64,000 bases of DNA, taken from contig CAVUVW010000019.1 of NCBI GenBank assembly GCA_963745035.1, positions 64,001 to 128,000 on the forward strand. Direction: 5' to 3'. Below, piece after piece: positions 1-64,000 of this stretch. Each line of letters opens with the position of its first letter. The first letter of the stretch is position 1. Below the pieces are notes generated by a model. The model was not told the origin of the DNA. It did not search any database and saw only the letters and a list, made by a program, of their open reading frames with translations. The translations under genes were made by a program, and so were the position numbers. Source of the stretch: an uncultured delta proteobacterium (GTDB lineage Bacteria > Desulfobacterota > Binatia > UBA9968).

Positions 1-235
1 CAAGATCTACGACGCCGACTACGTCGATATCCCGTTGGCGGCGGAAAGCTCGGCCAAGTACGGCAAGGCCGACCTGCCGCGGATGATCCGCAAGCTGCAA
101 AAAGAAATGAAAGAGGCGGCGCAGCGCTTGGAATTTGAAAACGCCGCCCAATTGCGCGATCGTATAAAAGAGCTGCAGGAACAAGAATTGGCCCTGCGCG
201 GGTCGGACTTGGAGCTCACTGCCGCCGACACCTGA
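1..235 (+). CDS. uvrB: Excinuclease ABC subunit B, C-terminal end (partial, runs in from window edge)
   Basis: UVR coiled-coil motif LQKEMKEAAQRLEFENAAQLRDRIKEL; directly upstream of uvrC. Confidence 0.85.
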   Translation, partial: KIYDADYVDIPLAAESSAKYGKADLPRMIRKLQKEMKEAAQRLEFENAAQLRDRIKELQEQELALRGSDLELTAADT

Positions 236-322
236 CCCGCCGTGTCGCCCGCCGGCTGCGCTCGCTCGCCGTAGCCGACACTCCGCTGTTTGTGTAAACT
301 CCGCAGCCGCGAGCCTGATTCC

Positions 323-2170
323 GTGAATCCGACTTCCGAAAAACTCGCCAATCTACCCTCGCGTCCGGGGTGTTACCTCATGCGCGACAAGGGCGGCAAG
401 GTGGTGTACGTCGGCAAGGCCAAGGACGTGCGCGCCCGGGTGCGCTCCTATTTCAACAATTCCGACGAGCGCTCGCAGATCCAGTTTTTGCTGCGGCGGG
501 TGGAAGACATCGAGACCCTGGTCACGAGCAGCGACAAGGAAGCGCTGATCCTCGAAAACAATCTGATCAAACAGTACAAGCCGCGCTACAACATCCGGCT
601 CAAGGACGACAAGAGCTATCTCAGCATCAAAGTGACGACTCAGCATCCCTGGCCGCGGATCTTCGCCACCCGAAAGATCGTCAAGGACGGCAACCGCTAC
701 TTCGGACCGTTTTCCTCCGCCGTGGCGGCGCGCGAGACCATCGACATCATCGAGAAGCACTTTTTGCTGCGCAACTGCACCGATCACAATTTTCGCAACC
801 GCAGCCGGCCCTGCTTGCAATATCAAATCAAGCGCTGCATGGCGCCGTGCGTGCTGGCGGTGCCGGAGGAAGTCTATCGCGAGCAGGTGCGCCAGGCGAT
901 GTTGTTCATCGACGGCAAGCAGCAGCAGTTGATCGACGAGCTGCGCCAGCGCATGCAGGCCAAATCCGACGCGCTGGAGTTCGAGGCGGCGGCGCGCATC
1001 CGCGACCAGGTCCAGGCGGTGGAAAAGACGCTCGAAAAACAGCGCATGGTGGCGCACTGGGGCGCCGATCAGGATATCTTCGGTCTTTATCGTGAGGGCG
1101 GCTTTATCGAAGTCCAGGTGTTGCTCGTGCGCCAGGGAAAGCTGACCGAGAATCTTTCCTATTCCCTCGAGGACCTCGAATTTCCCGACGAGGAGATCGT
1201 CGGCTCCTTGCTGACCCAGTTTTATCAAGGGCAGCGCTTCGTACCGGATGAGATTCTTCTGCCGGTTACTTTGGAAGACCGCGCCGCGCGCGAGGAATAT
1301 CTGGGCGAGCGCAAAGGCAAGCGGGTCGAGATCATCAATCCGCAGCGCGGCGACAAGCGCCATCTAGTGCAGATGGCCGAGGACAACGCCAAGCAGAGCT
1401 TTTCCGAGCGCCACGATCAGGAGAAAGCGCGGGAAAAAATGCTCCGTGAGCTGCAGGAGCATCTGCGGCTCAAGCGCTATCCGCAGCGCATCGAGTGCTT
1501 CGACATCTCGATGATCCACGGCTCCCACGCGGTCGGTTCGATGGTCACGTTCATCGACGGCGAGCCGGACAAGAACCTCTACCGCCATTTTCGCATCCGC
1601 ACGATCGATCCAGCGTCGGGCGGCGATGATTTCGGCATGATGCTCGAGGTTTTGAAGCGCCGGTTCAGCCGCGGCAAGGAGGAAGCCGACCTGCCCGATC
1701 TGATCGTTGTCGACGGCGGACGCGGACAACTGGCGATGGCGTTGACTGCCATGGCCGAGCTGGGCGTTGAAGGCGTCGATGCCGTGGGCTTGGCCAAGAT
1801 GCGCGTGCAGGCGGCGCCGCGCAGCGCCGAGATCGAGAGATCCGAGGAACGAGTGTTTTTGCCGGGGCAGAGCAATCCGGTGATCTTGAAGCGCAACTCC
1901 AACGCGCTCTTTCTCTTGCAGCGGGTGCGCGACGAGGCGCACCGCTTCGCCATTACCCATCATCGCCGGCTTCGGTCCAGGCAGACGCTTTACTCCGCGC
2001 TGGACCGCATTCCCGGCGTCGGCGGCGCGCGCAAGCGCGCTTTGCTGCGCGCGTTCGGCAGCGTCAAACGTATCGAAGAGGCGTCCCTCGAAGAGCTGCT
2101 GAAGGTGCCCTCGATGAACGAGCGGGTCGCGCAGCAAATCCTGCACAATTTGCGGGACGCGACGGATTGA
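323..2170 (+). CDS. uvrC: Excinuclease ABC subunit C
   Basis: N-terminal GIY-YIG (PGCYLM..VVYVGKAK), UVR domain, RIECFDIS, DGGRGQL, RDEAHRFAI, C-terminal HhH; GTG start at 323 chosen. Confidence 0.97.
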   Translation: MNPTSEKLANLPSRPGCYLMRDKGGKVVYVGKAKDVRARVRSYFNNSDERSQIQFLLRRVEDIETLVTSSDKEALILENNLIKQYKPRYNIRLKDDKSYLSIKVTTQHPWPRIFATRKIVKDGNRYFGPFSSAVAARETIDIIEKHFLLRNCTDHNFRNRSRPCLQYQIKRCMAPCVLAVPEEVYREQVRQAMLFIDGKQQQLIDELRQRMQAKSDALEFEAAARIRDQVQAVEKTLEKQRMVAHWGADQDIFGLYREGGFIEVQVLLVRQGKLTENLSYSLEDLEFPDEEIVGSLLTQFYQGQRFVPDEILLPVTLEDRAAREEYLGERKGKRVEIINPQRGDKRHLVQMAEDNAKQSFSERHDQEKAREKMLRELQEHLRLKRYPQRIECFDISMIHGSHAVGSMVTFIDGEPDKNLYRHFRIRTIDPASGGDDFGMMLEVLKRRFSRGKEEADLPDLIVVDGGRGQLAMALTAMAELGVEGVDAVGLAKMRVQAAPRSAEIERSEERVFLPGQSNPVILKRNSNALFLLQRVRDEAHRFAITHHRRLRSRQTLYSALDRIPGVGGARKRALLRAFGSVKRIEEASLEELLKVPSMNERVAQQILHNLRDATD

Positions 2171-2179
2171 GAGACGGCC

Positions 2180-4702
2180 GTGACCGATGGACGATCAGCG
2201 GAGCAAGCAACTGGAAAAAGCATCCATCCTTCGGCCTGGCTGATCGCGCCGACGAGCGCGCTGCTCGTCGGCCAGGCGGTTGCAACCGCGCCGGGGAATT
2301 TTGCGCCCGAGGCCGGCGCGGTATTCTTGTCGCCGCTGTTGCTGATTTTTCCAGCGCGCCGGCGGCGCTGGGCGATTTTGCTGGCGCTGTGTTTGGCGGC
2401 ATTGCTGCTGGGCTATGTGCGCCACCGCCAACTCTTGTCGCCGCATTTTCCCGCCAATCACCTCCGTTCGGTCATGGCCCGTGGCGACGAGCGCTTGTAT
2501 CTGGAGGGCACGCTGCGCCACGAGCCGGAGAAGCTCGTCGGTCGCAGCCGCTGGCACGTCGCCGCCGAACGGGTCTGGCAGCCGGTCGGCGCAGAGGAGG
2601 TCACCGGCGATATTCTCATCACCTTGCGCGCGGCGCGGCGTGACTGGCGCTACGGCGACCGAGTGCGGCTTTGGGTCCGGCCCAACGTGCCGCAAGACAG
2701 CGGTAATCCCGGCGGCTTCGATTACGCGACATATTTAAAACGCCGCGAGATCTACGCCGTCGGGTTTCTCGACAACGATCAAGAAGTGGAATTGCTCGCG
2801 CGAAGTCCCGGTCCGATCCGGGCCCTGGTCGAAGATCTGCGGCGCCAGATTCGCCGTTTCATCGACCGTCACTTTTCCTACGAGAGCGGCGCACTGCTGG
2901 CGGCACTGGTGGTCGGCGACATGGGCGGCATCACCAAAGCGACGCGCGCGGCGTTTACGGCCGCGGGCGTCAATCACGTCCTGTCGATCTCCGGCCTCCA
3001 CGTCGCCATGCTCGGCCTGGTGGTGTTCGGCTTTGTTCGCTACGGCGCGCAGTACAGCACCTTTCTCATGCTGCGAATGAATCTTCTGAAGACCGCCGCG
3101 CTGTTTTCCTTCATCGCCGTGCTTTTTTATACCGCGCTTGCCGGGGCGATGGTGCCGACCGTTCGCTCCGCGATCATGATCGGCGTGTATCAACTGGCGG
3201 TGCTGCTCGATCGCGAAGAGGAAGTCTTCGCGAGTTTGACCTTGGCGGCGTTGCTGATCGCCATCGTCTGGCCCGGCGTCGTCGCGGATATTTCCTTCCA
3301 GCTATCGTTTCTCGCGGTGTTGTTCATCGTCTGGGGCATGCGCAGGTTTCATCTCTGGCTTGCCACCGAAGCGCGCGATCAGTTGCCGCAGGAACGGAGC
3401 TGGGCGCGCGCCCGGATGCGGCAGGCGGGCGTTCATCTCGCGGTGCCGCTGCTTGCTACCCTGGGCACCGGCCCGCTGATCGCGCATTACTTCGGCCACA
3501 TCTCGCTCGCCGGATTCATCGCCAATCCGTTGATTGTTCCGCTGGTCGGTTTTCTCGTCGTGCCGCTCGGTCTCGTCATCGGTTTTTGCGCGCTGCTCGC
3601 GCCCGAGGCCGGCGCTCTGATCGCCGTTCTCGCCGAGCAATTGATTTCGACAACCTCCTGGCTGGTGCGGCAATTCGCGAGCTTGCCGCTGGCGAATCTC
3701 AGCGTGCCGTCGCCCAACGCGCTGGAAATCGCCGTGCTCTACGGTTTGCTGGTCAGCGTGTTTGTTCTTACCAAACCGCTGCACCGCACGGCTGCCGTCG
3801 TTGTTGCCGTCGGCATGCTCGGCGCCATCGGTTCTTACTGGTGGAGCGAGCGCCACCAGCGTAGAGAGTTGCGCGTCACGCATCTCAACGTCGGTCAGGG
3901 CGACGCGGCGGTGGTGGAGTTGCCCGGTTCGAAAGTGATGCTGATCGATGCGGGGGGCGCGGCGGCGGGCGATTTCGATACCGGTGAGTCGATTGTCGCG
4001 CCCTATCTACGCTCGCGCAAGATTCTGAAAGTGGACTATCTCGTCGTCACCCATCCACGCATCGATCATTACGGCGGCATGCGCGCGATTGCCGAGGAGT
4101 TTTCGCCGCGAGAATTCTGGTCCGGCGGCGCGCGTGGGCAGACCGGCCGCTTTGACGAGCTTGAAGATGCATTGCAAAAAGCCCGCGTGCAGCGCGTCGC
4201 GCTCAGCGACCGCGAACCCTGCCGGAAAATCGATGACGTGAGGCTATGCGCTTTGTATCCCGCGGCGGGGAAGGCCGAGGAGGGCTCCGTCGTGCTGCGC
4301 CTGGAATACGGCAAGCTGCGCTATCTGTTCGCGAGCGATATCGACAAGCGCGACGAAGCGCTGCTGCTGCAGCACGCCGACGAAGTTCGCAGCGCGGTCT
4401 TGAAAGTGCCGCGCCACGGCGCGCCGACGGCGAGCTCGGCGGAGTTCATCGCCGCCGCGCGGCCGAAACTCGCGATCGTTTCAACCGGCGGCCGCAGCCG
4501 CAATGAAACCGCGCGGGAAGACATACTCTTGCGTTATAGGCAGATCGGGGCCGAAGTCCTGCGCACGTCCGACGACGGCGCCATCATCGTCGAAAGCGAC
4601 GGCGCCGTTGTGCGCTATGCCGGCCATAAGAGCGGCAAGAAAGGCGAAGTCGATTTGAGGGCGGATAATACAGCCACAGAGATCACAAAAATCACGCACT
4701 AG
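2180..4702 (+). CDS. comEC: DNA internalization competence protein ComEC/Rec2
   Basis: NPGGFDY, HVLSISGLHV competence domain, SFQLSF, C-terminal MBL domain (LNVGQGD, THPRIDHYGG). Confidence 0.95.
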   Translation: MTDGRSAEQATGKSIHPSAWLIAPTSALLVGQAVATAPGNFAPEAGAVFLSPLLLIFPARRRRWAILLALCLAALLLGYVRHRQLLSPHFPANHLRSVMARGDERLYLEGTLRHEPEKLVGRSRWHVAAERVWQPVGAEEVTGDILITLRAARRDWRYGDRVRLWVRPNVPQDSGNPGGFDYATYLKRREIYAVGFLDNDQEVELLARSPGPIRALVEDLRRQIRRFIDRHFSYESGALLAALVVGDMGGITKATRAAFTAAGVNHVLSISGLHVAMLGLVVFGFVRYGAQYSTFLMLRMNLLKTAALFSFIAVLFYTALAGAMVPTVRSAIMIGVYQLAVLLDREEEVFASLTLAALLIAIVWPGVVADISFQLSFLAVLFIVWGMRRFHLWLATEARDQLPQERSWARARMRQAGVHLAVPLLATLGTGPLIAHYFGHISLAGFIANPLIVPLVGFLVVPLGLVIGFCALLAPEAGALIAVLAEQLISTTSWLVRQFASLPLANLSVPSPNALEIAVLYGLLVSVFVLTKPLHRTAAVVVAVGMLGAIGSYWWSERHQRRELRVTHLNVGQGDAAVVELPGSKVMLIDAGGAAAGDFDTGESIVAPYLRSRKILKVDYLVVTHPRIDHYGGMRAIAEEFSPREFWSGGARGQTGRFDELEDALQKARVQRVALSDREPCRKIDDVRLCALYPAAGKAEEGSVVLRLEYGKLRYLFASDIDKRDEALLLQHADEVRSAVLKVPRHGAPTASSAEFIAAARPKLAIVSTGGRSRNETAREDILLRYRQIGAEVLRTSDDGAIIVESDGAVVRYAGHKSGKKGEVDLRADNTATEITKITH

Positions 4703-4726
4703 AGGCGGTTTTGAAACCGCCCCTAC
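4701..4726 (-). repeat. GTAG-type REP-like palindrome / possible terminator between convergent genes
   Basis: Reverse strand GTAGGGGCGGTTTCAAAACCGCCTCT: GTAG tag plus GC stem. Confidence 0.55.
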
Positions 4727-4743
4727 AACCGGTCAATTCCTCA

Positions 4744-5685
4744 TCATCCCAACGCTTTTAGTTCTTCGATGTAGTCTTTAAAGCCCGCTTCGATGTCGTA
4801 TTCCGGGCTCCAGCCCAGCACTTGCTTGGCTTTTTCGATCACCATCGGCTGTTTCGCCGAGCGGGGGCGTTGGCCGGGGACGATTTCGACCTGAAGCTTG
4901 GGCAGGAGCTTCTCCGCCAAGGCGACGAGGTCGTCGAACTTGATGACGACGCCGGTGCCGATGTTCAATGTGACCGGCTCCTTCAACGGCGTCGTCGCCG
5001 CTTTGTCGAGCGCGCGGCCGAGGTCTTTGTAATAGACGTACTCGAAATCGCGGGCGACTTCCTGGGCGATCTTCACGACGCCGCCTTTGATACCGGTCTG
5101 AAGCATGTTCTGCACCATCTCGCCGCCGCCGGAGCCGCCGGCGAAATGGCCGACGCCGTAGACATTCGCCAATCTCAGCACGATCAGCTCGAAGCCGTAC
5201 ATGCGCTGGTAGGCTTCGACCATGAGCTCCTTGGCGACTTTGGAGTTGCCGTACGGCTCGCCCGGTCCGCGGCGAAAATCTTCGTCGATCGGGCTGGGCT
5301 CGCCCTTGCGGCGGTCGTAGATGCCGAAGGTGCTGATCTGGACCAAACGCTTCACGCCGGTCAGGCGCACCGCCTCGGCCACGTTGATCGTGCCCATGAC
5401 GTTGATCTGCAAGCCCGTGTAGACCGGATTGGCGACTTTGCCGCCGATCAGTCCGGCGGTGTGGATCACCGTGTCGCATTTATGCTTCTGGATGGTTTCG
5501 ATCAACGACGGTAAGTCCCGGATGTCTCGCTGCACCACCGTAACGTTAGCGCCGCCCAGCTTATGCGCCAAAAAGTCCTTGCGCGGCGCGAAATCATAAA
5601 ACACGACGTTCTCACCCCGTTTGACCGCATGCTGCGCGTAGGAAGTGCCGACGAGTCCCAAGCCAGTGATAAGTGTCGCTGCCAT
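4744..5685 (-). CDS. NAD-dependent epimerase/dehydratase (extended SDR)
   Basis: TGLGLVG Rossmann motif, YGNSK catalytic motif, LRLANVYG. Confidence 0.9.
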   Translation of the reverse strand: MAATLITGLGLVGTSYAQHAVKRGENVVFYDFAPRKDFLAHKLGGANVTVVQRDIRDLPSLIETIQKHKCDTVIHTAGLIGGKVANPVYTGLQINVMGTINVAEAVRLTGVKRLVQISTFGIYDRRKGEPSPIDEDFRRGPGEPYGNSKVAKELMVEAYQRMYGFELIVLRLANVYGVGHFAGGSGGGEMVQNMLQTGIKGGVVKIAQEVARDFEYVYYKDLGRALDKAATTPLKEPVTLNIGTGVVIKFDDLVALAEKLLPKLQVEIVPGQRPRSAKQPMVIEKAKQVLGWSPEYDIEAGFKDYIEELKALG

Positions 5686-5840
5686 GACCGCTCCTTTCGT
5701 CCGTCAGATGAAATCAGCTTTCCCCTTACTCCTTGAAACTCCAAATGTCCAGGTGGGAATCGAATGCAACCGCCTGCCATGCCTCACCGATTTGCAACGG
5801 AGCGTGACCTCAGGTTATAGCCCATCATGAAGGTTCGATT

Positions 5841-6800
5841 ATGAAAAACGTCTCGTGTTTTCTACTTGGCCTATTCGTCTTGATCATCCCGGCGTCCGGC
5901 AAGAGTCAAAGCCAGGCGCCCCTCGTGGTGAATTACGCCGCGATCAATGCCAACATGCTCAATCTTTGGGTCGGCAAGGAAGGTGGGCATTTTACCGAAG
6001 AAGGATTGGACGTGCGCATTCTCCACGTGCGCGGCGGATCTCTTGGCGTGCAACTGTTGGTGTCCGGTCAGACGCCGATCGGTTTGGTCGGTGCCACGGC
6101 GATCGCGAATGCTTACCTGCAGGGAAGCAAAGATTTGGTGATGATCGGCGGCGTCACGAATGTCATGGCTTACGTGTTGGCGGCGAAGCCCGAGATTCAA
6201 ACCGCAAACCAAATTAAGGGCAAAACCTTGGCGGTGAGCCGGTTCGGATCCACGGCTGACTTTGTCGCCGAGTACGCGTTACGCCAGTTGGGACTGCAAA
6301 AAACCGACGTGACGATGGTTCAGATCGGCACCGAAGGCGATCGCTTGGCGGCGATGCAGCGCGGCGATATCCAGCTCTCGGTGTTTACGCCAACCTTTCT
6401 TCCCGCGCTCAAAAAAACCGGCATGAGGGTCTTGCTCGATCTTGAAGAGCGGAAAATTCCCTATCTGCTCGCCGGATACGCGACGAGCCGAGCGTTTCTT
6501 GGCCGCGAGCGGCAGAACACGGTCAAATTCATGCGCGGCATTATCAAAAGCATCAAGCGCATCAAAACCGACCGGCCGTTTGCCGAAAAAGTTTTGGCTC
6601 AGTATGTAAAAAGCGACGACAAGGAACTATTGCGGCTTGCTCTGGACCAGCAAATACGGATTCTGCCGGATTTGCCGTACGCTCCCGAGGAAGGGATGAA
6701 AACGATCCTGGAAGATTTGGGACGGACCTTGCCGGACGCCCGGCGGTTGCAGCCGGCGGCGCTGATCGATGCGACGGTCGTACGCGACGCGGCGAAATGA
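5841..6800 (+). CDS. NitT/TauT (SsuA/THI5-like) solute-binding protein
   Basis: Signal peptide, KGKTLAVSRFGSTAD motif. Confidence 0.85.
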   Translation: MKNVSCFLLGLFVLIIPASGKSQSQAPLVVNYAAINANMLNLWVGKEGGHFTEEGLDVRILHVRGGSLGVQLLVSGQTPIGLVGATAIANAYLQGSKDLVMIGGVTNVMAYVLAAKPEIQTANQIKGKTLAVSRFGSTADFVAEYALRQLGLQKTDVTMVQIGTEGDRLAAMQRGDIQLSVFTPTFLPALKKTGMRVLLDLEERKIPYLLAGYATSRAFLGRERQNTVKFMRGIIKSIKRIKTDRPFAEKVLAQYVKSDDKELLRLALDQQIRILPDLPYAPEEGMKTILEDLGRTLPDARRLQPAALIDATVVRDAAK

Positions 6801-7915
6801 GTCTTGCGAAGGAGAAATACATGAAAGGTGTAGTGGACGCGGATACCCACATTGCCGAACCGGAGGCGATGTGGAAGTTGATCGACGAAAAAATGGCGCC
6901 GCGCCGGCCGGTGCTGGTGGGCTTGCCGGAGGATACCTGGTTCGGGGACCGGAATGCGCTGTGGCTGATCGATGGCAACATTTTTCCCAAGCCGGCGGGG
7001 AAGGGGAGTTACCGGCTGGTTACGCCATCGGCGCAGAAGGCGGAGAAAGTGCGCGGCGACATCGCGATCTCCAGCCGGGAGATTTCCGACGTGGCCGCGC
7101 GGCTAAAAGACATGGACCGCCTCGGCGTCGACGTTCAAGTGATTTATCCGACGCTGTTTCTGGTCTACCTAACCGACGACGCGGAATTGGAAACGGCTTT
7201 GTGCAAGGCCTACAACTCTTGGCTCGGCGACGCTTGCAACAAATCCAACGGGCGGCTGAAGTTCGTCGCCATCTTGCCGCTGCGCTCGATCCCCGAGTCG
7301 CTGAAAGAGATGAAGCGGGCGAAAGAGCTTGGCGCCGTGGGCATCTTTTTTCGCGGCATCGAAGGCGACAAGACCATCGATCACCCGTATTTTCATCCGG
7401 TTTACGAGCAGGCCGCTCAGCTCGACATGGCGATCTGCATTCATACGGGTTCCGGCGCGCCGTGGATGCTGCCTTACTTCGAGCACGCGCGCAATCATAC
7501 CTTCGCTCACGGCCGCGCGCTGCCGATCTTCGCGTTCCGCGATCTGGTCGCCAACCGGATTCCGGAAAAGTACCCCGGCTTGCGCATCGGCTTCATCGAA
7601 GCCTCCGCCGGCTGGGCGCCGTTCATGATGCACATCCTGCGCAGGCTGTTCAAAGATCGCTCGAAGTTCAAGAACAGCGCCGAGTTCTTCCGCGACTATA
7701 ATCTGTTCATTGCCTGCGAAGCCGACGAAGACATTCCGTATTTGGCCAAATGCATCGGCGAAGATAACATCGTCATCGGCTCGGACTACGGCCACAACGA
7801 CCCGTCCGCTGAGGAAAGGCTGGTCGAGACCCTCGGCGCCCGCGAAGACGTGGCGCAAGCGCTGGCGGAAAAGATCCTGGTCCACAACCCGCGTAGGCTT
7901 TACGGGCTGCATTGA
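6797..7915 (+). CDS. Amidohydrolase_2 family protein (metal-dependent decarboxylase/hydratase-like)
   Basis: DADTH, DMDRLGVD, IHTG, GSDYGH motifs; ATGA overlap with upstream gene. Confidence 0.9.
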   Translation: MSLAKEKYMKGVVDADTHIAEPEAMWKLIDEKMAPRRPVLVGLPEDTWFGDRNALWLIDGNIFPKPAGKGSYRLVTPSAQKAEKVRGDIAISSREISDVAARLKDMDRLGVDVQVIYPTLFLVYLTDDAELETALCKAYNSWLGDACNKSNGRLKFVAILPLRSIPESLKEMKRAKELGAVGIFFRGIEGDKTIDHPYFHPVYEQAAQLDMAICIHTGSGAPWMLPYFEHARNHTFAHGRALPIFAFRDLVANRIPEKYPGLRIGFIEASAGWAPFMMHILRRLFKDRSKFKNSAEFFRDYNLFIACEADEDIPYLAKCIGEDNIVIGSDYGHNDPSAEERLVETLGAREDVAQALAEKILVHNPRRLYGLH

Positions 7916-8010
7916 CAAGAGTGTCACCACGAAACACGCGAAGGTCATAAAGGTTCAAAGGGAGAAATCATTTCTCTGAACGGAATTCATTTGCTGCGCT
8001 GGCGAAGCAC

Positions 8011-8721
8011 ATGACGACCGACCTAGAGAACTTCGTGGTCCGCGCCGCCGAACACTTCAAATCCCAACTTGGGGGATCGATCGTCGAAGTCTACAAACTC
8101 GGCAGCTTGGCCCACGGCGGATTCAGCAGCATCTATAGTGATATCGACGTCGGTGTCGTGCTGAGTTGCGCCGAGCCGCCGCGTGAGATGGCTGACTTGA
8201 TCGCGCAGGCAAAATCGTTGGACCCGGTACACGGTAAGAAGCTTTCTGTGTTCTGGGGCAATCCGGAATTCGCGTGGGGACGTTTGCCGGTGATCGACCG
8301 CATCGACCTGCTCGATCACGGCGTGCCGCTGTTGCGGGGGGTCAGACCAGGCTTCCGCAGACCAACCAAGGAAGAGATTCACCAGGAACAACTACAAAGT
8401 ATCGAGCGAAGCTGGAAATCCCGATTGCCTGAGTTGAGTCGGCTAACGGCACTCGAAGCCAAAGATCGCAAACCCTACATCCGCGCAATCCTCTACGCCG
8501 CGCGGCTGATCTACACCTGGGACAACCTGGCCGTCGATTCGAACGACCGTGCCGTCGAATATCTCCATCAAGTTCAACCGCCCGGACTCGACCTCAGCCC
8601 GATCGATATGGCCCTGGCCTGCCGCAACGGAAAATGCACGGCCGAGGACGTCTTTGCAATGCGAACTGATCTCAATGCGCAGTGCCAAAGAGCGTTGAGC
8701 TACATTGCTGCGAGGTCTTGA
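8011..8721 (+). CDS. Nucleotidyltransferase-domain protein (Pol beta superfamily)
   Basis: hGS-x10-DxD motif (LGSLAHGGFSSIYSDIDV) plus helical C-terminal domain. Confidence 0.75.
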   Translation: MTTDLENFVVRAAEHFKSQLGGSIVEVYKLGSLAHGGFSSIYSDIDVGVVLSCAEPPREMADLIAQAKSLDPVHGKKLSVFWGNPEFAWGRLPVIDRIDLLDHGVPLLRGVRPGFRRPTKEEIHQEQLQSIERSWKSRLPELSRLTALEAKDRKPYIRAILYAARLIYTWDNLAVDSNDRAVEYLHQVQPPGLDLSPIDMALACRNGKCTAEDVFAMRTDLNAQCQRALSYIAARS

Positions 8722-8734
8722 CCGTAGCAGCATC

Positions 8735-9523
8735 ATGAAAGTACAAGACATCGCTAAAAAGTGGCGCGCACAGGGCTTCGCCGTTATCCCCGGCTTTCTG
8801 ACTGCGCCTGAGGTTGATTCGTTACGCCGCATTTGCGATTACGTCCTTCAGCAGGCCATCGAAGGAGATCCTCGTCGGGCGGCGGCGAGAAATATAGCTT
8901 ATCTCACCGAGCAGAGATATTTCGGCTCGCGCGAAGATGATCTGTTGAAGCTGCTGGAATTTATCGCTGACGACCGCATCGTTGCCATAATCAGTCACGT
9001 CGCCGGTGAAATGCCGCTGTTTCACAATACCCAATACTTCTACAACCCCACGCAATCGCACGACGGCGAATGGCACAGAGACACGCAGTTTCTGGCGCCC
9101 GGCGAAGTTTTGGAACGAGAAAGAATGAAGCAACACACCGGCGTCCACTTTCGGGTCGCATTTCTCCCTGATCGCCAGCTTGAATATGTGCCACGCTCTG
9201 AGCAGCGCTGGGACACGCCGGAAGAATTGAGCATACGGAAGGGCGATGATCCTACTCATCCGGACATGCCCGGCCGAACCAGGATCGATCTTGCACCGGG
9301 CGACGCCTGCCTTTTCCACGCTTGGGGAATCCATCGCGGAACGTACAGAGCCGAAATTCCCAGGCGTACGCTGGACATCATCTATGGTTGGGGCGGTGTC
9401 TGCGATTATTCTCCACCGCCGCCCATGTGCTTTACTGACGCAAGCCTACTCGCACGGCTGAGTCCGCAAGCCCGCAAGTTTTTCGACCACTTCATTCACA
9501 GTTACCAAAGAAGCTGGAAGTAG
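8735..9523 (+). CDS. Phytanoyl-CoA dioxygenase (PhyH) family Fe(II)/2OG dioxygenase
   Basis: QGFAVIPGFL, WHRD facial-triad motif, GDACLFHAWGIHRG. Confidence 0.85.
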   Translation: MKVQDIAKKWRAQGFAVIPGFLTAPEVDSLRRICDYVLQQAIEGDPRRAAARNIAYLTEQRYFGSREDDLLKLLEFIADDRIVAIISHVAGEMPLFHNTQYFYNPTQSHDGEWHRDTQFLAPGEVLERERMKQHTGVHFRVAFLPDRQLEYVPRSEQRWDTPEELSIRKGDDPTHPDMPGRTRIDLAPGDACLFHAWGIHRGTYRAEIPRRTLDIIYGWGGVCDYSPPPPMCFTDASLLARLSPQARKFFDHFIHSYQRSWK

Positions 9524-9591
9524 GCTGGTACGTATCAAGACAGACGCGCGTCCAACCGCAACGAACACGTGTAGAAAGAAGAGGCGAGGAA

Positions 9592-9777
9592 ATGAAGATC
9601 AGAACATCGACTGTTGCGATGCTTGCCGGATCCCGAAGCGGTCGGAAATTCGCTTTATTTTTCGTTTTGTTGATTACCGTTTTGTCGGGATGCTGTTCAG
9701 TAATCAGCACCAGCGAGAATTTTTATAAAGACCGGCCGCCGCGGCGCATCAATTGGCGGGAATATTTGACGGATTGA
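9592..9777 (+). CDS. Possible small lipoprotein
   Basis: GAGG-like RBS; hydrophobic stretch ending in lipobox LSGC; 61 aa. Confidence 0.35.
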   Translation: MKIRTSTVAMLAGSRSGRKFALFFVLLITVLSGCCSVISTSENFYKDRPPRRINWREYLTD

Positions 9778-9794
9778 GCAGGTATTTCAACTTT

Positions 9795-10133
9795 TCATGC
9801 CATGCGCCGGCTGTTGTATTTACAATCGCGCCTGGTCGCCTTCCAGCGCATGAATCCCCGCCGCACGTAGTCCGGGTCGAGGTGAAGATGAGCGCAGACA
9901 TTTTCGAAGGAGAAAAACGACGAGCTGTCGGTTTCCAGGATCCAGTCCTCCGCTTGTTGAAATAGTTCCTTGCCGCGGCTGTCCTCGGCAAGCGCGTACT
10001 TCTGAAAATCTTCAACGGCGCTTTCCAGCACTGCGAGCATCAGTCGTTCTTCGCCGTCCCGGAGAGTACGCTTGAAAACATGTTCCGCAAGGCTGGTGTC
10101 GGTGGGTTCGAAAAAGCCCAACTTTGACTTCAT
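9795..10133 (-). CDS. Small hypothetical protein
   Basis: AGGAG RBS; helical pattern RLMLAVLESAVEDF..AEDWI..FSFENVCAHLHLDPDYVR. Confidence 0.7.
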   Translation of the reverse strand: MKSKLGFFEPTDTSLAEHVFKRTLRDGEERLMLAVLESAVEDFQKYALAEDSRGKELFQQAEDWILETDSSSFFSFENVCAHLHLDPDYVRRGFMRWKATRRDCKYNSRRMA

Positions 10134-10432
10134 GAAGATCGTCTCCTGAGTAAATGCGCGTCCAAGCTGGGCAGTGCCGACGCAAAGCCGAAGCCACCGC
10201 GAGTGAGGCGAAACAACGGCGGTCGCGGGACGCAGCGTGGAAGGAAAGTGACAACTATGAAGGGTGTGAATGCCCGTTGGGGGCTGCGGCGATTACCCGC
10301 CGGGCTGCCCGTAATTCGCACCGTGTCCGCTGTGTAATCTTTGCTGACAGGCCGATGTGTTCATGTCGGAAACAGATTGATTTCTGATTGGTAAGATTGG
10401 CAATCCTGCGATTCCGTGTTTATAATTTCGCA

Positions 10433-10651
10433 GTGGCGAACCTCTACTACAACGACCGGCTCATCATCGCCTTCGCGTCGCTCAATCCGAGCGACAAGCA
10501 GTGGACGGCTGGGGCGGAGATCACATGGAAGCGTGACGGCGAGCGGCAGTCCCATACCATCAGCGGGCTGACAGATCGCTTCAAGACCAGTGAAGATGCC
10601 GAGAGGTTTGTCATCCATCTCGCTAAAAGCTGGATCGACGCAAATCCCTAG
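10433..10651 (+). CDS. Small hypothetical protein
   Basis: Protein-like 72-aa ORF from GTG, codon usage consistent with neighbours. Confidence 0.55.
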   Translation: MANLYYNDRLIIAFASLNPSDKQWTAGAEITWKRDGERQSHTISGLTDRFKTSEDAERFVIHLAKSWIDANP

Positions 10652-10772
10652 CACCGTAGCGACAGGTCGCGGCCGGCCTTGAAATTTCGCCCCTGCCCCG
10701 ATTATGTTCTGTGATCAGTCGCCGAGAAGTAAAAACCTCAACGAGGAGCGAGTCGCGCGGAGAATATTTGCC

Positions 10773-12119
10773 ATGAGCTATAACGCTTGGTTTCAGTGCA
10801 TCAACGGCTGCCCTGGGCAATACAGCCTACTGGAAATCATTTACCGCTGTCCGACCTGCGGCGACTTGTTGGAAGTCAGTCACGACATGAGCGCGCTCAG
10901 AACGCGCGCGGCGGCGGGCTGGATCAAGCTGTTCGACGAGCGGGTCGGGCAGAACGTCTATCCCTACGGCTCCGGCGTGTGGGCGAAGAAGGAGTGGGTC
11001 GTTCCGTTTATCGACAACGAAAACATCGTCTCCACCTGCGAGGGGAACACCAATCTTTTCTGGGCCAACCGCTATGGCAAGCAGCTTCACGTCGAGGACC
11101 TCTGGGTCAAGCAATGCGGCAACTCCCACACGGGCTCGTTCAAGGATCTCGGCATGACCGTGCTGGTCTCGGTGGTCAAGCAGATGATCGCCAACGGCGA
11201 GCCCATCGATGCCGTGGCCTGCGCCTCCACCGGCGACACCTCGGCGGCGCTGGCGGCGTACGGCGCGGCGGCGGGCATCCCGACGGTGGTCTTCCTGCCG
11301 CGCGACAAAGTCTCGCCGGCGCAGCTCGTCCAGCCGTTGGCCAACGGCGCGCTGGTTTTGTCGCTCGACACCGACTTCGACGGCTGCATGGCGGCAGTGC
11401 AGGAAGTCACCAGGCACAAGCACATCTATCTCGCGAACTCGATGAACAGTTTGCGCATCGAAGGGCAGAAAACCATTTCGCTCGAGATCGTTCAGCAGTT
11501 CGATTGGGAGGTCCCCGACTGGGTGATTTTGCCGGGCGGCAATCTCGGCAACGTGAGCGCCTTCGGTAAGGGCTTTCTGATGATGCACGAGCTCGGTTTG
11601 ATCTCGAAGCTGCCGCGCATCTGTGTCGCGCAGGCGGAAAACGCCAACCCGCTCTATCTCTCCTACCTGACCCACTTCGAACGCTTCGAGCCGGTCACAG
11701 CGCGCAAAACTCTGGCCAGCGCGATTCAGATCGGCAACCCGGTGAGCATCCGCAAAGCCATCGCGACGCTGCAGCGTTTTGACGGAGTGGTCGAGCAGGC
11801 TTCCGAGCAGGAACTCGCCGAGGAAGTGGCGCGCGCGGACCGCACCGGCATGTTCAACTGCCCGCATACGGGAGTCGCACTGGCCGCGCTGCGCAAGCTG
11901 GTCGAACGCAAGGTGGTGCACGGGCACGAACGAGTCGTCGTCATCTCGACGGCCCATGGGCTCAAGTTCGCCGATCAGAAAATCGCCTACCACGCGGGCA
12001 CGCTCGAAGGCATCCAGGGAACCCAATGCAATCGCCCCGTCGAGGTGAGCGCCAATCCCAAACAGATCAGCGATGCGATCTCGCACTATGTCGAGCGCAT
12101 GCGCTTGCTGGAGAACTGA
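10773..12119 (+). CDS. thrC: Threonine synthase (plant-like clade)
   Basis: [14 protein letters not shown]-lysine motif, [25 protein letters not shown]. Confidence 0.93.
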
Positions 12120-13360
12120 TGGGCGCGCCGAATTCCAAGAGAGACGGCGCGCGCGAAGCGAAGATCTTCTCCGCGGGCGGCGACGGAAAAACGCTGGGCT
12201 TCAGCACCGTGGCGGTTCACGGCGGGGAGCCTCGCCCGAAGCTCGGCAATTCGCTCGCGACGCCGATCGTGCAAACCGCGACCTACACGTTCGCCGATAC
12301 CCGCGAGCTGCACGACCATTTCCAGCGCCGCATCGAGCGCGAGGAATACGGCCGCTACGGCAACCCGACCCAGCGCATCGCCGAGCAGAAGCTCGCCGCC
12401 CTCGAAGGCGCCGAGGACTGCCTGCTGTTTTCCAGTGGCATGGCGGCGGTGACGACGACGATGTACGCCGTGCTTTCGCACAATTCGCACGTGGTCGTGA
12501 CCGACGACTCGTACCGCCGCACGCGCCAGTTTCTGACCCAGGTTCTGCACCGCTACGGCATCGAAGTCTCGGTGGTTCCGGCCGGCGACTACCAAGCGAT
12601 CGAGGAGGCGATCCGCCCGACCACTCGTCTGCTGGTCAGCGAATCGCCGACCAATCCCTACAATCGCATCGTCGATCTCGAGCGCTTCGCCGCCATCGGG
12701 CGGCGGCACCGGGTCAAAACCCTCATCGACGCGACTTTCGCCACTCCGTATAACCAGCGTCCCCTCGAGTACGGCATCGATATCGTGCTCCACTCGGCGA
12801 CCAAATATCTGGCCGGCCATAACGATTTATTGGCCGGCGCGGTCCTGGGTTCGGCGGATCTGGTGGACGGTGTTCGCTCGCTGCAGCATGTGACGGGCGC
12901 GATCGTCGACCCGCTCGCGGCCTATCTGCTCGTGCGCGGCTTGAAGACATTCGCTCTGCGCGTGGCGCGACAGAACGCAAATGCCCAGGCGTTGGCGGAG
13001 TTTTTGGCGGGGCACCCGCGCGTCAAAGCCGTGCACTATGCGGGGTTGCCATGCCATCCCGAATACGAAGTGGCGCGCCGCCAGATGCGCGGCTTCGGCG
13101 GCGTGGTCTCCTTCGAGATCGACGGCGATCTGGAAGCGACCTCGCGCGTGGTCGACGGCTGCCGCATTCCACAGATCGCGCCGTCGCTGGGCGGCGTGGA
13201 AAGCCTGATCGAGCAGCCGGCGCTGATGAGTTTTTACGAATTGACCACTGAAGAACGATTGATGGTGGGCATCAAAGACAATCTGATCCGCTATTCCGTC
13301 GGCATCGAAGACGCCGACGACTTGATCGCCGATCTCGGCGCGGCTCTGGCCAAAGGGTAA
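12119..13360 (+). CDS. metB: Cystathionine gamma-synthase (plant-like)
   Basis: YGRYGNPT, ESPTNP, HSATKYLAGHND, IAPSLGGVESL; TGATG coupling to thrC. Confidence 0.85.
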   Translation: MGAPNSKRDGAREAKIFSAGGDGKTLGFSTVAVHGGEPRPKLGNSLATPIVQTATYTFADTRELHDHFQRRIEREEYGRYGNPTQRIAEQKLAALEGAEDCLLFSSGMAAVTTTMYAVLSHNSHVVVTDDSYRRTRQFLTQVLHRYGIEVSVVPAGDYQAIEEAIRPTTRLLVSESPTNPYNRIVDLERFAAIGRRHRVKTLIDATFATPYNQRPLEYGIDIVLHSATKYLAGHNDLLAGAVLGSADLVDGVRSLQHVTGAIVDPLAAYLLVRGLKTFALRVARQNANAQALAEFLAGHPRVKAVHYAGLPCHPEYEVARRQMRGFGGVVSFEIDGDLEATSRVVDGCRIPQIAPSLGGVESLIEQPALMSFYELTTEERLMVGIKDNLIRYSVGIEDADDLIADLGAALAKG

Positions 13361-13367
13361 AGTCTGT

Positions 13368-13397
13368 TCACCACGAAGCGTGCGAAGAGCACGAAGG
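13368..13397. repeat. CACGAAG 9-bp-unit repeat arm
   Basis: TTCACCACGAAG-CG-TGCGAAG-AG-CACGAAGG; same family at about 7924-7944, 50126-50149, 51846-51863 and 53107-53118. Confidence 0.65.
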
Positions 13398-13481
13398 TTC
13401 CGAAAACAATTATCTTTGCTTTGTGCCTTGGCCGGAGATTTCCGAGCTTATCTGCGGTTCACTGCGCCGGGTGGTGCGTGC

Positions 13482-14075
13482 TCAATCCTGGATAATTTCA
13501 TACGGAATATTTGTCGGACCGTCGATGCGCCGGACGGTGTTGTTCTCCCTGTTGTAGCTGCCCTGTAGGACTTTCCCAGCGACCCGCTCGGAACGCAGGA
13601 TGACGGCGACGGAGCGCGTCGGACCGCCCTGCTCGGCATGTACGTCGAAGGGCGGCACGAGGTCGACTTTTCCCGGCGTCCCTTCCGTTACGCTTTCCAG
13701 TTCGAGCTTTGCGTAGCCTTCTTTCGAGCCGTCGTCGACGCGGCGAAAGCGTTCGAGGCTCTCCGTGCCGTCGAGAATTCCGTACGCGGTCCAGGCGTGC
13801 GCATGATCGTGAATGCTGCCCTTGCGCCCCGGCTCGCGCACCACGCCGTTGACGGCGAAGCCGTAGTCCGGGTCTTCATGAAACAGCAGGTTCTTACGCC
13901 CTTCGGTCGATGGCCAGCTCTTCGATGCCTGGCGCAACGATTCGTCCTTCACCAATTCTTCGAGCAGCTTCTGGCCCTTTTTCATGCGCGCTTCCATGTC
14001 CGGCAGCTCGGCCCAGGCGGCGCGCAGGTCACGAATGAACTTCTCGAAAGCAGGGTGTTGTTTGCCGGTAGACAT
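13482..14075 (-). CDS. Cysteine dioxygenase-like cupin
   Basis: IHDHAHAW His motif and downstream DVHAE. Confidence 0.75.
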   Translation of the reverse strand: MSTGKQHPAFEKFIRDLRAAWAELPDMEARMKKGQKLLEELVKDESLRQASKSWPSTEGRKNLLFHEDPDYGFAVNGVVREPGRKGSIHDHAHAWTAYGILDGTESLERFRRVDDGSKEGYAKLELESVTEGTPGKVDLVPPFDVHAEQGGPTRSVAVILRSERVAGKVLQGSYNRENNTVRRIDGPTNIPYEIIQD

Positions 14076-14100
14076 GGATCCTCCGTTTTTTGCCGATTTG

Positions 14101-15069
14101 CTATTGTTGTGCCTCGCGGCGTATTTCCTCGAGCAGCCGGAAGTCGACGATCTTGGTCAATGAAACGTCGCCCATGCTCTTTTCGGAGCCGTGAGTCTGT
14201 TGCATGTGAAACCTCAAGCCCGGTTCGCTGGCGGTGCCGTCGCGGCTGAAGGACTTGGCGAGAGCCGCGTAGGACTCGCGCGCGACGGCGTTGTCGACCT
14301 TCCATTCGCGCTCGATGATTCGGATGGAATCGTCCGCCCGCTCACGCGCGAACATCAGACCGCGATAGAGCGCACGCAGGGTTCGCTTTGAGATCTCTCG
14401 TTTTTCGGCCAGTTGGCGCTCCGAGGTTGCATAGCCGTTGCTGGGAAACTCCACCGCGTCGCCCAGGAAGAGCAGCTCGCGAAACCCCTTCTGTTTGAGC
14501 AGCACATTGTCCGGCGGCACGGCAATGGTGGCATCGATGGAACCGGCGCTCAGAGCCGCGACCCGGGTGGCGGGAAAGCCGATCATGATCGGCACAGCGT
14601 CTTTTTGCAGATCGAGTCCTTCGCGTTGGAGCGCAATGCGGCTGGCGAGCTCGATGGTGTCGCCGAAGCGCGCCATGCCGATGTACTTGCCGCGCAGCTC
14701 GCGGACGGACTTGATTTGCGGCTTGGCCATCAGGAAATAATTTGGCCGCATGGCGCCGAAGAAAACGCTTTTTAACGGCGCGCCCCGGGCGGCGAGCCGC
14801 AGAGCGGAGTCGGCGACGCCGTGAAACTCGACGTCGCCGGACAAAAGCGCGTTGTGCGCAAGCTGCGGCAGCATCATCGGTATTTCGATATCGATGGCTT
14901 CGTCCTTGAAAAATCCGCGATGGAGCGCGACGAACAAAGGCAGGTAGCCCATGGACTTCGCCGGAAGGGCGAGACGGACCCGATCCTCCGGCCAAAGCGG
15001 CGCCGGCGGCGATGCCTGCGCGCAGACAATCAGCAACAGAAGTACGGCGAAACGGCGACCGGGACGCAT
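14101..15069 (-). CDS. NitT/TauT solute-binding protein
   Basis: Signal peptide; RGFFKDE, ELRGKYIG, GSIDAT. Confidence 0.85.
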   Translation of the reverse strand: MRPGRRFAVLLLLIVCAQASPPAPLWPEDRVRLALPAKSMGYLPLFVALHRGFFKDEAIDIEIPMMLPQLAHNALLSGDVEFHGVADSALRLAARGAPLKSVFFGAMRPNYFLMAKPQIKSVRELRGKYIGMARFGDTIELASRIALQREGLDLQKDAVPIMIGFPATRVAALSAGSIDATIAVPPDNVLLKQKGFRELLFLGDAVEFPSNGYATSERQLAEKREISKRTLRALYRGLMFARERADDSIRIIEREWKVDNAVARESYAALAKSFSRDGTASEPGLRFHMQQTHGSEKSMGDVSLTKIVDFRLLEEIRREAQQ

Positions 15070-15089
15070 GTTCGTGCGTAGCGCAGCGA

Positions 15090-15527
15090 TTACGATTCGG
15101 CGCGCGCTTTGATTTTCTTTTCCTCAGGTGCCGTGATTTTATCGAGGTTCCTCTTGGCGAAGTCGCCGTGCCCGACTTCCTTGTCCTTGGCGCTGAAACG
15201 CGGATTGCCGGCAGGCTCAGCTCGCGCTCCGAGGAGAATCATGTATTCGTCGCCGGTGTTGTCGAGCTGATAAAGCTGTCCCGCGGGAATCGTGACGAGC
15301 ATGCCCGGGGTGAGCTTGCGCGCGGCGCCGTCGGGAAAGTGAAACGTGCATTCGCCCTGTACGCAGTAAAACTGCTGGTCGGCGGTGTGCTTGTGCATCG
15401 GCCCCTTGGTGCCGGGATAGTCGCCGTGCACCCAGGTGTGAAAATGGTCGGAGGTGAAAAGCACCTTCTTGCTGTGGCCGATGTCCAACTCCTCCATTTT
15501 GAGAATATCGATGAATTCAGCCGGCAT
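15090..15527 (-). CDS. Cupin domain protein
   Basis: PMHKH..DQQFYCVQGE, IPAGQLY. Confidence 0.8.
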   Translation of the reverse strand: MPAEFIDILKMEELDIGHSKKVLFTSDHFHTWVHGDYPGTKGPMHKHTADQQFYCVQGECTFHFPDGAARKLTPGMLVTIPAGQLYQLDNTGDEYMILLGARAEPAGNPRFSAKDKEVGHGDFAKRNLDKITAPEEKKIKARAES

Positions 15528-15629
15528 AGGGTTGCCCTCCGTTGGTTAGGTTAGGTTGTTTGCAGTCTTGTAGATTGATCATGCGTTCAATCTACCTCAA
15601 CGAAGCACTGATTTTCCATCACTGATCGT

Positions 15630-17180
15630 TTACTGCTTTCCGCCTTGCGCCGCCGCGGCGCGCGTCGCTTGCATGGACACGCTGTCGCCGTGGATGCCGA
15701 CGATGGTGGCGACGTCGATGCCCAGCTTGTCGAGGCCGGCGACGAACTCTTTGACCAAGGGCGCCGGCCGGACTTGGCCGCCGCGCGGGCTGATATGGTC
15801 GGCCTCAATCAGCATTTTGTCCGCCGGCAGGTAGACAACGACGATATCCTCCGCGTGGGAAGTCGGCATCGGATGCACCTCGACCCGGCGGCTGCCGTCG
15901 GTCAAGACGCGCGGCGCGCCGCCGAAGGCTTCGAGCACCACCGTGCGCCTGTTGCGCTCCAGACTGTCCGGTTGGCGCGTGTGCGCGGCTCTGGCGACAC
16001 GGGTGTAAAAGTCCTTGGCGACAAACGGCACGACCAAGGTCGCGCCCTCCGCCATGAAGGCGCGAATGCCGCCGGAATGGTCGAGATGGTGATGGGTAGG
16101 TACCACGTAGCGAATCGGTTTTCCGGGAAAGCGCTCTTTGATCGATTTCACCACCGGCGCGGTGCGCGCCTCGTAGAGCGGGCCTTCGACGGCGATGAGA
16201 TGATCGCGCATCTCGATCACCACAGTAGCGTGAGAGCCGCCGGCGACTTTGTGCACGCCGTCGGCAAGCTTGAGCCATTCGATGTTCGCCGCCCGGCCGA
16301 AGTCCTGGTAACTCACGTTCCCCGCCATGCGCCGCAGGATCCATTGCGAGGGAACCGGCGCGGCGTCGGGCTTTTGATTGCGGATCGATTCGGGAATCGA
16401 GAACACTTCGGCAGACGCGGGTACATTGTGCCGAATGGATTTTAGCTGTTCTTCTTGGAATAGCCTCCCGTTGATCTCATAACGCAGGCTGTGCGGCATC
16501 ATGACGCCGTCTACTTTGCGCCAATCGCCGTAGCGCAGCAGATAGCTGGTATCGCCCTCGAGCGGATCACTGTCGAGGATGTCGGTTTGCGTGGGCAGGG
16601 AAGTTTTTGCGTCCAGATAAATACGGAACTCGTCGGCGTCGTCTTTGAAGTAGAGGACGCGATTCTTCACGCCGTCCACATCTGCATCGGGCAGCTGGCG
16701 AAGGGATTTCTGCGCTGCGGCGGTTCGGATCAGCTTTGGCGCGGAGCGCTTCTCGTCGCGCATGCGCGTTGCCAGGCGGCCGGGATGAAGGGGGCTTTGC
16801 TTGGACGCGGCACCGGTCCCTTCCTGAAGCAGGCCGGCGGTGCCGTCGATAATCTCGACGAAGCGGATCTCTTCATTGCGGGTCAGATGGCGGGCATCCC
16901 ATTCTAATTTCATGCGCGGCTGCACGAGATCGCGCGTCAAGGTATAGCGAAAGGATGAAATTTGCCCGCCGGGCTTGAATTGCAGAGGGAACGCCGTGTT
17001 GAACTGCTTGCCTTCGGCTTCGACCGCCTGACTTTTCAGAGCGCGCAAAGCGCCCATCCCTCCCATGGCTTTGGCAGCGTCATTGATCAACGTGTGAGCC
17101 GATTGAGCGCCGGCGATGCCAGGCGAGCAAAAGGGAAGCAATAACGCCAGAGCGAAAACGCGAACGATCATCGTGCTCAT
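15630..17180 (-). CDS. Secreted MBL-fold metallo-hydrolase with long N-terminal extension
   Basis: Signal peptide; THHHLDHSGG HxHxDH motif; final GIHG. Confidence 0.85.
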   Translation of the reverse strand: MSTMIVRVFALALLLPFCSPGIAGAQSAHTLINDAAKAMGGMGALRALKSQAVEAEGKQFNTAFPLQFKPGGQISSFRYTLTRDLVQPRMKLEWDARHLTRNEEIRFVEIIDGTAGLLQEGTGAASKQSPLHPGRLATRMRDEKRSAPKLIRTAAAQKSLRQLPDADVDGVKNRVLYFKDDADEFRIYLDAKTSLPTQTDILDSDPLEGDTSYLLRYGDWRKVDGVMMPHSLRYEINGRLFQEEQLKSIRHNVPASAEVFSIPESIRNQKPDAAPVPSQWILRRMAGNVSYQDFGRAANIEWLKLADGVHKVAGGSHATVVIEMRDHLIAVEGPLYEARTAPVVKSIKERFPGKPIRYVVPTHHHLDHSGGIRAFMAEGATLVVPFVAKDFYTRVARAAHTRQPDSLERNRRTVVLEAFGGAPRVLTDGSRRVEVHPMPTSHAEDIVVVYLPADKMLIEADHISPRGGQVRPAPLVKEFVAGLDKLGIDVATIVGIHGDSVSMQATRAAAAQGGKQ

Positions 17181-17280
17181 GGAAACCTCCCGAGGCGACG
17201 ACTTAGGCATGCAGCCAGACGGGAAATAGACCAAAAGGGCGCATCAATGCAACTAAAAAGAGTAGTGGTTTAGCCGGGAA

Positions 17281-17344
17281 AGATCTCTCACGTCGTTCGA
17301 GATGACAAGTCGCTTGTTTCGTTGTCATTTCGAGTACGATCGAG
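17281..17344. repeat. Solo pair of the 27-bp palindrome family also found around the GIY-YIG gene
   Basis: AGATCTCTCACGTCGTTCGAGATGACA then TGTCATTTCGAG..; matches copies at 45609-46216. Confidence 0.75.
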
Positions 17345-17381
17345 GCGCATTGAAATGAACCCTACCGGAGAAGAACCAGGC

Positions 17382-18462
17382 TCAGACCGCGCGATACGCG
17401 CTCGAGCGGCGTTCCAGCTCGGGAATGACTTCCCGGCAGATCAGATCGATCGCTTCATTCCAGTCGGGGCCGAGCGGCGAGGCGATATCGATGATATCGA
17501 AAGCGTGCGCTTTGGCCGCGCGCAGCATCTCGTCGATGCCGGCAATGCACTCGGCCGGCGTTCCCGCGATGACCGTGCCGACATCGGCGAGCAAATCGTC
17601 GGTTACCAAATCGATCATGTCATCGATGTGCTTTTTCTGGGCATGCGCCGCTAGTATGGCATCGGCGGTGCTCTCGGAGACGGGGAGCTTGAGCATGCGC
17701 TGCTTCAAGAGGTGTCCCTGGATGATCGCGGTTGCGCCCATGCGCTTGGCGCAGCGCTTTGCCGCTGCCCCGTCGCGTGAGACCGAGACATGCAAATGGA
17801 GAACTTTGATAAACCGGCGTCGCTCGGCGCGGGTGCTCCGCGCGGCTGCGAGATGGGCCATGGCGAGGTCGAGGGCGCCTTGCCGGACCAAGGCGGTGGG
17901 AAAGGAAAGATTGCTGACGATCAAGCCGTCGCCGACATCCCATGCCAGCTCGAGCATTTTTGGGACCCGCCGCGGCGACATAGATCTCCGGCGGCGTCGA
18001 CGGCGGCAGGCGCAGAAAGGCTTCCGCGGCTTCGTCGAGACGAAAAAAGTCCGCTAGCAGCGGGAACTCGCCAAGCGTGGTTCGCCGGCCGGCGAACATC
18101 TCGCGCAGAAACAAGATCGTCTCGCGGGTCATGCCGACCCGGTTGCGTTTGCGAATCATGTTGGACGACGGTGAGCCCGCGCCGATGCCCACGGTAATGC
18201 CGCGGTCGCCCGCAAGATGCGCCAGCGAAGCGAAGCTCGAGGCAAGATCGACGGGCGTGCGACTGAACGGGTGGATCACCGATGTGCCGACGTGCGCGCC
18301 GGTGCGCGCGATGATCGCCGCCAAGATGACGAAGACGTTCTCGTAGGTCAGGTGGTCGGGGACCCAAACTTTGTCGAAGGGGTATTGCGACAGCGCGCGC
18401 GCCGCATAGTCCGCCATCTGCGGCGCGATACAGGGCGGGTAAAGCTGAATGCCGAAACGCAT
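17382..18462 (-). CDS. LLM-class flavin/F420-dependent oxidoreductase (frameshift at about 17958)
   Basis: MRFGIQL..VWVPDH..IYVAAAGPK then continues MLELAWDVGDGLI in another frame; an extra A in a poly-A run explains it. Confidence 0.85.
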
Positions 18463-18492
18463 GAATTCACCGACGCAACATCGCGCGGCCGA

Positions 18493-18999
18493 CTACTCCA
18501 TGGTGATCGGCGGCTTGAAGGTTTGCTTCTTGTTGGACAACGAAAAAAATCCAGTCCCCTGATCTATTTTCAGAACCTTGTAGTCGGTTGCGGCGTTGCC
18601 TTCCATGGTAAAGCGGTAGTTGAACTGCTCCTCGTCGTTTCGGCCCGTGACAAAAATATAGATCGCCTTTTCGTCGGCCATGGGCTCGTATTCCATCGCC
18701 GCGAGCTTTGTCGGATAGTTCCGCGCGTGCATGGCGGCGAGGGACTGCTTGAACTTGTCGCGCGGCACATGGCGCTTGCCGCCGTCGGCGAGCAACTCGT
18801 AGCCCCGATCGAGGTTCTTTTCCAAGATCGCCACGCGGCCGAATTCGAGGGCGCGCTTGGCGGCGCGGGTTTCGTCGTGCTTGACGGATTCGGCGCAAGC
18901 TGTCAGCGCCGCCGTCAACGCGAGCGCCAGCAGGTAAAGTCTGCCGCCGCGATGGAGCCGCGCCCGAGCGCGCGGCATGCGCTCCGCTCCGTGTTTCAT
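18493..18999 (-). CDS. Hypothetical lipoprotein
   Basis: Lipobox LTAC after a hydrophobic stretch. Confidence 0.7.
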   Translation of the reverse strand: MKHGAERMPRARARLHRGGRLYLLALALTAALTACAESVKHDETRAAKRALEFGRVAILEKNLDRGYELLADGGKRHVPRDKFKQSLAAMHARNYPTKLAAMEYEPMADEKAIYIFVTGRNDEEQFNYRFTMEGNAATDYKVLKIDQGTGFFSLSNKKQTFKPPITME

Positions 19000-19209
19000 T
19001 TCATGTCATCGACTTTCTTTGAGATCGTGTCTTGCCCGCGCTCTGCTTCGCGCCTTGCCAAGTGTGTGACCACGCGTTGTCAACGATGAGCACTTTATTT
19101 ACACGGTCGGCCAAGGATTCTCAATCGACGCCAACTTTGTCTCTTAGCGATTCGGGCGGCGGCACGTCGCTTGCGTTTCTGCCCTTGCGCTTCAGCAAGG
19201 AGGTGAGCC

Positions 19210-20070
19210 GTGACCAAATTTAGCATTGCAATTCCCATCTGCTTCATTACCCTTTCCGGATGCGCGCTTTTCGACAACCCGGAAATGTCAACCGTGGCAG
19301 CTCCGGCATCGGTTCCGGTCGCGGAAGATCAAGGGACAATGAGCGCCGAAACGGTGCAGATCGCCGGAACACCCGACCCATCCACGGCGCCGCCGCGCAG
19401 CGCGACGACCGAGGACGTGCGCCGTTTGCAAATGCGCTTGCGCGACTTGGGTTTCGATGCCGGACCGGTCGACGGCGTAGCGGGAGTCAAAACCAAGAAG
19501 GCGTTCAGCCGGTTGCAGCATGGTTGCGCGAAGCTGGAACCGTTGAGCGAAAAGTTGCCGATCGCTGCAAGCCATGGCGCTGCGGGCGACAGAGTTCCCG
19601 GTCGGGAAGACGTCGTTAAAATTCAGAGACAACTCCGCGGCGCGGGCTTTGACCCCGGGCCCGTAGACGGCGTTTACGGCAGCAAAACAAAATCCGTCGT
19701 TGCGCAGCTTCCGGACGCTTGCCTCATGGCCAGAGAATTCAGCGGAACTCTGGAAGCTCCGCTGCGCATGGCGAAGCGCGAAAACTCCACCGCGCCATCG
19801 CCCGAAGGTGCCAAGCCGGCTGGCGGCGGGCAATTCACCGGGCTGCGCCATGAGGGCTCCGGCGATGTCGCCGCGGCTCAAACTGCGCAAGCGCGCGAAG
19901 ATGTTCGAATCCTCCAGTTGCGGCTGCGCGACGCGGGCTTTGATCCCGGCCCGTTCGATGGCGTGATGGGCGCGAAGACGAAGGCGGCGTTGGCGCAATA
20001 TGAGGCCAGCCAGCTTAACAAAAAGGTCAAAACCAGTTTGACGACCAAGAAAATAAGCGGACAATACTGA
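19210..20070 (+). CDS. Lipoprotein with three peptidoglycan-binding (PG_binding_1) repeats
   Basis: AAGGAGG RBS, LSGC lipobox, three copies of V..Q..LR..GFD.GP.DG..G.KT. Confidence 0.88.
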   Translation: MTKFSIAIPICFITLSGCALFDNPEMSTVAAPASVPVAEDQGTMSAETVQIAGTPDPSTAPPRSATTEDVRRLQMRLRDLGFDAGPVDGVAGVKTKKAFSRLQHGCAKLEPLSEKLPIAASHGAAGDRVPGREDVVKIQRQLRGAGFDPGPVDGVYGSKTKSVVAQLPDACLMAREFSGTLEAPLRMAKRENSTAPSPEGAKPAGGGQFTGLRHEGSGDVAAAQTAQAREDVRILQLRLRDAGFDPGPFDGVMGAKTKAALAQYEASQLNKKVKTSLTTKKISGQY

Positions 20071-20085
20071 GAAGAAGAGGGCGAA

Positions 20086-20127
20086 CAAAAAAGGCGGATT
20101 CAGGTTAACCTGAATCCGCCTTTTTTG
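20086..20127. terminator. Bidirectional rho-independent terminator
   Basis: Perfect palindrome CAAAAAAGGCGGATTCAGGTTAACCTGAATCCGCCTTTTTTG between convergent genes. Confidence 0.9.
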
Positions 20128-20143
20128 CTTTAACCTTCAGCGG

Positions 20144-20482
20144 TTAATATTCGACCTGCTTGGCGCGTTGAATCTGCTGGTTGTTTCGATCGATGGTTCT
20201 TTGGTTTTGCTGAATCTGTTGCCCGTTAGTCTGATATTGCTCCTGACCCTGCATGTAATCGCCGACGAGCGCGCCGGCGCCAAGTCCGAGCGCTCCGCCG
20301 ATCGCCGCGCCGGCGCCGGGAGCGCCGACCGTGGCGCCGATGATCCCGCCGACGGCGGCGCCGCCAAGCGCGCCGATCCCGGCACCTTTCTCTCGGGTCG
20401 TCAACGACCCGCCCGAGCAACCTGCCAAGATCATCCCCGCCAATGCGAGCGCGGCCAGTTCGATGGATAATGCCTTCGGCAT
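20144..20482 (-). CDS. Glycine-zipper lipoprotein
   Basis: AAAGGAGG RBS, LAGC lipobox, GAGIGALGGAAVGGIIG. Confidence 0.88.
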   Translation of the reverse strand: MPKALSIELAALALAGMILAGCSGGSLTTREKGAGIGALGGAAVGGIIGATVGAPGAGAAIGGALGLGAGALVGDYMQGQEQYQTNGQQIQQNQRTIDRNNQQIQRAKQVEY

Positions 20483-20656
20483 GGCTCTGCCTCCTTTAAG
20501 TTCGCCCGAACGATTCGAGCTACGAGGATGCGTTTCACGCAATGGGTGCGCCAGGTAGAAAGGGGCGAGTAAAGGAGTATTCTTGCCAGAAGCTGCGGAA
20601 AAAGGGGGTGGCGGCTTCGCTCGTTTACTGTCCGGGGAAAAAAGTTGGCCAAAAAA

Positions 20657-20982
20657 TCTATACCGTTGCTTTTGGCCATCTGTTCCAGATCGGCGATGGT
20701 TGGGCCGTTGAGACGAAAGGCGCGATGGGCGCGCCATTCCCGGACTTCCATCTCGCGAATACCCTCGGAGTGATGCGGGTCTTGAGCGGCAAGGGCTATG
20801 GCTTCGTCGAGGCTTGATGCGAGCATGACGTAGATGCCATAAGCGCCGTCGGTCGTTGGCCCCGAGAAAAGCAGGCGCCCGGCGCGATGCTGATCATCGA
20901 GCCACTGGCGGTGCGCTTCGTAGTTGCGCTCCTTCTCCGCGTCCTTCTCCGGCTTCGAGCGTGACAAAACGATGTACCACAT
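20657..20982 (-). CDS. YciI family protein (true stop probably near 20657; run-on to 20431 likely from a homopolymer indel)
   Basis: GGAGG RBS; AHRQWL..LLFSGP..QDP; removing one A gives ..MAKATV*. Confidence 0.75.
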
Positions 20983-21117
20983 GATCGAGTCCTCCGTGAA
21001 TCAGCTAGGAGCGATCATAGACGCCGCGTCGGAGATTTTCCACTTGCGCGGCAAAGCGGTGAGGGGTAGAAGCCTGAGCACGAAGACAGTCATTCGAAAC
21101 GGGGAGAGATCGCGGCC

Positions 21118-22365
21118 ATGCTGTCGAGCCACGAGAACGAGTTGCTGACCCGAGTGGGGCGGGAGACGCCGATGGGCGCATTGATGCGGCGGTACTGGAT
21201 TCCCGCGCTTCTCGCGGAGGAAATCCCGGTCCCGGACTGCCCGCCGGTGCGAGTGCGGTTGCTGGGCGAAGACCTGGTCGCTTTCAGAGATTCCAACGGC
21301 AGGGTCGGCTTGCTCGGCGAGCACTGCTCTCATCGTGGCACCTCGCTGTTCTTCGGGCGCAATGAACTTTGCGGCCTGACCTGCATCTATCACGGCTGGA
21401 AGTATGACGTGGACGGCAACGTACTGGATACGCCGGCCGAGCCCGCGAGCAGCGACTTTAAGCGCAAACTCCGGCATACCGCCTATCCGTGCAAAGAAGT
21501 CGCCGGGATTGTCTTCGCGTACTTGGGACCCGCCGACAGACAGCCGGTGTTGCCGCGCTACGAATGGTTCGATCTCGACGCCGCGCAAGTCTACCCCGTG
21601 AAGTCGTATCTCCAATGCAATTATCTGCAGGGCATCGAGGGCGACTTCGATTCGTCGCACACGTCGTTTCTGCACAACAACGATCTTACCAACGCGGAGA
21701 CTTTGAAGCGCGACGGCGCGCCGGTCCTCGAGGCCGAGGAAACCGCCTACGGCATGAGAGCGGTATCGATCCGCAAGGCAGGCCCGCAGCGCATCTACGT
21801 GCGCACCAGTCCGTATATCCTGCCGTCGTTCAGCATCGTGCCGGGCCCGCCGACGGAAAAGTTCGACGACGACGATATTCGCGGCTTTCGTTTCTGGGCG
21901 CCGATCGACGACCGGACGACCTGGCTTTACATTCTCAACATGCGCAAGCGGCCCTTCACGGCCGAAGAGCGGCTGAGTCTGCGGAGCTGGATCGCCGCCG
22001 ATTACCGGCGAGTGCGGAACGCGTCGAATAATTATCTCCAGGATCGGGAGCGGCAGCGAACCATCAACTACACGGGCATCGACGCGGTCAATCCCGCCGA
22101 GCAGGACGGCTGCGCGACGGAGAGCATGGGCGTGATCTGCGACCGCACTCAAGAACATCTCGGTTACAGCGACAAGACCATCATTGCGCTTCGTAAGATG
22201 CTGCTCCGAGCGACAAGCGATTTGGCGGAAGGAAAAGATCCGCCGCATATCATTCGTGAGGGTCAGGACGACGATTTTTCACGGTTGCGATCGATCAAGG
22301 GCGTCTTGCCGGCGGGCGCGGACTGGCGCAAGGTGTTGGAGGGGATGGGGCCCAATGACGGGTGA
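21118..22365 (+). CDS. Rieske non-heme iron oxygenase (phthalate 4,5-dioxygenase/vanillate demethylase-like)
   Basis: CSHRG and CIYHGW Rieske ligands; EGDFDSSHTSFLH iron site. Confidence 0.92.
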   Translation: MLSSHENELLTRVGRETPMGALMRRYWIPALLAEEIPVPDCPPVRVRLLGEDLVAFRDSNGRVGLLGEHCSHRGTSLFFGRNELCGLTCIYHGWKYDVDGNVLDTPAEPASSDFKRKLRHTAYPCKEVAGIVFAYLGPADRQPVLPRYEWFDLDAAQVYPVKSYLQCNYLQGIEGDFDSSHTSFLHNNDLTNAETLKRDGAPVLEAEETAYGMRAVSIRKAGPQRIYVRTSPYILPSFSIVPGPPTEKFDDDDIRGFRFWAPIDDRTTWLYILNMRKRPFTAEERLSLRSWIAADYRRVRNASNNYLQDRERQRTINYTGIDAVNPAEQDGCATESMGVICDRTQEHLGYSDKTIIALRKMLLRATSDLAEGKDPPHIIREGQDDDFSRLRSIKGVLPAGADWRKVLEGMGPNDG

Positions 22366-22374
22366 GTATACTCG

Positions 22375-22407
22375 GTTCAAGCCGTTCAAATCGTTCCAGG
22401 CGTTCAA
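22375..22407. repeat. GTTCAA 9-bp-unit tandem repeat
   Basis: GTTCAAGCC GTTCAAATC GTTCCAGGC GTTCAA. Confidence 0.7.
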
Positions 22408-22457
22408 GTGGTTTCGGGTTCTTCAGTTTCCAGCTTAGAGTCTCGCGGATTGGAATC

Positions 22458-23504
22458 ATGCGAAATAAACGTCCACGTCAGGTCGCTAAGTTTGCACTTT
22501 TGACTCTAATCATTTGCACCGCATCTCCATCGGTTGCTCAGCCGCTGCAGAAAGCCGTCGCCATGGTCGGCGCGCGCAGCGGCGCATCATGGCCTCTTTG
22601 GATCGCTAAGGACGCGCGCCTTTACAGCAAGTATGGACTCGACGTGGAGTTGGTTTACGCCGTTCATCCTGGACCCATTGCGGCGATCATCAGCGGCCAC
22701 GCGGCGATGACTTCGGCAGGGAGCGATCCGGCGCTCCTCGCGGCCGCGAAGGATCCGTCCTTGGTGGTGCTCGGCGGTTTCATGAACAAGGGCTCGTTCG
22801 CGATGATCGGCTCGAAAACCGCGACGGACATGAAGCAGGTTTCCGGCAAGAAGATCGGCGTGGGTCGAGTCGGTGATCCGCCGTATCACATGGCGGTCAG
22901 CCTGTTGAAGAAGTACGGCATGACGGCGCGCGATGTGCAGTGGGTTTCCATCGGCGTCGATGCGGCTGCTCGCGCGGCAGCTTTACAGACGGGGCAGGTG
23001 GACGCGGCATTGATTACCGCGCCCGCCTATTTTCGGCTGCAGGCCGCCGGCCTGCCGGTGCTGGCCGTATTGCTCGATCACGAAGATATTTACGTCTCGA
23101 CCTACTATCTTTTTCGCCGCGACGCATTGACGAAAGATCGGCCTATGGCGACGGCTTTTATCAAAGCACACGCCGAAGCGATCAAGCGGTTTTATGACGA
23201 CAAAGCATTCGCGACTTCTATCATGATCAAATACGGTGGCACGCGGAACGCGGACGATGCCAATCGCGTCTACGATCTTTTTCAGAAGGCGCGTGTGTTG
23301 GAGCCGATCCCTTACGCTTTGAAAGGATCTGTGGAGGCGGTCGTCGAGCGCCAGGGACAGGACTTAAAGGGCGCCGACTTCTCCAAGATGATCGACAATA
23401 GTCTGGTGGATCAACTGGTCAACGAGAAATATTTCGAAACGGTTTTCGGCTCGGCGATCCGCGACGAGCAAAAGCGCCGGCAGGCGCGGGCGTTTGGAAG
23501 GTAG
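22458..23504 (+). CDS. NitT/TauT solute-binding protein
   Basis: Signal peptide; PLWIAKDARLYSKYGLDVEL; GKKIGVGRVG. Confidence 0.85.
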   Translation: MRNKRPRQVAKFALLTLIICTASPSVAQPLQKAVAMVGARSGASWPLWIAKDARLYSKYGLDVELVYAVHPGPIAAIISGHAAMTSAGSDPALLAAAKDPSLVVLGGFMNKGSFAMIGSKTATDMKQVSGKKIGVGRVGDPPYHMAVSLLKKYGMTARDVQWVSIGVDAAARAAALQTGQVDAALITAPAYFRLQAAGLPVLAVLLDHEDIYVSTYYLFRRDALTKDRPMATAFIKAHAEAIKRFYDDKAFATSIMIKYGGTRNADDANRVYDLFQKARVLEPIPYALKGSVEAVVERQGQDLKGADFSKMIDNSLVDQLVNEKYFETVFGSAIRDEQKRRQARAFGR

Positions 23505-23526
23505 CGTCCGCGTGTGTCCGCGCCAC

Positions 23527-24529
23527 CTAGGAGCGCTTTTGCAGCGATTTAAAAAAGCCCTGCTTCTCCAGCTCGCGCAGGACATCTTCGTTCATGAATT
23601 CCTGCGCTTTCCTTCCTTTGGCATCGGCCCTGCTGTTGCCTAGATCGTCCACGACAACCTGAATCCCGGAAACTTCGCTGTAGGGCGGATAAGAAATTCT
23701 CGGCGCATAGCTCTTATAAGCACTGTCCAGCAAGGCCTTGTCCTGAGTGCGCATCCATTTGGAAAGACTTTTTTGGCCGAGAGCCGGATCGTTCTTGAAA
23801 ATATAAATCCCTTCACCGATCCCCTGCAGAAAACTTCGCACGAGGCCTCGCTTGGACGACTGCAGAGTCCTGGTCGTCATCAGACTGACGGTTGGAAACG
23901 AATCCGCCAATTCGCCCAGATCAAGCATGACCTGCATTCCGGAGGCTTTCGCTCGGTCGACGAAAGCGCCGGTGAGTACGGTGGCGTCGACCAGGCCATT
24001 TTGCAGCGCCGCGAGGCGGTCCCGGCTGCCGCCGGCGCGCACGAGGGTGACGCTCTTCTCATCGACGCCCCAGTGCCGCAGCGCCGTTGCGACGACGATC
24101 TGATTCAAGCCGACGACGGAAAGAACCCCGACCTTCTTGCCGCGCAAATCTTGCGGCGAGCGGATGCCGGGGCGGGCAACGAAACTGTAGGTATGCTTGT
24201 TGAAATAGGTGCCGATAATGATGATGTCGGCTCCCGAGAGATTCGCCGCGATATGGGGTTGCGGCGCGACCACGTCGAATTGAATCTCGCCGCCGGTCAG
24301 GGCGTGCGTCGACTCGGCGCCGCCGCGAAACAGAATCGGCTCGAGATTGAGCCCATACTTTTTGAATAAGCCGAGATCGACGGCAAGCCAAAGGGGAATC
24401 TGGTACCCGGAGATGCCGCTGTAACCCGCGCGCACCCGCTCTTGAGCGCGGCGGCACCGCGGCAGTGCAAAGATCGTCAAGCCCGCCAAAGCAACAGTGC
24501 AGAAAGCAATAAATCCGTTTGTGCTTCAT
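23527..24529 (-). CDS. NitT/TauT solute-binding protein (frameshift in signal peptide at about 24514)
   Basis: PLWLAVDLGLFKKYGL, DLRGKKVGV; start MKHKR rejoins FIAFCTVALAGL after a 1-nt correction. Confidence 0.82.
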
Positions 24530-24605
24530 GAGCCTACCTTTTTCCGATGACTGACGGCAGCGGAAGATGAGCAAAAAGCCAAACGACTCTCTACCGTCGG
24601 ATGAA

Positions 24606-25451
24606 TCATGCCCGGTGCGACAGCGGCCAGCGCAGCCATTCGGCGAGCGCCCGGCCCATTATCCATTCTTTGTCTTGGGCCGATAGAAAATCCAGCTCTT
24701 CGGTAAACAATGTGACTGCCTGGCGATAGGAGCAGGGGAGCTGCGAGAGATCCGTGCCCCAGAAAAGCCGTTGCGGCCCGAAAGTTTCGACGACGCGGCG
24801 AATCTGCGGATGCAAGGTCGGATAGGGATAAGCTTCGTCGACGTAGCAAGGGAGACAAGAAACTTTGACTCCGACGTTCTTGAAGCGCGCGAATTTGAGC
24901 AAGACATCGACGCCGGGTCCGAGATCCTTGCCTTTCCATTGCACGTTGAGCCCCATATGGTCGACGATCACGCGCAGATCGGGATGACGTGCGGCAATCT
25001 CGCCGATCTTCGCCACCGCGAAGGGCGCGAAAATCATGACCGGAATATCGTGGCGCTCGCAGTCCGCCCAGAACCAGTCCGCCGTGCCGTCATCGAGAAA
25101 CGAATGGGTGCCGCTGTGACGAAAACTGATGCGAAAACCCAGCATGCCCGGCTGTTTGAGCCAACTGGCGACGCGCCCTTTGCTCGCAGGATCGTTGAGC
25201 GGCACTTTGCCCATGACAGCAAAGCGATCGGGATATTTTTGCGCCGCTTCGAGCGCGTAATCATTCCGATAGCCTTCCCACGAGGGCGGCACCAAAATGA
25301 CCCGATCAACGCCTGCTGTCGACATTTCGCGCAGCAAATCTTCGTAGCCTAAAGGCACCGGACGGTGCGGCTTGGACGCATCTTCTTTGATGTACGGCCG
25401 CTCAGGACTTTCCGGCTTCCAGATGTGAACTTGCGCGTCGATGATGGTCAT
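24606..25451 (-). CDS. Amidohydrolase_2 family (L-fuconolactonase-like)
   Basis: IIDAQVHIW, VDHMG, LFWGTD. Confidence 0.88.
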   Translation of the reverse strand: MTIIDAQVHIWKPESPERPYIKEDASKPHRPVPLGYEDLLREMSTAGVDRVILVPPSWEGYRNDYALEAAQKYPDRFAVMGKVPLNDPASKGRVASWLKQPGMLGFRISFRHSGTHSFLDDGTADWFWADCERHDIPVMIFAPFAVAKIGEIAARHPDLRVIVDHMGLNVQWKGKDLGPGVDVLLKFARFKNVGVKVSCLPCYVDEAYPYPTLHPQIRRVVETFGPQRLFWGTDLSQLPCSYRQAVTLFTEELDFLSAQDKEWIMGRALAEWLRWPLSHRA

Positions 25452-25460
25452 TGGACTAAA

Positions 25461-26451
25461 TTATTTTCCGCTATTCACTTGCCGCACGAAGCGGTCGTCG
25501 AAGAACTGTGAGGGTTTGGCGGTCTTGGCTTCGGGGATCGTTTCGGAAAGAAAATCGAGCATGCCTTGCAGGCCCGGCTCGGACGTGACCAGCTCGCGGC
25601 GAAATCCCGCCTTCTTGTAGAATTCGTAGGTGCGGTCGAGAACTTCCTGATCGTTCTCCTTGGTGTATTTGCCGATCACTCTCGTGGCGAACGGCTTGTC
25701 GGCGTAGTAGCGCTCTATCCCTTGACGCACCGCACGCAGCAGCGGGGTGAGCCGGCTCGCCAGCTCATCGATACGGCTCCGTCTCACGACCAAGCCGACG
25801 TTTTGATAGGGCACATCGAGAAGGCTGACCATCGAATGAAAACCGGAGCGCTCCATTAGAAAACTGGCGGGCGGCGAGCCCACGCCGCCGACGATCTGTC
25901 CGGCATAGAAAGCGGCGACGATTTGCGGGCTGCTGCCGAGGGGGCGAAGTTGAACATCCTTCGCGGTGAGCCCCATTTTCTTTAGCGCCACCATCGTGCC
26001 GTACGCCACAGGGGTGCCGGGTCGGTCCGTGCCGACGATTTTTCCCTTCAGCTGTTCGACGCTTTTGATTTCCGGCCGGGCGTAAAAATCCCAGATCATC
26101 GTGTTGAGGAGGCCGGCGATAAAGACGACGTCGACGCCTCGAACCGAAGCGGTGATCACCGGCGCGGCGGAAACTTGCACGACGTCGAGCTCGTTGGCGA
26201 TCAGCGCCGGGTATCGCGGCGGTCGAAGGCATGGAAATCACCTCGGTATCCAGACCTTCCTTGGCTAACGCGCCGCTTTCCTTCGCCATCCAGACCGAGG
26301 CCATGGTGGCCGAAGTGCTCAGGTAGGCGATGCGTAAAGGCCGGGCCGAGCGCGCGCTCGTTTGCGCGCTGAGTGGCGCGGCGCTGGCGCAGATCAGCGC
26401 GAGCGGCAACAGTACCCTGGACAAAGCAGAAATGGTTCCTGTCCTAATCAT
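25461..26451 (-). CDS. NitT/TauT solute-binding protein (frameshift at about 26208)
   Basis: N-terminus in ORF 25765-26451 (LRIAYLS..VWMAKESG) continues in ORF 25461-26180. Confidence 0.82.
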
Positions 26452-26691
26452 GGGATAGTTTCCTCTTATCGGCTGTCAGCCAAATGGGGCGGCCACGAGT
26501 TGTAACACCTAGGTCATCGCGGCGGTCGCTGAGCGGATTGCGATCAGGTCGACCATCGGTTTACAAGGGCATAGCTCGTGCGCTATGAGTACAAACACCC
26601 CAGGACAGAAGCCGCAGCAGGATAGTAAACAATCGCACGAGCCCGGCGTCTATAAAGACGGACGGCGGAAGATAGAAAACCAGGAGGCGCT

Positions 26692-26853
26692 ATGAAAGGC
26701 TTGCCGGGAACTCTGTTGGCGCTCGCATTCGCCTGTTTCTCTTTGATTTCTCTGATCTCCATAAATCGCGACTGGGATAGCGCATTGGTGCAATTGACCG
26801 CTGACGAGTCGAAGCTTTCGGAGCTCGGGCTCCGCTTCGTTATACGGCCTTAG
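26692..26853 (+). CDS. Small membrane/secreted protein, 53 aa (not in ORF track)
   Basis: CAGGAGG RBS 5 nt before ATG; MKGLPGTLLALAFACFSLISLISINRDW.. Confidence 0.5.
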   Translation: MKGLPGTLLALAFACFSLISLISINRDWDSALVQLTADESKLSELGLRFVIRP

Positions 26854-26919
26854 CGGCGCTCACTCCAAACGCGTTCGCGCGCCAATTCGCAATCCGCACC
26901 GGAATCCCGTGAAATTCCA

Positions 26920-27480
26920 TCACGGCGTCGACCGCACCGCCGGTCGATCGAGCAGGCGTTCCATCCACCCCTTCACATGGGGCAGGTCGCTGCCGATGGT
27001 CGTCTGATAACGCTGCAGGCGACAAAAGAACGGGATGTAAGTAATATCGGCGAGGGAATACTCGCCGGCGATGTAGCGCCGGTCGCGCATCTCCCGATCC
27101 AGGTTCTCCAGATAGCCGCGCAGCCGTTCTTTCGATTTCTCCACCTCATGATCGTGAGCGATGTAGCCCGCAGCCGCCTGCAGGCGCGTATTGCAGTAAT
27201 CGATCCAGATGCGGGCGCGGGAGCGCAGCACTGGATCGCTCGGCATCAGCGGGACCTGCGGATATTTCTCTTCCAGATATTCGTTGATAATCGCCGACTC
27301 GTAGATGACGCCCTCGCCGTCTACCAGCACCGGAACCTTGCCGTACGGATTGAGCTCCAATAAGTCTTTGGGCTTGTTCGAGAGATCGCACTCGATGAGT
27401 TGGTGGGGAATCTTTTTCTCGGCCAGGACAATCCTTGTCCTGTGGGCGTACGGTCAAGGTTGATAAGAATAAAGCTTCAT
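26920..27480 (-). CDS. Glutathione S-transferase (omega/SspA-like) with in-frame TGA at codon 9, probable selenoprotein
   Basis: GGAGG RBS; MKLYSYQP*PYAHRTRIVLAEKKI..LNPYGKVPVL..ESAIINEYL in one frame; TGA at 27454-27456 sits at the C of the CPY motif. Confidence 0.9.
27424..27442 (-). promoter_or_regulatory. Putative bacterial SECIS hairpin
   Basis: mRNA CAGGACAA-GGA-UUGUCCUG: perfect 8-bp stem with G-containing loop starting 11 nt after UGA. Confidence 0.7.
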
Positions 27481-27881
27481 AACGATCCTCCCTTATATGA
27501 TTTAGCTTCAGTGTCGCCGCCAAAACGCTGGGTATGAATCACTGCCCTGCGGTGCAATCCTTCGCCGATCTTTACCCCCTCGTCGTTGGTCGCCGACACG
27601 GAGTAGCGAAGTTTATTTTCTTTCACTTCCAAAAGCTCGGCCCTGACCGTAACCTTCTGGCCGATCTTCGTTGGCGCCATGTGCCGCACGTCTACATGAA
27701 TCCCGACGGTCTGCTCGTTCGGATCGAGATAAGGCTCGGTCAATTCGACGCAGGTTCTTTCCATCAGGCCGATCATCGCCGGAGTCGAAAAAACATCCGC
27801 CTCGAGCTGGCCGGCGCGCATTTCCTGGGTGGTGGCGTAGGTGCGGGTGCGCGTGATGCCTGGCGCCACATCATTGGTCAT
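27477..27881 (-). CDS. Hotdog-fold thioesterase (fluoroacetyl-CoA thioesterase-like)
   Basis: VFSTPAMIGLME..TVGIHVDVRHMAPT..GEGLHRRAVI; ATGA overlap with GST start. Confidence 0.88.
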   Translation of the reverse strand: MTNDVAPGITRTRTYATTQEMRAGQLEADVFSTPAMIGLMERTCVELTEPYLDPNEQTVGIHVDVRHMAPTKIGQKVTVRAELLEVKENKLRYSVSATNDEGVKIGEGLHRRAVIHTQRFGGDTEAKSYKGGSL

Positions 27882-27990
27882 ACGGCGAATATACGGGAGT
27901 TGCCGAGCCGGAAGCAACACTACCGTTGAACGATGTGACCGCGCAGAAATTTAATGTTATGAGAAGACAAACCAAGAAGGAGCGCCGAAC

Positions 27991-29031
27991 ATGCTATTGC
28001 CGTTCCGGGAACATCTCGATTTCGGCCCCACGCCCTACGACGTTCTCCAGGCCGAGGAGGGGATTCCGATCATCAAAGGGAACGTCGTGCACGACGTCAC
28101 GACCTTGGAGCTGGCTCCCTGGAAGCGCATGGGAGCGCTGGGCTGCTATCTCAATCTTTCCAATCAACAGCAGACCGATGCGTACGTCTGCGAGATTCCG
28201 CCCGGCAGTGAAACCCTGCCGCAGCGCCATCTGTTTGAAGAAATCATCTACGTGGCCAAAGGGCGCGGCGCCACCGCCATCTGGCAGGACGGCACCGGCA
28301 AGGTGACCTTCGAATGGGGCCCGGGAGCGATCTTCGCCATCCCGCTCAATTCCTCCTACGTTCACTACAACGGGTCCCGCGACGAGGCGGTGCGGCTGTT
28401 TGCGGGCACCACCTGCCCGCGCATGATCAATATTTTTCACAACCAGGAATTCATTTTCCGCAATCCCTTCAATTTCCGTGACCGCTTTCATCAAGGCGAT
28501 GATTTTTTGAGGTTCAATAAACACATCACGGACCGGTATTGGGAAACCAACCTGGTTCCGGACGTAAATCAATTTCCGCTCGACGATTTTCCGATGAAAG
28601 GGAAGGGTGTGCGGCACATGCGCTTCACCTTGGCGGATACGACTTACGGCTGCCACGTTTCGGAGTTTCCGCCGGGCTGCCGCAGCACTTTTCACCGCCA
28701 CGGCCCGGGCGCGGTGATCATCATCACTCAAGGCGAAGGCTACGTCATGCTCTGGAAAGACGGCGAGGAGCGGAAGCGCCATGAGTTCAAGGTCGGCACG
28801 GTCTATTCGCCGAACGACCTCATGTGGCACGGCCACTTCAATACCGGCAAGGGCACCATGCGCCACTTTGCCATGCGCGGCGACAGTCCCAAGTACAGCC
28901 ACGACCGCTTCCGCAATCCGCTCTGGACGATGATCCCCATGGAAGACGAAACTCCGGAGATTCAAAAAGAGTATGTACGCATTCTCGCGGAGAAAGGAGT
29001 CGAGGCGGCGGTGCAGGTGGTTGAAGATTGA
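27991..29031 (+). CDS. Bicupin protein (gentisate dioxygenase-like)
   Basis: AAGGAG RBS; two cupin motifs QRHLFEEIIYV and FHRHGPGA..HGHFNT. Confidence 0.82.
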   Translation: MLLPFREHLDFGPTPYDVLQAEEGIPIIKGNVVHDVTTLELAPWKRMGALGCYLNLSNQQQTDAYVCEIPPGSETLPQRHLFEEIIYVAKGRGATAIWQDGTGKVTFEWGPGAIFAIPLNSSYVHYNGSRDEAVRLFAGTTCPRMINIFHNQEFIFRNPFNFRDRFHQGDDFLRFNKHITDRYWETNLVPDVNQFPLDDFPMKGKGVRHMRFTLADTTYGCHVSEFPPGCRSTFHRHGPGAVIIITQGEGYVMLWKDGEERKRHEFKVGTVYSPNDLMWHGHFNTGKGTMRHFAMRGDSPKYSHDRFRNPLWTMIPMEDETPEIQKEYVRILAEKGVEAAVQVVED

Positions 29032-29076
29032 CCGTATAACTCAGTAGATGAACCCAGAGCAAACAAGGAGGCTGCC

Positions 29077-30120
29077 ATGGTGAATTGTCCGGTGATCGAT
29101 GCCGACGGGCATGTGTTGGAGAAGGAAAAATATATTCGCAAATACCTTGAAGCTCCCTGGAACAAGCGCTCCACGTCGCTGCGCACCCGCGACCAGCCCT
29201 GGGACGCCAATCTCTTCGATAGCTTCGACATGGCGGTGCGCTGGGAAGACTTGAGCCCAAAGGAGCAGATCGATGAGTGGCATGCGGTGATGGAGCGGGA
29301 GGGGATGGAGTACGCCATTTGTTTTCCTACCGGCTCGGGCAACGTCTCGAAGATACAGGAGCTGGATTTCGCGCTCGCCGTGGCGCGCGCGTGCAACACC
29401 CATTTCGCCAAGGAGTTCAACGCGCTCTCCGACCGGGTGAGCTGCGTCGGCGTGCTTCCGCTGCGTGATCCCAAGGCCGCGGCCGAAGAGCTGCGGCGCG
29501 GCGTGACCGAGCTGGGATTGAAGGGGTTCGAAATCTTGCCGATGGGTTTGCCCATGGCGCTCGGCAGCACGTTTTACGATCCGGTTTATGCCGAGGCGGA
29601 AAAGTTGGGCGCGGTGATCGGCATCCACGGCTCGCGCAGCAACTCGCACGAGATCGGCGCAGCAAATCTATCGACCTTCGCCGAAGTGCACTCCTATGCA
29701 TTCACGGTCGGTTTGCTGCTTCAGTTCACTCACGTCGTATGCCAGGGCTTGCCGGTGCGCTTCCCCAACTTGAAATTGGCTTTTTTGGAGATCGGCGCGA
29801 CGTGGCTGCCGTACTATCTGGACCGCTTGGATGAGCACTGGGAAAAGCGCGCCAAGCACGAGATGCCGCTGCTGAAAGAGAAACCTAGTGATCTGGTGCG
29901 CAAATCGAAGATGTATTTCAGTCTGGAATCGGGCGAGTCGCTGCTGCCGGAGTCGATCAATTATCTCGGCGCGGAGCATTTCCTGTACGCCTCGGACATC
30001 CCGCATTGGGACAACGAGTTTCCGGGCAATCTCCACGCGCTGAGAAATCATCCACGAATTTCCGACGCCGATAAGGAAAAGATTCTTTACAGCAACGCGA
30101 AGGCACTGTTCGGTCTGTAG
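29077..30120 (+). CDS. Amidohydrolase_2 family protein
   Basis: IDADGH, IHG, FLEIG, YASDIPHWD. Confidence 0.9.
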   Translation: MVNCPVIDADGHVLEKEKYIRKYLEAPWNKRSTSLRTRDQPWDANLFDSFDMAVRWEDLSPKEQIDEWHAVMEREGMEYAICFPTGSGNVSKIQELDFALAVARACNTHFAKEFNALSDRVSCVGVLPLRDPKAAAEELRRGVTELGLKGFEILPMGLPMALGSTFYDPVYAEAEKLGAVIGIHGSRSNSHEIGAANLSTFAEVHSYAFTVGLLLQFTHVVCQGLPVRFPNLKLAFLEIGATWLPYYLDRLDEHWEKRAKHEMPLLKEKPSDLVRKSKMYFSLESGESLLPESINYLGAEHFLYASDIPHWDNEFPGNLHALRNHPRISDADKEKILYSNAKALFGL

Positions 30121-30159
30121 GATCGTCCGGTCGATTGGTTCCAGATCGTGAGGATTAGC

Positions 30160-31173
30160 ATGAATTATCTCCGGGTGAACGTACGAAAACTCCGTGCTGT
30201 CTGTTTACTGATCGCATCCCTAGCAGCGCCGAATGCAGCTAGGGCGGCGGACAAGCTGGTAGCTTTGTATTCCGCGCATGCCGTTCCCTACGCGATGCCT
30301 TGGGTGGCGGAGGAATTGGGGCTGCTGAAGAAATACGACATCGATTTGGAGTTCGTTTATATACCGTCGTCGTCGGCCGCGACGGCGGCGCTTCTTGGCG
30401 GCAACGTCGAGATCGCATTATTGGGAGGTGTCGGCATCGTCAATGCATACGTCAACGGTGCCTCGGACGTGGTGTTCATCGGCAGCATAAAGAACATCAT
30501 GACTCAGAGCATTCTGGCCAAGCCCGACGTTACCAAGTTGGAGCAGCTCAAAGGCAAGCGCGTCGGCGTGACCCGCATCGGCAGCAACACGCACTACTTC
30601 ACGGTCCAGGCGTTTCGCCGCGCCGGCATGAACACGGACAAGGACATTATCTTCATTCAGACGGGCGGCGAAGCGGAAACCGTAGGCGCTCTCGTCAGCG
30701 GCCGCATCGATGCCGCGACTCTGCTGCCGCCGAGCGACGGCAAAGCGCTCGCTCAAGGATTCCGTTATGTCGTATTCGGGCCGGATATCGGCATCCCTTA
30801 CGCTGCATCGACGATTACGACGCGCCGTTCGGTGATCGGCAAGCGCGGTCCGGTCCTAGGCCGCTTTATGCGCGCCATGGCAGAAGCCTCCAGAGCGATG
30901 CATCGCGACCGGGAAATCGTTTACCGCGTGATGGAGAAGAAGCTGCGAATCAAAGATCGAGCCGTTCTAGAAAGCAGTTACAACATCGAGATGAAGGTGA
31001 TGGAGCCGCGCCTGGAAATCAAGCCTCAGGCGCTGCAGCCGATGATCGAAGAGGTCGCGAGAAATAATCCGCGGGCCAACGATGTCAAGCCGCAGGATTT
31101 GATGGACCGCCGGTATCTCGCTGAAATGGAGAGTAGCGGGTTTTTCAAACAGCTGTGGAACGAGAAGCGCTGA
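30160..31173 (+). CDS. NitT/TauT solute-binding protein
   Basis: Signal peptide; LKGKRVGVTRIGSNT; GRIDAA. Confidence 0.87.
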   Translation: MNYLRVNVRKLRAVCLLIASLAAPNAARAADKLVALYSAHAVPYAMPWVAEELGLLKKYDIDLEFVYIPSSSAATAALLGGNVEIALLGGVGIVNAYVNGASDVVFIGSIKNIMTQSILAKPDVTKLEQLKGKRVGVTRIGSNTHYFTVQAFRRAGMNTDKDIIFIQTGGEAETVGALVSGRIDAATLLPPSDGKALAQGFRYVVFGPDIGIPYAASTITTRRSVIGKRGPVLGRFMRAMAEASRAMHRDREIVYRVMEKKLRIKDRAVLESSYNIEMKVMEPRLEIKPQALQPMIEEVARNNPRANDVKPQDLMDRRYLAEMESSGFFKQLWNEKR

Positions 31174-31184
31174 CGTACAACGAT

Positions 31185-31251
31185 CGAGGATAGAGGATGG
31201 AAGATGGAGGATCCAATTTCGCCATCCTCTAGCCTCGATCCTCCATCCTCG
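31185..31251. repeat. Palindromic element of 7-bp units (GAGGATN)n..(NATCCTC)n
   Basis: CGAGGATAGAGGATGGAAGATGGAGGAT / CCATCCTCTAGCCTCGATCCTCCATCCTCG between convergent genes. Confidence 0.75.
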
Positions 31252-31270
31252 GTCTCCTTCTTCTCTCGAG

Positions 31271-32413
31271 CTACCGCACCGGCAAATCGTCCTCCTTCAA
31301 GTTAAACCACTTCCGCGCGTTCTCGCCCAGGACGTGGCGCAGTTTGTCTTCGGTCATGCCGGGGATTTTCTCGACTTCGCGCACGGAGTCGGGAAATTCG
31401 GAATCCCAGTGGCGGTAGTCCGACGCGTACATGACCTGGGTGATGCCGATATCGTCGAGGACGTAGGGTAGGATCGTTTCTTCTGGCTCGCAGGTGAACG
31501 CCACTTGCGGGCTTTTGATGATTTCCGAAGGCTTGCGTTTGAGTAGCGGCCACTGCGGGCGCAGCTTATGGAAGTGCTCGTCCATCCGTTCGGACCAGAA
31601 AGGTAGCCAGCCGCAGGCGCCTTCCATGAAGCCGACTTTCAATTTTGGATAGCGGTCGAAGACTCCCTCTCCGATGAGATGCATGAGCGCGATCATCAAT
31701 TCGAACGGGAAAGACGTCATGTGCACGTAGCTGTACTTTTCCATGCGCTCGCTGCCCGCGCCCATCACCCCCCAAACTCCGTACTGGCCGTCGTGCTCGG
31801 TTTGCGGGTGGACGGACAGCGGCATGCCGATCTCCTGCGCCGCGGCGTACACCGGGTCGAATATGCGATGGCCCAAGTTGATGCCGTAAACGTTGGTCGG
31901 CAGCATGGCGCTGACAATCGAGCGATGCTGGGCGAGATATTCCAATTCTTTAACCGCTAACGCCGGCTCCTGCACGGGAATAAGTCCCACTCCTTTCAAG
32001 CGCTTCGGATCGGGCGCGAGATATTCTTCGACCAGCCAGCGGTTGACGGCGTGGCAAATCACCGCCGCCAAGGGCTTGTCCGCCATGCCGTTGACCGACA
32101 ATGCGATGGCGGTGCCGAAGATGACGGCGATGTCGATGCCTTCTTCGTCCATGTCCGGCAAGCGTTTCAGCGGATCGGTCATCCCCGGGCGGCTGCGCTC
32201 GATATGCGCGGCAAAGACCTCGGCGCGATCCTCGCCACCGCCCCAGCGCCGCCTGCCGCCGAGCCGTCCCTCGATCATCAAGTGCGAATAGCCCGAGCTG
32301 TCGGTCACTCGACTGGGTGCCCGTTTGGCGAACTCCTTGGGCATCCACTTGGCCAGCTCGGTGTCCGGTTCGTTGCAGTGGCCGTCGGCGTCGATGACTA
32401 AATTTCTCGCCAT
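31271..32413 (-). CDS. Amidohydrolase_2 family protein
   Basis: IDADGH, DMDEEGID, YASDYRHWD. Confidence 0.9.
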   Translation of the reverse strand: MARNLVIDADGHCNEPDTELAKWMPKEFAKRAPSRVTDSSGYSHLMIEGRLGGRRRWGGGEDRAEVFAAHIERSRPGMTDPLKRLPDMDEEGIDIAVIFGTAIALSVNGMADKPLAAVICHAVNRWLVEEYLAPDPKRLKGVGLIPVQEPALAVKELEYLAQHRSIVSAMLPTNVYGINLGHRIFDPVYAAAQEIGMPLSVHPQTEHDGQYGVWGVMGAGSERMEKYSYVHMTSFPFELMIALMHLIGEGVFDRYPKLKVGFMEGACGWLPFWSERMDEHFHKLRPQWPLLKRKPSEIIKSPQVAFTCEPEETILPYVLDDIGITQVMYASDYRHWDSEFPDSVREVEKIPGMTEDKLRHVLGENARKWFNLKEDDLPVR

Positions 32414-32614
32414 GGTTCCTCCATTCGCGCGCGGGATTTGCTCTTTTCCTAGTCGGCTTGCGGGCGAATTGCAAGGTATCTCGTCGACGGCGGCGCGTGA
32501 TCGCCGTCACGGCTTACATCCAAGACGCAAATATGTTTCGGAGGAGGGGACTAGAAGAATGCGCGCTGAAACTTCGCCGCGCTGATCGGCGGGTGGTTTA
32601 CGAACTCACTTCCG

Positions 32615-33643
32615 TCAGCGACCGGCGGCGGGCGCGGTCGCGAGCTCAATCCCGAGCTTCGGGAGGCCGAAGCCGCAGCGCGCGCTCAAGAAGCGGTCGA
32701 AGTCCGCATCGGCCGCGAATTTGAAACGCACCGCGCCGCTCTGCTCCCAAAGCTCCTGCGGCTTCACCTCGCAGCGGTTGCAGGGCATGCCGTTGAGGCA
32801 AGTCTCGGGCGGCGTGCCGGTGGTGATCACCGCGACGGCGGCCGTTCGCGGATCGGCGCCGCGCGCGTCGGCGCGCACGACGACGCCTTTGCCGCGATAT
32901 TCGACGCTGGGAAACCGGCGCGCGCCGCGCTCGGGGTTGAGATCGACAGGCGCCTCGGAAAAAACTCCGGCGACGATCTCATGGGTCGCGGCGTCGAACT
33001 CCACTTCCTCGCCGGTGGGCAGGGTGACGATGTTGCGATTTTGCGAATTGACGATCGCCGGCAGATAAGCTCTCGGGAAAAACAGCATGACGCTGTTCAT
33101 CAATTCGCTCAGGCGGAACACGCGGTCGCGCGAGGGCGGCCAGTCGGAGACGAGCAGATGGATGTCCTGGCGGGCGCGTTCATCGAAACGAAATTGAAAG
33201 TCCCTGGTGAAGAACTGGTTCTTCACTGCGTCGCGGTGCGGCGGCAATATGCGGTTGCCGCCGTAGTTGGAGAATTCGAAGCCGACAAGCTTGCTGCCCT
33301 GGCGGGCGACGCGGTAGCGCCAAAAACTGTTTCGTGCCTCTCCCGCCGTCCTGATATTGAGCAGCGTGTTGTAATCGACCCGGCGCGCCGCCAAATCTTT
33401 CTCCGGCGCGGCGATCAGCGATTCCGGCAAAACCCGCGCGATCGTCGGCTGGGGAGGCTTGGCCGCGGCATCGGGCGGCAGCGGCTGCGCCGTCTCCGCC
33501 GTTGGCGACGGTTCCTTGGCCTGTTCCTCTGCCGGCCTTTCGGATGGCGCGGACGGGGATAGCGGCGTCGAGCGACACCCTGAAACGAGCATCGCCCACG
33601 CGAGGACGGCGCCTGCCGTCGATATAATGTTTGTTCTCATCAT
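32615..33643 (-). CDS. Hypothetical lipoprotein with Pro/Ala-rich linker
   Basis: VSGC lipobox; no recognised domain. Confidence 0.7.
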   Translation of the reverse strand: MMRTNIISTAGAVLAWAMLVSGCRSTPLSPSAPSERPAEEQAKEPSPTAETAQPLPPDAAAKPPQPTIARVLPESLIAAPEKDLAARRVDYNTLLNIRTAGEARNSFWRYRVARQGSKLVGFEFSNYGGNRILPPHRDAVKNQFFTRDFQFRFDERARQDIHLLVSDWPPSRDRVFRLSELMNSVMLFFPRAYLPAIVNSQNRNIVTLPTGEEVEFDAATHEIVAGVFSEAPVDLNPERGARRFPSVEYRGKGVVVRADARGADPRTAAVAVITTGTPPETCLNGMPCNRCEVKPQELWEQSGAVRFKFAADADFDRFLSARCGFGLPKLGIELATAPAAGR

Positions 33644-33805
33644 GTGAAATCCCGCGCGGCAAAGAGCATTGTGCCGTCTGACGCAGTGTAGCGCAACGTC
33701 CGTGCCGTGGAAGTTTTTGCCCGTTTCTCTCCGTGCGTTGAAAAAATGGCGCCGGGTCGTTCCGTGGCGGCGGCATAAAGAACGATTTGTGAACGGAAAG
33801 GCGGC

Positions 33806-34483
33806 TCAAGGCGCGCTGGGAGCGGATGGAGTGATTTTGCCGAGCTGATGGGCGAGTTGCCCGGCGGTAATGACTCCGGTCGCGGAGACCGGCAGGCCGG
33901 CGGTTTCGAGCGCGCGGGTTACCCAGGTATTGCAAGTGTTCAGCAAACTGAAATGAAGCGTCGAGGGGTAGAAGCGGCTGTAGCTGTACAGGCCGGCTTG
34001 CGCTTGCGCCCGCCCGCGATCGGGCGGGCGCGCAAAGCTTGCCGAGATAAAAGCGATCAGACGATCATAGGCGGGCGCCGACATGCGCATCTCGACGACT
34101 TCCGCTTTCGGGTAGAACCCACGCACATCGCCGTCGAAGCCGACCAGATGAAGCACGCTGCCGCTCGACCAGAACGCCGCTTTCAGAGCCATGAAAAAAC
34201 CGGAATCCGGATTGGGAAAATAATCCTTGTCGCCCCAACTCAATTCGACGAAGCGGGCGCTCGGGAGGTCAGCGATCTCCGGCAGCGCCGCCCTCGCAAG
34301 ATCCTCCTTGCTCAGCACAATACCGGCGTGCCAGGAGTCGTGCACGATGAAAACCAGCGGGCAGCGCGCCTCCTGGGAGGCACAGCGCCAAGCTTCGGCC
34401 GTATGGGTTTGGCCGGCGCAGCCGGCGAGGCAGAAAAGGAGTCCGCTAGCGAGGAAACGCTTGACGAGGAGGACTGCGTTCAT
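33806..34483 (-). CDS. DUF2459-like lipoprotein
   Basis: LAGC lipobox; WHAGIV, WGDKDYF, NTCNTW motifs. Confidence 0.8.
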   Translation of the reverse strand: MNAVLLVKRFLASGLLFCLAGCAGQTHTAEAWRCASQEARCPLVFIVHDSWHAGIVLSKEDLARAALPEIADLPSARFVELSWGDKDYFPNPDSGFFMALKAAFWSSGSVLHLVGFDGDVRGFYPKAEVVEMRMSAPAYDRLIAFISASFARPPDRGRAQAQAGLYSYSRFYPSTLHFSLLNTCNTWVTRALETAGLPVSATGVITAGQLAHQLGKITPSAPSAP

Positions 34484-34529
34484 GGAGGCAACGACTTCGA
34501 TCCGAAAAGAAATCCGCGCAACGCAGGAG

Positions 34530-36026
34530 TCAGGACGAGCGCTGCGGCCGGTTCGTTCGCTCCATGCGCAGGTGCAGGCCGGCGCGCGCGATATAGACAC
34601 TCGCCGGCGTTTTGCGTTTGGCCAACTGCTCGATCAGGAGCAGCAGCGGCGTGGACGAGCTCGCGTAGTCCGCGGGCGCGCCGGCGGCGCGCAGCGCGGC
34701 GACGGCCTCCTCGCCGGCGAAGTAGCGCAGCAACAGCTCGTCGTCGTTCACGCCGGGACCGCCGAAGTTAGCGCGAAAGTCTTTGAGCGACATTTCCGGG
34801 GGCTTTAACCGAGCAAGCTCCTTGGCGCGCGGGCTGCTCAGGAGCCGGTCTTTCAAATTGGCGTCGATCGATTGCGCTTCTTCTTCGCCCCAAAAGCCGA
34901 GCGCGTAAAGCAGCACTTCGTCGGTGACCTCTTTGTAGCGTTCACCCACCATGACGTTGATGGCCGCCTGCACGCCGAAAAACTGCGAGTAGGGCGTCAC
35001 CATGATCGGGTAGCCGAACTCGGCGCGCACGCGCGACACTTCTTCGAGAACCGCGGGCAATTGATCGAGCTTGCCGAGATTGCCGAGCTGAAAACGAAAA
35101 TTGGAGATCATCCCGCCCGGTACCTGATGCAGTGGATGAAAGGCGTCGTATTCGAGCGGTTTGCCGACCGGCAGGTTCTCCCGCTTGGCGACGGCGGTGA
35201 AATGGTCGCGCACGGGCTTGAGGACTTCCTCGTCGATTCGGGTTTGATAACCGAGCGCCCGGGCGTTCATGGCGACGTTGAAAATGGACGGATTGGACGA
35301 GCCGTCGGCGAGCGGGGGAATCGCGGTGTTGATCGACTTGATGCCGAGCTGGATCGCTTCCAGGCAGCAAAGCGGGCCGAGGCCAGTGTTGCAGTGGGTG
35401 TGAAACTCCACCGGCTTCCCTTTCGCTTCGCGCAAGATCAACGGAACTAGCCGGCGTGTCGCTTCAGGCGTGAGCAAGCCGCCGGGGTCTTTGAAACAAA
35501 TCCGCGCCACGTCGAGCTTGGCGGCTTCCCGCGCGCGCTCGACGAAATATTCGTCTGTATGCTTCGGCGAGATCGAGTAGATAATATTCAGAATCGTCTT
35601 CAACCCAACGCGCTTGGCTGCCGTGACCGCCTCGCGCCAGTAAGACGGGGTATTCGACGGATCCGAAGTACGCAGCTCGTCGATGCCGTTGGCGGCAAGA
35701 CGCTCTAGCCAGAGATCGGCGATGGCGGGCGGCGTGATCTGAAAGGCGAGCATGGAGCGGCTGCGGATCGAGCGCAGGGGCGTGTTGCGCATGCGTTTTT
35801 TTAGCAGGCGAATGCGCTCCCACGGGTCGTCTTTCAGATCGCGCACGCATTTTTTATAGAAGGCCGACGACATGATCTCGGCCGCTTCGAAGCCGGCCCG
35901 GTCGATGTGCTCCGCGATCGGCAGCATCATGCCGGTACGCATGTTGGATGCCCACAGGCTCAGGTGGCCGTCGCGCAAGGTGGTATCGACGAAGAAGACG
36001 TCGCGGTTTGGCTGGCTGTCGGTCAT
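34530..36026 (-). CDS. Pyruvate carboxylase subunit B / oxaloacetate decarboxylase alpha-like carboxyltransferase (no biotinyl domain)
   Basis: DTTLRDGH, CFKDPGGLL, FHTHCNTG, HQVPGGMISN, GYPIMVTPYSQ. Confidence 0.87.
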   Translation of the reverse strand: MTDSQPNRDVFFVDTTLRDGHLSLWASNMRTGMMLPIAEHIDRAGFEAAEIMSSAFYKKCVRDLKDDPWERIRLLKKRMRNTPLRSIRSRSMLAFQITPPAIADLWLERLAANGIDELRTSDPSNTPSYWREAVTAAKRVGLKTILNIIYSISPKHTDEYFVERAREAAKLDVARICFKDPGGLLTPEATRRLVPLILREAKGKPVEFHTHCNTGLGPLCCLEAIQLGIKSINTAIPPLADGSSNPSIFNVAMNARALGYQTRIDEEVLKPVRDHFTAVAKRENLPVGKPLEYDAFHPLHQVPGGMISNFRFQLGNLGKLDQLPAVLEEVSRVRAEFGYPIMVTPYSQFFGVQAAINVMVGERYKEVTDEVLLYALGFWGEEEAQSIDANLKDRLLSSPRAKELARLKPPEMSLKDFRANFGGPGVNDDELLLRYFAGEEAVAALRAAGAPADYASSSTPLLLLIEQLAKRKTPASVYIARAGLHLRMERTNRPQRSS

Positions 36027-36040
36027 GGTTCTCTCAGGAT

Positions 36041-36114
36041 TGGAGTAATGGAGTATTGGAGTGCTGGGTTCCGGAACCCCAATACTCCATCACTCCAGTA
36101 CTCCAACACTCCAA
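36041..36114. repeat. Palindromic element of 8-bp units (TGGAGTRN)n..(NYACTCCA)n
   Basis: TGGAGTAA TGGAGTAT TGGAGTGC .. AATACTCCA TCACTCCA GTACTCCA ACACTCCA. Confidence 0.85.
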
Positions 36115-36118
36115 CTTC

Positions 36119-36466
36119 TCAGTCGCGCTTCTTAGCTTCCTCCAGATCCACGTACACTCGCACCCAGTCGTGCGGCGTAGCAGTGTGGCCCTGGCCGGTG
36201 GTGTCTTCGGCGAGCAACACGTCGCCGGGATGGAAGGTCATGCGGCTACCGTCGCCAATGCCGATGTCGACGCTGCCCGATAGAGTGATCACCCAGCGCC
36301 GGTGAGGCGCGCAGTGGTAGTTGACGATGTGCGGCGCGAAGTCGTTTCTAAATAGATATCCCTTAGCGTCGCACGTCTTGTTGAAGAACTCCGAAGTCTT
36401 GCTCGCATCGAGCGCTTCGAAATGTGACTGGCCGTCGTCGCCAGAATATAGCCTGTAGAATTGCAC
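36119..36466 (-). CDS. Small cupin-fold protein
   Basis: YRLYSGDDGQSHFE, HCAPHRRWVITLSG, AEDTTGQGH. Confidence 0.8.
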   Translation of the reverse strand: MQFYRLYSGDDGQSHFEALDASKTSEFFNKTCDAKGYLFRNDFAPHIVNYHCAPHRRWVITLSGSVDIGIGDGSRMTFHPGDVLLAEDTTGQGHTATPHDWVRVYVDLEEAKKRD

Positions 36467-36514
36467 GTCTCCCTCCACGTAATTGGCGCGATAAATTCCA
36501 GCGCGCGAACGCCG

Positions 36515-37999
36515 CTAAAGCGGCGTCACGCTCGACGGCGGCTTGCGGTGCCGCGTCGCCTGCTCGTAGGCGTATGCAAACTTGATCATGTTGGCGTCGT
36601 CATAGGGCCGGCCGAGAAAGGTGATGCCAGCCGGCAATCGATCCCGGGTGTACCCGGCCGGCACGACGATCGACGGAACATAAACCAAAAAAGTATTGAT
36701 GTGCGGCGCGCCTTTTTGGTCCACGAAGGGCGGGTTGAGGCCGTCCTTGATCAAGGTCGGTTGGTGCTCCACGGCCTTGTGCACGATCGCGTCAAGCTTC
36801 TTGTCGGCCATGAGTTGCAGCAGATTCGTCATCAGCTCTTCGCGCGCTTTCAGATACTCGTAATGGGCCTCTTCGGTCGGAGTTTTGAGCCAGCGGTCGC
36901 GCGCGCGCTTTTGCACTTTCTGAAATTCCGGCGTGGCCATCGCTTCCTGTCGCGAGCGGTAGGGCGGCTGCTTGCTCCGGTTAAGCCACTGCAGGAAGGC
37001 TTCGTCTTCATCGCGCGCATTGGTCGCGCGTTTCGCGAGCAGCGCGTTGAGTCCGGGAAGCGCGACCGGGTCGATGATCTCAGCGCCGGCGCTTTTCAGG
37101 TCGGCGACGGCTTTGTCGAATACTTCGGTGATCTTGCCGAAATCCTCGGAGCCTGGCTCGGCGTCGTAGCCCATGGATTCGCGCAGTATGCCGATGCGCT
37201 TGCCTTTGAGGCCGTCCTTATCGAGAAACTTGGTGAAGCTTTCGCGCATGCGGTCGACGCCGCGCGCAGTAACGGGGTCATCGGGATCGTAGCCGGCCAT
37301 CACATCGAGGAGCTTGGCCAGATCCGTCACCGTGCGCGCCATCGGTCCGAGCGAGCCGTTGACGGAAGGCCAGCCGGCGTAGACTCCGGAGCGGCTGACC
37401 AAACCCGCCGTCGGACGCATGCCCGCGACCGAATTCCACGTCGACGGGCGGCGGATCGAAGCGAATCCTTCCTGTCCCACCGCGACGGTGCAAAAATTCG
37501 CCGACACGCTCGCGCCCGAGCCGCCGGAAGAGCCGCCGGCCGTGCGCTCGATGTCGTAGGGATTTTTCGTCGAGCCGAAGAGCGAGCCGTGGGTGTCGCC
37601 GCCACCGAGCTCGCCGAGAGTCGCCTTGGCGAGAATGACGGCGCCGGCTTTCTTGAGCTTGTCGACGACGAACGCGTCGCGGTCGGGATAGTAATTCTTG
37701 AACAGCACCGAGCCCAGGGTGGTCGGCATGCCGGCGGCGTCGCACTGGTCTTTGACGATGATCGGAATACCGTGCAGCGGCCCGACCGGGCCGGCAGATT
37801 TAAAGGCGGCGTCGAGCCGGTCCGCTTCCTCGAGCGCTTTGGAATTGACGCTGATGATGGCGTTGATCGCCGGACCGTCTTTGTCGAACGCTTCGATCCG
37901 GTCAAGGTACATTTGAACGAGTTGGCGGCAAGTCAGATCGCCGGATCTATAAGCCGCATGCACGTCGGCAATGGTGGTTTCGATCAAATTGAAGCTCAT
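36515..37999 (-). CDS. Amidase signature family protein
   Basis: GPLHGIPIIVKD, GGSSGGSG, ASIRRP. Confidence 0.92.
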   Translation of the reverse strand: MSFNLIETTIADVHAAYRSGDLTCRQLVQMYLDRIEAFDKDGPAINAIISVNSKALEEADRLDAAFKSAGPVGPLHGIPIIVKDQCDAAGMPTTLGSVLFKNYYPDRDAFVVDKLKKAGAVILAKATLGELGGGDTHGSLFGSTKNPYDIERTAGGSSGGSGASVSANFCTVAVGQEGFASIRRPSTWNSVAGMRPTAGLVSRSGVYAGWPSVNGSLGPMARTVTDLAKLLDVMAGYDPDDPVTARGVDRMRESFTKFLDKDGLKGKRIGILRESMGYDAEPGSEDFGKITEVFDKAVADLKSAGAEIIDPVALPGLNALLAKRATNARDEDEAFLQWLNRSKQPPYRSRQEAMATPEFQKVQKRARDRWLKTPTEEAHYEYLKAREELMTNLLQLMADKKLDAIVHKAVEHQPTLIKDGLNPPFVDQKGAPHINTFLVYVPSIVVPAGYTRDRLPAGITFLGRPYDDANMIKFAYAYEQATRHRKPPSSVTPL

Positions 38000-38258
38000 A
38001 AACAACCTCCGGATATTTCGTTTAACTACTTGAGCACGGGGGAAATGTCCAGACAGCGGTCGGCGCGACGCGATATAATTGGGTCCAGAGTTCGGCTGGA
38101 ATTCCCACTAAAAGCATGCGGGAATGGCGGCAGAAGAATTCACCCAGGCTCCGCAAGCTGCGGAGCATTAGCTTTTGGCGATTATGATAGTGACTTTGGT
38201 GGCAGGCGATGAAAAGCGCTCCGCCGGAAATGACGGGACTAACTTCCAGTCGAAAAAT

Positions 38259-39140
38259 TCAGTTCTTCTCGGTATCCACCGCTAGATACTCCCGCTCGAT
38301 TTTCTGCCAGTCGTCGAGCCCGACTACGCGATCGCGCTCTTTGAACGTGGTGAGCGAAGCATCAATGGATTCCGTTGTGCCTTCGCGCTTGAGCGTCGCC
38401 AGGGCGTTGCGCATGGCGTGGATGCCGGCGCGCTGCGTTTCCGAAGGGTAGATCGCGATGCGGTAGCCCATTTTCTCCAGACGCTCCGCCGGCAGCATCG
38501 GCGTCTTGCCGCCTTTGAAAACATTCACGAGTAGGGGAATACCAGGTATGCGGCGCGGAATCTCCGCCAGCTCTTCCTCCGATTGCGGCGCTTCGACGAA
38601 GATCGCATCGACGCCGAGCTTGGCGAAAGCTTTGGCTCGGTTGATCGCGTCATCCATGCCGTGGACGGCGCGCGCGTCGGTGCGCGCGATGATGCAAAAA
38701 TCCCGGTCGGTGCGGGCCGCCAAGGCGGCAGCTATTTTTTGCTCGATCTCGGGCAGGGAAACAACTTCCTTGCCGTCCAGATGGCCGCAGCGTTTGGGCG
38801 TGACCTGGTCTTCGATATGGATTGCCGCCACCCCGATACGCTCGAACTCGCGCACCGTGCGCACCAGGTTGACGGCGTTGCCGTAGCCGGTGTCGGCATC
38901 GGCGATGATAGGAATTTTGATCGCCGAGACTACCTGGGCGGCGCGCTCGATCGCCTCCGACATGGTGACGAGGCCGATATCCGGGATGCCCATGCTGCGC
39001 GCCACCGCGCCGCCGCTCAGATAGGCGGCTTCGAAGCCCGCTTCTTCGACCAGGCGGGCGGACAGGCCGTCGAAACATCCCGGGGCGACCAGCAGCTTGT
39101 CGCGCTGCAGCAGCTTTTTTAAAGTTTGGCGCGGGCTCAT
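38259..39140 (-). CDS. prpB: 2-methylisocitrate lyase (ICL/PEP mutase family)
   Basis: DADTGYG, IEDQ..KRCGH, IARTDA; operon with prpC/prpD. Confidence 0.78.
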   Translation of the reverse strand: MSPRQTLKKLLQRDKLLVAPGCFDGLSARLVEEAGFEAAYLSGGAVARSMGIPDIGLVTMSEAIERAAQVVSAIKIPIIADADTGYGNAVNLVRTVREFERIGVAAIHIEDQVTPKRCGHLDGKEVVSLPEIEQKIAAALAARTDRDFCIIARTDARAVHGMDDAINRAKAFAKLGVDAIFVEAPQSEEELAEIPRRIPGIPLLVNVFKGGKTPMLPAERLEKMGYRIAIYPSETQRAGIHAMRNALATLKREGTTESIDASLTTFKERDRVVGLDDWQKIEREYLAVDTEKN

Positions 39141-39231
39141 AGATCACCTCAGATTAGTTCAAGTAGATTCTCATTTAGCGTCGCGCGGGGCTAGCGTCTC
39201 GGAGGTAATCCAAGACGCCGAACGCGAGACC

Positions 39232-40668
39232 CTAAACTCTTTTGGCGAACATATCGGTAAATTTATCTACGGCGGTTGCGTCGAGCGCCGCCGGATTCGT
39301 GCAGAGGCGCCAGATCGCCGCGCACTGCTCCGGCGCGAAGCGCGATACCAGATTGGCTTCGAATTTCTTCATCAGCAGCGGCATGCCCTCGGCGCGCCGG
39401 CGGCGGTGGCCGATGGGATATTCGACGGTGACCTTGTCTGTGCTCGATCCGTCCTTGAAAAACGCCTGCACGGCGTTGGCGATGGAGCGCTTGTCGGGAT
39501 CGAGATAGTCTTCGGTGTATTGGGGATTTTCGACACAGACCATCTTGTCGCGCAGGGTGTCGATGCGGGGATCTTTCGCAATCGCTTCTTCGTAATGATC
39601 CGCCGTGAGATCGCCGAAGATCAACCCGATGGCCGTCATATACTGGATGCAATGATCGCGGTCGGCCGGATTGTGCAATGGGCCGGTTTTGTCGATGATG
39701 CGGATCGCCGATTCGTGCGTGGTAATGACGATCTTTTCCACATCATTCAAGCGATCCTTTACGTTATCGTGGAGCTGGATGGCGCATTCGACCGCGGTCT
39801 GCGCGTGGAACTCGGCCGGGAACGATATCTTGAAGAGCACGTTCTCCATCACGTAAGAGCCGAAGGGTCTTCCCAGTGAAAACGGTTTGCCGCGGAAAAG
39901 AACGTCGTAGTAGCCCCATCCCTTGGCCGTAAGCGCGGACGGATAACCCATTTCGCCTTGGATGGCCATCAGCGCCAGACGCACGCCGCGGCTCGTGGCG
40001 TCGCCGGCTGCCCAGGACTTTCGCGGTCCGGTGTTGGGGGTGTGGCGATACACGCGCAGCGCGCCGCCGTCGGTCCAGGCGTTGGAAAGCGCGCTGATGA
40101 TTTTTTCCTTGTCGCCGCCGAGCATGGCCGTGGCGACGGCGCTGGTCGCCACGCGTACCAGCAGAACATGATCCAAACCGACGCGGTTGTAACTGTTCTC
40201 CAGCGCGAGAACGCCTTGGATCTCGTGCGCCTTGATCATTGCCTGCAAAATATCGCCGACGGTGAAGGTTCTCTGCCGGGCGCGAGTCAGATAGTCGGCA
40301 AGAGCGAGAATGCCGCCGAGGTTGTCCGACGGATGGCCCCATTCGGCGGCGAGCCAAGTGTCGTTGAAATCGAGCCAGCGGATCATCGCGCCGATGTTGA
40401 AGGCGGCGTGCACCGGCTCGAGCTGCCAGTCGGTGCCGGGAATGCGCGCGCCGTTCGCCAACGTCGCGCCGGGAACGACCGGCCCCAGGTGTTTCACGCA
40501 CTCGGGATAACGGAGCGCGAGCAGCCCGCAGCCGAGGGTATCCAAAAGATTGTAGCGCGCCGTGTCGATGGCCTCGCGGTTGTCGGAGAGGAAATTCGCG
40601 GCATACTCCGCGATTTCGACGAGGATCTTGTCCGGCTTGGGACGGACGTTGGAAACGAATGCGCTCAT
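39232..40668 (-). CDS. prpD: 2-methylcitrate dehydratase
   Basis: [43 protein letters not shown]. Confidence 0.96.
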
Positions 40669-40686
40669 GCTTGCCTCAGAATAGGA

Positions 40687-40768
40687 TTCAAGAGTTCAAG
40701 GTTCAAAGGTTCCATGTTCAACGTCCGAATCCCCCCTTGAACCTTTGAACGGTTGAACCCTTGAACGG
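40687..40768. repeat. GTTCAA/TTGAAC palindromic tandem-unit element inside the prp operon
   Basis: (GTTCAA..)x4-5 then (TTGAAC..)x4. Confidence 0.75.
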
Positions 40769-40770
40769 TC

Positions 40771-41890
40771 CTATCGTTTCGAAATCGGCGTAAACGGCCG
40801 CGGATCGGGTCCGACATAGTCGGCATTGGGTCGGATCAAGCGATTGTCGGCGCGCTGCTCGATAATGTGCGCCGCCCAGCCGGTGATGCGCGAAATGACA
40901 AAGAGCGGTGTGAACATCGCGGTCGGAATGCCGCAAAAGTGATAGGCGCTGGCGCTGTAAAAATCCAGATTGGGGAACATCTTTTTCTCACGACGCATGA
41001 CTTGCTCGATGCGCTCGGAGACCGGAAACAGGCGTCTGTCGTCAATCGCTTTGCTGAGGTTCTTGGACCAAGCCTTGATGACGTCCGAACGCGGGTCTGA
41101 AATTTTATAAACTCGATGGCCGAAACCCATGATGAGCTTTTTCGCGGCGAGCATTTCGAGCAGCCCCTTCTCCGCTTCATCGGCGTTTGCAAACCGTTCG
41201 ATCAGCTCCATCGCGGCTTCGTTGGCGCCGCCGTGCAGCGGGCCGCGCAGCGCGCCGATGCCGCCGGTGACGGCGGAGTAGAAGTCCGGCAAAGTGGAGA
41301 TGATCGTGCGCGCCGTGAACGTGGAGGCGTTGAACTCATGCTCGGCGTAAAGAATCAGCGACACGTCGATGGCGCGCCGGTGCAGCTCGTCGGGCTTTTT
41401 GCCGTGCAGCAAGTGCAACAAATGGCCGGCGGTGCTTTCGTCGTCGGTCTCGGTGTCGATGCGCCGGCCGTTTTCATGAAAATGGTGCCAGTAAAAAAGC
41501 ATCGCGCTGAAACAGGCGGTCAGGCGATTGGCCACCGCGATTTGATCGTGCCCCGGGCCTTCGGGCTCCAAGCGTGCCGAGCATCGAGCAGCCGGTGCGC
41601 ATCACGTCCATCGGATGGGTGCTGCGCGGAATCAGTTCGAGAACCGTTTTCAACGGCGCGGGCAGGCCGCGCAGGGCGCGCAGCTTGGTTTTGTACTCAT
41701 CGAGCTCGGCTTGCTTGGGCAGAGCACCGTAGATCAGCAGATAGGCGACTTCTTCGAACGTGGAATGTTCCGCCAGATCGTGGATCGAGTAGCCGCGATA
41801 GGTGAGTCCTTTGCCTTCTTTCCCCACCGTCGCGATCCCTGTGTGGCCGGCAATAATGCCGGCGAGTCCGGCGCCTGCTTCTGTTGCCAT
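40771..41890 (-). CDS. prpC: 2-methylcitrate synthase (frameshift at about 41570)
   Basis: [49 protein letters not shown] split over two frames. Confidence 0.9.
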
Positions 41891-42079
41891 ACTGTATTTC
41901 CTCCAAAGCCTATTTGCACCGAATGTGACGGCTATTGCAAGTATCGGGCGCCTCAGGACGCGGTTAAAGCTTTCAGGTCAACGTGCAATGCTCCATCAAG
42001 TCCACGCAGCTCTTGACAGTTTGCCTGGACATTGGATACCGCTGAATGAAGAATTTCCCAGAAGATTAGGAGTGAGCCG

Positions 42080-43081
42080 ATGGCTTTACCGCAAACTTTC
42101 AAAGCGATGGTAGTATCGGAGACGGCGGAGAAAACTTTTCCGCGCGAGATCCGCGAGCGGGCGCTGAGCGATTTGCCCGCCGGCGAGCTCATCATCGAAG
42201 TCAAATATTCCTCGTTGAATTACAAAGACGCGCTTTCCGCCACCGGCAACAAAGGTGTGACGAGAAAGTATCCGCACACGCCGGGCATCGATGCCGCCGG
42301 TGTCGTCGCCGATTCGACGACTAAATTGTTCACGGTCGGCGATCAGGTTACGGTCACGGGCTTCGACCTCGGCATGAATACCTCCGGGGGCTTCGGCCAG
42401 TACATCAGCGTGCCGGCGCTGTGGGCGACCAAGCTGCCGCAGGGTTTGTCGTTGAAAGACAGCATGAGCCACGGCACCGCCGGTCTCACCGCGGCGCTGT
42501 GCATCATCCGCTTGATGGCCAGCGGCTTAACCAAGGAATCAGGCGAAGTGCTCGTTACGGGCGCGACGGGCGGAGTCGGCAGCGTGGCGCTCGCGATTCT
42601 CGCAAAATTAGGTTTCAACGTCGTCGCGGCTACAGGCAAAGCGAGCGAGCATGATTTTCTTACGAAGCTTGGCGCCAAGGCGATCATTTCACGCGAAGAA
42701 GCCAACGACACGTCGGGACGCCCGCTGCAAAAGCCGCGCTGGGCCGGAGTAGTCGACACGGTCGGCGGAAATATTCTCGCCACCGCGCTCAAAACGACCA
42801 AGTACGGCGGCTTGGTCACGGCCTGCGGCAACGCCATGTCGCACGAGCTCAACGTCAACGTGTTTCCTTTCATCCTGCGTGGCGTGAGCTTGCTCGGCGT
42901 CGATTCCGTCGAAATCCCGATGCGCGCGCGCCAGATGGCGTGGAGCAAGCTCGCCGGCGAATGGAGCATCGACGTAGGCAGCCTGGTCACCGAAGTGTCG
43001 CTCGAGCAGTTGAATCCGAAGATCGACGAGATCCTCAAGGGCGGCATCCGCGGCCGCGTGCTGGTTAATTTGAATAAGTAA
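42080..43081 (+). CDS. acuI: YhdH/YhfP (AcuI-like) acryloyl-CoA reductase, MDR family
   Basis: YSSLNYKDAL, PGIDAAG, TGATGGVGS, PFILRGVSLLGVDSV. Confidence 0.8.
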   Translation: MALPQTFKAMVVSETAEKTFPREIRERALSDLPAGELIIEVKYSSLNYKDALSATGNKGVTRKYPHTPGIDAAGVVADSTTKLFTVGDQVTVTGFDLGMNTSGGFGQYISVPALWATKLPQGLSLKDSMSHGTAGLTAALCIIRLMASGLTKESGEVLVTGATGGVGSVALAILAKLGFNVVAATGKASEHDFLTKLGAKAIISREEANDTSGRPLQKPRWAGVVDTVGGNILATALKTTKYGGLVTACGNAMSHELNVNVFPFILRGVSLLGVDSVEIPMRARQMAWSKLAGEWSIDVGSLVTEVSLEQLNPKIDEILKGGIRGRVLVNLNK

Positions 43082-43107
43082 ACTGTTAGCTCGTTGTTAG
43101 TGTCTTA

Positions 43108-43169
43108 CCCTCGCCCCGTCCGCGGGGAGAGGGCAGGGTGAGGGCGTCCTCATCCCAACCTTCTTCCGG
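43108..43169. repeat. CCCTC..GAGGG palindromic repeat
   Basis: CCCTCGCCCCGTCCGCGGGGAGAGGGCAGGGTGAGGG; related palindrome at 58539-58585. Confidence 0.65.
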
Positions 43170-43195
43170 AGGAGAAGGAGTAGAGAGGAATGTAA

Positions 43196-45604
43196 GTGGT
43201 TCAAGATATCGATACTCACCACGAATCTGCCCTTGGCCATCTACGCGTTGTGGAGCTTGGCGACATTCCGGCTTCCTACGCGACCCGCTGGCTTGCCGAT
43301 CTCGGCGCGGATGTGATCAAGGTCGAGCCGCCCGGGGGCGATCCGAATCGCTCGCTGCCGCCGTTCGCAGGTAATATCGAGCATCCGGAACGCAGCCTCA
43401 CATTCATTCACGCCAACACCAACAAACGCAGCATCGCGTTGGATCTCGAGCGCGAAACGGATCGCGAGACTTTTGCCAAGCTCCTGGCGTCGGCGAATCT
43501 GTTCGTCGAGGCTACGCCGCTTGGCCATTTGGAAAAATTTGGTTTTGACGATCAGCGGCTCCACGATGGCTTTCCATCGCTGGTGATTGTTTCGCTGACA
43601 CCGTTCGGTCGCACCGGGCCGTATCGCTACTACAAAGGCAGCGACGCGATCGCGAATGCGACCGGCGGTTTTCTATTCGGCCAGGGCGATAACACCAAAG
43701 GGCAGTGCACGGCGCCGAGCCATCTGGCTTATCAGGTGGCCGGGGCGATGGCGGCGATGCTGAGTCTTGCCGGCATTCGTCATGCCCGAGAAACCGGCGT
43801 CGGCCAGCGCATCGATATGTCATTGCAGGAAGCGCTGACTTTCACCAACAGCAGCTCGATCGCGCGTTATACGCGGGAGAATCGTCTGGAGCGCCGCCCC
43901 GGCGGAAAGGCGTACGGCGGCGCAGGCACGAACATCTATCGCTGCAAGGACGGCCGCTACGTGCACTTCACCACCAATATGCCGCACATGTGGAAGGAGT
44001 TCGCGCAGAACTGGATGACCGACAAGTCGCTCGCCGGAGCGGAATGGGAGAATCCGCGCTACCGCGATGAGCATGCCGACGAAGTCGCCAAAGCATTCGC
44101 GAATTTTATCGGACAATTCAACGCCGACGATTTTGCCAACGAAGCGCAGGCGCGCCATCTCGCCGCGGCGCCGCTCAATACCATCGGCCAGTTCGTCGAG
44201 TGCGAGCAAAATCGCGTGCGCGAGTGGCTGCAGGAGATCGACCATCCTGTAATCGGCAAATACAAAGCGCCCGGAGCGCCGATGCGCCTCTCGCTCACGC
44301 CGATGCAGGTGCGCCGCGCCGGCGCCGTTGCTCGACCAGCATCGAAAAGAAATTCTTGCCGAGCTCGACAGGATGCCGATTCAGCGGCCGAATCAGCCGG
44401 TCGATGAAGCCCACGTTCGGCAGCCGATGCTCCGCGGCCTGCGCATGGCGGACCTCACGCAGCAGTATGCCGGTCCGCTGGGAACGGCGTTGCTCGGCGT
44501 ATTACGGCATGGAAGTCGTCAAGATCGAAACCGGCACGATTCCCAGCAAAGAACGCGAAGCCGCGGTGCACGCTTGCATGAACCGCGCGAAGCTCGGTTG
44601 CACGCTCAATCTGCGGAACTCCGACGGCAAGGAGCTTTTCAAGAAGCTCGTCGCGAAATCCGACGTGGTCGTCGACAATTTCAGCTCGGGTGTGCTCGAG
44701 CGCTTGGGCTTCGGCTTCGACGTCTTGCAAAAGATCAATCCCGGCATTGTGCAGGCCGTCATGCCGGGATGGGGACTCACGGGTCCGCTCAAATCCTGGG
44801 TTGCTTGGGGCTGGCAGTTGCTCGCGTACACCGGAATCATGCGGCTCTGGGGCTATCCCGATTCGCCCATGGAAACGCGCTGCAAGATTGCCTGGCCCGA
44901 CCGCGTGGGCTCGGTGACCATGGCGCTCGGCGTGCTCGCCGCGCTCGAATATCAGGCCCGCACCGGCAAAGGGCAGTTCATCGAAGCCGGCATGCTCGAA
45001 GCGCAGGGCTCGATGATGGGTCCGGCGATTCTCGATTACACGTGTTAACGGCAACGAATGGGACGCCATGGGTTACCGCGAAATCCTGGGCGAGCCCTAT
45101 GCGCCGTACGGCTGTTATCCGTGCTACGGCGAAGATAACTGGATCATCATCGCCTGCCGCGGCGACGAAGAATGGCAGCGTATGGTGAACATAATCGGCA
45201 AATCATCCTGGGCGGCGGATGCAAAATTTGCGTCCAAAGCGGGCCGCAAAGAACATTGCGACGAGCTCGATCGAAAACTTTCGGAATGGGCACGCAAGTA
45301 TACGGCGAAACAGCTTTTTCGCATGCTCCAGGAGGCGGGCATCGCCGCTGGAATTCCTTCTTCAGGGGAAGACCTCTTTCACGACATTCACCTGCGCGCC
45401 CGTGGTCACGTCGTCGAGACCGAAGCGCAGCCCTGGGGAAAGATCACGCATCACGGTCTCCCGGCCATTCCATCGCTCTCGGAAGCCAGCGCCGCCCGCC
45501 CAGCGCCATGGATCGGCGCGCACAATGACGAGGTGTTTGGGGGGATCTTGGGGCTAAGTGAAGAAAAGATCGAAGAGCTGAAGAAGGCTGAGGCGATCAA
45601 GTAG
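43196..45604 (+). CDS. Class III CoA-transferase with two fused CaiB/BaiF modules (frameshifts at about 44320, 44496, 45042)
   Basis: LADLGADVIKVEPPGGD..NTNKRS first module; LRMADLT..YYGMEVVKIE..DVVVDNFS second module. Confidence 0.85.
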
Positions 45605-45608
45605 GGAA

Positions 45609-46216
45609 AGATTTCTCACATTCGTTCGAAATGACAACAAGGTAAAACGATTTATTGGAGCGAAAGAAATTCCTCACCTGTCATAAGCCTTTCTTGTCAT
45701 TTCGACCAAAGGGAGAAATCTTTCTTCTCTCCTTTGTCGGTGGCTGGCATGCCTGCCGAAAACCGCTACTGCGTCTACGTGATGACTAATTGGAACAATC
45801 GAGTCATGTACGTCGGAGTCACTAACGACTTGGAACGACGCCTTTACGAGCACAAAAACAAGCTCGTTAAGGGATTTACGGAAAAGTACAACGTAAACAA
45901 GCTCGTCTACTTCGAAGAGACGGGTGATGTGCTAAGCGCATTGGCGCGAGAGAAAGAAATCAAGAAATGGCGTAGGCAAAAAAAAGATGCGCTCGTGCGA
46001 AGTGTGAATCCCGAATGGTGGGATTTATCGGAAGAGGGGAAAGATTTCTCGCTTCGCTCGAAATGACAAATTGCTGTTAGGGATGTTGAGGGTCCATAGC
46101 AACGGGGGCTTGATCGCAATTTAACCGCCTAAATGGCGGACGTGTCGTTCACCCGGCGATTTGCCACGTTAAACCGTTCAGCTCATCATTGTCATTTCGA
46201 CCGCAGGGAGAAATCT
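45609..46216. repeat. Four copies of a 27-28-bp palindrome in alternating orientation around the GIY-YIG gene
   Basis: 45609-45636 and 46042-46068 (AGATTTCTC..TCGAAATGACA); 45695-45721 and 46190-46216 (TGTCATTTCGA..GAGAAATCT). Confidence 0.9.
45749..46066 (+). CDS. Stand-alone GIY-YIG nuclease (UPF0213-like)
   Basis: YCVYVM..MYVGVTNDLERRLYEHK..LVYFE..AREKEIKKW..NPEW. Confidence 0.93.
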   Translation: MPAENRYCVYVMTNWNNRVMYVGVTNDLERRLYEHKNKLVKGFTEKYNVNKLVYFEETGDVLSALAREKEIKKWRRQKKDALVRSVNPEWWDLSEEGKDFSLRSK

Positions 46217-46235
46217 TCCTGTAATCCTGCTTTCT

Positions 46236-46670
46236 CTAAGCCGGGCGAAACTTCGGTAGGGTGTACTCCTCGTTATCCTCGTAGACCACTTCCACCGGCA
46301 TGCCAATTTTCACTTGATCAGGCGGGCAGTCGATGACGTTGCTGATAAGGCGCGGGCCTTCGGCGAGGTCGATCAAGGAAACATTATACGGCGTCTTGCC
46401 CTCGTAGGAGGGGTGCCAGGCACGGTTGTAGGTGACGAACGAATAAACTTTTCCCTTGCCGCTGAGCGCCACCCATTCGTAGTCCGATGAAAGACAATGT
46501 GGGCAGGAGCCTTGAGGTGGATACGTAAAGTACTGGTTGCAGGCCTTGCACCGCTGCGCGCTCAGTTTGTGCTCGCGGGTACCGGCCCAGAAGGGCTTGG
46601 CCTCGAGCTCTTCGAGAAACGGCCGAACCTTTCGAACTGCTCTGCCTCGGTTATCGCTGGTCTCGCTCAT
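46236..46670 (-). CDS. DUF35 Zn-ribbon/OB-fold thiolase partner
   Basis: PFW, CKAC..CPHC, GKVYSF, LAEGPRL, IGMPVEV. Confidence 0.9.
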   Translation of the reverse strand: MSETSDNRGRAVRKVRPFLEELEAKPFWAGTREHKLSAQRCKACNQYFTYPPQGSCPHCLSSDYEWVALSGKGKVYSFVTYNRAWHPSYEGKTPYNVSLIDLAEGPRLISNVIDCPPDQVKIGMPVEVVYEDNEEYTLPKFRPA

Positions 46671-47821
46671 TGTACCCCCAAAATTAAGCTTGCGTGCATG
46701 CACAGGCTGCCGCCGTGGCCGCTGACGATTCCTGCTTTGGCATTTTTTACTTGCCGCTCAGGCTCGACTTCGTTGCCGCGTAGTTGACGCACGGCTTCGG
46801 TGACGTGCAGCATGCCTTCGATGTGCGCCTGAGAGAGCAGCCCGCCGTGGGTGTTGACCGGCAGCTCGCCGCCGACCTCGATGCGGCCGTTCTTGACGAA
46901 ATCTTTGCCTTCGCCTTTTTTGCAAAAACCGTAATCCTCCAACGTGATCATCGTCGTGATCGTGAAGCAGTCGTAGATCTCGGCGAAGTTCATGTCCTTG
47001 GGCGCGAGCCCGGCCATCTTATAGGCCGCTTCCGAAGATTTCTTCCCGCCGAGCGTCGTCAGGCTAGGCGCGTCCATTAAGCTGAAATGAGGATGATGCT
47101 GGCCCATGCCGAGAATGGGCACCGGCCGCTTAGGAAAATCCTTCGCGCGCTCGGCGCTGGTGACGATCACCGCGCCGCCGCCGTCGGATTCGAGCGCGCA
47201 ATCGAACAGACGCAGCGGATCGCAGATGTAGCGCGATGCCTGATGATCGGCGATGGTCATAGGCTTGCGCATGGTCGCGTTGTTGTTCATGCATGCGTGC
47301 TTGCGGGTTGCGACGGCCACGTGAGCTAGGTCCTCACTGGTGGTGCCGAACTCGTACATGTGGCGCTGCGCTGCGAACGCATGATTGGCCACCGCGGAGA
47401 AGTGACCCCACGGCTCTTCCCAGTGTTCGTCGCCGTGCCGAATCGGATTTCCCGGTGTCGGATCCGGCGTGCCGCGCTTACGCGCGTGGACGCATAAAAC
47501 GGTCTGCGCCAGGCCCGCTTCGATGGCCATGACCGCGTTCTGCACCATGGCGATGGGCGTCGCGCCACCGAGCGCGAGGTCCGTGGCATAGCTCGGGCTC
47601 ATGCGCGCCATGTTCGCCATACGGACGGCGTAACTTCGGTGCGCATCGTTGAGTGGTTGATTAGTGATAAACCCGTCCACGTCGGATGCCTTGATGGCGG
47701 CATCGTCCAGACAGGCTTTGATGCATTCCAGATGCAGCGAATGCGTGCTGGCGTCGGGCCGTTTTCCGACTTTGGTTTCCGCGACGCCGACGATGGCGTA
47801 TTTGCCGCTAATGTTGCTCAT
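46667..47821 (-). CDS. SCP2-type thiolase-like protein (lacks N-terminal catalytic Cys; Ltp2-like)
   Basis: AIVGVAET, LRLFDC..DGGGA, EIYDCFT, NTHGGLLSQAH; LGGATP at the usual Cys site. Confidence 0.87.
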   Translation of the reverse strand: MSNISGKYAIVGVAETKVGKRPDASTHSLHLECIKACLDDAAIKASDVDGFITNQPLNDAHRSYAVRMANMARMSPSYATDLALGGATPIAMVQNAVMAIEAGLAQTVLCVHARKRGTPDPTPGNPIRHGDEHWEEPWGHFSAVANHAFAAQRHMYEFGTTSEDLAHVAVATRKHACMNNNATMRKPMTIADHQASRYICDPLRLFDCALESDGGGAVIVTSAERAKDFPKRPVPILGMGQHHPHFSLMDAPSLTTLGGKKSSEAAYKMAGLAPKDMNFAEIYDCFTITTMITLEDYGFCKKGEGKDFVKNGRIEVGGELPVNTHGGLLSQAHIEGMLHVTEAVRQLRGNEVEPERQVKNAKAGIVSGHGGSLCMHASLILGVQ

Positions 47822-47838
47822 GGCACCTCCGGGTGAAT

Positions 47839-47917
47839 TGGAGTGATGGAGTATTGGAGTGTTGGAGTATTGGGCCGGAACCCATCACTCCAGCCCTCCA
47901 TCAACTCCAATACTCCA
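47839..47917. repeat. TGGAGTRN palindromic element
   Basis: Four forward and four inverted 8-bp units. Confidence 0.85.
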
Positions 47918-47935
47918 AATGATGGAATTTTCAAA

Positions 47936-48931
47936 CTACCGCGTGGATTGCGCCAGATTTTTGATGAAGCCGGTCTTCTCGAGTTCGGCGATGAAGCTGG
48001 CGTCCATGAACGCTTCGGGCTTGTGGTTCCATACGTCCGGGCGTTGTTGCGCGACGTATTCGTAAGTCGGCTGCAAACCTTGAGTGATCGGATAGGGAGC
48101 GGAGATAAAATCCTTCCGATAAATCTCGTAGGAGCCTTCCAATAGTTCGCGGTCGGTTGTTTTGAGATATTTGCTCAAGACTTTCATGGCGAATTCTTTG
48201 TTGGCTTTCAAAAGATGAATGCCTTCGACGTGCGCCTTCACCATGCGCATCACGCCGTCGCGGTCATCGATCGTGTGCTTGCGCCGCGTGACAATCGACA
48301 TGGAGGGGTAGCTGACTTCCTTCTTGGCATCCCACAATACGCGGTAGCCTTTGCGCTCAGCTTGAACGTCGGCGGGATGGGACAGGTCGGCCGCGTCGAC
48401 TGCGCCGTTGAACAAAGCCTGCAGCCTGTCTGGTTGAGTGCCGATGGCGAGCATGATCATGTCTTTGACCGGATCCATGCCGTGTTTCTTGATGATGTAG
48501 CGCTCGAGAAAATCTCCGAGAGAACCGAAGCCCGAAACGGCGATTCGTTTGCCGCGGAGATCCTCCGGGTTTTTAATATCGGAGCGCACGAGTAATTTGC
48601 TCTGGACCCCGGACACGGTGTGAGCAACGGTGACGAGATCCGCGCCGCTCAAGTTGGCGCCCATCACCGTCGTCAGAGTGCAAGGTGCGCCAAGAATGCT
48701 CCCGCCGATGATCGCCTGCGCCGATTGCCCGGAACCGCGCAGCAGCACCAACTCCGCTTCCATGCCGTATTTCTCGTATAGCTTTGCTTCCTTGGCGATC
48801 CAAGGTACCCACTGCGACGCCGATAAGGACGTCACGCCCCAATGAAATTTCCGTAGTCCCTTCTCTTGGGCTTGTCCGATAGAGGGTACGATCAACAAAG
48901 CAAGCACTAGATACGCGCCAATGCAACTCAT
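47936..48931 (-). CDS. NitT/TauT solute-binding protein
   Basis: PWIAKEAKLYEKYG, DLRGKRIAVSGFGS. Confidence 0.87.
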   Translation of the reverse strand: MSCIGAYLVLALLIVPSIGQAQEKGLRKFHWGVTSLSASQWVPWIAKEAKLYEKYGMEAELVLLRGSGQSAQAIIGGSILGAPCTLTTVMGANLSGADLVTVAHTVSGVQSKLLVRSDIKNPEDLRGKRIAVSGFGSLGDFLERYIIKKHGMDPVKDMIMLAIGTQPDRLQALFNGAVDAADLSHPADVQAERKGYRVLWDAKKEVSYPSMSIVTRRKHTIDDRDGVMRMVKAHVEGIHLLKANKEFAMKVLSKYLKTTDRELLEGSYEIYRKDFISAPYPITQGLQPTYEYVAQQRPDVWNHKPEAFMDASFIAELEKTGFIKNLAQSTR

Positions 48932-48991
48932 TTCGCGGAAACATCCTTCCTCCGTTCTACTGTTGCCTGTTGCCTAATGCCTTTTGCCTTC

Positions 48992-50077
48992 CTAGATATT
49001 GTACAGCCGAGCCGCGTTATCGCACATGAGCTTGCGCAGTTGTGTATCGCTCAGGTCTTTCCGCTCGGTCACCGATGCTACCGTGTGCGGAAATTTGCTG
49101 TCGCCGTGATTGTAGTCGGATGCAAAAACCAACCGATCTTCACCGACGTATTCCATGACGAAGTTCAACGTGTGCTCGTCCGGTTCGAAAGAGTAGTAAA
49201 CCTGCTCGCTGCGCATGTAATCGCTCGGCGGCTTTTTCATCAGCGGCACGGTCGGCTGAAGATACTCGTAGTGTTCATCCAAACGCTCCATCCAGTACGG
49301 CACCCAACCGGCGCCGGCTTCGAGAAAAGCCACTTTCAACTTCGGATAGAGCTCCAGGATGCCGCCGCCGACGATGCACATGACGCCGATCATCTGCTCG
49401 AAGGCATGTGTCGTCGCATGGACGAACAAAGCATTGTCGAAGCGGTCGGCGGCCGCGGCGGGACGGCCGGAACCGACATGAACGCATACGGGAACGCCGA
49501 GTTCCTCTGCCTTGGCGTAGAAGGGATAAAAATCGGGATGATCCAAGTTGCGCCCTGCGGAGTGCGCCGACGTGGCGACGGCGACGAAACCCAATTCTTT
49601 GACGCAGCGCTCCAGTTCCTTCACGGCTTCCTTGGGTTCCTGCATGGCTACCAGCGCCACGCCTTTCAGACGCTTGGGGTTGGTTTTGCAGTAGCTGTCC
49701 AGCCACGTGTTGTAGGCGTGGGCGATGGCGCAGGCGAGATCGTGGTTTTCGAGAAACGGCAGGCTCAAAAACACGGTGGTGCCGAAGTTGACCGCTGTGT
49801 CGATGCCTTCGAGATCCATGTCTTGCAGGCGGCGAACGGGGTCGAACATGCCGGTGGTCTTTTGCGGCCGGCGACTGTACGGCGCCGTACCGATGCCGAG
49901 ACCGGTGCCCGAAGGCTTCGCCCAGATTTTTCCTTCTAAAAGCAGTTGCTCTTTGCCTTCAGGTCCGGTGATCATTTTCGGCGCGTGCTTTCGATAGGGC
50001 GGGTCGAGTAGTTCCTGCCAATCGGCATCCCGCTCCTGCACATGCCCATCGGCGTCGATGATCCGAAGATTGTTCAT
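48992..50077 (-). CDS. Amidohydrolase_2 family protein
   Basis: IIDADGH, DMDLEGID, FLEAGAGW, FASDYNHGD. Confidence 0.9.
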   Translation of the reverse strand: MNNLRIIDADGHVQERDADWQELLDPPYRKHAPKMITGPEGKEQLLLEGKIWAKPSGTGLGIGTAPYSRRPQKTTGMFDPVRRLQDMDLEGIDTAVNFGTTVFLSLPFLENHDLACAIAHAYNTWLDSYCKTNPKRLKGVALVAMQEPKEAVKELERCVKELGFVAVATSAHSAGRNLDHPDFYPFYAKAEELGVPVCVHVGSGRPAAAADRFDNALFVHATTHAFEQMIGVMCIVGGGILELYPKLKVAFLEAGAGWVPYWMERLDEHYEYLQPTVPLMKKPPSDYMRSEQVYYSFEPDEHTLNFVMEYVGEDRLVFASDYNHGDSKFPHTVASVTERKDLSDTQLRKLMCDNAARLYNI

Positions 50078-50149
50078 TCTCTCCTCCTAGACTGAAACGC
50101 GTAGTGTATTAAAACAGAAGAATATTTCACCACGAAGATCACGAAGGAC

Positions 50150-51823
50150 CCAGCGCGGCCGAGCCGCAACCAAAATGACAGATTGGTTTCATTGGTGTAA
50201 ACGGTGCTCATGTCTACGATATACAATGCACCGACGAAAGAGGCTGCGCATGCCTTTGTACAGCGTCACAAAAGCGATGTCATCGGAGTTTTGCACGGTT
50301 GGGATCGATTGCGACTGCAAGGCACGCTTCGAAGTCTCTATTACCAGCCGGTGATGGAAGAGTACCTGAGGCAAGCAGGAGTTTTGTGGAAAGATTTCAA
50401 AATCTTCGCCACCACACTGACGGCTCGTGTGCGCCAAGCGGCAGTGGATCTGGCAGCGAAGCATCAGCGGCCGATGCTTTATCTTAACTCCAGCCGCACA
50501 CGCAAGGAGGACGAGGCTCGCAAGATCCAGCAGCGTGACCAGATTGAGTTGGGGCTGATTGCTGTGTTTAGTTGCGTGGAGCCGTGCCGTACGTGGTTTT
50601 TGCGCGGCAATCGTATTACCCGAAAGCTTGAGCTTAGGCTTGAATGGGGCAAGTGCATCCACCTGTACTTTTACTGGATGCATGAACAATTGGGATTTTT
50701 GCATCTTCGGTTGCAGACTTGGTTTCCTTTTCTGATTCAAATTTGTCTCAACGGACGAGGATGGCTGGCCCGGCAGATGGATCAGACCCAGCTGCGCTAT
50801 CGGCGAGAGGATAACTGTTTTCCGTGGATTGACGATGTCTCGCGCGCCCAAGCACTGATGGATCAGCAACACCGCACCAATTGGCCCGTGCTTTTGCACC
50901 CACTGCTCAAAAAGTGCCACCCTTTGCACGCCGAGATTAGCCGTCCCATTGAGCGTGACTACTACTGGACGGCGGCCGAGACCGAGTACGCCACCGATGT
51001 TATGTTTCGTGACCGGGCCGCGCTCGGACGCATTTATCCCGCCTTGGTGCATCACGCGGTGATGACGTTTGGCAGTGAACAAGTGCTGCGGTTTATGCAC
51101 CGCTCGGGACAGGTGGGTCTCCAAGACGTGCAAAGCGATCGGCGTCGCTGGCCTGACGGCGTCCGAGTCAAGCACTGGGTCAATAAGAACTCGCTTAAAT
51201 GCTATGATAAGGGCAGTGTCTTGCGCGTTGAGGCAACGATCAATGAACCGAGAGATTTTCGCAGCTTTCGCGCCGCGGAGAAAAGTCCTGGCGGCCCTAA
51301 GCGCTGGCGCGAACTGCGCCGCAGCGTATCTGACTTTCACCGACGCTCTGAAGTGAGTCGGAAAGCCACCGAGCGATACCTTACCGCTCTGGCTTGTGTC
51401 CATGTGCAAACCCGGCTCGCCGAGCAAACCGCGCAAGTCTGCCGGCCCGTACGGCGGTACGGACGCCGTTACCGAGCGCTTAATCCTCTGGGAGAAGGCG
51501 ATGCTCAACTCATGACCATCGTCAACCGTGGAGAATTTTCGCTCAACGGGTTTCGCAACCGTGACCTGCGTTCCCATCTCTACCCTGCGATCAAGGACAA
51601 ACAAAAGCAACACACAGAAATGGCGGCAGTGGGACGTCGCTTGCGGCTGTTGCGGGCGCATGGCTTGATTGCAAAAGTGCCCAAAACGCACCGTTACATC
51701 GTTACTGAAAAAGGTCGCAACATCATCACGGCGTTGTTGGCCGCGCGTAACGCAAGCACTGAGAAACTCACAGCTTTGGCCGCGTGATTTGCGCAGATGG
51801 AGAAAATTTTCAAGCATAGTAGT
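50150..51823 (+). mobile_element. Putative unclassified insertion element without TIR or TSD, inserted in a CACGAAG repeat
   Basis: Flanks rejoin to CACGAAG-AT-CACGAAG-GA-C|ACGAAG; single ORF with visibly lower GC than neighbours. Confidence 0.6.
50210..51787 (+). CDS. Uncharacterised 525-aa putative transposase/recombinase with C-terminal winged helix
   Basis: EYATDVMF, KCYDKGSVLRVEATIN, GFRNRDLR, LRLLRAHGLIAKVPKTHRYIVTEKG; very basic. Confidence 0.75.
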   Translation: MSTIYNAPTKEAAHAFVQRHKSDVIGVLHGWDRLRLQGTLRSLYYQPVMEEYLRQAGVLWKDFKIFATTLTARVRQAAVDLAAKHQRPMLYLNSSRTRKEDEARKIQQRDQIELGLIAVFSCVEPCRTWFLRGNRITRKLELRLEWGKCIHLYFYWMHEQLGFLHLRLQTWFPFLIQICLNGRGWLARQMDQTQLRYRREDNCFPWIDDVSRAQALMDQQHRTNWPVLLHPLLKKCHPLHAEISRPIERDYYWTAAETEYATDVMFRDRAALGRIYPALVHHAVMTFGSEQVLRFMHRSGQVGLQDVQSDRRRWPDGVRVKHWVNKNSLKCYDKGSVLRVEATINEPRDFRSFRAAEKSPGGPKRWRELRRSVSDFHRRSEVSRKATERYLTALACVHVQTRLAEQTAQVCRPVRRYGRRYRALNPLGEGDAQLMTIVNRGEFSLNGFRNRDLRSHLYPAIKDKQKQHTEMAAVGRRLRLLRAHGLIAKVPKTHRYIVTEKGRNIITALLAARNASTEKLTALAA

Positions 51824-51919
51824 ACGAAGTCCGGACTCCTTTATTTTCGTGATCTTCGTGTCCTCCTTCAAAAAGTACAGGTGCGGAATGGTAGGAGCTG
51901 GCGGGGAACGGTTGGGTTC

Positions 51920-51947
51920 CGTCATACCCGCGAAAGCGGGTATCCAG
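51920..51947 (+). repeat. CGTC-type REP palindrome
   Basis: CGTCATACCCGCGAAAGCGGGTATCCAG; its inverted partner is split by IS30. Confidence 0.8.
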
Positions 51948-51974
51948 GCTAATTCGCCAGAACAAACCTGGATT

Positions 51975-53012
51975 CCCTAAATTCACAAACCAAGTGCAAC
52001 ACTTTCTGTATAAGGTGTTGCGATGGGACAACGGTATGAGCAACTTTCGCTTAAAGAACGGTGTACAGTATCCGGACTTAGCCAGGCCGGGAAAACAATG
52101 CGCCAAATCGCGGCAGCTATGGATCGCGCGCCATCGACTATAATGCGCGAGCTTAAACGCAACAGCGGCAATCAGGTGGGTTACCAGCCTTCCTACGCTG
52201 AGCAGCAAGCCAAGAGTCGACGTTGGCGAGGCAGTCGTCTGTTGCGCAAGCCTGATCTTCAAGAAAAAGTGCTCGAGGGCCTGAGCCAAGGGTGGTCGCC
52301 AGCACAAGTTGCCGGACGACTGAAAAAGGAGCAAAGAGCCACCGTGATCAGCTATGAATCGATCTATCGGTTTATCGACTCTCAGATCCGTCGTACCAAG
52401 GACTACCGCTGGCGGCTCTATCTTCCCCGAGCCAAAAGCAAGCGGGGTTGGCGTGGGCATAAAGGCGGCAGTCCGGTGGATCATATTCAGGACCGAGTAC
52501 CGATCGATCGCCGTCCGGCCTACATCCACAAGCGCCGCCAGGCCGGACACTGGGAAGGCGACCTGATGTTGTTCGCTCAATACGGTCAGGCGGTTCTGGT
52601 TACTCATGAAAGACGCTCCCGGTTGCTCCTGCTCAGCCGTCAACCCAACAAGGCGGCCGAGCCTGTGGCCAAAAAGCTCACCGATCTGTTGGGCTCTTTA
52701 CCCAAGCTCTTACGTCGGACCATCACCTTCGATAACGGCACTGAGTTCGCCTACCATTACCGACTCCATAAACTATCGATGCGCACCTTTTTCTGTGATC
52801 CGCATGCGCCATGGCAAAAAGGCGGCATTGAAAACGCCATCGGACGCTTGCGCCGAGGGCTGCCGAGGAAAACCGACTTGGCCACGTTATCTGAGGACCG
52901 TTTGCTCGGCCTGGTTCGATCCTACAATCACACTCCGAGAAAGTGTCTTAACTACAAAACTCCGGCAGAGGTCTTCTGCCATGAACTGTTGCACTTGAAA
53001 TGTGAATCCACC
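51975..53012 (+). mobile_element. IS30 family insertion sequence
   Basis: Imperfect terminal IRs of about 26 bp (..ATTCACAAACCAAGTGCAACA / TGTTGCACTTGAAATGTGAAT..); apparent 2-bp TT duplication. Confidence 0.88.
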
Positions 53013-53033
53013 TTCCCGCGTGCGCGGGAATGA
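52023..53033 (+). CDS. IS30 family DDE transposase
   Basis: HTH (IAAAMDRAPSTIMRELKRN), WSPAQV, GHWEGD, TITFDNGTEF, PWQKGGIEN, N.TPRKCL.YKTP. Confidence 0.95.
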   Translation: MGQRYEQLSLKERCTVSGLSQAGKTMRQIAAAMDRAPSTIMRELKRNSGNQVGYQPSYAEQQAKSRRWRGSRLLRKPDLQEKVLEGLSQGWSPAQVAGRLKKEQRATVISYESIYRFIDSQIRRTKDYRWRLYLPRAKSKRGWRGHKGGSPVDHIQDRVPIDRRPAYIHKRRQAGHWEGDLMLFAQYGQAVLVTHERRSRLLLLSRQPNKAAEPVAKKLTDLLGSLPKLLRRTITFDNGTEFAYHYRLHKLSMRTFFCDPHAPWQKGGIENAIGRLRRGLPRKTDLATLSEDRLLGLVRSYNHTPRKCLNYKTPAEVFCHELLHLKCESTFPRARE

Positions 53034-53124
53034 CGACTGGCGGGAGAGTCGTCCATGGAAACTCCCCATTTTCATTCTCTGTGCGCGAGCGTAAGATCAT
53101 TATTCACTTCGTGGTGAACTGCAT

Positions 53125-54171
53125 TTATTTCCGCGTGATCCCGAGCAAAAGTTTATCCCACTTCTCCAAATCCTTTTCGTACTGGTCCGTCGTCAAACCC
53201 CGCTCGGGACGCCATTTCTTGAATCCATAATCTTTCATGCCGCTGCCATAGTAGTATTTCTCCAACACCTGTTGGCCTGACGGGCTCAAAAGAAAATCCG
53301 CCATCAGCAGCGCAGCATGGGGGTGAGGCGGGTTGGCCGCGACCGCGGCGCTGCCGACATTCGTAGGAACCAGGTCCATCGGGACCCACTCCACCGGCGC
53401 GCCCTTCGATGCCGCGAGTAGCGTATGCGTCTGAAAAATTGCCGGCGACGCCACGATCTCGCCAGTCGTGATCGTGTTCACTAAAGCCGGCGCATCGATC
53501 GAATAGAGCTTGATCTCCTGCGCCTTGAGCTTGCGTACCATTTCTTCGCCTTTCGACTTGATTATGGCGCCGATAATTTTGTCGCTGGTTTGGCCGACGC
53601 TGATGCCCATCTTGCCTTTAAGCGCCGGATGAAAAAGGCCGTCGAAATTCTTCGGCACGGTATCTTTCGGCACGAGCGATTTGTTGTAGGTAAACCCGAT
53701 ATACGATTCACGCGCCAGCGCCCAGTAGACGAGATTTTTGTCGGCGCGTTCCTTGCCGTCTTCGGGATACTTGTCGAGATAGGGAGAATCGTAGGGGCGC
53801 AGCAGTTTGTCGTCGCGCAAGAAAATGAGGCTTCCTTCGGTGGTCTCGATCGTATCGGCAATATTGCGCCGCGCTTTGGCCTCTTCCTGCATACGTACAA
53901 CCAAGTCAGCTCCCTGAGCGCGGTAGGAATCCACTTTGATGCCGGGATATTTGGTCTCGAAGGCCTTGACCAGTTCCTTGTAGGAGTCGCCGGCGAGAGA
54001 GGTGTACCAAACAATCCTGCCTTCGGTCTTTGCGCCCGCATAAAGCAGCGCCTCTCTGTCGGCGCCGCGATAGGTGACCAGCTCAGCGATGGTCGACGGC
54101 TTGCGCGCTTGTCCCCATGCTACGTCTGAAAGAAAGAGAAGAGTAAAAATGAATAAACCTATTATCTTCAT
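53125..54171 (-). CDS. Extracellular solute-binding protein (AfuA/Fe3+-type)
   Basis: GAKTEGRIVWYTS, FETKYPGI, PHPHAALLMADF. Confidence 0.87.
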   Translation of the reverse strand: MKIIGLFIFTLLFLSDVAWGQARKPSTIAELVTYRGADREALLYAGAKTEGRIVWYTSLAGDSYKELVKAFETKYPGIKVDSYRAQGADLVVRMQEEAKARRNIADTIETTEGSLIFLRDDKLLRPYDSPYLDKYPEDGKERADKNLVYWALARESYIGFTYNKSLVPKDTVPKNFDGLFHPALKGKMGISVGQTSDKIIGAIIKSKGEEMVRKLKAQEIKLYSIDAPALVNTITTGEIVASPAIFQTHTLLAASKGAPVEWVPMDLVPTNVGSAAVAANPPHPHAALLMADFLLSPSGQQVLEKYYYGSGMKDYGFKKWRPERGLTTDQYEKDLEKWDKLLLGITRK

Positions 54172-54243
54172 TTCGTCGCCTCCTGCCCAAGGTTGGTGGA
54201 TCGTTATCTATCGTGAGTGCTCCACGGCATGCTCATCATGCCG

Positions 54244-55248
54244 TCACGGGCTCTTCCAAAAGATTTCCCGGTACAGTTTGTTGTGCTCCTCATAGCTGTC
54301 CGACAACGTCCAGTCGGCGGGAAAAAGTTTCAGCCCGCGGAGGTATTCCGGCTGAAACTTTGGAATGGCCGGCGGTTTGTCCATCGCGAGAATCTGCCGC
54401 TGGCCGTCATCCGAGGCGAGATAGTTCATGAACAGTCGCGCTGCTGCGGGATGCTTGGCTTCACGGGTGATCGCGGCGGAAACGAGAACAGTAATGTAGG
54501 GCTCCGCTCTGACCCACTCTATCGGTGCACCCTTGCTCTTGAGCTCCTCGGTCCGGGCGATGTCGCTGTACACGATGATGGGAAACTCTCCCGCGGTTAG
54601 CAGCACTGCCTGTTTGCTGTGGCCGTTAATCATAATCAGATCTTGTTGCGCGAGTTTCTTGAAGTAATCGGTTGCCTTCTGCCTTCCGGCATACTGCAAG
54701 TGCGCCTGGGTCACCAGATATTCCTCCCGCTCGAGGGAGATACGGCCCTTCCATTTTGGATGCAGCAGATCTTCGAAGGAGGTGGGCGCGTCGGCTTTCG
54801 ACACGAGCTTGGAGTTGTAGGTGATCGCGTACGGTACCAGGTAAAAGCCGATCCAGTAGCCCTGCTTGTCGATGAATCCCGGCGGAAAATTGCCGGCGCC
54901 TGGCGGCGTGTAGCTCGTGATGATGTTCTTTTTCATGAAGATTCGGTGCGTGTAGTTATTGATTAGAACAACGTCGGCACTGAGCTGGCGCGCCGACACC
55001 TCGCGGAGAATCTTCGACGTGAGCGCTTCGCCGGTGGTGCGGGAGTACTGCACTTTGAGAAATGGATAGCGACGCTTGAAAGGTTCGGCGAATTTGTCGA
55101 ACTGACCCGCCAGCGCCGTGCCGTAGAGGACGAGCTCGCGCTCGTTTTGCGCCTTGTTTGTGAGATCGTCCTGAGCGAGGACGAAGGGAGCGGTCGACGC
55201 CCAGATCAACATGAAAGATGTGACAACAAACGAAAAAACGAATTTCAT
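54244..55248 (-). CDS. Extracellular solute-binding protein (AfuA/Fe3+-type)
   Basis: LVLYGT, DLLHPKWKG, KHPAAARLFMNY. Confidence 0.87.
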   Translation of the reverse strand: MKFVFSFVVTSFMLIWASTAPFVLAQDDLTNKAQNERELVLYGTALAGQFDKFAEPFKRRYPFLKVQYSRTTGEALTSKILREVSARQLSADVVLINNYTHRIFMKKNIITSYTPPGAGNFPPGFIDKQGYWIGFYLVPYAITYNSKLVSKADAPTSFEDLLHPKWKGRISLEREEYLVTQAHLQYAGRQKATDYFKKLAQQDLIMINGHSKQAVLLTAGEFPIIVYSDIARTEELKSKGAPIEWVRAEPYITVLVSAAITREAKHPAAARLFMNYLASDDGQRQILAMDKPPAIPKFQPEYLRGLKLFPADWTLSDSYEEHNKLYREIFWKSP

Positions 55249-55477
55249 GAAGCCTCGCTTTCGTCGTGATTGCGCAGCAGCTAGCTCTTGGTCGCGCTTG
55301 CAATGACCTTGTTTCGGCTATAGTCCGATTGGCGTTCGGCTGTCAATGTTCTTGCAGCACGTTCGCTTCGGTGTGGAGTGCCGCCTACGCTTGGCGCGGT
55401 CGCGTCATTCATGCGATAGTGCGTGAGACGCCTGAAAACGGTTGTGGAAAATCAGCGCCGTTCCGTGGAGGAGCGAT

Positions 55478-56527
55478 ATGAAAACTCTATGTCTTGCGTT
55501 GTTCATGCTCGGGCTCATGGTTCCGTCGAGTTGGGGACAAACCAAAAAACCGAGAACCCTGGATGAGCTGGTGGCCTACACGGGCGCCGATCGTCATCAA
55601 ATACTGTTGGAGGGCGCCAAAGCCGAAGGCAAGTTCGTCTGGTATACCTCATTGTCCGCGGTCTATCGTGAAATGGTCGACGCCTTTAAAAGAAAATATC
55701 CAGATGTCGCGGTCGAAGTGTACCGCGGTGGCAGCACCGATCTCGGACCGCGTCTGCTCAATGAGGCGCAAGCGGGGCGACATGTGGCGGACGCATTGGA
55801 AAGCACTCCCGGCCTTCTGATGCTGCTGCGTGAGCGCGGGTTGCTCAAACCCTACACGTCGCCCGAACTTGGACGCTATCCTGAAAGTGCCAAAACCAAA
55901 GCCGACGGCGCGCGCATTTACTGGGTAACCGATCGGGAGGCGTATCTTGGTTTCGGCTACAACACTCGGTTGATCGCGCCGGCGGAGGTTCCAAAAAATT
56001 TCCAGGATCTAATGAAGCCTGAGCTCAAAGGCAAGCTCGCGGTCACGACCGAAAGCTCGACTAGCCGGGTGATCGGCACGATGATCAAGTACAAGGGCGA
56101 GGAATTCGTGAAGCGGATGCGCGCTCAGGAGATTCGCCTTTTCAAAGCGTCGAGCGCGGGTTTTCTCGATCTGATCGCCGCCGGTGAAGTTGCCGGCTCC
56201 TTCGTCGTTTTTCAAAACCAGGTCATCGTTAAAAAGGAGAAGAAGGCGCCGCTCGATTGGGTTCCGCTCGATGTCGTGCCGGCCAACGCCGGCGGCTCGG
56301 CGATCGTCGCCAATGCGCCGCATCCGCACGCCGCATTGCTGTTTACGGACTTCGTCATCGGCGCGGAAGGGCAGAAGCTGATGGAGCAGTTCCGCTACGG
56401 CGTGGCCTGGAAAGAGTATCCGTTCAAACGGGAGTATCCCGAACGCGGCATGACCAGCGCCGACTACGAAACAGCCGAGGATAAGTGGCTGCAGCTAACG
56501 CGGTCCATCACGAAGCGGCAAAACTAA
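55478..56527 (+). CDS. Extracellular solute-binding protein (AfuA-type), paralog of 53125-54171
   Basis: GGAGGAG RBS; GAKAEGKFVWYTS, APHPHAALLFTDF. Confidence 0.87.
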   Translation: MKTLCLALFMLGLMVPSSWGQTKKPRTLDELVAYTGADRHQILLEGAKAEGKFVWYTSLSAVYREMVDAFKRKYPDVAVEVYRGGSTDLGPRLLNEAQAGRHVADALESTPGLLMLLRERGLLKPYTSPELGRYPESAKTKADGARIYWVTDREAYLGFGYNTRLIAPAEVPKNFQDLMKPELKGKLAVTTESSTSRVIGTMIKYKGEEFVKRMRAQEIRLFKASSAGFLDLIAAGEVAGSFVVFQNQVIVKKEKKAPLDWVPLDVVPANAGGSAIVANAPHPHAALLFTDFVIGAEGQKLMEQFRYGVAWKEYPFKREYPERGMTSADYETAEDKWLQLTRSITKRQN

Positions 56528-56531
56528 AGAA

Positions 56532-56615
56532 TGGAGTACTGGAGTGTTGGAGTAATTGGAGTATTGGGTAGGGGATGGGCCCATCACTCCACGACTCCAA
56601 TACTCCATCACTCCA
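56532..56615. repeat. TGGAGTRN palindromic element (supplies stop codon of the convergent crotonase gene)
   Basis: Four forward and four inverted units; TCA at 56608 is the stop. Confidence 0.85.
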
Positions 56616-57498
56616 ATTTTATCTTCTTCGCTCTCGGTCCGAACGGTTCGGGCTGGAACGGTGCGTCGCGTTCTTTAAGAAAAGCTTCCAAGCCGCCTTT
56701 CTTTCTGGCTTCTTCCAACCGCTTGTTGAACTCTTCGCGCTTGGTAAGGCGCGCCATCGCCGCGAGCTCGCTGTTGAGCATCCAGGCTTTGCGCAGTCCC
56801 ATCATTTCAAGGCCTTGTGTGGAAATATGCAGGTTAATCTTTACCGTCTCCGGCGGCACGTGGGCGACGCGATCGACGAATTTGAAGCAGGTTTCCAATA
56901 ACTCCGCTTTCGGCACAACTTGGTTCACCAGACCAATACGCAGTGCTTCCTGTGCGTCGACGTGGTCGCCCGTGAGCGCGTAGCGCAGCGCGTTTTTGAA
57001 TCCGGCGAGGAGCACCCAGACAAAATCCGTGTTGGCGGCGTGTCGCACTTGGGGCTGGCCGAAGACCGCGTCGTCCGCTGCGATGGTCACGTGACAAGAT
57101 AGCGCCAGAGACGATCCCGCGCCGAGACACCAGCCGCTGATGGCGGCGATGATGGGCTTCGGATATTGCCAGCGATAGAGCTGACGGCCGAGAATGTCCT
57201 TGCGATCGGCGTCGCGAAATTTGTTATAGGCGGCGTTGAGCGAGCTGTTGACTGGTATACCGTAAGGCCAGGCCGTTTCCGAATCGTCGTCGCTGATGTC
57301 CTCGCCGACGGAAAAAGCTTCGCCGGCGCCGGTGATCACCACGGCCCGGATCTCGGGATCGCTTTCCGCCTCGGCCAGTGCCTGGTCGAGCTCATCCAAC
57401 ATCGCTTCGTTCATTGCATTGAGCTCTTTGGGCCGATTGAGAGTGATGAGCACGCCTTTGCGCTGTTTCTGATAGAGAATGTTTTTGTAGTCAGCCAT
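56608..57498 (-). CDS. Enoyl-CoA hydratase/isomerase (crotonase) family
   Basis: ITLNRPKELNA, TGAGEAFSVG, KPIIAAISG, FGQPQVRH. Confidence 0.9.
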   Translation of the reverse strand: MADYKNILYQKQRKGVLITLNRPKELNAMNEAMLDELDQALAEAESDPEIRAVVITGAGEAFSVGEDISDDDSETAWPYGIPVNSSLNAAYNKFRDADRKDILGRQLYRWQYPKPIIAAISGWCLGAGSSLALSCHVTIAADDAVFGQPQVRHAANTDFVWVLLAGFKNALRYALTGDHVDAQEALRIGLVNQVVPKAELLETCFKFVDRVAHVPPETVKINLHISTQGLEMMGLRKAWMLNSELAAMARLTKREEFNKRLEEARKKGGLEAFLKERDAPFQPEPFGPRAKKIKLE

Positions 57499-57518
57499 GT
57501 GTTGCTCCTAAAAATTGT

Positions 57519-57554
57519 TGGAGTGATGGAGTAATGGAGTGTTGGAGTGATGGG
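57519..57554 (+). repeat. TGGAGTRN tandem arm (half element)
   Basis: Four forward units, no inverted arm. Confidence 0.75.
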
Positions 57555-57604
57555 TAAGACCTCAGATGTTCCCAGTGTTTCACTGTTGCCTCGCGCCTCG
57601 TGCC

Positions 57605-58483
57605 TCACGCCTTCTTCTTCGCTCTCGGTCCGAACGGCTCCGGTTGGAACGGGCCGTCGCGCATCTGCAAATATTCGCGAATGCCTTTGTTTGCGCGCGC
57701 GTCGTCCAACGGTTTGCGCAATTCTTCGCGCAGCATGATGTGCGCCGGGGCGGACATCTGCTTATCGAAGGTCAGCGCATCGCGCAGGCCCATCATGTCG
57801 AGTCCCATGGTGGCGACCTGCAAGTTGATCTTCACCGTCTCCGGCGGCACGAGCGCGATGCGCTCGACGATCTTGAAACATTCGTCAAGCAATTGATCCG
57901 CCGGGACGACTTTGACAACCAGGCCGATGCGCAGTGCTTCCTTGGCGTCGATGTGGTCGCCGGTGAGTCCGTAGCGCAGCGCGTTTTTGTAGCCGCCGAG
58001 CAAGGTCCACATGAAGCTCGTGTTCGAGCCGTGGCGCACTTCGGGCTGCGCGAATACGGCATTGTCCGCGGCGAGCGTGATGTGGGTGAACAGCGACAGC
58101 CACGATCCGGCGCCCATGGCCCAGCCGTTGATCGCGCCGATGATCGGTTTGCCGAACTCCCACATGCGGCGAAAGTTGCGCGGATCGACGCGCCACGAGT
58201 CGATGACTTCGGCGGCGGTCTGCCCCGTGACGATTCCGTAGGGCCAGTGAATATCGCGGCGCCTTCCGGCTCGATTCCCCTGATCCATGCCGGCGGAGAA
58301 AGCGCGTCCTGCGCCGGTGAGCACGACCGCGCGCACCTCGCTGTCTTCCTCGGCGTCGTCCAAGGCTTCGTGCATTTCCTTGATCATGCTGCGGCTGATG
58401 GCGTTCATCGCCTCGGGGCGATTGAGCGTGATCAATGCGCCGCCGCGTTTTTTTTCGTACAGGATTTCTTTGAAATCGGCCAT
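57605..58483 (-). CDS. Enoyl-CoA hydratase/isomerase (crotonase) family
   Basis: ITLNRPEAMNA, AFSAGMD, FAQPEVRH. Confidence 0.9.
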   Translation of the reverse strand: MADFKEILYEKKRGGALITLNRPEAMNAISRSMIKEMHEALDDAEEDSEVRAVVLTGAGRAFSAGMDQGNRAGRRRDIHWPYGIVTGQTAAEVIDSWRVDPRNFRRMWEFGKPIIGAINGWAMGAGSWLSLFTHITLAADNAVFAQPEVRHGSNTSFMWTLLGGYKNALRYGLTGDHIDAKEALRIGLVVKVVPADQLLDECFKIVERIALVPPETVKINLQVATMGLDMMGLRDALTFDKQMSAPAHIMLREELRKPLDDARANKGIREYLQMRDGPFQPEPFGPRAKKKA

Positions 58484-58505
58484 TCAAAAACTCCTTCGTC
58501 GTTTG

Positions 58506-58626
58506 GTTCAAATCGTTCAAGCCGTTCAAATCGCTCAACCCCCTCCTGCATCCTCCCCCGCGACGCGGGGGAGGATAGAGGGGGCTTGAACGGAGCGTAG
58601 CGGTTGAACGGCTTGAACATTTGAAC
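58506..58626. repeat. GTTCAA/TTGAAC element with a CCCCCTC..GAGGGGG palindrome in its loop
   Basis: (GTTCAANNC)x3-4, CCCCCTCCTGCATCCTCCCCCGCGACGCGGGGGAGGATAGAGGGGG, (TTGAAC)x4. Confidence 0.8.
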
Positions 58627-59621
58627 TATTTTCTAGTTTTCCGCTCCTCTTCGAGTTGCTTTAGGAACGATAAATCCATTACCTCCGCGCCGTTGATATT
58701 CATCGTGGAGAGCATGCGGTCGCTGGCGATCATGTTTTCCATGGCTTTCACCGTAACAACCGGGAGTCCGGGCGTCACTTGCGAATACACGCGCCGAGTT
58801 TCTTCCAGTTCTTCGGTGTTGTTCGATCGATAGAACTCGCCCAGATACTTGTGCACCGCATCTTTGTTTTTCTCGTCGCGGTAGAAATCCATGCCGTCGG
58901 CCAGCCCGCGCATGAAATTCATCACAGTTTCGCGATCGCTTTTGATGAACGAGCGCGTCGTGACCGGACCGGCGACGACGTACTCGTAGTCGCTTTTGGA
59001 GAAGTCGACCCAGATCGGCAATCCCGCCTTGCGCGCGCGCAGGGTGATCGGCGGCTGAAAGACCGAGGCGTCGACGTGGCCACCGGCCAGCGCGGCCCAC
59101 CGTTCGCCTTGAGCGCCGATGCTAAGCAGGGTCACGTCTTTCTCATTGAGACCGAGCTGGCGCACGGCCAAACGGGCGATGAAATCGGTGCTCGCGCCCA
59201 ACTGGCTGATGGCGATTCTCTTTCCCTTGAGGTCGGCGGGCTTCTTGATATTCGAGTTGCTGACCAAGACATAGTCGAGTTTGTTGCCGGTGGCGCCGAG
59301 AACGACGAGATCCTTGGCGCCCTGAGCCCAGGCGAGGATAACGCCGGAGCTTCCCTGCTGAAGCATCGTCACATCGCGCGAGATCAGCGCTTGGACGGCT
59401 TCGCGCCCGCCGCGCATGAAGATCGGCAAGACTTTCACGCCGTACTTTTCAAAGGAGCCGGAGCGCTGCGCCACCCAGAAAAAACTGGTGGAGCCGCCGA
59501 GAGCGTAGGGCACGCGGATTTCCTTAAGGGGCTTGGATTGGGCGAATAGTTGACTTTGAGAAACCAGCGCAAACGCGAGAAGTAGCACAATTGAAACGAG
59601 AGATTTCCCTCGCTCAACCAA
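58626..59621 (-). CDS. NitT/TauT solute-binding protein (start uncertain)
   Basis: Signal peptide; FWVAQRSGSFEKYGV, DLKGKRIAISQLGAS. Confidence 0.83.
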   Translation of the reverse strand: MVERGKSLVSIVLLLAFALVSQSQLFAQSKPLKEIRVPYALGGSTSFFWVAQRSGSFEKYGVKVLPIFMRGGREAVQALISRDVTMLQQGSSGVILAWAQGAKDLVVLGATGNKLDYVLVSNSNIKKPADLKGKRIAISQLGASTDFIARLAVRQLGLNEKDVTLLSIGAQGERWAALAGGHVDASVFQPPITLRARKAGLPIWVDFSKSDYEYVVAGPVTTRSFIKSDRETVMNFMRGLADGMDFYRDEKNKDAVHKYLGEFYRSNNTEELEETRRVYSQVTPGLPVVTVKAMENMIASDRMLSTMNINGAEVMDLSFLKQLEEERKTRK

Positions 59622-59662
59622 TTTGGTAATGCCGCGAATCCGACGCGCATGAATTCCCGTGG

Positions 59663-59743
59663 CGTCATCCCGGTCAAGCGAAGCGCGAGCCGGGTTCCAG
59701 GCGAACTGATCTAACCTCGATTCCCGCCTTCGCGGGAATGACG
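59663..59743. repeat. CGTC-type REP pair
   Basis: CGTCATCCCGG..CCGGGTTCCAG and GATTCCCGCCTTCGCGGGAATGACG. Confidence 0.75.
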
Positions 59744-59800
59744 ACTCAGAAATCACATCGCGATGTTTGTGTGAGGGAGGCATACTTCTTTCACACGCTA

Positions 59801-61977
59801 TCATTGAATCTCCACGACTGCGTCCACCGCGATTGCGCCTTGGCCCTTCGGCAAGACAATCAGCGGATTGATATCGAGTCCAAGTAGTTGGTCGCCGAGA
59901 CTGGACACCAGCCGTGACAATCCCACGATCGCGCCGCACAATGCATCTACATCGGCCGGCGGCTTGCCGCGCAATCCCCCAAGAATCGCAAAGCCGCGCA
60001 ACCGCTTGACCATCTCGTCGTGCCTGTTCGGGTGAGAGCGGAGGAATGCCGATCGAAACGTCCTTGAGCAATTCGACCAGGATGCCGCCGAATCCGCAGA
60101 GAATAACCGGTCCGAACAGCGGGTCGCGCTTGACGCCGAGAATCATCTCGACGCCTTCATCGGCCATGCGCTGAACGAGCACGCCGTCAACCGTCGCGGC
60201 CGGCGCGCGACGGCTGACTTCAGTTCGAATGCGCTCGTAAGCCTCGCGTACTTCGTTTGAACTCCCCAGCCTCAGTGCAACGCCGCCGATATCGCTCTTG
60301 TGGGTGATATCGGCCGATTCGATCTTGAGCGCGACCGGAAAGCCCACTCGCCCGGCCGCAGCTGCTGCGTCATCCGCGCTGCGGGCCAGCACAGTCGCAG
60401 CCACCGGAATGGCGAATTCCTCGAACAGGTGGAAGGCTGCTTCGGCGGGAAGAACTCCCGGATTTAGTCTGTTTGTTCTTGCCGAAGCACTGGCTGCGGT
60501 TTTGTCGGCCTTTATGCTTTTCTGAAATTCGTAGTATTCGGCCAAATAGCGAATCGTCGCCGTCGCGCACTCGGCGCCTTCCATGAGCGGCACGCCGGCT
60601 GTCGCGCAGCGGCACGAGAATTTCGGGATCCACCGGACCGCCGACAATCGAGCTGAAGCAGGCGATGGGTTTTTTGCTGGACGCCGCCGCTTTCTCGATG
60701 GCTGCGGAAAAACGGTTGCCGCTCTTCAATTCTTTCGGCCTAGGGTCGTTGGCTTCGAGGTTGATGGTGACCACGTCAATATTGGCATCGTCGACCAGCG
60801 CCTGCAGCAGTCTGGGAAAAATCTTCTCGTCGTCGTACATGGCGCCGGTGCCGTCGAGCGGGTTATTCATATTGCCGAAGTCGGCGACGGCTTCCTGCAG
60901 TTGTGACTTCGTTGTTTCCGTCAGTTCAGGCACTTCGAGTCCAACATTGGATGCCGCGTCCGATACCAATGTGCACTCGCCGCCTGAGCCGCTGAGCACG
61001 CCGATGCGCCGGCCGCCTTTGTAGTACTTCGTGAAGCCTTCGCAGGAAAAAACGCTCACCGCGTCGATCAATTCGTTCAAGCTGCGCACCGGCACGACGC
61101 CAGTTTGGCGAAACGCCGCATCGATGACTTCCGCCGAGCCGGCCAATGAACCTGAATGAGTCGCTGCAGCGCGCTGCGAGACTTCGGACCGGCCGCCTTT
61201 GAGAATGATCAGAGGTTTCTTGCTTGCCGCGGCTTTGCGGGCAACTTCAAGCAACTTATGCGGTTGTTTGAATCCTTCGACGAACGCGGCGATAACTTTC
61301 GTGTTTTCGTCATCGACGAAGTAATTGAAGTATTCTTCGACCGTGGCGCCGGCCTGATTGCCGCAGGAGACGATATGGCTCAAACCGACGTGGCGGTTGA
61401 GCATCAACGCGTTGGCGATGGTCGTGCTCAATCCCCCGCTTTGGGAAACCAATGCGACGGGACCGGCAAGGAAACCGGCAGGAATAGTGGAGGCGAAAAG
61501 CGGCGCCTTGCCGAAAACATTCAACACGCCGTAGCAGTTCGGGCCGCAGATGAGAAAGCCGCGTTCCTTGGAAAGAGCTTCGAGCCGTGCTTGGCGCTGC
61601 TTGCCCTCTGCGCCAGTCTCAGCAAAGCCGGCGGAAAAAACGACGGCGGCGCGCACACCTGCATTCGCCGCGGAATCGAGCAGATCCGGCACATGGCGGT
61701 TGGGCACCGCCAGAACGACGCAATCGACCGGTTCCGGGATCGCCGCGATGTCGGGATAGCAGGGGCAATCCATGACTTCACTATACTTGGGATTTACCGT
61801 AATGATTCTGCCGGGATAGCCGAAGCTTTTTAAGTTTCGGATGACCCGGTTGCCGCGCGGCTCGCGGTTGAGCGGGGATGACCCACGCTGCGATGCGCCG
61901 ATGATCGCGACGGTCTTTGGGTTCATCAGCGGGGTGAGATCTCGCCAACTGCTTTGATCGACTACTTGTGTGCTCAT
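59801..61977 (-). CDS. ADP-forming acetate/acyl-CoA ligase family protein (frameshifts at about 60600 and 60015)
   Basis: VAIIGAS CoA-binding, GPNCYG, SQSGG, THSGSLAG phospho-His, NPLD, ATP-grasp HKSDIGGV, DINPLIV. Confidence 0.88.
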
Positions 61978-61989
61978 AGTGGGGCAAGT

Positions 61990-62071
61990 TGGAGTGATGG
62001 AGTAGTGGAGTACTGGAGTGATGGTCCGGAAAAGCCCAATACTCCTTTACTCCAGCACTCCATTACTCCAA
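61990..62071. repeat. TGGAGTRN palindromic element
   Basis: Four forward and four inverted units. Confidence 0.85.
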
Positions 62072-62950
62072 TCATTTCTTCTTCGCTCTCGGTCCGAATG
62101 GCTCCGGTTGAAACGGGCCGTCGCGCATCTGAAGATACGCTTTGGTGCCTTGCGCCGTGCGCATTTCGTCAAGGGGCCGGCGGAACTCTTCGTTGAGCAT
62201 CATATGCGCGGGGATCGAAAGCGTTTCGTCCATCCGCAGTGCGTCGCGCAGCCCCATCATCTGCAAGCCCATCGTCGAAATTTGTAGATTGATCTTTACG
62301 GTCTCGGGCGGCACATGGGCGATGCGCTCGACGATCTTGAAGCACTCCTCGATCAACTGATCCACAGGGACTACTTTATTGACCAAGCCAATGCGCAGTG
62401 CTTCTTGCGCGTCGATGTGATCGCCGACCAGACCGTAGCGCAGAGCATTTTTAAAGCCGGCTAAAAGGGTCCACATGAAAGTGGTGTTCGAGCCGTGCCG
62501 CACTTCGGGCTGCGCGAAAACCGCGTCATCGGCGGCGATCGTGATATGCGTGTAGAGCGCCATCCAGCAGCCGCCGCCCATCGCCCATCCCCGCACGGCG
62601 CCGATCACCGGCTTGGTCATCTCGAAGATCCGGATAAGCTTCACGTCGTCGGCACTCCAATAGTTCATCAGATCCGCCGCGCTCATGCCGGTCTGAATGC
62701 CATAAGGCCACTGGATGTCTCTGCGCCGGCCGGTGGTCGTAGCCTGATCAAACCCGGAACTGAACGCGCGACCGGCGCCGGTGAGCACGATGGCGCGAAT
62801 TTCCGGATCGGCCTCGGCCTCGTCCAGGGCATGATGGATCTCTTTCAACATCGGCCGCGTGATCGCGTTGAGCGCTTCGGGGCGGTTCAAGGTGATCAAC
62901 ACGCCGCCGCGTTGCTTATCGTACAGAATTTCTTTGTAGTCGGGCATCAA
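62072..62950 (-). CDS. Enoyl-CoA hydratase/isomerase (crotonase) family
   Basis: ITLNRPEALNA, AFSSGFD, FAQPEVRH; close paralog of 57605-58483. Confidence 0.9.
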   Translation of the reverse strand: MMPDYKEILYDKQRGGVLITLNRPEALNAITRPMLKEIHHALDEAEADPEIRAIVLTGAGRAFSSGFDQATTTGRRRDIQWPYGIQTGMSAADLMNYWSADDVKLIRIFEMTKPVIGAVRGWAMGGGCWMALYTHITIAADDAVFAQPEVRHGSNTTFMWTLLAGFKNALRYGLVGDHIDAQEALRIGLVNKVVPVDQLIEECFKIVERIAHVPPETVKINLQISTMGLQMMGLRDALRMDETLSIPAHMMLNEEFRRPLDEMRTAQGTKAYLQMRDGPFQPEPFGPRAKKK

Positions 62951-62958
62951 TGCTCCTT

Positions 62959-62991
62959 GTTCAAACCGTTCAAGACGTTCAAGCCGTTCAA
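62959..62991 (+). repeat. GTTCAA 9-bp tandem arm
   Basis: GTTCAAACC GTTCAAGAC GTTCAAGCC GTTCAA. Confidence 0.75.
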
Positions 62992-63048
62992 TCCGTCAGA
63001 TGAGTCGGATTACTGCGGCGAACAAAAGACACGCTCATATCAACTAAT

Positions 63049-64000
63049 TTACCGATATTCGGTCTCGTAAAGTTTCTTGATGAAACCGCTCGCTTCGACT
63101 TCACGCACCAGGCTCTCGTCGAGGAATTGCTTGGGATCGGCGCCTTTGGCTTTCGGTTCTTCTCCGGCGATGAACTCGAGGGTTGTCTCCACTGCCTTGG
63201 GCATGGCGTAGGGCGCTCGGTTGTAAAACTTCTCGGCTAATAGATTGTAAGAAAGCTCCAGATATTTGACGTCTCGCTCCTGCGCGGATTGGATGCGCAG
63301 CTTCTTTTGCATGATCTCAACGCTTTCCTTTTTGTACTTGCGAAAATAGGCGAGCCCTTCGCAAACCGCTTTGATGAAGCGCAACGCCTGGTCGCGGTTG
63401 CGCTTGATATAGGTTTTGGTGCTGTCGATCGAGTTTTGCAGATAGTAAATTTCCATGTCGACGGGATCGCCCAGGATCCGATAGCCGCGCTCCTCCGCGA
63501 GAAAAAAGGTAGGGATCGTGAAGGCGCCGCCGTCGACGGCCCCTTTTTCCAAACTTGCGAACATGGCGGGTGAGGAGCCGAGTTGGAGCATCTTGATCTC
63601 GTCGGTGCGCATGCCCCATTTTCGCAGGAATAATTGGAGGACCCAATGCGACGCGGAACCGAAGCGTGTGACCGCGATGGTTTTCCCTTTGAGATCGCCC
63701 GGAGTTTTTATGTCGGACCGGACCATCAGTCTCTGCAAGCCGGTTTTCATCGGCGACGCGACGAGCACGCCGTCGGCGCCTCTAAGATCAGCGCGGATGA
63801 CTGCGTCGCCGCCGCCCACTGAAAATTGAATCTCGCCGGCGATCAGCGAGCTGACGACACGCGCGGCGCCGCCGCCGATGATAATCACCTCGACATCGAG
63901 GCCATGCTTCTTGAATAGGCCCTTCTCTTCAGCGACCCAGATGCTGCCCGAGGTCGCGCTGACGGAGCTGAGTCCGAGTCGGATCTTGTCCTGGGCGCGC
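63049..64000 (-). CDS. NitT/TauT solute-binding protein (5' end outside window)
   Basis: AQDKIRLGLSS..IWVAEEKGLFKKHGLDVE, DLKGKTIAVTRFGSAS. Confidence 0.87.
   Translation of the reverse strand, partial: RAQDKIRLGLSSVSATSGSIWVAEEKGLFKKHGLDVEVIIIGGGAARVVSSLIAGEIQFSVGGGDAVIRADLRGADGVLVASPMKTGLQRLMVRSDIKTPGDLKGKTIAVTRFGSASHWVLQLFLRKWGMRTDEIKMLQLGSSPAMFASLEKGAVDGGAFTIPTFFLAEERGYRILGDPVDMEIYYLQNSIDSTKTYIKRNRDQALRFIKAVCEGLAYFRKYKKESVEIMQKKLRIQSAQERDVKYLELSYNLLAEKFYNRAPYAMPKAVETTLEFIAGEEPKAKGADPKQFLDESLVREVEASGFIKKLYETEYR

What the first reader, a model, noticed from the sequence alone, without database searches (positions are those of the whole stretch)
26920..27480. Hidden selenoprotein: GST with UGA at the catalytic cysteine and a SECIS-like hairpin
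Seen: from an ATG with GGAGG RBS the frame reads MKLYSYQP-TGA-PYAHRTRIVLAEKK.. and continues in frame through a complete 186-codon GST. The TGA occupies the Cys of the C-P-Y/F motif. Eleven nt downstream is a perfect stem CAGGACAA-GGA-TTGTCCTG. Known: omega-type GSTs use this Cys; bacterial Sec insertion uses a hairpin just 3' of UGA (11-nt spacing in E. coli fdhF); Sec-containing GST-like proteins are reported from environmental sequences but poorly characterised. Inference: a Sec-GST coupled to a hotdog thioesterase by an ATGA overlap, implying selA/selB/selC/selD in this organism.
Basis: partly seen in the sequence, partly recalled or inferred. Interest (0 to 1): 0.8.

Follow-up and report, generated by a model that had tools for sequence, protein, structure and literature searches.

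The report
Selenocysteine GST gene in Binatia
A soil bacterium's glutathione-transferase gene has a conserved in-frame UGA and a hairpin that almost certainly put selenocysteine at the catalytic site; this enzyme type is already listed among bacterial selenoproteins, but public gene calls nearly always cut it short.

Summary
On the minus strand, ATG 27480 opens a 186-codon GST. Codon 9 is TGA (27456-27454). An 8-bp/3-nt-loop hairpin (27442-27424) starts 11 nt after it.

It is very probably a real selenoprotein gene:
- The genome has tRNA-Sec, a selA-selB-selD cluster (SelD itself has a UGA) and a UGA-containing FdnG.
- Codon 9 is TGA in 175 distinct orthologous genes from relatives and soil metagenomes. 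Their terminal stops are mixed: TAA 62, TGA 58, TAG 50.
- Synonymous variation collapses exactly over the hairpin, which is built from rare codons (AGG is 4% of Arg codons).
- The one Cys (TGT) lineage, nested among Sec forms, keeps the residues HRTRIVL but has lost the hairpin through synonymous changes.
- 78 of 97 distant homologues have Cys at this column, in a C-P-F/Y motif.

"GST-like protein" has been a listed prokaryotic selenoprotein family since 2005, so this is a new member of a known kind. What is new is local. The Sec form is the rule across one order of Binatia-labelled MAGs, often as two paralogues per genome. Public gene calls are almost all truncated.

The thioesterase overlap is real here but limited to the closest relatives. 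Function is inferred: a glutathione-dependent thiol-transferase or reductase.

The parts
26920..27480 (-). Sec-GST coding sequence: 186 codons including Sec9, plus stop TGA 26922-26920
   Evidence: translation. (GST_N_2 1e-21, GST_N_3 3e-21, GST_C 1e-10). 160 of 170 orthologues that reach a stop also have 186 codons.
27454..27456 (-). In-frame UGA, codon 9, read as selenocysteine (inferred)
   Evidence: TGA in 175 of 175 distinct Sec-type orthologues, while their terminal stops are TAA 62/TGA 58/TAG 50. It aligns with Cys in 78 of 97 distant representatives and with the Cys of CPFSQR/CPFSHR in PDB 6v91, 4hoj and 4qq7.
27424..27442 (-). SECIS-type hairpin CAGGACAA-GGA-UUGUCCUG: 8 bp, loop GGA, starting 11 nt after UGA (19 nt from UGA to loop)
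   Evidence: Synonymous entropy is 0-0.7 bits at codons 13-19 against 1.2-2.3 bits at other invariant 4- and 6-fold residues. 95.9% of cells are paired in 139 distinct rows. It meets the four constraints of the published bSECIS model (PMC13188914, Fig. 2 legend).
27487..27491 (-). Shine-Dalgarno GGAGG, 6 nt before the ATG
   Evidence: Read directly. AGGAGG- or GGAGG-like strings precede the start in most orthologues printed.
27477..27920 (-). Upstream FlK/4HBT hotdog thioesterase ORF; its stop overlaps the GST start (ATGA). The true start may lie further in, since the FlK match begins at residue 35.
   Evidence: PF22636 FlK 3e-32. Found upstream only in the closest orthologues.

Best explanation
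This is a functional selenoprotein gene. The mRNA for a cytosolic Cys-type (omega/SspA-like) glutathione transferase carries UGA at codon 9. The hairpin that starts 11 nt downstream acts as a bacterial SECIS: SelB with Sec-tRNA(Sec) binds it on the translating ribosome and inserts selenocysteine instead of terminating. Sec9 sits in the U-P-Y-A motif, where homologues have the catalytic Cys of C-P-F/Y. The glutathione-site residues (V49-P50, E61-S62) are kept. The enzyme most likely works as a monothiol-type thiol-transferase or reductase: the selenolate attacks a glutathionylated or oxidised substrate, forms an enzyme-Se-S-glutathione intermediate, and a second GSH releases GSSG. Shown by computation here: the gene anatomy, the Sec machinery, conservation of UGA and hairpin, and the Sec/Cys pairing. 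Inferred: actual Sec insertion, SelB binding, the chemistry and the substrate. The confidence given is for Sec insertion; I put about 0.5 on the stated chemistry.
For: (1) Sec machinery in the same genome. tRNA-Sec scores 76.7 bits and ARAGORN calls SeC(tca). selA scores 592 bits, selB 347 bits and selD 385 bits, adjacent on contig C17. Two classic selenoprotein genes also carry in-frame UGA: SelD (..KAAG-U-AAKLG..) and FdnG (..HQARL-U-HSSTV.., 1268 bits). FdnG has a hairpin that again starts 11 nt after UGA, with loop GGUCU. SelD has GUGCAA-GUU-UUGCAC.
(2) UGA is a normal stop in this genome: it ends 2233 of 4943 long frames. No code change explains the in-frame TGA.
(3) 38 of 41 genomes of the genus and order have a TGA-bearing orthologue at 49-89% identity. 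In the single-contig genomes G025, G026, G028, G037 and G038, selA and the TGA-GST lie on the same contig, which rules out a binning artefact.
(4) Codon 9 is TGA in 104 of 108 distinct genes and 71 of 72. Terminal stops are TAA 62, TGA 58, TAG 50.
(5) The frame is under protein-level selection on both sides of the UGA. Leu3 is invariant with 6 codons in use, Pro10 with 3 and Ala12 with 4.
(6) RNA-level constraint lies exactly on the hairpin: AGG 99/104, ACA 93/104, AGG 104/104, GTC 104/104. Genome-wide, AGG is 4% of Arg codons and ACA 7.8% of Thr codons.
(7) Natural control. The only Cys (TGT) lineage (L157, L162) is nested among Sec forms. It keeps HRTRIVL but reads CAGAACACGAATCGTCCTG, three synonymous changes that break the stem.
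(8) Two compensatory changes occur at pair 7: A-U to G-C and A-U to U-A.
(9) The hairpin meets the published bSECIS model: loop 3-9 nt, stem 4-16 bp, G in the first two loop positions, 16-37 nt from UGA to loop, MFE <= -7.5 (PMC13188914 Fig. 2 legend; -9.2 kcal/mol).
(10) Sec/Cys pairing: 78 of 97 full-length representatives at 30-50% identity have Cys in C-P-F/Y at this column.
(11) gshB (399 bits) and a GCS2-type glutamate-cysteine ligase (235 bits) are present.
(12) A 762-nt contig of DNA run X2 and a 201-nt contig of RNA-library run X15 both cover TGA and hairpin, with no difference there.
Against: There is no protein-level evidence of any kind, and the tools cannot give any. Folding energy is unremarkable: z = -0.74, and 46 of 200 shuffles fold as well. 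Covariation is thin. Four of 8 pairs never vary, and only 4 cells in 2 pairs change on both sides. 15 of 139 rows have a non-pair at pair 7, and 12 and 19 rows are unpaired at the two outermost pairs. The argument therefore rests on synonymous-site conservation rather than covariation. The Cys control is a single evolutionary event. selA was not found in G009 (93% complete) or G010 (60%), although both carry a TGA-GST, nor in G001 (65%). The window's genome is a MAG with 5.8% contamination, and the sel genes lie on another contig. No Rfam family matched. No NCBIfam model reached its cut-off; the best was SspA at 119 bits against 314. The RNA-library contig does not prove transcription. No structure model could be made because the tool was off, so the position of Sec at the start of helix alpha-1 rests on sequence alignment only. 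The chemistry and substrate are inferred from homologues.
Confidence: 0.9

Rival explanations
1. The UGA is a true stop. The gene is a pseudogene, or only an N-terminally shortened GST is made from an internal start, as public gene calls assume.
For: 118 of the 120 best database hits are calls of 134-177 aa that begin after the TGA. The ORF listing itself gives a 146-aa ORF from TTG 27360.
Against: TGA is fixed at codon 9 in 175 distinct genes, while true stops vary among three codons. Codons 1-8 are under purifying selection in the same frame, with a Shine-Dalgarno site before codon 1. Gene callers pick many different internal starts (134 to 177 aa), so there is no conserved one. A product starting at residue 41 or later would lack the first strand and helix of the thioredoxin fold and the catalytic motif.
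Confidence: 0.03
2. The UGA is read through, but as a standard amino acid (Trp, Cys, Gly or Arg) by a near-cognate tRNA or a changed code, not as Sec.
For: One JGI gene call (P0003) prints W at this position. Cys works at this site in homologues.
Against: UGA is the commonest ordinary stop in this genome. The GST's own terminator and the thioesterase's stop are both TGA. The complete Sec machinery and other UGA-selenoprotein genes are present. A SECIS-type hairpin is conserved and is lost exactly where TGA became TGT.
Confidence: 0.03
3. It is a Sec-containing SspA-like protein: a non-enzymatic, RNA-polymerase-associated regulator rather than a glutathione-dependent enzyme.
For: The best PDB and NCBIfam matches are SspA/RegF-like proteins: 6v91, 4hoj and 4qq7 at E about 1e-33, and NF007016 at 119 bits.
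Against: The NF007016 score is far below its cut-off of 314. The glutathione-site columns C9, P10, V49, P50, E61 and S62 are invariant or nearly so across 82 homologues and are present here. Paying for Sec at a catalytic-type position argues for redox chemistry. Recalled, not tested here: E. coli SspA lacks this Cys and does not bind GSH.
Confidence: 0.07
4. The hairpin is a by-product of the conserved peptide HRTRIVL and has no RNA function.
For: The residues are invariant or nearly so. Folding energy is not exceptional. Most stem pairs never vary.
Against: The residues allow 6x4x6x3x4x6 codon choices, yet rare codons are fixed; the joint probability is about 2e-6 under genome codon usage. 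Other invariant Leu, Pro and Val columns use 4-6 codons. The Cys form keeps the peptide and changes three of these codons.
Confidence: 0.02

Closest known systems
[quoted passage not shown] Zhang, Fomenko & Gladyshev 2005, Sargasso Sea (PMC1088965, tables seen). GOS 2008 (PMC2398784, table seen). Reviews of 2022 and 2026 (PMC9312934, PMC13188914, tables and passages seen).
   Same: GST domains COG0625/PF13409, which is the top Pfam hit here. A single in-frame UGA, no UxxC motif, predicted by bioinformatics only, function uncharacterised.
   Different: The published cases are few and marine: 4 Sec sequences in the Sargasso data, and 12 Sec against 1,036 Cys homologues in GOS. Here the Sec form is the rule in a soil lineage: 166 Sec against 2 Cys in the clade. 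I could not compare sequences or the Sec position. The surveys' sequences are in supplements or accessions that I could not fetch, so membership in the same subfamily is untested.
Omega-class GST (human GSTO1, PDB 1eem)
   Same: A Cys-type active site C-P-F/Y-A. The match query 2-183 = chain 25-213 puts U9 on residue 32 if there is no gap; I recall residue 32 as the catalytic Cys32. A monothiol mechanism with an enzyme-SG intermediate is recalled.
   Different: E is only 1.7e-24. There is no roughly 20-residue N-terminal extension: 8 residues precede the active site here against 31. The protein is 186 aa against 241. It has selenium instead of sulfur.
Bacterial SspA/RegF-like Cys-GST homologues (PDB 6v91, 4hoj, 4qq7)
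   Same: These are the best sequence matches, E 2e-33 to 6e-33 over the full length. Cys in CPFSQR/CPFSHR aligns with U9 (alignments).
   Different: The window protein scores 119 bits against the SspA equivalog cut-off of 314. The motif is U-P-Y-A-H-R. A regulatory role is neither shown nor expected.
E. coli fdhF-type bacterial SECIS and the general bSECIS model (PMC13188914, section 5 and Fig. 2 legend)
   Same: A hairpin inside the coding region directly 3' of UGA, a small apical loop beginning GG or GU, 19 nt from UGA to loop, and MFE below -7.5. The 11-nt spacing equals that recalled for fdhF and that seen in this genome's own FdnG gene.
   Different: A shorter, perfect 8-bp stem with a 3-nt loop. 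It has no bulged U, a feature recalled for fdhF. No Rfam model covers it.

Membership tests
Bacterial selenoprotein gene (UGA-Sec decoding) | In-frame UGA conserved among orthologues at one position | tested here: met
   TGA in 104 of 108 and 71 of 72 distinct genes. 175 distinct TGA genes in all, with mixed terminal stops.
Bacterial selenoprotein gene (UGA-Sec decoding) | Cys-containing homologues with Cys aligned to the UGA | tested here: met
   One nested TGT lineage. 78 of 97 distant representatives have Cys. The PDB alignments agree.
Bacterial selenoprotein gene (UGA-Sec decoding) | SECIS stem-loop just 3' of UGA that fits the bSECIS model | tested here: met
   8 bp, loop GGA, 19 nt from UGA to loop, -9.2 kcal/mol, set against the model in PMC13188914. 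Synonymous sites are frozen. Covariation is weak.
Bacterial selenoprotein gene (UGA-Sec decoding) | selA, selB, selC and selD in the genome | tested here: met
   all over the curated cut-offs. selA is in 38 of 41 relatives.
Bacterial selenoprotein gene (UGA-Sec decoding) | Selenium shown in the protein (75Se labelling or mass spectrometry) | not testable with these tools
   No proteomic data were reachable.
GST-like prokaryotic selenoprotein family (Zhang et al. 2005) | GST N- and C-terminal domains (COG0625/PF13409) | tested here: met
   PF13409 at 77.7 bits against cut-off 25; PF00043 at 42.1 bits against cut-off 20.7.
GST-like prokaryotic selenoprotein family (Zhang et al. 2005) | Sec at the same alignment column as the published members | not tested
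   The published sequences (supplements; accessions MEK9676863.1 and PPR62222.1 named in the reviews) could not be fetched. Supplements are closed.
Omega-class GST | Catalytic Cys in a C-P-F/Y-A motif at the start of helix alpha-1 | tested here: met
   U-P-Y-A aligns to C-P-F/Y in homologues. The helix position was not modelled because the structure tool was off.
Omega-class GST | Proline-rich N-terminal extension of about 20 residues (recalled feature) | tested here: not met
   Only 8 residues precede Sec9. The GSTO1 match starts at chain residue 25.
Stringent starvation protein SspA (NCBIfam NF007016) | Score over the equivalog cut-off of 314 bits | tested here: not met
   119.1 bits.

The most novel reading that the evidence does not exclude
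An order-wide clade of Binatia-labelled soil bacteria has fixed selenocysteine, not cysteine, as the catalytic residue of a GST. The clade is often present as two paralogues per genome. Its SECIS core (GGACAAGG[A/C]UUGUCC) has stayed frozen across more than 50% protein divergence. Only one reversion to Cys was seen. This would be the first GST lineage in which Sec is the rule rather than a rare marine variant, and it may deserve recognition as a selenol-dependent GST subclass. It is hidden from all current annotation.
Probability: 0.4. Interest if true: 0.5.

Novelty: new member of a known kind. Interest (0 to 1): 0.4.

Why it matters
It adds a well-supported, lineage-wide case to a selenoprotein family that has been known only from a handful of marine reads and has never been characterised.

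Binatia-labelled MAGs, which are uncultured and mostly from soil, appear to use selenium routinely: sel genes, Sec-SelD, Sec-FdnG and one or two Sec-GSTs. I found no paper that links Binatia with selenoproteins.

There is also a concrete annotation fault. 118 of the 120 nearest database proteins are truncated calls that lack the active site, and no NCBIfam model exists for them.

The natural Sec/Cys pair at about 90% identity, together with the very short and invariant SECIS, makes a convenient system. It could be used to test what Sec buys a GST, and what a minimal SelB-binding hairpin is.

Tried and rejected
Rfam scan of 27350-27500 at E <= 10 gave only a spurious 9-bit lncRNA match. I take this to mean that Rfam has no model for this hairpin, not that the hairpin is not a SECIS.

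A genome-wide regex for TGA followed by an apical CAAG[GT]NTTG gave 43 hits. Only SelD and the two Sec-GSTs were credible, and the rest looked like out-of-frame noise. I dropped the idea of a shared 'CAA-GKN-UUG' SelB motif, because FdnG's hairpin does not have it.

The second part (contig C8, 17227-19424) was read in one frame across two matches and produced meaningless stops. I draw nothing from it.

The promoter/terminator scan of 26400-28100 found no promoter-like site and 3 terminator-like sites against 1.7 expected. It was uninformative.

I looked for a conserved neighbour that would give a function. The thioesterase is adjacent in 17 and farther off in 11 of 157 loci with room, duplicates included. 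Clustering of flanking frames in 67 distinct loci gave no neighbour present in more than 15 loci. Those seen were an NMT1-type binding protein, the thioesterase, Amidohydro_2, an ABC permease, a PP-loop protein and a CDGSH-like protein. Many clusters were spurious GC-rich frames. I therefore rejected a pathway-specific reading, for example gentisate or aromatic-CoA catabolism, which the bicupin (27991-29031), the amidohydrolases and the thioesterase in the window might suggest. The bicupin scores 18.9 bits against a gentisate-dioxygenase cut-off of 442.

PF04262 (gshA type) was not found; a GCS2-type ligase was found instead.

In read laying, runs X7 and X16 did not cover the TGA. X7 had only a 31-nt piece at 27421-27450. 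Uncovered parts are no evidence. Habitat labels of the runs are not used as evidence.

I did not use complex prediction, the protein-atlas search, fold search, build_rna_model or the look-up of encoding contigs.

Supplements of the Sargasso and GOS papers, which may hold the marine Sec-GST sequences, are closed. Whether those have Sec at the same column is open.
Full report
OBSERVATION. The feature lies on the minus strand. GGAGG (27491-27487) precedes ATG 27480 by six bases. The frame reads MKLYSYQP, then TGA (27456-27454), then PYAHRTRIVLAEKK... It stays open for 186 codons to TGA 26922-26920. Eleven bases after the in-frame TGA comes CAGGACAA-GGA-TTGTCCTG (27442-27424). The read-through protein matches GST_N_2, GST_N_3, GST_N and GST_C over its whole length. 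The upstream ORF (27920-27477) is a FlK/4HBT hotdog thioesterase, and its stop overlaps the GST start in ATGA. On folding energy alone the hairpin is not special: -11.8 kcal/mol for 61 nt, z = -0.74, and 46 of 200 shuffles fold as well. The stem-loop alone gives -9.2 kcal/mol.

THE ORGANISM CAN DECODE UGA AS SEC. The window is contig C19 of a 7.4-Mb, 28-contig genome, 92.6% complete and 5.8% contaminated. The genome has a tRNA-Sec (76.7 bits against a gathering score of 47; ARAGORN calls SeC, anticodon tca). It also has adjacent selA (592 bits), selB (347 bits plus a C-terminal part) and selD (385 bits) on contig C17. SelD itself has an in-frame UGA at the usual site (..KAAG-U-AAKLG..), with a GUGCAA-GUU-UUGCAC hairpin 27 nt downstream. 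An FdnG-type formate dehydrogenase (1268 bits) has the classic ..HQARL-U-HSSTV.. UGA. Its hairpin, GGUCGCC-GGUCU-GGCGGCC, starts 11 nt downstream, the same spacing as in the GST. UGA is otherwise the commonest stop in the genome, ending 2233 of 4943 frames of 300 codons or more. The code is standard.

THE UGA IS CONSERVED AS UGA. A read-through search of 41 genomes of the genus and order found TGA-bearing orthologues at 49-89% identity in 38 of them. There were 57 such places. None were found in G001 (65% complete), G004 or G036. The window's own genome has a second copy at 61% identity on contig C21. I fetched these places, 80 titled genome records and 80 metagenome contigs. One 5'-truncated locus (L129) was dropped. 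Codon 9 is TGA in 104 of 108 distinct genes of the first set; the other four are 1 TGT and 3 TCN, the TCN genes being 39-43%-identical 'SPNCQR' paralogues. In the second set it is TGA in 71 of 72, with 1 TGT, even though that set was collected with the Cys form as query. Together that makes 175 distinct TGA genes. Of the 170 that reach a terminator, 62 end in TAA, 58 in TGA and 50 in TAG, and 160 of the 170 have exactly 186 codons. A stop codon that never drifts to TAA or TAG is not acting as a stop.

BINNING, ASSEMBLY AND READS. In five single-contig genomes (G025, G026, G028, G037, G038), selA and the TGA-GST are on the same contig. Binning error therefore cannot explain the co-occurrence. 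selA was found in 38 of 41 relatives. It was not found in G001 (65% complete), G009 (93%) or G010 (60%), and G009 and G010 do carry a TGA-GST. Public-run assemblies agree with the window. A 762-nt contig of DNA run X2 (26728-27489, 5 differences) and a 201-nt contig of RNA-library run X15 (27274-27474, 4 differences) both cover TGA and hairpin with no change there. The RNA-library contig is only a weak hint of transcription.

BOTH SIDES OF THE UGA ARE TRANSLATED IN ONE FRAME. Among 104 Sec-type genes, Leu3 is invariant while using all six codons (2.31 bits). Ser5 uses four codons, Pro10 three and Ala12 four. This is purifying selection on the protein upstream and downstream of the UGA in the same frame. 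The internal starts chosen by gene callers are scattered, giving products of 134 to 177 aa.

THE HAIRPIN IS UNDER RNA-LEVEL SELECTION TIED TO THE UGA. Synonymous entropy falls to 0-0.7 bits at codons 13-19: CAC 98/104, AGG 99, ACA 93, AGG 104, CTT or ATT, GTC 104, CTG 91. Other invariant 4- and 6-fold columns in the first 60 codons (L3, P10, A12, A20, L33, L40, P45, V49, P50, V51, L52, V58) show 1.2-2.3 bits. The fixed codons are rare ones in this genome. AGG is 4.0% of Arg codons and ACA 7.8% of Thr codons, and the seven-codon string has probability about 2e-6 given its residues. In 139 distinct 54-nt segments, 95.9% of stem cells are standard pairs. Four pairs never vary. Pair 7 shows A-U to G-C once and A-U to U-A once, but also 15 non-pairs. 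The two outer pairs are unpaired in 19 and 12 rows. Covariation is therefore real but thin, and I lean on the synonymous-site evidence.

THE CYS FORM IS A NATURAL CONTROL. The best control comes from the Cys form (L157, L162; protein cluster of P0121, P0294, P0295, P0298). It sits inside the Sec clade on a tree of 171 distinct proteins: 166 Sec, 2 Cys and 3 Ser as outgroup, with SH-aLRT 92 for the Cys pair. Its nearest Sec relatives are about 90% identical. It keeps HRTRIVL, yet reads CAGAACACGAATCGTCCTG. AGG has become AGA, AGG has become CGA and ATT has become ATC, which destroys the stem. This is one evolutionary event, not a statistic.

FIT TO THE PUBLISHED SECIS MODEL. The hairpin meets all four constraints of the published bacterial SECIS model: loop 3-9 nt, upper stem 4-16 bp, G in the first two loop positions (mostly G followed by G or U), 16-37 nt from UGA to loop, and MFE <= -7.5 kcal/mol (PMC13188914, section 5 and Fig. 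2 legend, passages read). Rfam has no match.

WHAT THE PROTEIN IS. By sequence the nearest solved structures are bacterial SspA/RegF-like proteins (6v91, 4hoj, 4qq7; E 2e-33 to 6e-33). Their CPFSQR or CPFSHR Cys aligns with U9. Next come plant tau-class GSTs and human omega-class GSTO1 (1eem, E 1.7e-24, query 2-183 on chain 25-213). A search of 1.84 billion cluster representatives gave 34 hits at E <= 1e-30. Of the 97 listed representatives of 180-240 aa, 78 have Cys at the Sec column, mostly in C-P-F/Y; 12 have Ser, 2 Asp, 1 Asn and 4 start later. In an 82-sequence alignment, C9, P10, R14, V49, P50, E61 and S62 are invariant or nearly so. From general knowledge of GSTs I recognise these as the catalytic residue, the cis-Pro loop and the Glu-Ser pair of the glutathione site. 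That is recalled, not modelled, because the structure tool was off. The genome encodes gshB and a GCS2-type glutamate-cysteine ligase. No NCBIfam model reaches its cut-off; SspA scores 119 bits against 314. I therefore call it a Cys-type (omega/SspA-like) GST with Sec as nucleophile. It is not an Omega-class member, since it lacks the N-terminal extension, and it is not SspA.

MECHANISM (inferred). During translation SelB-GTP-Sec-tRNA(Sec) binds the hairpin and delivers Sec at UGA-9. In the enzyme, with no second Cys in the motif, the selenolate would attack a glutathionyl-thioether, a mixed disulfide or an oxidised substrate, forming E-Se-SG. A second GSH regenerates the enzyme. I put about 0.9 on Sec insertion and about 0.5 on this chemistry. 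The substrate is unknown.

CONTEXT. In the window the gene follows the thioesterase. It faces a bicupin (27991-29031) and an Amidohydro_2 gene, and NMT1-type binding proteins lie nearby. The thioesterase is upstream only in the nearest relatives: 17 adjacent and 11 farther off among 157 loci with room, duplicates included. No neighbour occurs in more than 15 of 67 distinct loci. The overlap is real here but does not define the family, and I draw no pathway from it.

DISTRIBUTION AND ANNOTATION. Titled records of the relatives are MAGs labelled mostly 'Candidatus Binatia bacterium' or 'Deltaproteobacteria bacterium'. In a draw of 151 genomes of the class, 18 had a match at E <= 1e-45. All 18 are in the three families of the window's order (17 of 18 sampled genomes of that order besides the window's own). 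None of 132 genomes in 16 other families had one. In a draw of 301 genomes of the phylum, only the window's genome and one genome of the same family matched. Every full-length match had one TGA. The tree shows two paralogous clades within the genus, each with its own copy in the window's genome. In the protein database, 118 of the 120 best hits are truncated calls. One call prints W at the TGA, and one is the Cys form. Public names are 'glutathione S-transferase (family protein)', for example 159- and 164-aa NCBI entries.

COMPARISON WITH WHAT IS KNOWN. 'Glutathione S-transferase' is one of the 15 selenoprotein families first reported from the Sargasso Sea, with 4 sequences (PMC1088965, tables read). 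It has 12 Sec sequences against 1,036 Cys homologues in GOS (PMC2398784, table read). It is listed as 'GST-like protein', PF13409/COG0625, function uncharacterised, in the 2022 and 2026 reviews (PMC9312934, PMC13188914, passages read). So the kind is known. I could not obtain those sequences, and supplements are closed, so identity of subfamily and of Sec position is untested. Searches for Binatota plus selenocysteine gave 1 unrelated paper (listing only). Binatia plus selenoprotein gave 0 papers. Selenoprotein plus GST-like plus Sec-containing gave 1 unrelated paper (listing only). The deep-Sep paper mentions neither glutathione nor GST. Within the held library, this lineage-wide Sec-GST is therefore not described.

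VERDICT. This is a new member of a known kind.

Noticed in passing
G000 contig C17:315264-319742 and C17:371273-371363 (outside the window): selA, selB and selD lie head to tail. SelD itself has an in-frame UGA (genome position 318846), followed 27 nt later by GUGCAA-GUU-UUGCAC. tRNA-Sec lies about 52 kb further on.
   Followed up: partly
G000 contig C14:603436-606417 (outside the window): An FdnG-type formate dehydrogenase alpha subunit has UGA at 603976 (..HQARL-U-HSSTV..). Its hairpin starts 11 nt downstream, the same spacing as in the GST.
   Followed up: partly
G000 contig C21:173947-174501 (L062) and C21:190105-190695: A second Sec-GST paralogue (61% identical, same hairpin) lies about 16 kb from a Ser-type GST paralogue (40% identical, no TGA). 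The same pairing of hits on one contig appears in several relatives.
   Followed up: partly
window 25461-26451, minus strand: An NMT1-type substrate-binding protein gene seems split between two frames near 26180-26200. The 239-aa ORF matches NMT1 profile positions 53-211. The 90 residues upstream, in another frame, carry a signal-peptide-like start and a weak NMT1_2 match to positions 6-47 (E 0.12). This could be a frameshift or an assembly error.
   Followed up: partly
window 23527-31173: The neighbourhood is rich in Amidohydro_2 genes (24606-25451 on the minus strand, 29077-30120 on the plus strand) and NMT1-type binding proteins (23527-24489, 30148-31173), plus a bicupin (27991-29031). It looks like a catabolic island of unknown substrate.
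   Followed up: no
Protein P0003 (JGI call, 211 aa): One public gene call reads the Sec codon as W and starts 25 residues upstream, as if called under a TGA=Trp code.
   Followed up: no
G019:C14:191492-192745: The selA match in relative G019 has one in-frame TAG and stops at profile position 419. It may be a broken or mis-assembled selA, in a genome that still carries three TGA-GST copies.
   Followed up: no
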